A DNA stretch of 60,480 nt, the filler included, from Hausera hauseri (taxonomy: Eukaryota), in NCBI GenBank assembly GCA_046269625.1. It is 10 parts of 10 records of this genome, joined end to end, with 100 filler letters (N's around TTAATTAATTAA, not from the genome) between each part and the next. Parts side by side here need not be neighbours in the genome. Positions count along the whole stretch, not along the records: positions 22,916 to 30,789 come from JBJURY010899205.1; 9 more parts are not named here. The stretch is one strand, 5' to 3'. Within the stretch, counting starts at the first letter, position 1. Each line of letters begins with the position of its first letter. The translations under genes were made by a program, and so were the position numbers. The notes under the pieces were generated by a model. The model worked only from the letters and a program-made list of their open reading frames with translations, ran no database searches and had not been told where the DNA came from. Of this stretch, positions 1 through 60,480 are shown one piece after another.

Positions 1-10
1 TAATCAATGA

Positions 11-814
11 TTAACCAGACCACCACATGAACCCACAATGAATAAGTTGCACAAGCGCAACTTCCTTAAAAAATGTTAAATATTTATAACACAAAGACAA
101 AAGAAAATACCCACGAAGAAGATCGGCATTGTTTATGGGAGTGACGCCCAAGGAACTCAATTGCGAGATTGCAGTTTTAAGGAAATCCGATGGTTTTTGA
201 TTTCCGATAGCGTGTTCATTAAAATACTTCTGAATTATGCTGTCAATGGAAGGGTCGGTGATATGCAAAACTGATTCATACAGCATATCATATGGACTTG
301 AAGAAGTAAGTATGTCAGCAAGATTGTTAATTTGCTGCTTGATGTTAGCTGGAAGTAATAGCAGCAAACTGTTCGCCCTAAAAATGGAGTCTCTAATATG
401 ATTGGCTTTAAGCCATTGCAAGTGGAACTGCAACCAGGTACGACTAGAATTTGTCTTGTCTAGAAAAAAATCCGTGCAGGGGAGATTTGGAGATATGGGT
501 GGTGTGGGGTCGATAGGATGACGACCAGATGTGGTTTTGGTTAAGTTTTCGGAAGAAGGGTCAGGGTCCGATCCATTCCGTAAGCGAAAGTGGAGCACGA
601 GACAGATGTCTGAACGTTCGTGGCACGCAAAAGACAAGAAGGAGTCTGAAGTATGTACTATAAGCCCTTGATGTGTGAAATAAAAATTAGAGATGCTATA
701 TGATGAGGACAAAGCGTTATATAAAAACTGTGCTCTCTCGTTGAGTGGAGCTTGTAAGGTGGTAATGTGTTTATTGTAGCTAAAGACCAGGAAGGATAAT
801 TGTAATGAGGTCAT
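11..814 (-). CDS. gag: Ubiquitin-like domain fused to a retrotransposon Gag (DUF7041-type), C-terminally truncated
   Basis: aa 4-81 follow the ubiquitin pattern (FYFTHQG ~ RLIFAG; SFLSFACHERSDICLVLHFRLRNG ~ [22 protein letters not shown]). Gag motifs follow: PYDMLYESVL, HAIGNQKPSDFL (~ELGDRKPSQLL), LLRGYFLLSL (~LRELFLQRLP). Confidence 0.7.
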   Translation of the reverse strand: MTSLQLSFLVFSYNKHITTLQAPLNERAQFLYNALSSSYSISNFYFTHQGLIVHTSDSFLSFACHERSDICLVLHFRLRNGSDPDPSSENLTKTTSGRHPIDPTPPISPNLPCTDFFLDKTNSSRTWLQFHLQWLKANHIRDSIFRANSLLLLLPANIKQQINNLADILTSSSPYDMLYESVLHITDPSIDSIIQKYFNEHAIGNQKPSDFLKTAISQLSSLGVTPINNADLLRGYFLLSLCYKYLTFFKEVALVQLIHCGFMWWSG

Positions 815-955
815 CCCAAAGGCACAATTAAATGTACGGGGTGCTTGGGCGGTTACCTTTTGGATTAAGAAGCGGTTCGAGCGTACAGCTAGGATAGCGA
901 TGGCAAATTATGTTTGGGATAAAGAAATATACAAAGATGTTAAATTTAGAAACCC
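90..955 (-). mobile_element. Truncated 5' part of a CsRn1-like Ty3/Gypsy retrotransposon (leader plus Ubl-gag)
   Basis: Nucleotide and protein homology to 49590-50477, which is directly followed by a Gypsy RT. Homology ends after RGYFLLSL (about position 95). Confidence 0.75.
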
Positions 956-1219
956 TATACAATGAAAAATGGTTTCAGCCAGATGGGTCTGCACATGCGC
1001 ATAGAGTGGTCACACCGGTGGGCGCGAATCAATGAAAGAAATCTTACCCACCTGTGGTTAGATGAATCTGAGGATGGAATGTCCGCCGGTCGATCGGTGA
1101 GTTTGCTGTTGACTCGCAGTATGTTCATAGAATCAATACGGTTAGCGGCGATTGGACAGACACTAAATGCGACGCACTGCACAGTAAATGCCTTTCCCAG
1201 ATCTTTAATTTTTTCCGTT

Positions 1220-1930
1220 TTTCCGAGATCAAATATGATCAGTCTATTCGCCAGTCCAACGAGCCGACGACCCTGGAAACTGCAGACGGAATCAGGCGAA
1301 TCATCAACATCGGTAATGTGTACCAAGTCAGGGAAATCCGAACCGGATTTCGTGACTTTATAAACTCGCAATCGACCGCCGTTGTTACTGACAGAATACA
1401 GTCGATGACCACACCAATCACGACGTATTGTTCATCGGGTCTCGTTGAGAATTTCGCCAATACCATCGAATCTGCTGCTTCGTTTTGCGGCAATCCAATA
1501 ACCTGCACGACAGTACTGTCGATCGGTTTGATGATACGGATTACACTGGCCCAATATCCGGTACGGGCTTTCGGTGCACCGAATGCATCTTCCGGTAAGT
1601 TCTCGGCCAGAAATTCATTGGCCATTTCATTAGCTAATTCTTGTTCTTCTTCGCCGGGTGCTTCTTGCATTCTCCGAGCGATTTGGTGCTTACGTTCCTC
1701 TTTGGACATGCTCGTATACGCATTATGGTCCGTTTCAATGATGATTGCATTACCGTATTGTTGATGGAGAGCAAAACGCCGTGGTGTATAACTTAGCGGA
1801 TAGCTGATTTGATTGAAAATTGAACCCAATTTTTCCAAAGCCAGAATACGAAACAAATTTTGGCAAATAGCAACAATTCCTTCAGGACATTGTTAGGAAG
1901 AAAAACTGCTAGCATATTCCAGTGCTTTGT
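1220..1930 (-). pseudogene. SF3B3: Splicing factor 3B subunit 3 (SAP130) internal fragment, intronless, with an in-frame stop and a frameshift
   Basis: LEYASSFSS*QCPEGIVAI-FRILALEKLGSIFNQISYPLSYTPRRF-IIIETDHNAYT-FLAENLPEDAFGAPKA-WASVIRI matches SF3B3. A frameshift near 1375 leads into FQGRRLVG..FDLGK. Confidence 0.92.
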
Positions 1931-1960
1931 TTATGTAAATTTCTTCAAAACACGACTAAA

Positions 1961-4512
1961 TTAAAATCGTTTCTGAACCAATTGCAAAGTTAAATTGTCA
2001 AGTCGTCTATATGCTGACGTTAGATTCGTATTTGACGAGACAAATTCAAAATACGTTGCAAACAAAAGAAAATCGGAATTGATAATATCAAATTGAGTCT
2101 TTACAATTGATGGAATAAGGGAAAGTTTTAATTTTGATAGTGAGACATTTATCTCTTCAATAATTATTGGCAAAGTTTTCCAAACATTTGGATAAAGCAA
2201 ATAATTTTGGCTGAGAGAACATTCGTATGATTCGAATATGCAATACTGTGTAATTGATTGGGTGGACGTATTAAAAATTGAAACTTTGAAGTAGTCAGCT
2301 TTGAGTTGACTGGTCGGATTTTCTTCTATGACCTTATGCGATTCGATATAAGGAAATATACTAATAGTCGACTTATAAAATACAATTATTGTTTCTTCAA
2401 AGGAACATATTCGTGTAACCGAGCAACTTGATCTTCTGAAGGATAGAATGAACTTTCGTAAAGGATACTTTGACCGCTTTTAAAATATGATGGATACTTT
2501 GACGTGTCGAGAGACTTGGTAATTTCTTGAAGATTGTGAAGGAAATTTCCATTTATGATTTGCGTCTCCACAATGCCAACATTTAAACTCGAGGATTCTC
2601 TGATACCATCTTGATCGTAGAGATTCTTCAAATGTACTAAACAAATTTCACATTCTTCAATATCCTTCATTGTTTGTATGAAATACACATAATCACACCA
2701 ACTTTCCTGAGAAGTAATACTATTAACCTTTCCATAATCATTTGCAACTGGATCAAAGTCATTGGATTCTATATCAGAAAACAAGCTCCCAGTAAGAAAA
2801 ATTTGGAATGAATCATTTTTCATAGACTTTTCACAACGAATTTCAATAATATTTACATTATCACCGAACATCGACGGAACGTATGACCATGCTCACGACG
2901 TCCAAGACTTTGCACGTCAGCCGTATCTGACAAAATAGTTTCTTCCGTAACTGTTACCGGTTCAGTGGGTTTCTGACATTCCTCGAGCAACTAATGGGAA
3001 AATCCACAACCGACAACGGAATCCCACTTAATAATTCCGTAATAGAGACCACAGACTAATTTAACAAGCCGTCGAATCATTGGCATTCGACTAAGTGATA
3101 TATTCAACTCTAAATTGTCAAATTTTATGTTGAATTCGACATAGCACCTATAGAGAATCGGCTCCTGGTAGACACTGTTATGGCCAGCGTGCTTAATACT
3201 GGAATGCAATTGTGAAATGGTTCCGCAACATCAATTGATAACATAGTAACGTATTTTTATCAACGAGTTTGGTGTCACCATTTTTTCATCAGCGATCTTT
3301 TTCAGTTGAATGGAAAGCAAATGCAAACTGCTGACAAGTATGCACATTCGATCTTCGGTTACTTCACATTTATTATTTAGCTTCGTCAAAAAGAGCATGT
3401 CAAACCAGTTGCTGCTGTCGACTTTTTCCGAACTGGAATTATCGACTTCGACCGTACTCAGAATGGGTGTAATCGAATTGATAATCCGTGACAACAGGTC
3501 AAGATTTTCAATAGACGCTTCCAAAAACATTGGAAGAGTTAGAACCGGTGAGTTCGATAATGATTTCCATGCCAACATCAAATTGCGTTTTAAATAAGCA
3601 AATCCATCTAACTGATTGTCTAAGCATGGAGATGATTTTTTGCTTTTGAGATGACCCGATTTATCAAGAAAATGCAATTTACTATCGGCATTAACGATCG
3701 TTGTGTCAAATTGATAATTTGTTTTATTTTTTTGTTTGATGGATGATTGATCCAGACAGCTCATAATAATCACTGCTTAAATTAGAAGACAAACATCCTT
3801 CTCTTCTTTGATCGATTCGAAACGCAACCAGTTCAACAGACGAAAACAAGAGTTGCTCAGTATGTCAACATGTTCTGTAGAATGTATCGAAATATCCACC
3901 GTTTTGTCTTTCACGTATTTTTCCAACCGTTTAAGCACCGGCAAAATCGAAACGCTGATAAACGGTTTGATTTCGGGGCTTTTTGGGCCAGATAACGTTG
4001 GATAAAATTTAGCACCAGATGGCAATTCAATGAGCATTATTACGTGCTTCAAATTTATACTCAAGTGGCCATATATCAGACCCAGTTCGAGCATTAACTC
4101 AAGGGAAATGTCTCGAACGGACTTTGGAGCAATGCTGTCGGAATTAGAAATGCACAAAACAGTTTTTTAGAAACTGATACGTCTGTTCCGTAACGCCGCT
4201 CGAAAACGGCAAATCATCCTGTTCATTATTCAAATTAAACAATCCACCAACGGGAATCTGTCTAATTTCATCGACAGCACTGCGCATAACATCAACACAA
4301 CTGTCAAGGTCGATCTCGTTACTAACTCGCCACACTCGCTGCATGAAAATAAACACCATCTTTACACCCGATCGAGCAGAAACACCGCCCAACAATCCGC
4401 CTGTTGCTTTGCTTTTGTAACTTCTAAATAAATTAAATGATTCCGGAATGAACTTTTGTTGATTTCCATCGTCTTTATTATCGTCATTGGAGAAATGTTT
4501 CGCATTGCTCAT
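1961..4512 (-). pseudogene. HERC2: Divergent HERC2-like E3 ligase N-terminal region, fragmented
   Basis: GVSARSGVKMVFIFMQRVWR..DSCVDVMRSAVDEIRQIPVGGLF, ISLELMLELGLIYGHLS, SILPVLKRLE, AVIIMSCLDQ and CILVSSLHLLSIQL match HERC2 N-terminal blocks in order (3231-4512). There is a homopolymer frameshift near 4165 and a stop at 3777. ORFs in 1961-3209 are only assumed to be the continuation. Confidence 0.6.
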
Positions 4513-5080
4513 GAATTTCTCAACGGTATTCTTAAAAAAATTGACTCATTTCAATTTCCGCCTGAACATCTCCCGTAATAATTACCGATCTCGTTAATTC
4601 TGCATTGTCTTTGGCCAGTTGGAGTAGTTTGCCTTGTAAAACTTTATTATCTCCTGGATATTATTGAACATGTAATTATTGCCATCTATTTGCTTAATCA
4701 AAATACTTGATACTACATTATTCCTACTGTATATTTTCCTAACAAAATCCTTATCATCCCCATTCCGAAATTCAGTAGAATGACTATTAGAAATAGTTTT
4801 GATAGTTTCACGTGTAATAAACATTTTCAACTAATTCGGTATAATATTTTCATTAATTGATAAAAAAACAACTAACATGCAATTATAAAACAATAGTCTT
4901 GTAAAGACCGTCTAACAGCCTTCAAATGTCGGTGAACCATGGTTATTCTCGCTCTCCCAGTCTTCCGAACCCTGCCAGGGATTATGTCACACACATCTAT
5001 TTTCACACTCATTCAACAATCTAACCTTTAACAACCTAATTTTTAATACTACCATAATGCACATCGCAACCAACTTATGA

Positions 5081-5180
5081 NNNNNNNNNNNNNNNNNNNN
5101 NNNNNNNNNNNNNNNNNNNNNNNNTTAATTAATTAANNNNNNNNNNNNNNNNNNNNNNNNNNNNNNNNNNNNNNNNNNNN
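5081..5180. other. Artificial contig linker
   Basis: N44-TTAATTAATTAA-N44 (stops in all six frames). Confidence 0.98.
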
Positions 5181-7354
5181 TGCTGTTTATGGACATTGTA
5201 ATGTTCCTCGTACCCTCTCCTGCACATTAACTCACATGTAGGGCATATATAATACTGAACCCTGTTGAACATATGCTCGAAGTATTTTATCATAATACTA
5301 TGGCAAATTGCCGGCTCATGGATTGGAGCCAAGCACTCTCTGTAAAGTTGTCACAAACAAACCAATTATTTGATGAGCACAAATAAGAAAAATTTACCAT
5401 TTCGTGGAAGTGAATTTGGAAATAATGAAAAATATAGCTATGTCAACTTACACTGTCTAATTTTGAAAATTGATGCAGTAAACCAATGCATATATACGGA
5501 AATTAATGGTGGGGTAAATGTGGCACTGCATATTGTTGCCCATATGTTGTCAACATCACGCGTTTGTTTTAATGCATCAAATGCATGGACTTGTCACGTA
5601 CTTATGACATTGCTTCTCATTGTTTGTTTTAATGCACCAAATATATATATATGTGTGACGGCGCAATATTCGGTTTTCATATATGCGGAATCGACTACAG
5701 CCATCTGATTCTTCGAATCATGCTTCCTACACCGATTATTCGAGTTCGAATCGATATTTCTTAGAGTTCGAATAATGTTTCGATCATCTGACACCAGATT
5801 CGGATTCTCCACATACGCTTTCGTATCCATGTGCGCTTAAAGATTTGTCGATTTCAATGTGCTTCACCTTCAAAATCACCTCTATTGCTTAATCAATATA
5901 AGAATCACTACATTTATTAAGCACTTTTAGCATATTTGAAAAACCTTGTTTTTTATACACTACACCGCATTGCACCGCACTAATCTTGTTGCCCATATAA
6001 GTTTTCAACCATGAGGAAAAGAATGCCGTCATTAGATTCTTTGAATAATGATTCCTTCGCCGAATATTCGAGTTCGAATAGCTAAATATTCAATTTGTAA
6101 GCTCGAATTCGATCATTTAACATCTTATTCCAGTTCAACATACATGACTTCCTATCCAGCCCCGCTATTAGATTTATCGATTTCCGCACCACTGAGCTTC
6201 AAATGCACATTTTGCTTATTTTGAAATATTGATTTTATGCCTATATAGTACATTTTCATGGAATAATTTTTATGTACGAAGGGGTTTTTATATAGGAAGA
6301 ATCGATTCGCACTGTTATATTTTTCGAATAGTTCGAACTTCGGTATTCGAGCTCGAAAAAATTCGAATTAGAGACTCGAGATTCGAGTTCGCCATAGCCG
6401 ATTTCCTATCTGTTTCCGCTCAATGTTATACTGAATTTTGCTTCCTTAGAGTCTAAAAAGCCTATTAAAAGTATAACCAATTTATACCTTGGATTGATAT
6501 TAATCGATAGCTAATCGATAAATTTAAATTCTAACTGCACATTTATATACTACACCATGTTTTCTTTCGAATGCATCAGGTCACATATCCTAATTATCTA
6601 TATTGGAAATATGGGAAATTGGATATTATTGATTTTTGCACACTTTCACACATGTTTTTGCACTGAACACCACATATAAAGGTGCATCTCAATGCGTCCT
6701 ATCCATTAGCACTTGACCCCAATTAATTCCATCACTCCTACGCTGCACAACTGCAAAAGTGTGCAAAGTGGAAAAGTGCTCTGGCAACCGTATCCAAGAG
6801 CACACCAATATCGAGTTTTGCGCTGATCGAAAGTACATCAAGTACTGCACCTGCGAGTATATGTGCCATATTGACATTATTGATTTAAAATTTATAGCGG
6901 AAAGGCCTGTGGTAGTTCGGTCCCACTTGCGAATTATTCGAAAACCAATCAATCGATTTAAATTCTAACTGCACATTCACATAGCCCATCATGTGTGCTA
7001 TCCATTTCACCCGCTGCCGAGTGCTAATCATCAATATTAGATTTATCGGAAATCTGATATTATTGAATTTTGCACACTTGCACATGTGCCGCACATTTTT
7101 CTGTGCACTAATCAATGCGTTCTGATGTGCACTATCGATTAGCACTTTGTCCCAATCGATTCGATCAATACTGCACTGTGCAACGATCGATTTGACAAAA
7201 GTTCAAAAATGTACGAAGCAACGGTGACTATTGGGACCGTTGCAAGTCACTCTATGGATCGATAGTGCTCCGGGTGCACTATTGATTGGCATATGTGCTA
7301 TATCGATTGGCACCCTCCCTGGAGATGGGACCGAACCGCCGTTTTCCTCCTACT
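5181..7354 (-). mobile_element. Polinton/adintovirus terminal region (long terminal repeat plus start of the Cys/His-pPolB ORF)
   Basis: The reverse complement begins AGTAGGAGGAAAACGGCGGTTC at 7354 and is colinear with 32503-34205. 5181-5360 encodes a homolog of ORF 34031 (HMFNRVQYYICPTCE). Confidence 0.8.
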
Positions 7355-8030
7355 TAGATGCATCAGCACAGAAAAGCCAGAAAATGTCCCAGATAAGACT
7401 AAGTACAGTTTCAGAACTAAACATTGAGCCTCCGTGATGGTATTTTGTTTGGTGGCCTCAGATTGTAAAAAGATTCCACCAGTTTTCATTAAATATGGAC
7501 TAAAAATCGGTGCAGACATCTACATTATCATACTGAGAGAAAATGTCAAGCTGTTGATCGAATCAACCTACTCACCAAACGCAAGGTACATTTTCTAAAA
7601 AGATTGCTATCCTGTGCACACCGCCAAAAAGAACCAAGATTGGCTCCAGGCCAAATTCAAGGACTTCTGGACAAAGGATATGTGGCCCCTAGTTTACCGG
7701 ATTTTAATTTCTTAGACTTCGGCATTAGGCGCTTGTACGAAAAGGTGCCTGTGCTTAACTTTATTCGTCAATTTCGGAGATCAAATCTTTCATCACCAAA
7801 ACTTGGAACAATATGGACAAGGTATACATTAAGAACACTTGCTCTACTTTCAGGCCTTGTCTTGAGGCTGTCATTAAGGCTAAAGATTCTCAAATTGAAT
7901 GATAATGTCTTTTGGAGAATTAAGATAATGAGTTGTATTAAATGTGATTTTTTAAAAGTTTCTTTTGCTTTAGTTTTGCGACAAGTTCTAAATTTAGGGT
8001 TAAATATAGCCATTTTAGCCGCATACGGTA
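7355..8030 (+). mobile_element. Degenerate Tc1/mariner (maT/DD37D-like) transposon, 3' part
   Basis: VMVFCLVASDCKKIPPVFIKYGLKIGADIYIIILRENV..YIF*KDCYPVHTAKKNQDWLQAKFKDFWTKDMWP resembles the QQDGAPAHT..WPPSSPDLNP region. It ends before a TA run at about 8030 and its 5' side is cut by the Polinton terminus. Confidence 0.75.
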
Positions 8031-8059
8031 TATATATATATAAAATAATATTTCAAAAA

Positions 8060-9480
8060 GTATTTATTTACTATATATTTCGGATAGTCGCTGTCCATCT
8101 TCAAGCTCTAAATCAAAATATAAACTGCTTATGAGTAAAAGAGCAAACCTCATTGGTATACAGAATGGCTGCAAACTAAAATATCAACGTATATTTTAGA
8201 GCACTTTGAAAAACAAATTCCCGCGATCTGGAATACAAACCATGTATATACAAACGCCATGTGGATGATATATTCATGATTTTTAATTCTTCGAACGACA
8301 TGTCATTATTTTTGAACTTCTTGAATAATATGCATGAAAATATTAAATTTACTTGTGAATTGGAAAAGGAGAATAAAACTGCTTTTTTCGATATGCTTGT
8401 TGAGTGGTTGTCAAATAAATTCAACACACAAATACATCGAAAGCCGATCGACGTAGAATTATATATAACTTTATCCAATTTCTCTGATGGAAAGTATAAA
8501 AGAAATCTCCTGTCTTGTCTATTGTACAGAACATACAAACTGTGTTAGGATTTTCAAAGTATGAACAATGCATTTGAAAATTTAAAAAACATTTTAAACA
8601 ATAATGGCTCTTCGGATTATTTAATATACAATGCCATAAGAAAAGGGATGGACAAATTCCATTCACCTAAAACAAATACAAAAAGCAACATTTTGACGAA
8701 CTCTAATCAAACCACAAATGTTTTGCATAACTTTGATCCATGTGGTTTAATAGAAAATATTCCAGAAACCTTCGGCATAGAAAACAATAAAGAAAATAAA
8801 CATGTAAATTTGAGATATCGATCAATTTTAAAATTGCCGTTCTCGGAAGGTTCTAAGGAAATAAAATCACAAATTTTAAAATTATTGCCTAAAGAAGCCA
8901 ATTTATATGTTATATTTTCTAGTAAGTGAATAATTGATTTATTTAGGAATAAATCTGCCACACTACTCGATGTTCAGTTTAACCTTGTATATAAGTTTGA
9001 TTGTCATGGGTGCAATAGCTCATACATAGGAAAGACTTCACATAATCTTCGCACAAGAGTAGATGATCATAGTAGGTGTTGGTAGTATTCAAATTGTAAA
9101 AATCGAAGCAACAGAATTAATATATCCGAATTTAAAATCATAAGTAAGAGTTTTAGTAATTATAAAGAACAAACAATGGCTTAGGTGATTCTGAAAAAAT
9201 CAAGGAAACCTGATTTAAATATCCAGAAAAAAATCGGTCCAATTGCCCAAATTATTTTAATAAATATAGTAAATTTAATTATAGTAACTTTATTAGTAAA
9301 AATTATAAAATTTGATGTGAAAATATATTTAGCTTAAAAGTTCTACTTTTTGCAATAATTTGGTTTGTCGACCTTCTGCATACATTTGAGGTTTGTAGTT
9401 TTGCTCATAAGTAGTTTATATTTTTGATTTAAAGGCGGAATATGGAGAGGAAACATCCAAAATATAGCAAATAAATATTA
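8060..9480 (+). mobile_element. 5'-truncated Penelope-like retroelement (RT C-terminus plus GIY-YIG) flanked by inverted pLTR segments
   Basis: YKRHVDDIF..LNNMHENIKFTCELEKENKTAFFD..IHRKP (RT) and NLVYKFDCHGCNSSYIGKTSHNLRTRVDDH (GIY-YIG, about 8980-9070). 8060-8152 is an inverted copy of 9385-9478. Confidence 0.88.
8071..8108 (-). ncRNA. Degenerate minimal hammerhead ribozyme in the Penelope pLTR
   Basis: The minus strand reads gcUUGAAGA-UGGA-cagcgacua-UCC-GAAA-uauauag: a CUGANGA/GAAA core with one mismatch and a short stem II. Confidence 0.5.
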
Positions 9481-9540
9481 ATTGAAATGGTGTTTGACTT
9501 TATTTATGAGAAATGCGCCATTATTCTTCGTATATATAGT

Positions 9541-12500
9541 GTGAGACAGAGAGAGAGATAGAGAGCGACAGCGAGAGACAGAGATAGAGAGAGAAAGAGA
9601 GAGTAACAGAGAAAGAGAGAAAGAGAGAGATAGAGATAGAGAGAAAGAGAGAAAGAGAGACAGAGACAGCGACAGGACAGAGAGAGACAGAGATAACGAG
9701 AGAGAGAGACAAAAGAAGAGAAACAGAGAGACAGAGACAGAGATACTGACAGTGACAGCGACAGAAACACACAGAGGCAAAGACAGAGAGAAACAGAGAG
9801 AGACAGAGAGTGAGACAGATAAAGACAGACAGAGAGAGAGCCATAGCGACAGAGACGGAGAGACACAGAGAGACAAAGAAAGACACAAAGAGACATAAAG
9901 AGAAAGAGAGCGACAGACAGAGAGAGAGACAGACACAGAGGCAGAGACAGAGAGACAGAGGGAGACACAGAGAAAGAGAGACAGACAGACTGAGAGACAG
10001 ACAGACAGAGATAGAAAAACAGACAGAAAAAACAGAGAAAGAGACAAAAAGAGATCGAGAGAGACAGAGAGAGACACAGATACAGACAAAGACAGAGACA
10101 GAGATATAGAGACAGAGACAGAGACATAGAGACAGAGACAGACAGAGAAAGAGACAGACACAGAGACAGACAGAGAACGAGTTNNNNNNNNNNNNNNNNN
10201 NNNNNNNNNNNNNNNNNNNNNNNNNNNNNNNNNNNNNNNNNNNNNNNNNNNNNNNNNNNNNNNNNNNNNNNNNNNNNNNNNNNNNNNNNNNNNNNNNNNN
10301 NNNNNNNNNNNNNNNNNNNNNNNNNNNNNNNNNNNNNNNNNNNNNNNNNNNGCGACACAGACAGAGAGAGACATAGAGACAGATAGATATAGAGAGAGCG
10401 AGACAGACAGACACAGAGAGAGAAAGACAGCGACAGAAACAGAGAGACAAAAAGACAGACAGGGACATAGAAAGACAGAGACAAAGGGCGACACAGAGAG
10501 AGACAGAGAGTCAGAAAGAGGTAGAGAGACAGAGGGAGACAGAGAGAAAGAGAGAGTCAGATAGACAGGCAGACAAACAGACAGAGGCAGACAGAGCGAG
10601 AGACAGAGGCAGACAGACAGCAAGATAGAGAGATAGAAACAAACAGAGAAAGAGACCCNNNNNNNNNNNNNNNNNNNNNNNNNNNNNNNNNNNNNNNNNN
10701 NNNNNNNNNNNNNNNNNNNNNNNNNNNNNNNNNNNNNNNNNNNNNNNNNNNNNNNNNNNNNNNNNNNNNNNNNNNNNNNNNNNNNNNNNNNNNNNNNNNN
10801 NNNNNNNNNNNNNNNNNNNNNNNNNNNNNNNNNNNNNNNNNNNNNNNNNNNNNNNNNTAGAGAGTGAGACAGAGACAGAGAGACAGAGACAAAGACAGCG
10901 ACGGAGAGACACAGAGCGAGGGACAAAGACAAAGACAGAGACAGAGAGACAGAGAGAGAGATAGAAAGACAGAGACAAAGACACAGAGACACAGACACAG
11001 ACACAGACAGAGAGACAGAGACATATAGAGAGAGAGACAGCAGACACAGAGAGACAGAGACAGACAAAAACAAAGAGAGAGACAGAGAGATATAGACAGA
11101 CAGATAGACAGAGACAGACAGAGAGACAGAAAGACCGAGAGACAGAGGCAGGGACAAAGAGACAGAGACAGAGAGACAAAGACAGAGACAGAGTCAGAGA
11201 TAGTGATAGGGAGGCGGAGAGAGAAACAGGGAGCCAGAGAGAGAGACACAGAGAGACAGACGGAGACAAACAGAGAGAGACAGAGAAAGAGAGAGAGAGA
11301 CAGAGAGATAGATAGAGGCAGTGAGAGGGAGAGAGACAGAGTGACAGAGAGACAGATAGACAGAAAGGCAGAGAGAGAGGCAGAAAAAGATAGACACAGA
11401 TATAGAAAGAGACAGAGAGAGAGACATAGGGCTACAGAGAAAGAGAGACAGAGACAGAGACAGAGACAGAAAAGAGAGAGACAGATAGAGACACATACAG
11501 AGACAGACAGACAGAGACAGAGAAAGACAGATAGCGACACAGAGAAAGAGGGACAGAGAGAGACAGAGAGCGAGAGAGGCTGAGAGAGACAGAGAGAAAG
11601 ACAGACATGGAGAGACAGGCAGATAGAGAGCGACAGACAGAAATAGAGAATCATAGCGACAGACAGACAGACAGACCGACAGACAGACAGACAGAGATAA
11701 AGAGAGAGAGAGAGGCAGACAAACAGACGGACAGAGACAGAGAAAGACACACAGACAAAGAGACAGAGTCAGGGAAACAGAGACGGAGAGACGGAGAGAG
11801 ACAAAGAGAGACAGAGAGAGACAGAGACAAAGACACACAGACAGAGAGAAACAGAAACAGAGAAAGAGAGGGACAGAGAAAACGACATAGCCAAAAACAG
11901 AGAGGCAGACAGAGAGATAGAAAGAGACAGAAACAGGTACATAGAGACAGACACAGACATAGACAGAGACAGAGCGAGACAGAGAGACAGAAAGACAGAG
12001 ACAGAGACATAAAAAAACAGAGAGAGAGAGACAGAGAAAGACAGAGAGAGGGACAGCGAGTGATAGAAACAGAGACANNNNNNNNNNNNNNNNNNNNNNN
12101 NNNNNNNNNNNNNNNNNNNNNNNNNNNNNNNNNNNNNNNNNNNNNNNNNNNNNNNNNNNNNNNNNNNNNNNNNNNNNNNNNNNNNNNNNNNNNNNNNNNN
12201 NNNNNNNNNNNNNNNNNNNNNNNNNNNGACAGACAAAGGTAGAGAGTCAGATACAGAGAGTCACAGCGATAGGCACAGAGACAGAGAGAGACACAGATAC
12301 AGCGAGACAGAAAAAGACAGAGACAGAAACAGAAAAAGACAGAAAAAGACACAGAGACCAACGGTGAGAGACAGAGACAGAGAGACAGAGATAGAGACAG
12401 CGATGCAGAGACAGAGACAGAGAAACAGACAGAGAGAGACATTGACATAGACAGATAGACAGAGAAAAAGAGAGAGACAGAGAGACAGAGACAGAGACAG

Positions 12501-25300: not shown

Positions 25301-27518
25301 TTTTGTCAGTTGTTTTGCAGGTCGGTTCATGGTTATATGGTGTAATGTTTTCGTCATAACCCTTTTTATTTGTAATACCTGATACATGGGATAAATTGCT
25401 CTGTGTTTCAAATATTGAGAAGCTGACGGATTCGCCATCACTTGCTCGTTATAGACTCGTCCGTACTCTGCTAAATCCAGTTGCGGTAAATCTGTTACCA
25501 ACCTCTGTTTGTATTTCTGTTTTCGTGGTTTCAATGAAAGACTTTTCCATCTCTTTATATATTTATCGCTTTTTGGCTTAATCTCAGGATCATCATCATC
25601 ATCGTTTTTGTCATTTATATTACTATATAGGGAATTCTTTTCATTTCTTTCTTTAAACATTTTCTTTTTCCATTGAGCATCATGTTTCGCTAGAAAACAA
25701 CTAGCTACGGCCGGTATTACTGCTATCAAAATCTTCCAAGAACAACCTACTGCTGCATGTATGCCATAAGCCTTACTGAGAGCAGTGAATATCGTTCGTA
25801 TCGCACCAATAATAAAATATATTGCGAGAAATCCTGAGGCCTCTTGGCCAAAATGAAGAAGTTTTCCCACATCTTTTCCATGACATTCTGTGTAACTTTC
25901 TCTAAATAATCTTTTCCCATCAGTTTTCCCATTGTGGTGAACCTTCACCGTCCCACGTCACCCTTGTTAATTCCGTTATTACTCTTTCTCTTTGTTGAGG
26001 AAATAACAGCATTCGTCGATAATCTTCTAAGTTCTGTTGTGTGTATATTCCTCCTTGAGATATCCCCGTAAGTGGTTCGAATTTCTGATTCCTTTGTAAA
26101 TTTATCAAACTTAACATTTCTGGTTTCGATACTGTTTCTCTTTTAGGCATCCTGATCCACGTCTTTTCATCTAGTTTGAACATGGGTGCCATGTTAAAGG
26201 TGCAGTTATCCAGCCGAACTGGTTTTACGTTGATATCTAATAATATCATAGTTACGGGCATAATATATCTAGGCTCGGTATGATAAATCATTGGTAACTC
26301 CGACGTGCATTCTTCCGTTGGGATTATCATAACCTCCACCTTTTTACATTAAATAGTTATGAGTACTTCACCCATTACTCTTTCGATTACTCCGTCTCCA
26401 AATGGCATTACTGGTGCTACCATATCAGGATTTGTTATTACTAACGCCATTTTGTTTCGTATAATTTCATAGTTCAACTTGAACTCGTTTATTATTATTT
26501 CCCTATATAAACTTCTAATTTCTCTTCTAACATAATTGATCAAAAAGTCAATATTGTTATCAAAATACTGCGTTATCTTTATATCCTTTTTATCTATCTT
26601 TGTTTTTGCTTGTACTATCTCTTTTGGTGAGAGATAGATACCTTTATAGTCTTAAATATTTCTTCATCGCACTTATTTACCGTTCCTGTAATTTTAAATC
26701 GCATGATCTCTTCGGGATTTTCCGAGTATACTACCGTTGCAACTTCCGTCATTTTTAGTTTTTTAATTCCCTCTTTATATGTTGTTGTTTCTCTCGGCTG
26801 TTTTTCCACTGTCTTATTAAATTTTCCTTCTTTTAGCAAGGTCAAATGACATATATTTGAAGTTACTTCCTACGTCACTTTGGATTCGCCAGTATCGCAT
26901 TCGCCAATTTCATATTCTCTCTCGCTCATTGTCGTCATGAGTTTGGTCTGTGAGTCGAATAATCCTTCGTATTCCTTTAATTGAATTTGATAATCTTGAA
27001 TCGCCACTGTTCTTGGTGCTATCGTTCCTCCTACATCGTAATATACCTCTTCAGGTGCCTTTCCTCGTTTTATCTATTCTTCCGGCTCTGAAGATTTGTG
27101 TATATTTTATCTTATTCCGTACTTCTGGTATTTGTGCATTTTGCATCGTTATAACTCAAATTTTAAAGGCATCTTGACATTCAGCACGTGATATTATTAT
27201 TGACTCGAACGGTGTTGTTGGTTCCACTATGACCGAGTTTACCGAATAGTATGCACAATTAAACAGGAAGAAAGATTTCTTGACGTAACATTCCCTGATC
27301 TTTACTTTTCTAAATTCAGACTCTTGGTAAATCCAATATCTATGACCGCTTGTCGTTGTTAGTTGTTCTGGGTCAGCTTCGGGGCATTTTTCTAAATCAA
27401 CTAAGGAATACTTCTGTCCTTCCTTAGGTTTCGAGCAATCGTATGCTACTATTCCCATTGCCTTCGGCATCAGCAACGATGTTATTAAAATTAATTGGAA
27501 GATCTCCATCATCGTCAT
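25280..27518 (-). pseudogene. env: Chuvirus-like (class III, gB-related) envelope glycoprotein
   Basis: Signal IFQLILITSLLMPKAMG, then IVAYDC..YSLVDLEKC..VKIREC..NC. Later blocks: ALVITNPD..VMGEVL..CKKVEV..EECTSELP, CTFNMAPMFKL..W, GGIYTQQNLEDYRRMLLFP, and a TM region FGQEASGFLAIYFII..YGIHAAVGCSWKILIA. The order matches chuviral G. Confidence 0.85.
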
Positions 27519-27593
27519 TCCCGTTATGCCTTATTTTAGTGTAGAGGTATTAGATTGTGCGGCGGTTTCTGCTGGTCCTCTATATCCTTTTGT

Positions 27594-28050
27594 TCATACA
27601 TTTTTCGTAAGACTTGCCAACCACCCGCCTCTACATTGGATCCAACTTTCTAGCCTATCCCTTAAAACTTTAATAGCTACTTTAATATTTCGTTCAATCT
27701 CTTCTAGGTTTTGGGTCTGATAATTAACTACGATCACTTTATATAGTAGGTAAGCTATGGATGTATGTTCTTTTTCACGCGTAATTCCTGTTGCGAACAT
27801 TTTTTCTAATATATTTTGCTCATGCAGTTCATTGATTCTTTTATCGTTGGTATTTTCATAAAATTACCTACTAATTCTTAACATATTACTCCGTAAGTTT
27901 TGAAAAAATTCCTCAGTGATCGTTACCTGCATGTCAAAAGATGCAAATGATGTGTGTAACTTTGCTAATAGCGTTATTAGTAATGGATCTATATCTACGT
28001 ACTCTGGAGATGGGTCTGTTCCTGCTAATAGCAGTCGCCGTACTATTTAT
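27594..28050 (-). pseudogene. Bcl-2-like domain (BH3/BH1/BH2) within the retroelement reading frame
   Basis: In one frame: LRSNMLRISR*FYE (BH3-like), ILEKMFATGITREK (BH1-like, cf. LFSAGITWGK), LRDRLESWIQCRGGWLA (BH2, cf. LHTWIQDNGGWD, 27621-27644). Confidence 0.65.
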
Positions 28051-28229
28051 TTGTTCCTATCTCGCCTATTCCGAATGTCACTTATCTATGTTCCTGTGAG
28101 TCTTTCCCTTCTTCTTGCCTTCGTCTGTACTGTGACATCCTGCGTATCACCTACAGGGTGCTGTTCTATGTCTTGGGATTCCATTTCCCTTATTATATTT
28201 CCTACTGTTTCCTCGGCTCTTGCATCTGC

Positions 28230-28463
28230 ATGTATTTCCGTTATCGTAATTGGGTTATACATTTCACTTTTACATCCGACTCTTAATAGATTATCGTAAC
28301 TGTATAATGTTCTGCCGTAGAAACTTAAAAAATGTGTCTTTTCTTTATAGAAGGGCTCTAGTTCCCCAATCTTTTCCCGTAATGTTAGTATATCATCTGT
28401 CTTATTCATCCTTATAACTCTCACATCTTGATTTCCTTCCCGCAATGTTATCCTTACCGTCAT
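28230..28463 (-). CDS. Ubiquitin-like domain within ORF 28086-29240 (Gag extension)
   Basis: VRITLRE-VRVIRM-NKTDDILTLREKIGELE-FLSFYGRTL-DNLLRVGCKSE aligns to ubiquitin (EPSDTIENVKAKIQDKE, RLIFAGKQL, RTLSDYNIQKE). No C-terminal GG. Confidence 0.65.
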
Positions 28464-29215
28464 ATTTCTTCCTTTTTCATCTTCGGCTGCTTTAGCTAGC
28501 ACTGTGCGCACTATTTCTCTCACTGGACTCGTATCGTGGGCAAGTAGTAATAGTTGAAACAAAATCTCGTCCAGTTTCTGTGTCGATATTTTGTTATAAA
28601 TTAACTTAAATATTGTAGTAGTTGTCCTATCTACGTCAACTATGTTTTCCAGATCAACTGTCATTTCTGATTGAATAATGTTATCCTCCTTGTCCATATC
28701 TACACCCGTGCCTCGTATCACTTGTTCCAATATTGTTTCGTCAAATACTTTCACAGTTTGGTCTTCCTCTGTTTCTGTTGCAGATGTGCTTAGGCTACTC
28801 TTGGGTGTACTGAGATTACTCGTCCTTCGTCCTTTCTTTTCTTTTTCCTTTTCTAGTTCACTACTATCTACGGAGGTTTCTCTTGATTCGATATCATCAG
28901 TTATTTTTTGATTACTTTTCTTTCCTCCTTGTCGTGGTTTTCTGCCTTTTGTTTTCTCTTCCACTACATAAATACTATTTTCCTTTAATCTCTTCTGCTG
29001 AGTTTTATAATCTTTTAGCTCCATGTGTAACTGAGTTAACATACGTTGAGATAATATATCATTAACATAATTTACGCTTTCCTTCTTATTCTTCCTTTCA
29101 TGTTCAATATTACTTTCTTCTGTTTCATACTTTTGATCGGATGACTCGTCCGCCGTGGCTGACCTATAGTCCTTTTTATTTTGCTTATAAGGCTTTGAGG
29201 ATTCTCTTTTACGTG

Positions 29216-30045
29216 ATTTGCATGGTTTTGCTGTGACCATATTTGTTACAATTAAAACATTTTAACCTTCCTTCAGCATCTATATTAGGTAATTTTCTTT
29301 TATATTTTAGGGAAGACTTCTTTTTACTCCTTGCTTTTTCATAATCGTTCTTTAATTTAAACCTAACCTTCTTTTCCACATCAGATTCTGCTTTTGTAGC
29401 CGACGTATGGGATGGACTTCTGTTTCTGTCATAACGTTTGTATTTTTGCGTATTATCATTCTTTTATTTATCGTAATTACTATAACTTTTAGGTTTGTTC
29501 CATCTATATAATTTAGCACCCCGTTCGGCTTTTCCCGCCGTCCTTATAATGTCTTAAAACGTAAGTAGATCTGTTTGCAAGATTATCGTTCGTAACTTTT
29601 CTTCCAACCCATATTGGAATTGGGTTAATAATGCATTATTTCTTATTGTAACATAAGAATATGCTATGACTGCTAACTTCTCCAATGTACAGACAAAATC
29701 TTGGACTGATTCATCTTTGCGTTGCCTCCTTCTTATATATTGTTCTATTCTCGCCTTTCCAGAGGTATCTATCAAGAATTTCAGAGGCAGTTTTTCTTTT
29801 ATTCCTTTTCAATCCTTCTTATCCTCGTCGGGAATTTGGAAATAAATTGTCAAAGCAGTCCCCTTTAAGTGAAGAGGCACTATTTCTGTTCGTTGTTGGT
29901 CCTCCAACCAAAACTCTGAGTCCACTTCATACTCCATAATAAAATCTTGCACATCCTCCTTACCTGAGGACTTCTTCATCGGCAAGGTGACGTCAGCTTT
30001 TGACTGAATCACCTGCTCTACTATATTAGCGTTCTGATTTGCCAT
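29216..30045 (-). pseudogene. gag: Gypsy Gag (capsid plus CCHC zinc knuckle)
   Basis: SGKEDVQDFIMEYE..W..VPLHLKGTALTIY, RRQRKDESVQDFVCTLEKLA..LLTQFQYGL, KCFNCNKYGH/xAKPC (the knuckle is split by a frameshift at about 29232). Confidence 0.88.
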
Positions 30046-30789
30046 TTCTTCTTCGCTTAGATTATTTAAAAACTCTAGTCCAAAAGGTTGTTCTTCTGTA
30101 TTACGATTTATCTGATACTGGGTACATCTTCTTGTCGTAATTTTGAGTTCTTCTTTTTGTCTGGTTCTCTAAAGTGAATTTTTATCCCTGAATTTTAACC
30201 AACCATGACGAAATACACGCATTTACCACTACTATAATACAAGACATCATATATTATTAACTTTTGTATAGTTGTTTAATAAAAGTATTTTTGTTAAAAG
30301 TTTTACCAAGTTTCATAAAGCTTTGTCAAGGTTCAATGCAACAGAAACTTTATTGGTCAGAACTATTTATGGAAACGAATTCTACTGTAAATAGTCAGAG
30401 GGATGCAAAATATAATGCTGATTAATTTCGAACAAATGATAATTCGCAACTAGCCATATGAACTTCGATTAAATTTTGTTCAGTTCCCGTTAATTATGCT
30501 TGGAGAGAGACTTTTATTTATTGACTTAATCGCATTAATGGGTTGAACAATGGAATACCCAATATTGTACTTGCGTATATGTAGATATTCAGACAGGTAA
30601 ATTCGTTACCTAGCCTTATCCTATAAGGTAATATGTCGGAGTCGTCTGCCAACGAGGCTTAATTACGCGTTAATTACTAATTATTTGGCACTCTTTAAAT
30701 TATACGGGCTGTCGTCAGGTAGGTTCGACCTGGTCGGCAATTTTTCCAAATTACTCAAGTTCTTTATTCAGTTACTTATGTTACTTAGA

Positions 30790-30889
30790 NNNNNNNNNNN
30801 NNNNNNNNNNNNNNNNNNNNNNNNNNNNNNNNNTTAATTAATTAANNNNNNNNNNNNNNNNNNNNNNNNNNNNNNNNNNNNNNNNNNNN
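30790..30889. other. Artificial contig linker
   Basis: N44-TTAATTAATTAA-N44. Confidence 0.98.
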
Positions 30890-30906
30890 AGAATTCTTAG
30901 CTAAAA

Positions 30907-32247
30907 ATGAAAATGTTATTTTATTTCATGTCAATTTTATTTGATTGTTCAATTTGTTTACAACCAATCAGTGAGTCCGATATTGGACTAATTGAATCAT
31001 GTGGTCATTATTTTTGTCTGGATTGTATTTGTGAATGGTTATCAAAAAATCAGACATGCCCACACGACCGTAACCCTGTAGATAACATATCATGTGTCAA
31101 TAATCGAAATAAACGACTGTGGGTAAAACCAATAAGTTATGCCTTAATCGAACGAATATCATGGTACATATATACATTTCTCAAGGATTTGATCGAAACT
31201 GCAATGCAGATCGGCGAGTCAACATCAAAAATGATTCACACCTTTAACGAATTAGAAGAAAATCTCAAAAAATGTCAACCATTGGGTGAAATAGAACAGT
31301 CAATAAAAAATACAGATGTAACTATGAGAATTATACTCAAACATTGTGAATCCATAATCGATCATTTTAACACAAAAACCGTCGTCATAGCAACACAATT
31401 TATTGAGAATTTCAATCTTCCATTCGAAACTGTAACCAATCCAATCCCGTCATCATTGGAGGCATTGAAGAAGTGTGTAATGAGCATATGGACGTTAATC
31501 AATACATTTGGATCGATGAATTTGAGTCAAATTTTCCCATCATGTAATATGGTGAAGGATGTTTTAGTCGAATGTCGAAATCATTTGAAAATGAATGAAA
31601 ATTTGATGAGACAATTGCTGCACAAAATTTTATCCGAAATTGACTGTAACGGTTCATTTCAACTACCAGAAACAGCCAATCAATGTCATTTCTGTGATGG
31701 AATTAACAAAGGATCATTGCAGAATTATGTTCAATTACTTTGTGAACAATGTCATGAATAATTAGTCAAATATGATGAAATTAGTCAAACGAGTTATTCG
31801 ATGAAAGCAATTGAAATTTGTTCACAAAATAGTTCATGTTGTTCTGTGGATAATTTGAAGAAGATTCGTAAAATTGATAAATCATTAGTAGAAGATAAAA
31901 ATGACATCCAATTCAAACAAGTCCTTATCAAACCGAAAAGTTCGTTAGTTCAAACATGTCAAGAGTATTTAAAAAATTTATTCAAATTAAACTCGTTCGT
32001 GTCTCTCATTTCTGTGGATATTGAACGATTTCCCGATCGACACCAAATTTCAGATTCTTTCCGGAATTTTCTGATCTATACTGAGAAAACATTGGAGAAA
32101 TTTCTGGACTTTCATGTTGGTATTTTGAGGAGAGAACCAATTGTCATTGGTGATATTTGTGACTGGATTGATTCGATTTGTCAATTGTGTAATGACATCA
32201 AAGATACGAATGAAGGTATTGTCTTTATGAGCAATGAAATTCGGTAG
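30907..32247 (+). pseudogene. RING-finger protein (PHRF1/SCAF11-type RING) with an in-frame stop at 31759
   Basis: CSICLQP..ESCGHYFCLDCICEW..QTCPHDR, followed by a helical region and CHFC..LLCEQC. ORF 31801-32247 is in the same frame. Confidence 0.7.
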
Positions 32248-32502
32248 GCTTGCAGCTCGTTGAAAAAACAAAATTTCAAAAAATTCTGGTAGCCAATGAA
32301 AAATGTCAAACAAGGATTCATTTGTAAATTAAATAAACAAAAACATTTTCATAGTTTTATTCTAAATACAATTTCTATTACATTTGAAAATCAATAAATT
32401 TGAATTGATTTGTAAAGCATTGGAGTAATGGAGCAGCAAAAATAAATAATAAGCGAAACTATTATTTATTTTTAATTTGTTAAATATTGGATAAAAAATA
32501 AA

Positions 32503-35140
32503 AGTAGTGTGAATATGGCGGTTCTGCCCCATCCCCGGGGGGGTGCAAATCGATATTGCACATGTGCCAATCGATAGTGTACACGGTGCACTATCGATTT
32601 ATATAGTGCCGCTAGGCACCGTTGATATGCACATTTTTGCACTTTTCACATATCGATCGTTGCACAGTGCAGTATTAATCGAATCGATTGGGACAAAGTG
32701 GCAATCGATGGAGCACATCGAGATGCATCGATTGGTGCACTGTGCATGTGTGCAGCATAAGTGCAAGTGTGCAGAAATCAATAATATTGGATCTATGATA
32801 TTTCAAAAATAGATGATTAGCACTCGTGATCGGGTGCACTCGGTAGCACACATGACTGGCCATGTGAATGTGCAGTTAGAATTTAAATTTATCGATTAGT
32901 TATCAAATAATGTCGATCGAAATTGCAAATTGGTCATACGTTCAACATGTTTTTTAAGCTTAGGGTAGCAAAATTCAAACCAACATTGAGCGGGGACAGA
33001 TAGGAAATCCACAATGCCGAACTCGAATCTCGAGTCGAAAACTCAAAATTCGAATTTTTCGAGTTCGAAAATCGAAGTTCGAACAATTAAAAAAATCTGA
33101 CGATGGGAATCGATTCCTCATATTCGAAAACCCCCATGTGCATAAAAATTATTCCATGAAAATGTACTATATATGCATAAAATCAATATTGTGAAATAAA
33201 CAAAATGTGCGTTTGAAGCCCATTGGAGGGGAAACTGATAACTCTAATAGCGGGACTGGATAGGAAGTCATGTATGTTGAGCAGGAATATGTTGTTAGAT
33301 GATGGAATTCGAGCTTACAAGTCAAATATTTAGCTATTCAAACTCGAAAACTCGGTCACGTGAGCATTATTCGAAGAATCTAATGACGGTATTCGATTCC
33401 CCATGGTCGAAAACTTATATAGCAAACAATACAAGTGCGGTGCAGTGCTATGCAGTGTATAAAAACAAGGTATTTACGAATCAGCTAAAAGTTCTTATTA
33501 AATGCAAAGTCATTTATATATTGATTAAGGAATAGAGGTGATTTTGAAGGTGAATCACATTAAAATCGATAAATCTTTAAGCGCACATGGATAGGAAAGC
33601 CTATGTGGAGAATCTGAATATGATGTTAGATATTCGAAAACATTATTCGAACTAGAAGAAATATCGAATCGAACTCGAATATTCGATCAAGCAAGCAATA
33701 TTCAAAGAATATGATGACGGTATTCAAATCCCCATGGTCGAAAACTGAATATTTCGCCGCAATACATTTAAATCATTTGATTCATTAAAACAAACGAATA
33801 ATATTGATAATACAACATGTTGGCAACAATATGCGGTGACAAATGTACCCCACCATTCAAATGATTTCCATACATGTGTTTTTGTTTTGTTACATCAAAT
33901 ATCAAAATTAGACAGTGCATGCTGACATAGCTATATTTTTCATCATTTCCAAATTCACTTCTAAAATCACTTCCGAGAATGGTAAGTTTTTTCTTATTTT
34001 TGTCTTTATTAAATAATTGCTTTTTTTTAGATGTGCAAACTGTATCAAGAATGTCTGGCTCCAATTTATGAGCCAGAAACCTGCCATAGTACCATGATGA
34101 AATACTATGGCCACATGTTTAACAGAATCCAATATTATATATGCCCTATATGTGAGGTAGGGTGCAGGACAGGGTACGAGGAATTCTACAATGTACATAA
34201 ACGACACTTGATATTGTTCGTCAAATCGAAAAAAGAAATATTCTATAACAATATGCCAACAACGTCTATTATGTCAAAAGAAAACCAAAGGTGCAGTTCA
34301 TATATGTATTGCACATGTACAATACATAGCCCCGAGAATTGCCACAATACCATGAGGATGTATTATGGCCACAAATTCAATCGGATCCTTTATTATATAT
34401 GCCCAGGATGTGAGACTGTATGTAATGGCGACTACATGCAGCTCTATGAGGATCATAAGCAACATCTGACTGACTTTGCATCAAAGTCCAAGAAGATCAT
34501 ATTTAATGAGCATAAACCAGTTGCACAGTCCGCAGTACAGCTCGCAGGACTAAAACGCCCATAAGGTCCATCAAATGCCTCAGGCTCAACATGTGTAGTG
34601 GCTCCTCCAAAAAGCCAAAGACAGTGGTCAGTTGATGCTTCTGCATTAAAGGATAAAGTCCGCAAATATGTCATTGATGCAGCTGGACAAAGAACCATCA
34701 AGGACTTCCTGGAATATGCAAAGGAAGAAACAGAGGGGATCCTGCAGGAAAATATGACTGAGTTCAAGGCCCTTAAGGTTTATGTGAAACTTGAGGCCAC
34801 ATACGTCAATGTCGATGCTGAAGAATCAAATAGGGTCTTCAAGACCAAAAATAGGCCAATATTGGAAAGCACAAATATACCTGAATGGCTACATGAAAAG
34901 CATACGAAGCTGATCCGTGAAGCCGATGAGAGTCAGGATAAGAAGTGCGGATGGGCTCTGGCAACAATAAAGAGACTGCTTATATATGTACACAGATACT
35001 TCCCCATGCGAGGCAGTTCATATATCCAACTTCCGGAATGGATCACTAATAAAAAGGTATGTGTCAATGTCCAAAATAATAATGACAACATGTGCTTTAT
35101 GTATGCCATTTTATGTAAACTTGTAACGGATCAAAAGCAT
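32503..35140 (+). mobile_element. Polinton/adintovirus end: terminal repeat plus pPolB 5' region
   Basis: Starts AGTAGTGTGAATATGGCGGTTC. The first ~1 kb is shared with the copies starting at 7354(-) and 42166(+). A pPolB N-terminus follows. Confidence 0.85.
34031..35140 (+). pseudogene. polB: Protein-primed DNA polymerase B N-terminal region with a duplicated Cys/His domain, truncated
   Basis: ORFs 34031 and 34598 are in the same frame, separated by one TAA. CGWALATIKRLLIYVHRYFPMRGSSYIQLPEWITNKKVCVNVQNNNDNMCFMYAIL is the characteristic GSGW..PLRGSSY..LP..KK..N..N.D..CF block of Polinton pPolB. Confidence 0.85.
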
Positions 35141-35285
35141 GCTTGTGGTGCCCACATTGCCCCACACAAAAGTAGCAGTATTGCTTTTACGTCACGACTT
35201 TGTCATACCGGAGTAGTAGGATAGGAGTGCATGGCGCCAAGCCCCCCCCCCGCGGAAAGAAAGCATTAAGCGTGGGAAAATTTTT

Positions 35286-35385
35286 NNNNNNNNNNNNNNN
35301 NNNNNNNNNNNNNNNNNNNNNNNNNNNNNTTAATTAATTAANNNNNNNNNNNNNNNNNNNNNNNNNNNNNNNNNNNNNNNNNNNN
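35286..35385. other. Artificial contig linker
   Basis: N44-TTAATTAATTAA-N44. Confidence 0.98.
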
Positions 35386-35459
35386 GGTATCTTGATACCC
35401 CTAGATTGGTTTGGGGGGGGGGGTTGAGCGCCTTCAGTAAAGCATTTATGATCTGATCA

Positions 35460-36140
35460 TTTAGGCATTAATCTGTCGTAGATATTTGTTTCATCTGCAT
35501 TTACATCAATATTACCAAGAAGGTGGTCTGATCTGATTTTGTGATCTTGACTTTTGGCTCTGGCATATACACTTTATTCTTTTTCTGAAAAATAACAAAT
35601 AGTATGGGCAAGTGAACGCTTACGATATCTTCCAGTACCCTCCATTCATAATGATCGATAAGATCTCCAACACTAATGTTAAGACTGGCCGACTGCTTGT
35701 CCCACTTGCTTATGGAGAAGGGTTGGAGAAAGTCCCTGTTTTGGAGAATGGTGAGATTGGAGCTATTGCATAGATCTTCAATTGTTTGGCCTGAAGTATT
35801 GGTATCTTGATATCCTCAGATTAAAATCTCCTGCTTTGACCGTTTTTCTGAAACTGGTTTCATTGAAGAAAATTCCACTTGTTTCTCGGGGCGGGGACGG
35901 GGGGAGTTATATACGTTGACAATTTGGAGTGTCATGTTATTTACCCAAGCCTCCACTCGCTGGATAATTGGTATGAATGTTTTCAGTTTCTGTTTGAACT
36001 TTATTCCTTACCGGAGTCATAATCCCATGAAACCTGGTTTTGACAGATAGATTGTGTAGCCTGGTATATTCCCAGCTTCATCGTTACGAACTGGTGCCAA
36101 AATTGCATCCTTTTCCTCATCTATGTCAACGATCTGTCGG
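35460..36140 (-). mobile_element. Non-LTR retrotransposon APE endonuclease remnant
   Basis: Minus-strand IPGYTIY, TLQIVNVYNSP, EVLEDIVSVHLPILF (~GSDHLPI). Heavily degraded. Confidence 0.5.
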
Positions 36141-36169
36141 ACTATATTAATGTCCCAATGCATTGTTTG

Positions 36170-37250
36170 CATATGCCTAGTTGTATGCGCAGAAGAAAAA
36201 TCACCACTCCAACTCTAGAAATAGACATAAATCATGCTCTAGCTGCAGTAACAACCTACTGCAGTCTCTGAAAACTGGTAATTAATTCTAGCAAAACAAT
36301 CTACAAAGTTTTCATCCTCAACAGTCAGATAGCAAGGAAAGATGTGCTACTAAATTTAGATGGCAAAATCTTGGAAAAGAAAACAACCCTACTTGCCTAG
36401 GAGGTCAACTTGACACTAAACTTGCTTAAAGATTACATGTTGATGCATTGGTAGCAAATGCCGAAAAAGACTAAATCTGCTCTGCCCAGCAGATAAGACC
36501 CTCTTGTCCACATTGCTAAAATAAACATTGCAGATGATATAGCACTCTAAAGCTACAGCAAACAGTGCTAACCAGCTTGTAAAAACAAGGTGTCTAAAAT
36601 TCAATATAGAGAAAAGCAATGTCATGAGAATAAATGCTAAAAATAAAGAGGACATCACTATAGATTGACAAGAGCTAGACCAAACAGACCACTTCAAGTA
36701 TCTCGGGAGTTATGTTACCAAAGATGGTGATGTGGATAAGGAAATAAGCAAAAGGAATCGGACTGGCAGCAACAGTATTCAAGGAACTAAACAAAAAATG
36801 GAAATCTACAACATATAAGACACTCAGCGTGTAAAAATAAAATTTTCGCACAGTTCTCATAAATGGATCTGATACATCGACAACAAACACTAAACATATA
36901 ACAGACTAAGAGACTTTGAAGGTAGATGTCTATGAAGATTCCTTGGAATCCATTGGGAACAAAAATTGTCAAATTTAGAAATAGCACAACTCACTGGCAT
37001 CACAAATATCAACAATGAAATCAATGTATTGAGGATGCAAAAAAGCAGGCACCCATGGACAACCCTAAAATAAAATCCAGCAGTTAAGAGGGCAAAAGGG
37101 TGACACGGGCAGATCTGGAGACGAATTATAAACAAAGTACAGTCGGAGACTGGTAAGACATGGAAAGAAATAAATGTCTTACCCATGAAAGATCTGCCTG
37201 GAGAAAATTCATTGACGCCTTACACTTTAAGCGGAGCTAAATGAAGAAAA
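36170..37250 (+). mobile_element. Non-LTR RT C-terminal remnants (two pieces, the second RTE-like)
   Basis: INHALAAVTTYCSL*KLVINSSKT (36230-36310) and LDQTDHFKYLGSYVTKDGDVDKEISKR (about 36675-36760). Confidence 0.6.
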
Positions 37251-37589
37251 AGAATTAACAGTTACATAACGTGACGATTGAAATTGTATTAAGCATCGAG
37301 TTGTAAAATGTTTGGTGTACATGGTGAAGAGTTCGAATTTTAGACGTATTGGAGCTTTTGTACTCTCATGTCGAAGAGAATCATACCATTTGCCTCTGGA
37401 AATTTGAAATCGACCATATCACCTGACTTAAAAACGCTAACATAATTTTTGTTCTGAATCTTGGCCTCATACTCTTTCTTTATTTGATTTCCGTTGATTA
37501 TTGATATTACGAAATTCATTGAATCTGACACACTTGTCCAATATTCGGGCCTACGAAAATCCGATTTTGTACGTGTCCGTCAATAAAAA

Positions 37590-39430
37590 GGCGCTAAACG
37601 CTGGTCTACATGGGACATTCTTTTTGTCTGGTGACTTGAATGTTTTAATTGATTTTATATAATTTGACGTCGCTGATCACAAATATGCAGTTAGAAATTG
37701 TCCATCACGTCATAATTTTTCACAAAACACACAAATATTTATCATTTTCATGTGTTTGAGCAAAATACTGTCAAGTATCACTAAAATGTCTCCAGGCAAA
37801 TGAAAGTTAAATAGTGATTTATGAATATTGTTAATAGTGTTATTTTAATAGGGACTTGTAATTAATTTTCAAAATACACAGAACGTTAAAGCATTAACTA
37901 TATTATTTGTCAGGAACGTTCGTTTCTTTAATTTTCTGGAGTAGCTGGAATCACGGATTTCACACTCTATCATGTTTGTGTTCCACCTGCCTTGATTTCT
38001 TTGTTCCACGATCTTTATATTTTGTCGGAAGCATTCACCCTGCTCCTCATTTACAGCACCAGGATTTTTTGGAGATACATTTAGGTTGCTATGTAGAAAA
38101 TGCAATATGACACTCATGTTTACAGCTATCCTCTGATACTCTGCTAGTAAAGTTTCCAAACATTCTTAATTTTTCATTTGAAGCCTTATTTGAGTGCCAT
38201 AAAAAATGCGGGATTTTAACTTTACATGTGTCGATGATGGAAATATCTAGCAGAGGCAAGCACCATCTTTATCCAGATCCTTTACAAACTGCTTCATAAA
38301 GCCTAACTTGATATGCAGTAGGGGTAATAGTATTTTACTGCGATCAAAAAAGAATTTCGTGTTTTATATTCTTGTTGCCAACTTGAAGCGTCTTTCTGGC
38401 AATCCATTATTTTCTTTTTCAGTGTTCTTTCTTTTCTTTCTTTGCACGGCTGTCCCATAGACACATGTAACATGGTTATCTATTGTACCTTCCTTCTTGA
38501 CCCAGCAGTATCGATATTAACTTTAGGTCACCACAAACAACCCAGCACTGATCAGTATATTCTCTTAGGGAGAAGTATTCTCATTGTTTTGTAGGTTTCA
38601 TTCACTTTCAATGAGTAACCAATAGGAATAGATGCTCATTTGTTGCCATTATTCAACAACACAGTTTAAACGTCTCTTCGAGCTATCAATGAACAGCCTG
38701 CATTCCTCAGAAAGATACACGCATCCCATAGCTTTGATGAGTCCTTTGACATCGATGCAGTACACGAGTTGTTCATCCGTCTCAAAATACTTTACCTGGC
38801 TCTTCTCTCTTTATCGATATATGATGGTTATTTCGGAGGCTTGCACATTCCTCTCCTTTAGTCTTTGGAAATGTTTGGAATATAACCACTGTGTGGAATG
38901 GGTTAGCACACTGAATGGAATGTTTGGACATTTAGTTAAAGCCTATCACGTCAATCATACAACATTAACAGTCTTCCATATGATCTTGTATTGTCCTGAT
39001 CATCGAATGTAACTCCAAAATATCATAATAAGATTTGAATACAAAGTCTGATACATTTTTCCTTTGTTTTTGGAGTTGTAAAACGGCCACAATGTATCAC
39101 AATATGTCTGAGTCATTTTTACTCTTTCTAAGAATGGCAGCCGTTTTTCACATTAATCTATAAGGAGGAAAAATACATTTAGATGTTTTTTTTTTTTAAA
39201 CAAAACAGAAAAATCCGTGAAACAAACCTGACATGTTGATGAAAAATGTATATGATTTATGGATTCTTTAGTAGATTCTTTTGTTCTTTTGGCCAACCAA
39301 ATAACTTTTACAGTTGTACTGTTCGTAGTGAACGGCTTCCGAAGTGAAACCACACTCTTATGTTTGCATTACAGCTCTCGGACTGAGACTAACTTATTTC
39401 TTATACAATTCATCTCGGCTTTTATTTTCT
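37590..39430 (-). mobile_element. Degenerate Chapaev3-like (CMC) DNA transposon
   Basis: RLFIDSSKR, WVVCGDLKLISILLGQ, ILLPLLHIKLGFMKQFVK, NMSVILHFLHSNLNVSPKNPGAVNEEQGECFRQNIK..QGRWN. A DNA transposase is clear; the superfamily label is from recall. Confidence 0.75.
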
Positions 39431-39489
39431 CTTGATGTCCTCCTATTCCAATCTCAAATTAGATGTAGTATAAAAATGTAAATGACCTC

Positions 39490-39705
39490 ATTCACGCCTT
39501 GAAGATGTATAAGGCGAGGCGGAGTTGTGTTCATGTTTTTCATTGACCAACGGCACTAAATTGCGTATATGGTCAAGATTACGCTAGATCGCCTTTACTT
39601 TCCCCAGATAATTTTTCCGGCACCCATTATTTTTAGGATGTGTGGATCTTTGGACTCGCCACACCAGGGATTGAATCTTTGACCACACAGTCGAAAGCGA
39701 CCTAA
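39490..39705 (-). mobile_element. Possible degenerate tRNA-derived SINE
   Basis: Minus-strand B-box-like GATTCAATCC followed by AATGGGTGCCGG, similar to the SINE at the window end. Confidence 0.35.
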
Positions 39706-40099
39706 ATAGATAAAATATACCTCTCATTCTTTAATGCACGTGCGTATCATTTTAATATCATAAACTATAACCGGTGTTCTTTTTTCTCCTCCTACAGAAG
39801 ATGGTAAGTCTGTTATATTTTTTAAAATAATTATTACGTGTTAATTACAGTAATTGTTTTAGTTGCTTTAGTCTGGAACAAAACTTGAATTCTGTATTTT
39901 AAAAAAAAAACCTTGAAAATGTCAAAAAACGATAGAAGAAAAGTCTTTTAAAAATGAAACATTTGACAAATTGAAAAACAATTACAAGTAGCCATTAACA
40001 AGTGTATACCATCAATATTGTACTTATTATTTTGCGAAAAATTTCCTGAGCTCTTAGAATTTCTGTGTATATAAAGAAAGATTAGGAAGGTGGGTATTT

Positions 40100-40199
40100 N
40101 NNNNNNNNNNNNNNNNNNNNNNNNNNNNNNNNNNNNNNNNNNNTTAATTAATTAANNNNNNNNNNNNNNNNNNNNNNNNNNNNNNNNNNNNNNNNNNNN
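40100..40199. other. Artificial contig linker
   Basis: N44-TTAATTAATTAA-N44. Confidence 0.98.
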
Positions 40200-41589
40200 A
40201 TATTCTCAATTATATTTATTTTCAGCGTCATTTATCTTTTAATTTTCTCATTTTACAGTTAGTTACTCCAAATATAAAATTATTTAAGAATTGTTATCAT
40301 TAGTATATAAAATAGCCTTCTAAAAGTGACACTGATAATCTTTTCCATGACCTTCAGATACAAAACTTCCATGAAAACTGGATATCCAAATGCATGTAGC
40401 CAAGACTGGTAAATATATCGAGATCCATATAGAAAAATAATTATTAAAAGATACAAAACAAACGTTGATGACCTAACGTCGTTTTCGACTAAAAATTGTT
40501 CAAACATGTTTATTATTTTTAATACACTGCTTTTTTATTAACATTGTAGTTATATCAATTTTAATTTATGTGAAATTGGTACTTCCTGCATGAATCATTC
40601 TCCAATGTGAAATCAAAAGACACGATGTTTTGCGTTCATTTATATTAAACCATTTTTGCAGGAAGTGTTTTTACGATTTGCTTTATAACCACTTGTTATA
40701 ACTTCGTATGTATTTTCTGATTTCGCATTTGTAACTGATTATGCAGGAAGTACCAGTGTTCAGAAATTTCTGGATAACAGCAAAAATAATTTAAATATTC
40801 TCATTTTTAATTAAATCTGCGTTTTGCATTAAAATTAGGTTTCTTGTATCATATATTGCACCATGTGGTGTATCTCTCATTGTACAGCAAAAAATCGGAT
40901 ATCAGTTAATGTAAATTGCCGACACTAAATGTCCGATTTTTGCTATTCACCCTGTGCTTTTCATCCACTTTATATCAATATTAGTGGTGCTTGTCGATTT
41001 AATTTAGCTGCTATATAATCTGTAATTGTATTTAATAACGTAACCAAATTTGGTGATATGAAGTAAACTAGAATAATTGACGGAGAATTTTGAATAATTT
41101 ACTAAGAAAATAAGTTTCGTAATCCCTGATGAGGTTGGTATTGTTCAGTCTCCGAATTTCATTCTTCTAATAGTCGTCAAAAATAGCCCGGATGATCTGG
41201 CCAACGTCCTTAAGTACATTAGATGTTCCGTTCATTAGGTATTATGTGATTTTGTAGAGTCAATCGAGTAGTTTACCGTTCATACAACATAGATGTGTCA
41301 CAAATGGTCTCGTCTCCAATAAATTATTTTAATGTTAGTATATGCGACAGAATCCACTAAACAATTTTACATTTTTAATTTTTGACACTAATTACTTAGA
41401 TGATTGTGTAGTGACTACACTTCCCTTGTCTTTCGTATTATTTACTTTAACATAGTTTAAATAATTGTATCGAAGTTTATACGTCATTTATAACCTAGAA
41501 AATACGGTCGCTAAGAAAGCACAAAATTTTAAAATGCATGAGTACAATAAAAATCGAAGCTGCATGTAATAGCATCAGCATCATTAAGA

Positions 41590-42165
41590 ATGAACAAAAA
41601 TAAAAATTTGAATCTCTGATCACTGTGGTGCCCACTGCGGTTGGTGCCCTTTGGCCCATTTGGTTGGACACGGCCGGGCGTCCGCTGCCGCCGTGTTGGG
41701 CCCACAGGCGGGTCCCGATCTTCCGCCTCGAAAGAATTCAAAGAACTACGACTGAAATCCAAATGCACAAATTTCAAGTTTGTATTAGAAGGTCCGTTTT
41801 ATATGTATGACGTCAAAATTGAAAATAAAACTTTAAGAACAAAGCTTGAACCTCTTACTCAGTTATCAGCAAAAGTAGCGAATGGACAGCCATTTTATTA
41901 TGACGGTCGTCAGTTGTTTACCACCACGAAATAGAAGCGGACGGATATTGAAACGTTTACAGTAAATGATGTTACATCAAAACTAACTCAAAACAATTCC
42001 TCATACCAAAACAAAGAATCCAAATCACCTAATTCAGATCTCAGTTATAATGTGAAACAATCATCAAGAATAACTAAAACAGAGAACAACTCATGTGTCA
42101 GACAGTCGATATCTGTTTCGGATTTTCAGCAAAACATTCGACGCAATCATAAACATCTTCACATT
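41590..42165 (+). pseudogene. Argonaute-family N-terminal domain fragment, cut by the Polinton terminus
   Basis: G/R-rich leader, then TNFKFVLEGPFYMYDVKIE..PFYYDGRQLFTT (cf. Ago N domain NYF..IYHYDVDI..VYDGRKNLYT). Contains internal stops. Confidence 0.55.
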
Positions 42166-44459
42166 AGTAGGGGAAAAATGCGGGTTCTCCCTCACCCACG
42201 GGGTGTGCGCGTCGATAAATCTATAGTGCACATGTACCAATCGATAGTGCACATGGTGCGCTATCGATTGGTGGTGTACCAGGCAACGATGCTGCTAGGC
42301 CGCGTTGCTAAGGGCACTTTTGCACATTTCACAAATCGATCGCTTCATAGTGCAGTATTGATCGAATCGATCGGGACAAAACGCTAATCGATAGTGCACA
42401 TAAGTGCGCTTCGACTAGTGCACAGTGCAGGTGTGCAGCACATGTGAAAGTGTGAAAAGATAAATAATATCGGATTTCCGATATTCCCAATATTGATTAT
42501 TGTGGCACGGCACCGGGTGCAATCGGAAGCATACATGATGCACTGTGTGCATGTGCAGTTAGAATTTGAATATATTGATTGGCTTTTGAATAATTGCCAA
42601 CTGAGGGAGAACCCGCATAGGCCTTTCCGGTATAAATTGAAAATGAATAATATCAATATGGCACATATACTGGCGGGTGTAGTACTTGATGTACTATCGT
42701 TCAGTGCAATACTCGAGTCAGGAGTGATCTTGGATACGGTTGCCAAGGCACTTTTTCACTTTTCACATTTGGGTCATTGTGCAGCGTAGGATTGACGGAA
42801 TCGATCGGGGTCAAGTGCAGATAGGTAGAGCACATCGAGATGCATTTTTATGTATACTGTGCAGTGCAAAAACACGTGTGCAAGTATGCAAAAATCAATA
42901 ATATCGAATTTCCGATATTTCCAATATTGATGATTGGGATATGTGATCGGGTGCAATCGATTGGAAACAAGGTGCAGTATATGAATGTGCAGTTAGAATT
43001 TAAATTTATCGAGCCGATTTCGAATAATATCGATCTATAGTGCAACTGGGACAGACTCCCCATAGGTTTTTTAGGCCCTAAGGAAGCAAAATTCAACATT
43101 ATAATTAGCGGGGACAGATAGGAAATCGAGTATGGCGATCTGGAATCTCGAGTCAGATATTCGAAATTCTAATATTTTCGAGCTCAAATATCGAATATCG
43201 AACTATGCGAAAAATCTAACAGCGGTAATCGATTCCTCATATATGAAAACCCCCTTATACATAAAAATTATTCCGTGAAAATGTACTATATAGACCCAAT
43301 ATCAATATTTTGAATTAAGTAAAATCTGCATTTAAAGCTCAGTAAAGCGGAAATCAATAAATCTAATAGCGGTGCGGGATAGAAATTCATGTATGTTGAA
43401 TCGGAATATGGCATCAGGTATTCGAATTCGAGCTTACATGTCGAATACTTAGCTATTCGAACTGTAATATTCGGTCAAGCATCCATTATTCGAAGAATCT
43501 AATGCAGCCATTCGATTCTCCATGGTTGAAAACCTATTTGAATTTGGCGCTGCCAGGTATTTAATTTAATTGATGCATTAAAACAAAAGCACATTAAACT
43601 TTGGTGCATAAACAAGTGCTAAATATAGAACATGACATACATAATGGACAACAAACCAATAACTGATATGAAAAAACAGGATAATGAGTACTTTGAAGAT
43701 GTTACAGAATATACATGTATTCAATTGGATACAGCTAATCGGATTGAAGATACTGAATTCTTCGAGGACTGCTGCGAAGATTGTTGACGCAGTGAATGTG
43801 GCTATGACGAAATTAAAATCGATATTATCGAAGAAGAAGAAGAGGAGGAGGGTGATATACAGGATTGATCATGTATAGGTCGTATAGCTTATTATTGTTG
43901 TCATGTTAATAAATTTGTTGTTGTATACACACGTGTTGCTTTTTTTGAAGAGACATAAATCGATAATAATATATTATTTAAAACACAACTAACAAAATCA
44001 CTATAATTCAAATTCTTTAAACCGGTAATAACAGTTATACCCATATGAAACACATTTACACATAGAGGATTATAGCAAGTCAGTCTAAAGGCAGGAAATA
44101 ATTCTGGTTCATAGAGACTTCAATTATTCCGAGCCAATGTGTTTAAATCTATTGGTTCGCCAAAATCACATCACTGTAATTGATTGTATTCCCACTATTG
44201 ATATATTGTAGGGCAAACTGCATGGCTCAATGTGCTTTTTACATTCCCTTATTCGGGATTTTCCACTGGGGAAGAATACAGTCGTATATTCGGGGTATCG
44301 TAAAACACACTGTTTAGGTCTACATCTGTATTTGAATTCATCCAAGGGAGCTGTAGTGAAACCTCTGTAGTTGATGTTGCTCAGAATATTTGTAAAAATG
44401 AAAGGTACATTTCCAACTGACTTGTCACATTCAAATTGAACAAATACGATTGGCTGACA
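42166..44459 (+). mobile_element. Polinton/adintovirus end: terminal repeat (42166 to about 43540) plus a subterminal TBP-like gene
   Basis: Starts AGTAGGGGAAAAATGCGGGTTC and is homologous to the 32503 and 7354(-) copies up to about 43540, then diverges. Confidence 0.75.
43960..44459 (-). pseudogene. Divergent TATA-binding protein (TBP)-like gene, not in the ORF track
   Basis: Manual translation: LSNINYRG..RPKQCVLRYPEYTTVFFPSGKSRI (repeat 1), IVGIQSITVM/DFGEPIDLNTLARNN*SLYEPELFPAFRLTCYNPLCVNVFHMGITVITGLK (repeat 2, cf. IQNMVGSCDVKFPIRLEGL..YEPELFPGLIYRM..LLIFVSGKVVLTGAK). One frameshift near 44168 and one stop. Confidence 0.8.
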
Positions 44460-44559
44460 NNNNNNNNNNNNNNNNNNNNNNNNNNNNNNNNNNNNNNNNN
44501 NNNTTAATTAATTAANNNNNNNNNNNNNNNNNNNNNNNNNNNNNNNNNNNNNNNNNNNN
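44460..44559. other. Artificial contig linker
   Basis: N44-TTAATTAATTAA-N44. Confidence 0.98.
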
Positions 44560-44896
44560 GTCTGATTTGTGCAACGCGGATAATTGTGTTATCGGTATAT
44601 ATAAATAATAAAATATATATACATAATATAAGCTGCTATAGCAGCTGATCAATTGGAATAAAATTAAATATTGATGAAAATTGAGAATTCTGAATTATGA
44701 AATTTATAATGTTTGATCCAAAAGTCCTGTTATGGACAAAATCAGACGTATTAAATTCTGTGCAAAATATGAGCGAATTTGATGAAAATAAGATACCAGT
44801 AGATGCGGACAAATTCGAGGGCCATGCCTCTGGCTCCTCACCAAAAATATGAGAAACTCGGGCTAGGAGAGGCGTCAGAAATATAGACGATTAAAA

Positions 44897-47700
44897 ATGT
44901 CCCAATCGTCTTATTTGCAGCAACAAATACGAAATTTTGAAATGGATCAGTTAAAATGTAAAATGTTAGAAATGGCATCTGTGCCTATATCTCAGCAAAT
45001 TTCTGAAACTAAAACACGCTTTAATGATAGGAAAATATGTGAAAAATGTATATCAGATCTTAAGAATGGTGATCAGTTAAATTTAAAAACCGTTCCAATA
45101 CTCATTCGTCGAGATGCGTTATCTTCATTTGGGGATATCGGTTCTTTGGATGATTGTAATTTAAATGAAATTATAATTAAATTGGAAAACGCTTAAAGCT
45201 CAAATTTAATGCAGAGATGGAAATTCACTGATGCCTTTACGTTAGAAATTAGAGTCAAAAATGTATCGGATTCGAACGAGTTTAATTTGTTACCCAAAAC
45301 CGAGTTTCATCAAAGGTGAAAAAGTTGGCTACGAATTTCAACTAATTCGTTAGAGAAAATTGTCGACGGAACTGTGACGTCGTATATAGAGGGAGTCAGT
45401 TTGTGTACCGAGAAATTTTTGATCATTACTGGAGTGTTAAAGGTATTTGAATGTTATGTAAATAAGATCGTTATTGGTTATTGTTGCCTTTTTAGTTGGA
45501 TGGACCCTGCCAGGGGTTGTGTGATGTCTTTGCGTGAATGTATGTATGCTAAAATCCGTATGCATGTTTGGAGCCATGAAATTAATGGTGGAGAGAATCC
45601 CCCGGAGAGCGGCACTCCGAAAACAATGGCCAAGTGTGTTGAAAAACTTAAATTAAATGTTTTTTCATATTCATATATATCTGATAAAGGGTTTTGGAGA
45701 GATATGGGAGTATATATATTGAAGTATGTGAAATTCATGGTTAATTCAAGAAGAAACAAACATGTACGGAAAATGAATGCTTATATACACCATGTTCTAG
45801 TGAAAAGGAGGGGGTTCTCGTGGGCAACACGCAAAAATTTATGGTTGATGTTCGTCATCTGAATCGGGATCTTTTAATGGGGAGTAGTATGAATTTAAAT
45901 GGGCCCAGCAAACAATCGTGCAATGAGATAAATATGGACGAAGTCGTTCATATATTCAATATAAATCTTCCAATGATTGTCGTCCAGAAATTGTCTTCAT
46001 TATCATTGGAATTGTGTTATTCCCTCGTAAAGCCGAACCCACATTGGTGTCAGAAGTGGAAGTCGATTGATAAATATCTCCAATCTCTGAAACGTTCATT
46101 CGATCATGTTGAGATCGAACATTGCATTCAAGGTACAACAGTTTTCAAAAATCTCATTACTGAAATTGTTGTTTCTGAAAATTTTCGACACTGCTCTAGC
46201 TAATGGTTTAATCTTAATGCTCAATTCTTCGGTAAATGATCTGGCTATTATTAATTTGGATAAAAACAAACTTGCAAGCACAATGAGTGGCATTATTACC
46301 GATGATGATACAACAATTTTATTCGCCAGTGCTGTAATTCGAAATTCCGCTCTCGAATATCCACAGAATGTACTCACCGGTCAATTTATGGTTGATGGTA
46401 AAAAGGGTACCGTTATTCCTTTTAAATCTTCAACACCAGTTGCTGTATCGAATAATTTCCGTGTACGCATAAACCAAGCTGCTGAAGCATTGCTCCTTGA
46501 TACAGACAGCGTAGTCCAGAATGGTGGTACTTCTAAAAAGACATTAGCCGATAACATGAAGGCAGTTGTTAAAACGATTTCAGATTTTGCTGATGAATTT
46601 GAAGATCGAGTAGTTGAAGATCGAATAGTTGAAGATCCGAATAAGGAAAAGGAAGAACAAAGGACAGATGCTCCAAACTGTGTTAAGTCTGCAGTATTTA
46701 ATATTTATGATGACAAAAGCACAGAAGTTTCACGACTGACAATGACAAATACCAAATGTCTAGTTATTGCCAATTCTGCAAAAAATGACGAATGTAAAAT
46801 GTTTTCAGACACACTTGAACAACCTTATTCGGAAATTAGATGTCAATTGGACGATTTTTTAGCCATGGTTACTCACAACATTGAGGGAAATCAAGCCCAG
46901 ACAGTCTATCCAAATTCTCAGATCGATCTCACTATGGAGAGGCTTGTTAACCTTGCTTCATAAATATTAGCCTTACCTTCAGAACTCATAAAAAGGCCTT
47001 TTCAGACCCTTTTCCAAAGTGCTGAACAACGACAAAGTATTTCAACGAATATTAGCAACCAATGTAAATTGACCTCATTCGATTATTTGAATTCACTTGG
47101 AGAGCTGTTTACTGTTGTCAACAAATCCCGAATTTACAAATGTGTAAAGGATTTTGGGTCACAGGTTACTGAAGAATTTCTGGAATTTTTCTAGATTTTA
47201 CAGAAGATTAGTCAGAATCCCGATGATAAATTTATTGAATACTTTATATTGGATGTGTTTTATGAGATACAGGATAATATCAAATCATTATTGGATTTTT
47301 CCGCAGAGTTGTATGCTTCAGATGACCAACCGAAGAATCCGAACAGACGAGTCTCGTTTCGTGAACAATCTCATAAAAATGAACTGAGTGCCTCTCGAGA
47401 TCCATTGTTGCCAATCAAAAGGAAAATTGTCATTGAATTAAACAATATATAATCTGATTTTAATCGACGAAAAGGTAATTTTATGGTTGATCGAGACCTG
47501 AAACCGTTAGTGGAAGAATTTATAAAGTTCATAAAACTGTGCAGTGACCTCATCGGTATGTCTTGACAATGCTTCAATAATTCAAAGACATCATTAAGTT
47601 CAAGAATGACATAGGCCGATTCTCTAAATCCTGATGCTACCATCGATATTAATAAGGTAGTGCGAATAATTTGTAATTGCATTTACAGCTCAAATAATAA
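44897..47700 (+). pseudogene. Fragmented long coding region of unknown family, probably the 5' part of the ZFYVE1-like gene
   Basis: A chain of co-oriented ORFs (99, 162, 127, 285, 67 aa) broken by stops and frameshifts, with no recognisable motif. Confidence 0.4.
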
Positions 47701-48690
47701 TAACCAGAGAACTTTGAGTTGGATTAGAGAAATAGATATCAAGAACACGTGCTTAGATATACCAAAGGCATGGTACAGATGTACTACTGTTTGTGAAATA
47801 TATTCTAATCAATGCACTCATTACATTTCCCGTAATGACAATCACAAAAATTATATACAGTGATGAATGATTTATTATTGTAAACAATGCATTTCACAAT
47901 TTATCCACGAAACATGTTCCCCTCATATCAAAGTCTACGAGCAAATCAGAATTTTTTTAAAAAGGTTATTTTATACCCTTTCAGGGGCTTCTTAGTTGAA
48001 TGTGACAGACAAGGGATTGTATTTGATTCGAATATATTCTGTATATCGTATGAAAATACGGTTGATGTAGTTGATATACAAAAATAGCCTGGTCAGAATT
48101 TCTTAAAAGGTAACGTTCATCCAATGAGTCAAATGATCATCGACGCTGTAAAAGAGTATTCAGAACCTGTCAGCCATTTACTTGTTCAGTTAGGTGAATA
48201 TTTACCGGACGTAGTCAATTCGGATTACTGGGAACGGACTAATTCAACTAGTTTATGTAGTTCTTGTAAAAAGATATTTATGAAGATTATGAATAAGCAC
48301 CATTGTCGCAGTTGTAAACAAGTTCTTTGCAGCTACTGCATCTAGGATTAGGATAACAGTCGGAAGCTGTTCGGAATGTCCTATTAAAATCCAAACCACG
48401 AACCTTGGTAACGACCCGCCAATTGTCACCCTAAGAAACATAAAATCATCATTTGGGTATACATTCGGATACTTTCGAAAATCGTTGACAACATGGAACA
48501 GACCAATGTATTGAGAAGTGAATGATATTGTCCATGAATGTTTTATATGCAATGCAGCGTTTTCAACCAAATTTGATCCAATTCGTCATTGTCGAGCTTG
48601 TGGGCGACACGTTTGTAATGAATGTAGTCAACATCTCCAAACATTCAAATGGAGAGATATAAATGATCCGGTGTTGAAACAAGCTATTGA
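47700..48690 (+). pseudogene. ZFYVE1: Double-FYVE protein, ZFYVE1/DFCP1-like C-terminal region
   Basis: GFLVECDRQGIVFDS (~GYVIECPNCGVVYRS). FYVE1: YWERTNSTSLCSSC..KHHCRSCKQVLCSYC. FYVE2: RPMY*EVNDIVHECFIC..RHCRACGRHVCNECS. Confidence 0.7.
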
Positions 48691-49189
48691 AGACCAAATA
48701 AGAAGTTTTGGACAAACTCCAAGTCAACTTCTCACAGAACTACATCTCCACAAAATTCTGCGTTTCGCGTCAGCCCTTTCATGTCTGCTCTAGTCCAATC
48801 AGATTTGTTGATGATACTCAAGTTTGTTAGCAATTCTCATATAGTTTGGATGTCAGGCAACGTCCATCCTCAATTGTCATTATCTGCCGCGCGGACAATA
48901 CCCGGTAACTATTTATACGGAATTAATAAGTGGAACCATGCGGCAGCTGTAAGTGCCCAGGCTTCATTTCCGCAATCAATAATTGGAACATTATCTTTAG
49001 CTACCTCTCAGAACTCGCAATATTTTTCATCATCCTCAACTAGTAATCAATATCTTACAAATATGGATTCTCATTACAAAATGGTCACAATCGTACCATT
49101 CGTAGTGCAATTGTCATTGTCTATGGACCCACTTTTGGGACAAACAAATCTATCAGAGCACAATCTTGCAGAAGAATTCGATCTCTCTA

Positions 49190-51711
49190 TCTGACCCCGT
49201 AATCATCAGTTGGAGAAAGGCGCTTACTTCATTCTCAGTTTTCTCCGTTTCTGGAGTAACGAGAATAAGTTAACGCACTCAAAATTTTCCGCGATTCTTC
49301 ACAACATCCTCTCAAAGTCTCTCGGCAATAATTTATTCGGCAATAGAAAGAGCAAACATTTGAGATGTGTCGACGAGACCGGCGTCGATTTTATCAACAA
49401 GGACGATCCAGTGGGGAAAACACTTTAGATGTGGCAAAATGCAACAAACAGTATTCGGACATTAAGACACAGGTGGATAAGACTCTTATTGCCGGTTTTC
49501 GCCCACTAATGCAGCCACTTTTTGCGCTTATGCAGGTCTCTTCTGGCTAACACCATTTTTATTTTAAAGGTTTTTTAAGCTTAATGTCTTTGGATACCCC
49601 TTTATCCCAATCATCACTAGCCACTGCTACCCTAGATGCACGCCCGTACTTCTTGTTATCACAGAAGGAAACTGCCCAAGCTTCCAATGCATTTCACCAT
49701 TCCATTGGGATCATTTCGCTGCAAGTCTCCTTCATAGTCTTCAGCAATAATCAACACATTAAAACCATTAGAGCTCCCCTCGACGCCACGGCGCAGCTCC
49801 TATACACCTCTTTATCCTCCTCACTCAACACTTCTAACTTTTATTTCACACACCGAGGCATCACTGTACATCCTATCAACTCACTCCTATCTTTTGTCTA
49901 CCATGAACGTCCAGTCATTTATCTCATGCTCCATTTTCGCCTTTATGGTGGATCGGACTCAAACCCATATTTCTCGGATGACAAATCCACAAATACAGGC
50001 AACGTCTATCGTTTGCCACATTCCCAACAGTCACAAGGGTCATTAAATTTACCTTGTGTGGAATTTGTCCTCCACAAAAACAACTCCAGCAAACCATGGC
50101 TCCAATTCCACCAACAGTGACTAAAATCGAACAACAACACTGATTCTTTTGTGCGAACAAATAGCCTCTTAATTCTTCTGCCTGCAAACGTCAAGCAGCA
50201 GATTAATAATATCTCCGAGCTGCTACAATCCTCGACACTCTGTAAAGCTGTACTGCATGTCTCGGATCCTTCGATTGACAATATAATACAAAAGTACTTT
50301 AATGACCACGCGATACTAAGCCAAAAGCCATACGACTTTCTCCAAACGGCCATTCTGAAGCTCAGCGCGCTAGAAGTGACACGTACGAATAACGCGGATT
50401 TAATTCGCCGTTATTTCTTATCGCCTTTGCCCACATCAATTAGAGCCTTACTCACCCTTGTCGTCAAGCAGACGTAAAGCTGCGGAACAGGAATTTAATG
50501 AACTGGAAAGGTCTGGCATCATTCCGAGATCGAATTCGACGTGGGCTTCTTCTCTTCATATAGTGGTAAAGAAAGATGGTACGTATATGCCATGTGGCGA
50601 CTATCGACAATTAAACAATCTAACTATTACAGATGCCTATCCACTACCACTCATTAAAGCCATTCTTCATAGCCTCAACAACACCAATACCTATTCTACC
50701 ATTGATCTGCACAAAGCCTACCATAAAATTCCTGTTGTCCCTGATGACATTCCAAAAAACTGTTGTCATCACACCATTTGGCCTTTACAAATACATCTGC
50801 ATGCCTTTCGGCCTACGTAGTGCATTTCAGACCTTTCAGTGTCACATTGACACCGTTCTCTCAGGTTTTGATTTTGTTCACCCATACATAGATGACAAAT
50901 TAGTCGCTTCCAACTCCATCAAACGACATCATGAGCACCTTAGAATTATTTTCCACACATTGCATCAAAGCAACCTGCAAATAAATTTCGCCAAATGCAA
51001 TTTCTTCCAGAAAGACGTCAACTTCTTAGACCACATAATTATTCTCAAAGGCATTTGCCCCAGCCTGATCGCTTACAACAATTAAAAAATGTGACGTTAC
51101 CAACTACTACTACGGATATTAGGTATTTTCTAGGGACATTGCATTTCTTACGCAAATATGTGCCACATTGCACCGAGCTAACGGCACCTTTCGCACACTT
51201 CTCATCCGGGAAGAACAGACAATTAATCCATTGGACTCCCGATTTAGTAAATCAAATTGATCGCCTTCGTGAAAATCTAAATATAGTTGAAATCTTGGCT
51301 TTTCGAAAACCAAACGCGGAACTGATATTAACTACCGATGCCTCAACCACAGCCACTGGTGCAATATTACACCAAATATACAATGGTGTTGACGAGCCAT
51401 AGGAATTCTATTCCCGAAATTTCAAGTAACCGGAGAGCCGATAATCAACATTCAATCATAAACTCTTGGCTGTAGTTCTAGCGGTAAAGCATTTCAAGCA
51501 TTTGCTTCTTTCACGTCAATTTACTATCCAAACCGACCATAAGCTTCTACTTCACATAATGACTTTGAAACAGCCCTCATTCAGGCAAGAACGACAGATA
51601 TCATACATATCGACGTTTAGTTTTTCCATGAAATATATTTTAGGCACCAAAAATTTAGTAGCGGATTTTCTTTCGCGGTCGGTTAACTCAATTACAGTTC
51701 AGCCAATTTTC
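49190..51711 (+). mobile_element. CsRn1-like Ty3/Gypsy element: Ubl-gag, internal deletion of protease, RT, RNase H
   Basis: Gag is homologous to ORF 11-814. RT: KAAEQEFNELERSGII..STWASSLHIVVKKDGTYMPCGDYRQLN, TPFGLY..MPFGLR, YIDD. RNase H: LTTDASTTATGAIL, QTDHK. A possible remnant tRNA-Trp PBS, TGACCCCG, lies at 49192. Confidence 0.9.
49584..50477 (+). pseudogene. gag: Ubiquitin-like domain (49716-49952, ends LHFRLYGG) fused to Gag
   Basis: Same architecture as ORF 11-814. One in-frame TGA at 50118 replaces a Trp. Confidence 0.72.
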
Positions 51712-51811
51712 NNNNNNNNNNNNNNNNNNNNNNNNNNNNNNNNNNNNNNNNNNNNTTAATTAATTAANNNNNNNNNNNNNNNNNNNNNNNNNNNNNNNNN
51801 NNNNNNNNNNN
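51712..51811. other. Artificial contig linker
   Basis: N44-TTAATTAATTAA-N44. Confidence 0.98.
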
Positions 51812-52805
51812 TCTATAAATCGATATTATACATATGCTAGTCGATACTGCCCCCCGGTGCACTATCAATCGGTAAATGTGCATGGCACCGTGTCAGTTCG
51901 ATTGGAAGAACGCTACTCTGTACAAGTGTGCAATTAGAATTTAAATCGATCGAATGGTTTTCAGTAGGTAGAAGTGAGCTATCCACCGCACTTCTCTGAT
52001 TGGTCCGCCGACCAGTTTATCTCACCTTATTGGCTATTCTGAACATTTCACTAAAATTTTTCCACGACCCCTTTTCAGAAAATGAGGTCGAGCAAAGAGG
52101 ATCGGACCAGGTGATATCGATAGCGCGTGACGAGATGAGCAAAAGTTAATGGAGGTGCGGCTTAGAGAAATGTAAGGGAGATGCGCTAGAAGAGGAAGAA
52201 GCAAAACAGGAAATGCTCCACGTGTAAGGCGAAACATGTTGCTAGCACTGAGAAAATGTGTACAAGGGGTAAATCGATATTGGCAATTGCAATGGGCACT
52301 GTTGCAAGTCGGTCAGACCATGGGAACATGGGGAAAAATCGATGAGAAAATTTCAAACTAATAAAATTTCCACATGTTCAAGTCCGCCGGTGATGGAAAT
52401 TGGTCTAATACATTGCCCATAAGTTAGGGAAATTTTCATATTACAGCCGCGTCACTATCAGACCAATGAATGCGGGTGAAAAATGCAATCGAACGAACGA
52501 ACGGAAAAACGCATTGTTAAAAAGTCAAAATCATCATGGTTATAAATGCGTTCGTTTTGTAGAAAAATCGTGAATTTTATTTTGTACGACGACGCACAAA
52601 TTACCACGAGCTCATAAATGAGTACTACTATTACTCACTAGGTGGCGGCAATCTGCCTACAAACTAATGAGTACCACCAAATGTGTAACAGAGATATTGA
52701 AATGATATAACGACAGCAACAACAATATAACAAGTTGTATACTTCAAAATCACAAAAACAGTATGTCTGCCCATTAAAAAATGCGGAATACGTTCATAAT
52801 AATGT

Positions 52806-53170
52806 CTATAATGTAAGCCACAATAGGCAGTAAGGTCCACACAATAAGGTAAGAGGATGTTGATAATAAAGTCGATTATATTCAACATGGTGATATGATT
52901 GTCTTTCAATTTGAGAAACTAACGATGACAGGTAATAAAACCCGAACGGATCGAATACCTTGACGACGGCGGTCAAATGTATGTACACCGCAATCCAATG
53001 TTCGCCCGGTAACAATGAACTTTGTGAATTGACGATGAAACCTCCGCCACCATTTTGCCGTAAGTCACGCGCATAGTCCAGTGGAAACACACCGCGGAAT
53101 TTTACATCCAAGAGCTGTTTTCCAGTGACTGAGTTCCGTTGAGCTAAACGTAAAACGTGATTTAATCATA
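52806..53170 (-). pseudogene. Adenain-like cysteine protease
   Basis: FRGVFPLD..FIVNSQSSLLPGEHWIAVYI..FDPFG..YQHPLTLLCGPYCLLWL. Confidence 0.92.
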
Positions 53171-53224
53171 ATAGTAATAATGGTAATAAATTACTTCATG
53201 GTACAAAGAGGAAGAAGGTTTTAT

Positions 53225-54459
53225 TTATGCAATGACGGTTCCGTTTTTCGTTATTTCAACCTCAGCATCAAATACACTATAAATGTACATCACGGTAGAC
53301 TGCTCCAATGCTTTAGCAAAGTAAATCTCCAGTCGCAGGTTTCCCTGCTGAGGTAGTACAGTCTGTTTAACGTCATAATCTAGAGCCAGTACAAAAGGAA
53401 AAGAATGGATAGGTGAACTTGAATAAATCCATCGATATGCCATTGTTGACATTTTTGTTCAACAAATCCATGTTGCGCACAATAGATTGCATATATGTGC
53501 AAACATAATCATTAAACTCAGTCTTGTTTGTACGTCTCAACGAAATCCGCATTCCGACTCAAACTGATGTAATTCATATTGCTATGAGTAAACGTTTACG
53601 AATCGGTCGTAGAAGTGCCCGTTTGTTGAACAGTCGTTTGAAATGTAACGAGCACAAATTTCGGCAATCGCATGTCGCCAAACAATGCACCTTTCTAAAA
53701 CGTAGTTGAACCTTTGGGTACGGTGTGAAAGACGAGTTCTGTGCGTTGTAATGGGTAACAGGCATTTTGTGTTTCCAAGCCCAATCGATGTTCCATGAGC
53801 ACAGATGGTTCTATCATTACACGACGTACGTATAATCGTGCCTCGGTAATTTTCAGAATGGGTTTCAGATCTGCAACTGCGGTTTTCAAACAAAAGACAT
53901 TGTCGCTGCGTATGAGCCGAATCATGGCTTTATCACCGAGCAGTAGGTATTTCGGCTGATCAAAAAAGTCAAAGTACAGCGGTCCGCACATGGTAAGCGC
54001 TTTTGATTCTGCCACCCATGCTTGACGGTTTGCTGCAGTGGCGTCATATGCGATGGTTTTCGTCAAATAAACCGTTTTCGTGTCTTTCCTGTAATTGAGA
54101 GCCGTTTCAGTGAGTGCTTTGATACTGTATACACTAGTGTTGCCTTCAGTTTTGACGCTGTTTTGAGTCAGTGAAGCCTCCTGGAACAGTGTGAGGAAAA
54201 GGTAACTTGCCGGTGTGACAGTGACTGTTGCAGCAAAAACCGCTAATGCAACCTTTTTAACAATGATTTTTACATAGAGTTGAGTATCGTTCAAATCCAG
54301 GTATTCATAGTCTGATGCCATAGTGTTGAACTAAATGTCAATGTTTTCGTCAATTGAAACTGAATCAACGGGGTAGGTTTCTTCAAATGCCGCATTGTCA
54401 ATAACAACTTGTGGCGCGCCTTTGTTTAATATACACAATTCAGATTTTGCAGATTCCAT
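53225..54459 (-). pseudogene. Polinton major capsid protein (double jelly-roll, PY/hexon)
   Basis: MESAKSELCIL..PQVVI..YEYLDLNDTQLYVKI, GPLYFDFFDQPKYLL..IRLIRS, ITEARLYVRRV, QGNLRLEIYFAKAL..YSVFDAEVEI. Frameshifted. Confidence 0.9.
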
Positions 54460-54466
54460 TTGTCTA

Positions 54467-54828
54467 TCAATCGAAAATTGTATGACGACGACGTTTGTTT
54501 ATAGTTGAAAAGCTAGCTAATATACCACGATTTCGTTTTCTCAAGCCGCTACCAGCGAATTGTTTTTTGACCAATTCAACGACTCCCGGTGCAGCGCTTT
54601 TTACTTTTGACAAGGCGTGTTCCTTCAATGATGGTAAAATCGATTTGTTTTCATATAGTTCGTCCTGTGTTGTTTTTGCTGCTTCGGCTTCAATATGCTT
54701 TAACACTGGAAATGCTAAGCTTGCCAATGTACGCAACAATCCAGAGCCATACTGTTTACCAGCGAAATACGGCATTTCACAGCCTGCTGAGGTTTACTGT
54801 AAATGGAAACGATTTCAGAATCATTCAT
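54467..54828 (-). CDS. Small basic Polinton core/cement-like protein
   Basis: PYFAGKQYGSGLLRTLASLAFPVLK (QxGxG family), a second FAGSG, and an Arg-rich end. Located between penton and MCP. Confidence 0.7.
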
Positions 54829-55892
54829 GTTCTTGTTGGTTTTGACGGAAATTAAGAGTTAGACTGGTTGTGGTATCTTACGGAAATTCAATAAAGTAGT
54901 CCGCGTAACATCTGATATTGATTTCAACATTGTTTATAGATATAGTTGCCACAGGTAGGTACACTGGATTATGAAGCTTGACAGTGACATTGTCGCCAGA
55001 AGTATACTTGCTGCTCTCCGGATAAATTGCACGGAATAGCAGTATACGTACTTTACCGATTAAATTCGGTTCGGCGACGTTCACGTTAACGTACGTTTGA
55101 CTTAGTCTAGTTTTCAGTTTGGGTTTAAGTGTTGCAACATGTGCCGCCATCTTTGTATTCGATGCCTCAAACCGATGTTTTCCAAAATCCAGTACTATGG
55201 CCAAAGCTTTGTCCAATGAAATGTCGACAATATACTTAGCCAGTTCAAGTTTAATGTATACATTTGCATCTATCTCGAAAACGTTAAATATCACCTTGTA
55301 CATTTGATTTGAAGAAAAGTGTTGACAGATGTGTGCTACAGATTCGCAATAAACATTGGCTTCAATCGATACGTATGATGTTGCCACACGTTGTGCTGCA
55401 TAGTTAAATTTTACCGTTGTCTGGTAATGTACGGGACTTAAACTTAAAGCAACTACTTATTCTCTATTAATATCTTTACCTTTGTACTCCATATGTTCGA
55501 ATCCAAATTTCTGCGCCATATCAAAGGATTCGAAAGGACTCAAAATCTGACATAAAATTTAAGTTTTTCCCTAAATAAAAACACCAATCTCGCCGTATAA
55601 ACTCTAATTTGTACTAGTCGTGCAAATGGCCGATTCTCTACCTGTTATTTTGTTGTCAGCAAGTGTCAAAACTAGAATGTGTTTTGGTTTAAGGAACAGT
55701 CCTGTTGTACATTATTTTCATACTACCTTTCAATGTCACCGGTGCGTAGGGAAAGTTAAATTCCGCCAGTGCAACCTCCCATTTTTGAGATAAATCCAAA
55801 GAATTGTTCCAATCTACAACGTATTCATTGGCTGAATTGTTCGGAGGAGTCATCGTACAACTGTTGCTCGGCAACACCATGTAAATACTCAT
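54821..55892 (-). pseudogene. Minor capsid protein (penton), copy 1
   Basis: YMVLPSNS..NNSANEYVVDWNNSLDLSQKWEVALAEFNFP and YVNVNVAEPNLIG..LFRAI..NPVYLPV..INNVEINIR..IEFP*DTTTSLTLNFR. Confidence 0.88.
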
Positions 55893-55931
55893 ATTTACAA
55901 TGATGTCAATGATGATTATACAGTTTCTTTT

Positions 55932-56321
55932 TTATCGACGACGTCAAAAATGTAACGTCAAATGTGTCGTTGACCCAAACAGAAATTTAATGAGTTCCCA
56001 AAATTCATCANNNNNNNNNNCAGTTCGATAGAAGCCAGTAGTTGTTTACGTTCTCCACCAACGAGTTCGGATTCGGTTAAGTCCGTTAAAATGTTGATTC
56101 TATAAAATACTCCATAGAGTTGCGGTTTGTATTTGGCAACAATAGATTGTCCAACAATGGTTTGATAGAATTTGCGTTTTGGAAACCCGGATTCCGAGAC
56201 AATAATTCATCAAAAAATGTGTAACATTGCCATGTAGTGTAAGCGAAATATGACCATCTGTATTTATTTTACATGTCTTTACGGTTAATGTAGCCGTTTT
56301 CTTGACGTATTCACACAATTC
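55932..56321 (-). pseudogene. Minor capsid protein (penton), copy 2, C-terminal part
   Basis: INILTDLTESELVGGERKQLLASIEL-(gap)-DEFWELIKFLFGSTTHLTLHF*RRR*. Confidence 0.65.
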
Positions 56322-56421
56322 NNNNNNNNNNNNNNNNNNNNNNNNNNNNNNNNNNNNNNNNNNNNTTAATTAATTAANNNNNNNNNNNNNNNNNNNNNNN
56401 NNNNNNNNNNNNNNNNNNNNN
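56322..56421. other. Artificial contig linker
   Basis: N44-TTAATTAATTAA-N44. Confidence 0.98.
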
Positions 56422-59400
56422 GTCGTTATTTTACACAAAGCTGGCCATCTTTTTGATGGTCGCGGGCATTTGGTGGATGATGACGCAGACTGTTGTTTCA
56501 CACCGTGCACTTCGTTTTCAGACACAGGCTTATCTGCTATTAACACACACGTGTGGGGCCTTAAACTTGTGTGGCAATCTTTCACTTCAGCTTTAAGTTT
56601 GGCATGTTTTACTGTCTGACCAGGCGGAGATATTGTCTGCAGGATGCGTGCTTTTGACAGTTTGCTGTGAGATGCGCGTCTTTTGCGTGATGCGTCCGCG
56701 CTGGTCTGTTGAGTGTGGGCAGGGTGTCCTTCTAACACTCGCTGGGGATGTAATCTTAACACTGTATCCGGTCCTGTAACACTGGCGTCAAAAATGTTTA
56801 CATTAACATATTTACTTCCGCCCCGTGCATGAGGACACTTTTCCAGACAAATGATGTGGCGTTCAGGGGGTTTGTCTTTATGAATCTCATGATGATGGTC
56901 TGTATGGTATGACTCGCATGTCCCCGGACAACTATTAGCCTCAACAAAGGAATAAATCTGATGGTGATTCCCACATGAGCCATTTAATTTATTATGTTGT
57001 TGTGTACCATGGATTGTATCGCCACACTGTGCATGTTTTTCTATCTTTTTCAAGTGTTTTATTTTTCTAGTGTCTAGCTTTTCGCCAGTAACATCTGATT
57101 CATCTAACTCATTACATATTACTTGTGTGGGATGTATCATTGCTTCTTTAGTTTTCTTACAGGGTATTTCATTATCCGAGTCTCGGTCGTCTTGCCTCAT
57201 TACTTCTATGGTTGTTCTCTGCGTTGTGTCTCCAGGCATCACATACAATGAATGCATGTTCTGCATACGGCTACTCAAACCTGATAATACTTGTGTTGAT
57301 GTAGTCCTGGTATGTCTATCTTTGGAACGTAGTTTATGTATCACTTTCTTTGCTACATATGCATTATTAGACGGTTGTAGCACACTTTCGTTATCTGTTG
57401 TGACGATACTTCGGGGCTCCTGATCTTGTAAGTCGGGATTTATGAACAAACCGGAGCTATTTTCGGAAAACGTATTTTTCCCGCTGTAATCTACGTCGAT
57501 CCCATTTGCAAGTCCTCCGCGTCCGATATTAATGAATCTACTCCCTGTTTCACTGCACTTCTGTTGTAGCGTTCGTTCATAACTAAGTTCTAAGCTTGCT
57601 GTAGAAGAGCATTCTTCCCAAGATTCGCTGCTGTCTTCTCCTGTGTTATGTATTTCACGCTGGTTAAAAACGGGCAAATGACTATCTCTGGCTGGCGTTG
57701 TCAGTTCAGGTCTTGCAGCCGTTTCTTGAAACTGTTGTTTCTTTCGTGTAAAATATTGCCCCTGGAAGTCATCATTATTCACAAATGGTAAAGAATTCCG
57801 ATCTTTCAAAGCTTTATACTGGAAACCTCCATTGCCTGTACACGTTTTAGGTTCTACACTTCTTTGAACATGTAATGTATCCTCATGCGTGGAAACGCTG
57901 CGTGTTGTATCTATTAGATTTTTGTCCGTGTCATAACGTCTGCGAGATGCAGCTGCTTTTGAATTTACTTGTTTACAGCCCTCCACAGACACAGATGTCT
58001 CTTGTTTATTAGATAATTCGGGACACTTCACGTTCGAGGGCTCACTGGGCTTGTATTTCTGCATATCGCTGATGGTACTTTTAATCAACGATCTAAGCTC
58101 GCTTGAGCATTCATTGAGGCATACAAAGGACTTATATTTTTCGTTAGTCTTGTGTAAGGGGCGATTGGTCATAAACAACCGATTGGATTCATTCTGGCTA
58201 TTACGTCCAGTTTTTCTAATACTCGGGTTTTTATTTTTCTGAATATCGTCTGAATGAATTCCTTGCAAGGTAAAAGTTCGTACCTTCGGGTGCGACTGTG
58301 TAGCTGCCGAGCGCAGCCCAAAAGTTATCCTCTGTTGACTGCGTGTGCTGTTTTCGTGTGTACATGATCCTTTGTTGCAAGCGCTGTTAATATCTTTCTT
58401 AATTTTAGACATGGAGCACGACTGTCCGTTTTGAAACATTGTTACAGCATGGCCGGATTCGGCTGACGCAGTCAATTTGTTATTTTTTATAACATCGTGA
58501 CTGACGTCATCGTTTATAACAATTGTTTCTTCGCATTTCTCTTTGACGTGAGGTTTCATATTATTTTGAAGCAAGTCAGTTTTAGTTTCCGATAACTGAA
58601 CGTTAAATGATTCAATTGAAGTTAATGGTGCAAATCCACAGCGAAGTGTTGGATTTACCACTTCTGATAATCCGTTCGTAGATTCAGGATTATTACAAAA
58701 TCCCTTCGCAGATTCAGGATTATTGCAAGATCCATTCGCAGATTCAGTATTATTCCAAGATCCTTTCGCAGATTCAGGATTATTCCAACGCAGATTAGAA
58801 ACTGCCTGTTTTAAGTTGGCATACGTTTTATTACGTGATAACACATCCAAACTTGGAGGATTACACGCATTAAGTTTCACTTCCAGTGTTTTCAGTTCAC
58901 AGCCAGCATGGGCAGACAGTGAATACTGATGTGTCTCTGATTGCTGGAATAAAGAGTTAGTATGTGTCGAAAAGGAGAGTTCAGTTTCTGCTACATTCTC
59001 AACTTGTCCTGAACAAAACACCTCTTCATTATTGAGTGCTGTGTTAAAGCTACACTCAACAGGTTCTGAGTGAAATTCACCAAGCAATGAAACGCTTGCC
59101 AGATTGTTTACCGATGGTGTATCGTGAAGATTCTCCCCTTTGTTGCAGATTACAAGTCTGTGGTCCATGTCAGTGACGCAAACTTTCTGTTTGACAGTGA
59201 CGTCATGGGTAGTAGCACTTATATCAGAAGTTTTCTTACCACGACCTTCGACGCACGTATCAGAAGTATGGTCTGTAAAAGGCAACTTGCTGTATTCGTT
59301 CGGACTGATATACCCATTACAAATACGCCCATCACATAAGTTGCCACAACCATACAGCTTTGAATTGGTTTTTTCAAAGCTGCGTTGCTCAGATTCATTG

Positions 59401-59677
59401 GCAAGGGAACAATCATTCCTATGTTTACTCTCAGAAAGTTCGCCCCTCTCTACTATCGTATTACTGCAAGCTCTATATGTCTGTTCAGCATTTGCAGGAC
59501 TGAGAAGATCGCGTGCAGCAGACCCACTGGTACATACAAGAGATGTTACCCTCTTCTGATTATGTGGTATCCGGAGAGCTTGAAGTTTCGTACTTGTATA
59601 ATTCGCGCGGTCATTGACACAGACTTGCACCGCTGAAATTTTTCTCTGAGGCGCGTTATTCTTTTGTGGAAGAACAT
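56422..59677 (-). CDS. Large intact internal exon encoding a Ser/Thr/Asn-rich, probably disordered protein region
   Basis: More than 3.2 kb is free of stops. It is preceded on the minus strand by a polypyrimidine tract and CAG acceptor (59678-59715) and runs off the contig end. No domain was recognised. Confidence 0.75.
58671..58790. repeat. 4 x 30-bp coding tandem repeat (WNNPESAKGS-like)
   Basis: TCCNTTCGYAGATTCAGKATTATTNCAA.. repeated four times. Confidence 0.95.
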
Positions 59678-60334
59678 CTGGTGGACAAAACAAAAAAAAA
59701 TCAAAAATCACAAATGGAATCAACTATAATTGTAAAAACATCATGCCACTTACAGATCATCGTTCTCATTACTTCCCGCCCAAAAGACTTTCTACCTCTT
59801 ATCAGCTCAACCGCTTCTTTTAATTTTATATTCAGAGTTTCCATGACGGCGTGTGTCCAGCGTGGTCCTCTACATCTTTTACCTTTATAAGGGAGATCAG
59901 TGATCTCCAAGTGAGACGTCTGCCTCGGATACTTGAGGTAAGGGGTTCAAAACGCGTTTTTTCTGGATCTTCTACTAAACAATACCCCTGATATCTGGGT
60001 AGTGATAACTGACGTTAGTGTACACTATGGCGCACGTTAAAAATCCCTTGACAGCTGTAAATCAAAAGAGAATAGGCCTAACGACCAACGCCGTGAAAAA
60101 TTGAATAAAAATAAAATCAACACAGTATAAGAACTCATGCACTGCACGATCCCCCAGAATGGATCCTCCACTTATGGAGATACGTCCCTGTGCAAAAGAC
60201 TTTGACCTGTCGACTAGAACCAAACTAAACTGCATACCAGGATCCATTTAAAATAACTTAGTCCCGTAGCATTATGAATGTCGTAGGGGAATGAAGTGTT
60301 AGTGCCTTCATTTTTTTAAGGCTTCGGCTTTGTG

Positions 60335-60480
60335 AGTAGGGACGCTACCACGTTTCTCGCCGCATTTATTTCCCAGGTTTTTTATCCTGGTACCCATTTT
60401 AGGCTCGGTAAACCTGAGGTTTGGCGGCCGGAATTGAACCAGCGCCACTTGACTCAGCGGCCGAGAGCACTAACCACTCA
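60335..60480 (-). mobile_element. tRNA-derived SINE with a Nin/Deu-like central motif
   Basis: Minus strand: A box GAGTGGTTAG, B box GGTTCAATTCC, then AAAATGGGTACCAG. Confidence 0.6.

Follow-up and report, generated by a model that had tools for sequence, protein, structure and literature searches.

The window, a stretch of 60,480 nucleotides from Hausera hauseri, is a chain of separate pieces joined by nine identical linkers of the form N44-12nt-N44 (5081-5180, 17066-17165, 22816-22915, 30790-30889, 35286-35385, 40100-40199, 44460-44559, 51712-51811 and 56322-56421), and neighbours across a linker are not neighbours in the genome. The piece from 22916 to 30789 (7.9 kb) carries a Ty3/gypsy element that exists in many copies and has the order Gag-Env-Pol; this genomic copy is broken, and the Bcl-2-like domain reported here is encoded on the minus strand. 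A single minus-strand frame specifies Gag, a charged spacer, a ubiquitin-like domain (UBL), the Bcl-2-like domain, an internal signal sequence and a class III fusion glycoprotein, after which come the protease (PR), the reverse transcriptase (RT) and RNase H. The piece stops inside the integrase (IN) and the element is cut at both piece ends, so its LTRs lie outside the view. The copy is dead: several frameshifts are present, and a count over 2,047 codons gave 15 stops. The domain order was derived from Pfam searches with 18 ORFs or read-throughs and from tblastn searches with natural homologs. One of these, P0004, was the only protein found at E<=0.001 (E 7e-49) when 1.84 billion representatives were searched with HMMER; it is an uninterrupted protein of 1,130 amino acids, encoded by one ORF of a single ENA record, and contains Gag, a CCHC knuckle, a spacer, a ubiquitin-like domain, a Bcl-2-like domain, a hydrophobic segment and the glycoprotein in this order.

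All features of the element lie on the minus strand. The 5' non-coding part (30170-30789), presumably an LTR end or leader cut by the end of the piece, lacks a long ORF and is overlaid by contigs from other copies. It is followed by a broken Gag capsid domain (29524-29991), which is 43% identical to residues 19-178 of P0004 and matches Pfam Retrotrans_gag with E 0.0075; the Gag region of P0004 matches the dArc2 capsid (E 0.007). The remnant of a CCHC zinc knuckle (29230-29262; zf-CCHC, E 0.006) is complete in P0004 (E 2.5e-4). The charged spacer and a short helical region (28473-29229) are in an open frame, with 391 stop-free codons from 29261, and are 23-24% identical to P0004. The ubiquitin-like domain (28239-28472) matches Pfam ubiquitin with E 0.045 in the window and 0.031 in P0004, both under the cut-off; the RAD23A UBL is among its PDB matches (E 0.44), and a low-confidence model displays a beta-beta-alpha-beta pattern. 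The Bcl-2-like domain of about 150 amino acids (27597-28046), which was detected in Pfam, PDB, NCBIfam and Foldseek searches and is 40% identical to residues 601-756 of P0004, has stops before it (28047-28049), inside it (27864-27866) and after it (27594-27596). The internal signal sequence of the glycoprotein (27453-27524) contains a hydrophobic segment at 27512-27471 and ends at a predicted signal peptidase site. Along the frame, identity between the window and P0004 is 24% in the spacer, 35% in the UBL, 40% in the Bcl-2-like domain, 4% (1/23) in the linker behind it and 59% at the N-terminus of the glycoprotein.

The glycoprotein itself (25580-27452), of the Monjiviricetes/HSV gB type, is interrupted by stops and frameshifts and is 30-36% identical to a second homolog, P0005; Pfam PF24664 was matched in four separate ORFs of this region (E 1e-21 to 1e-7). 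The class III env is thus placed between Gag and PR. The pol region of Ty3/gypsy type comprises PR, RT and RNase H in this order, namely an aspartic protease with an LDTGS motif (24987-25277), which aligns to P0005 from residue 1136 onward, and an RT with a YIDD motif together with RNase H (23129-24860; RVT_1, E 1.3e-24), 49% identical to P0005 and 51% to P0009. The stretch 22916-23128 is assigned to the start of the integrase region by position only, as the integrase comes next in P0005.

P0005 and P0009 are among 54 proteins returned by a search with the long read-through. In a quick RT tree built from 45 of these 54 proteins and the window, the window, P0005 and P0009 form one clade (SH-aLRT 99). 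P0005 is a protein of 2,855 amino acids with an uninterrupted succession of glycoprotein, protease, RT, RNase H and integrase, and is 36% identical to the glycoprotein of P0004. A QxQT..GRPK motif is common to P0004 and P0005, and the glycoprotein begins 224 residues beyond it in P0004 and 117 residues beyond it in P0005. From its first methionine onward, no Bcl-2-like domain was found in P0005 ahead of the glycoprotein; as the protein is nevertheless uninterrupted, the domain appears dispensable for the clade. P0009 contains ankyrin repeats, extra proteases and a C-terminal hydrophobic segment. The absence of the domain from P0005 and the ankyrin repeats of P0009 argue that the module is cargo of part of a clade that is prone to extra domains. 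P0005 further carries three protease-like domains, C2H2-like fingers and a C-terminal membrane protein beyond the integrase, and a weak Macro domain was seen in P0049, another of the proteins.

Several other features were observed in the window. The 3' half of another gypsy element lies at 17166-22815 on the minus strand, with RNase H and an integrase that is 49% identical to P0005 and P0009; behind it lie three ORFs (258, 171 and 134 amino acids), one of them with a hydrophobic segment; these ORFs gave no convincing Pfam match and none to the C-terminal parts of P0005 or P0009. A degenerate RT/RNase H fragment on the plus strand (50431-51696) is 31-42% identical to P0005. Also on the plus strand, a RING-finger ORF of 286 amino acids (30901-32247; zf-RING_2, E 9e-10) is followed in frame, past one stop, by an ORF of 161 amino acids without a clear family. 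Members of a dispersed repeat family, 70-85% alike and in both orientations, occupy 5645-7308, 32547-33803, 42217-43596 and 51817-51962, and by one of these copies lie a Cys-rich ORF with an internal repeat (34031-34564) and an ORF of 219 amino acids (34565-35224), for which no clear Pfam family was found. The region 9500-17000 is a long purine-rich satellite of short units with assembly gaps and an AT skew of about 0.85.

In the initial annotation, the Bcl-2-like domain was recognized by three motifs. Read directly in translation, these lie in the claimed order and places in one minus-strand frame: a BH3-like LRSNMLRISR (27896-27867) followed by a stop (27866-27864), a BH1-like ILEKMFATGITREK (27812-27771), aligned to the BH1 of BAX in the PDB search, and a BH2-like LESWIQCRGGWLA (27653-27615). 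Their likeness to the canonical motifs, however, holds for one of the three. The BH2 pattern WxxxxGGW, here of the form WxxCRGGW, is found both in the window (WIQCRGGW) and in P0004 (WVKCRGGW); a BH2-type pattern, picked post hoc, has one occurrence in the six-frame translation of the window and none in 300 base shuffles of the 7.9-kb piece. A canonical BH3 motif has a G-D core, and direct reading found no such core in the BH3-like helix of the window or of P0004. The BH1 region reads GITREK in the window and GISRNK in P0004, and the NWGR signature is absent from both; the replacement of NWGR by [ST]R[NE]K depends on a register set by eye, and the PDB alignment places BH1 one residue off. It was described that the Gly and Arg of NWGR matter for BH3 binding and that an altered BH1 lowered the affinity of ORFV125 about 250-fold (PMC9027176), and poxviral Bcl-2 proteins without an intact NWGR are described to still bind BH3 motifs (PMC8310162). 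The BH3 and BH1 signatures of the domain are degenerate, so that an anti-death role is putative.

The Bcl-2-family origin of the domain was assessed with several libraries. In the Bcl-2 profile search that had been proposed with the initial annotation, the X read-through matched positions 7-100 of the 100-position profile PF00452 with E 6.6e-4, a match below the cut-off. The stop-free ORF of 89 amino acids, one of the two matching among the 18 proteins scanned, gave E 2e-4, and P0004 gave E 0.055; the profile is spanned from 6/7 to 100 of 100 in the window and P0004, two sequences 40% alike. The corresponding bit scores are 22.3 for the 89-residue ORF, 20.6 for the read-through and 14.5 for P0004, against a curated cut-off of 31.4, and the domain is therefore filed as Bcl-2-like and not as a typed member. 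In a PDB sequence search (E<=10), 12 of 13 matches belong to the Bcl-2 family (11 BAX, one Bcl-xL), with a best E of 0.15. The NCBIfam model bcl-2 TIGR00865 matched the window ORF with E 0.0033; a bacteriocin model scored slightly better (E 0.0015). AlphaFold models reached a pLDDT of 36 and 49, the latter for a two-sequence model of poor confidence, which is all-helical with seven helices. A Foldseek search of 350,542 chains listed 38 rows, all of them from the Bcl-2 family and with alignments of 124-164 columns; the best E is 0.22, none of the chains matched the modelled domain at E<=0.001, and Foldseek uses sequence too, so that this result is not independent of the PDB search. P0004 retrieved no Bcl-2 chain from the PDB at E<=1 and zero matches in NCBIfam, two-sequence profiles retrieved no Bcl-2 chain at E<=10, the Atlas search gave no Bcl-2 match, and no host Bcl-2 was found at E<=0.001 by HMMER among the 1.84 billion representatives. 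Thus, no test passes a curated threshold, and the likeness is weak in each test but consistent across the Pfam, PDB, NCBIfam and Foldseek results, which support the proposed origin; with the published precedent of the planarian element Burro counted, a Bcl-2 origin of the domain is very probable.

The domain is cargo of the element and not a stray insertion. The claim that it is element-borne and conserved is borne out by the uninterrupted homolog P0004, by many copies in one public sequencing run and by a bias towards third codon positions. In this run (X1), 20,547 contig records align to the piece, most of them less than 95% alike, and cover 30/30 bins; 992 records lie over 27400-28120 with a dip across the linker, and one contig joins 27453 to 27671. 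Of the five stops in the Bcl-2-like region, four are at sites where 95-100% of the aligned depth differs from the window copy, and the fifth lies at the margin of the linker, where coverage is poor. Among 26 domain sites, taken from a listing of 40 of the 86 variant sites in this one run and scored by codon position, not by synonymy, 7/7 mixed sites (share <0.80) and 3/19 near-fixed sites fall on third positions (Fisher p 2e-4); at a share of 0.85, the numbers are 8/11 and 2/15 (p 0.004). Among the same 40 of 86 variant sites listed, none falls in the W, C, R, G, G and W codons of the BH2 motif. The codon-position bias, together with the 40% identity of the domain to P0004 against 24% in the spacer and 4% in the linker, indicates amino-acid constraint on the domain among copies.

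A hydrophobic segment about 35 codons downstream had been read both as the signal peptide of the glycoprotein and as a Bcl-2 tail anchor. Its distance is 32 residues from the last BH2 tryptophan in the window and 36 in P0004, and its role as a glycoprotein signal stands. In the window, P0004 and P0005, a hydrophobic core precedes [IT][IVT]AYDCS, with Pro at -5 and a small residue at both -3 and -1, an arrangement that marks a signal peptidase site. The glycoprotein that follows in the window aligns to the Pfam model Monjiviricetes_fusion from its first position on (E 1.8e-13). A captured Bcl-2 tail was considered and rejected for this segment: the same signal-type segment precedes the glycoprotein of P0005, where a Bcl-2 domain is lacking, and the linker leading to it is 4% identical between the window and P0004. 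Because P0005 has it without the domain, the segment belongs to Env. The hydropathy profile contains one segment ahead of the ectodomain and one anchor behind it, and a single polyprotein would pass twice through the ER membrane, with Gag-UBL-Bcl-2 in the cytosol, Env in the lumen and Pol in the cytosol. Judged from hydropathy and the signal pattern, membrane anchoring after signal cleavage, as initially suggested, is a workable topology, and its site would be the ER rather than the mitochondrion.

The initial annotation regarded Bcl-2 mimics as untypical of retroelements, which is contradicted by the planarian element Burro, in which a BCL2-like motif is described at the same position (PMC6431247, crediting Grohme et al. 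2018). Burro/GYPSM1 are giant gypsy-like LTR elements with a polyprotein of 4,873-5,140 amino acids, containing Gag, MATH, BIR and ankyrin domains, a Ubi2/SUMO-like and then a BCL2-like motif, and an Env between BCL2 and PR that matches mononegavirus fusion proteins; the BIR is an apoptosis-inhibitor domain (PMC6431247). The cargo was found by domain search only and is termed worthy of experimental confirmation there. BURRO1 becomes expressed when PIWI is lost, and RNAi against it failed to rescue the PIWI-loss phenotype (PMC8532177); in the parts of the literature on planarian elements consulted, no experimental test of the Burro Bcl-2-like domain was found. The window element shares with Burro a single polyprotein beginning with Gag and CCHC and the order UBL, BCL2-like, in-frame Env, PR and RT. 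However, it is about half as long, with about 2,400 codons up to where the piece ends and perhaps 2,700 in all by estimate, it has one knuckle, in P0004 the Env signal begins at residue 784, and Pfam found no MATH/TRAF, BIR, ankyrin or midasin-like domain between Gag and Env in the window or P0004. Pfam also gave no dUTPase match in the ORF 24135-24860 or in P0005; the dUTPase-like domain of Burro, in the PR-RT interval, came from HHpred. The comparison with Burro was made against its published description. By size and cargo, the element is Burro-like and not Burro in the strict sense.

Ty3/gypsy pol with a class III Env between gag and pol is also described for GAG-ENV-POL errantiviruses with HSV/gB-type ENV in Platyhelminthes, Nematoda and Bryozoa (PMC13524379). 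By eye, the six Schmidtea ENV rows given there share the motifs YQES[DE], C.GE.Y, ELREY and TNY.G with the window Env, whereas the nine bryozoan and nine nematode rows displayed lack them, and from this likeness of Env a flatworm host is likely; the terms Bcl, apoptosis and ubiquitin have 0 occurrences in the main text and no relevant one in the seven supplements (text, not figures; long cells in part). Anakin, a Pao element with a chuvirus glycoprotein, is likewise an LTR element with a mononegavirus-type glycoprotein, but belongs to Bel/Pao, is found in mosquitoes and has no such cargo in the portion of PMC7642597 examined; for arthropods, the account in PMC10084718 reports no capture of such glycoproteins by Gypsy elements. 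With the viral Bcl-2 proteins of large DNA viruses, such as KsBcl-2 and ORFV125, the domain shares its divergence and its place in a parasite genome, and with the poxviral members an altered BH1 (PMC9027176, PMC8310162). While those are described as stand-alone genes with their own anchor, the window domain, known from sequence, is part of a polyprotein and predicted to borrow the Env signal.

We give about an even chance to the explanation that the polyprotein carries, besides its ubiquitin-like domain, a diverged domain of probable Bcl-2 origin that is held at the cytosolic side of the ER membrane and acts as a decoy promoting survival of the cell that produces the element. One polyprotein would be translated, consistent with the single ORF from Gag to Env in P0004 and from Env to integrase in P0005. 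The internal signal would thread Env into the ER and be cut at its end by signal peptidase, and the membrane anchor of Env would bring PR-RT-IN back to the cytosol. The Gag-UBL-Bcl-2 part would stay attached to the membrane through the spent signal, which follows BH2 at a distance of 32-36 residues, with one Bcl-2 domain per Gag, and the domain may be released from Gag by the protease of the element. It could then bind host pro-death BH3 proteins via a non-canonical groove and damp the cell death arising from heavy ER load, cDNA and integrase breaks.

An unlikely explanation, if the most serious of the alternatives, accepts the same element and Bcl-2 origin and holds that the fold was repurposed, either as an adaptor blocking innate immunity or as a membrane module that links Gag to Env for assembly and replaces a matrix domain. 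Poxviruses have Bcl-2-fold immune inhibitors. In both natural sequences, BH3 and BH1 are degenerate and the fold core and BH2 are kept, and the 1:1 fusion to Gag and the position adjoining the Env signal would suit such a module, as would the ankyrin repeats of P0009 and the MATH/TRAF and ankyrin domains of Burro (PMC6431247). However, the uninterrupted Env-Pol frame of P0005 without such a domain makes an essential role in assembly unlikely, and the BIR described for Burro points to cell death as the target (PMC6431247). A pro-death effector of the Bax/Bak/Bok type, which permeabilises membranes or kills the producing cell to release particles, is improbable: the top sequence matches are to BAX (11/13), BAK and BOK entries are among the fold matches and the BH1 and BH2 stretches presumably resemble Bok, but an element with an Env would more likely leave its host cell by budding than by lysis, most listed fold matches are to BCL-2/Bcl-xL, though these are over-represented in the PDB, and the scores cannot rank subfamilies. 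About as little credit can be given to an unrelated helical domain whose chance likeness to Bcl-2 is driven by the one WxxxxGGW motif. Every score is under its curated cut-off, the P0004, Atlas and two-sequence-profile searches yielded no Bcl-2 chain and the models are of low confidence; against this stand the nearly complete Pfam span in two diverged sequences, the Bcl-2 family consistently among the top ranks in three libraries and the BCL2-like motif that related elements are described to carry in this position (PMC6431247). Finally, a neutral host fragment in a single dead copy, to which the denser stops in the Bcl-2-like region and linkers (27531-28088; 5/186 codons against 10/1861 elsewhere, p 0.008, in a region chosen post hoc) might point, is largely refuted and very improbable, since the domain is in frame and uninterrupted in P0004, 992 contig records come from other copies, third positions are favoured and four of the five stops are private to the window copy.

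Under the pro-survival explanation, the finding could reach further. It is possible, if on the doubtful side, that purifying selection maintains a functional viral Bcl-2 in an enveloped flatworm retroelement lineage, 1:1 with Gag and anchored by the spent Env signal; no reverse-transcribing element would have had a functional inhibitor of cell death described before, and this would be a minimal UBL-Bcl-2 module that predates or outlives the giant cargo of Burro and was gained or lost as a unit among sisters. New here are a compact element in which the UBL and the Bcl-2-like domain are the only cargo detected, evidence of amino-acid constraint among its copies and a sister polyprotein that lacks the Bcl-2-like domain. 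In flatworms, the probable host group, stem-cell turnover depends on apoptosis, and with these findings the question of whether host cell death is controlled by a retroelement, as it is by large DNA viruses, becomes a practical one.
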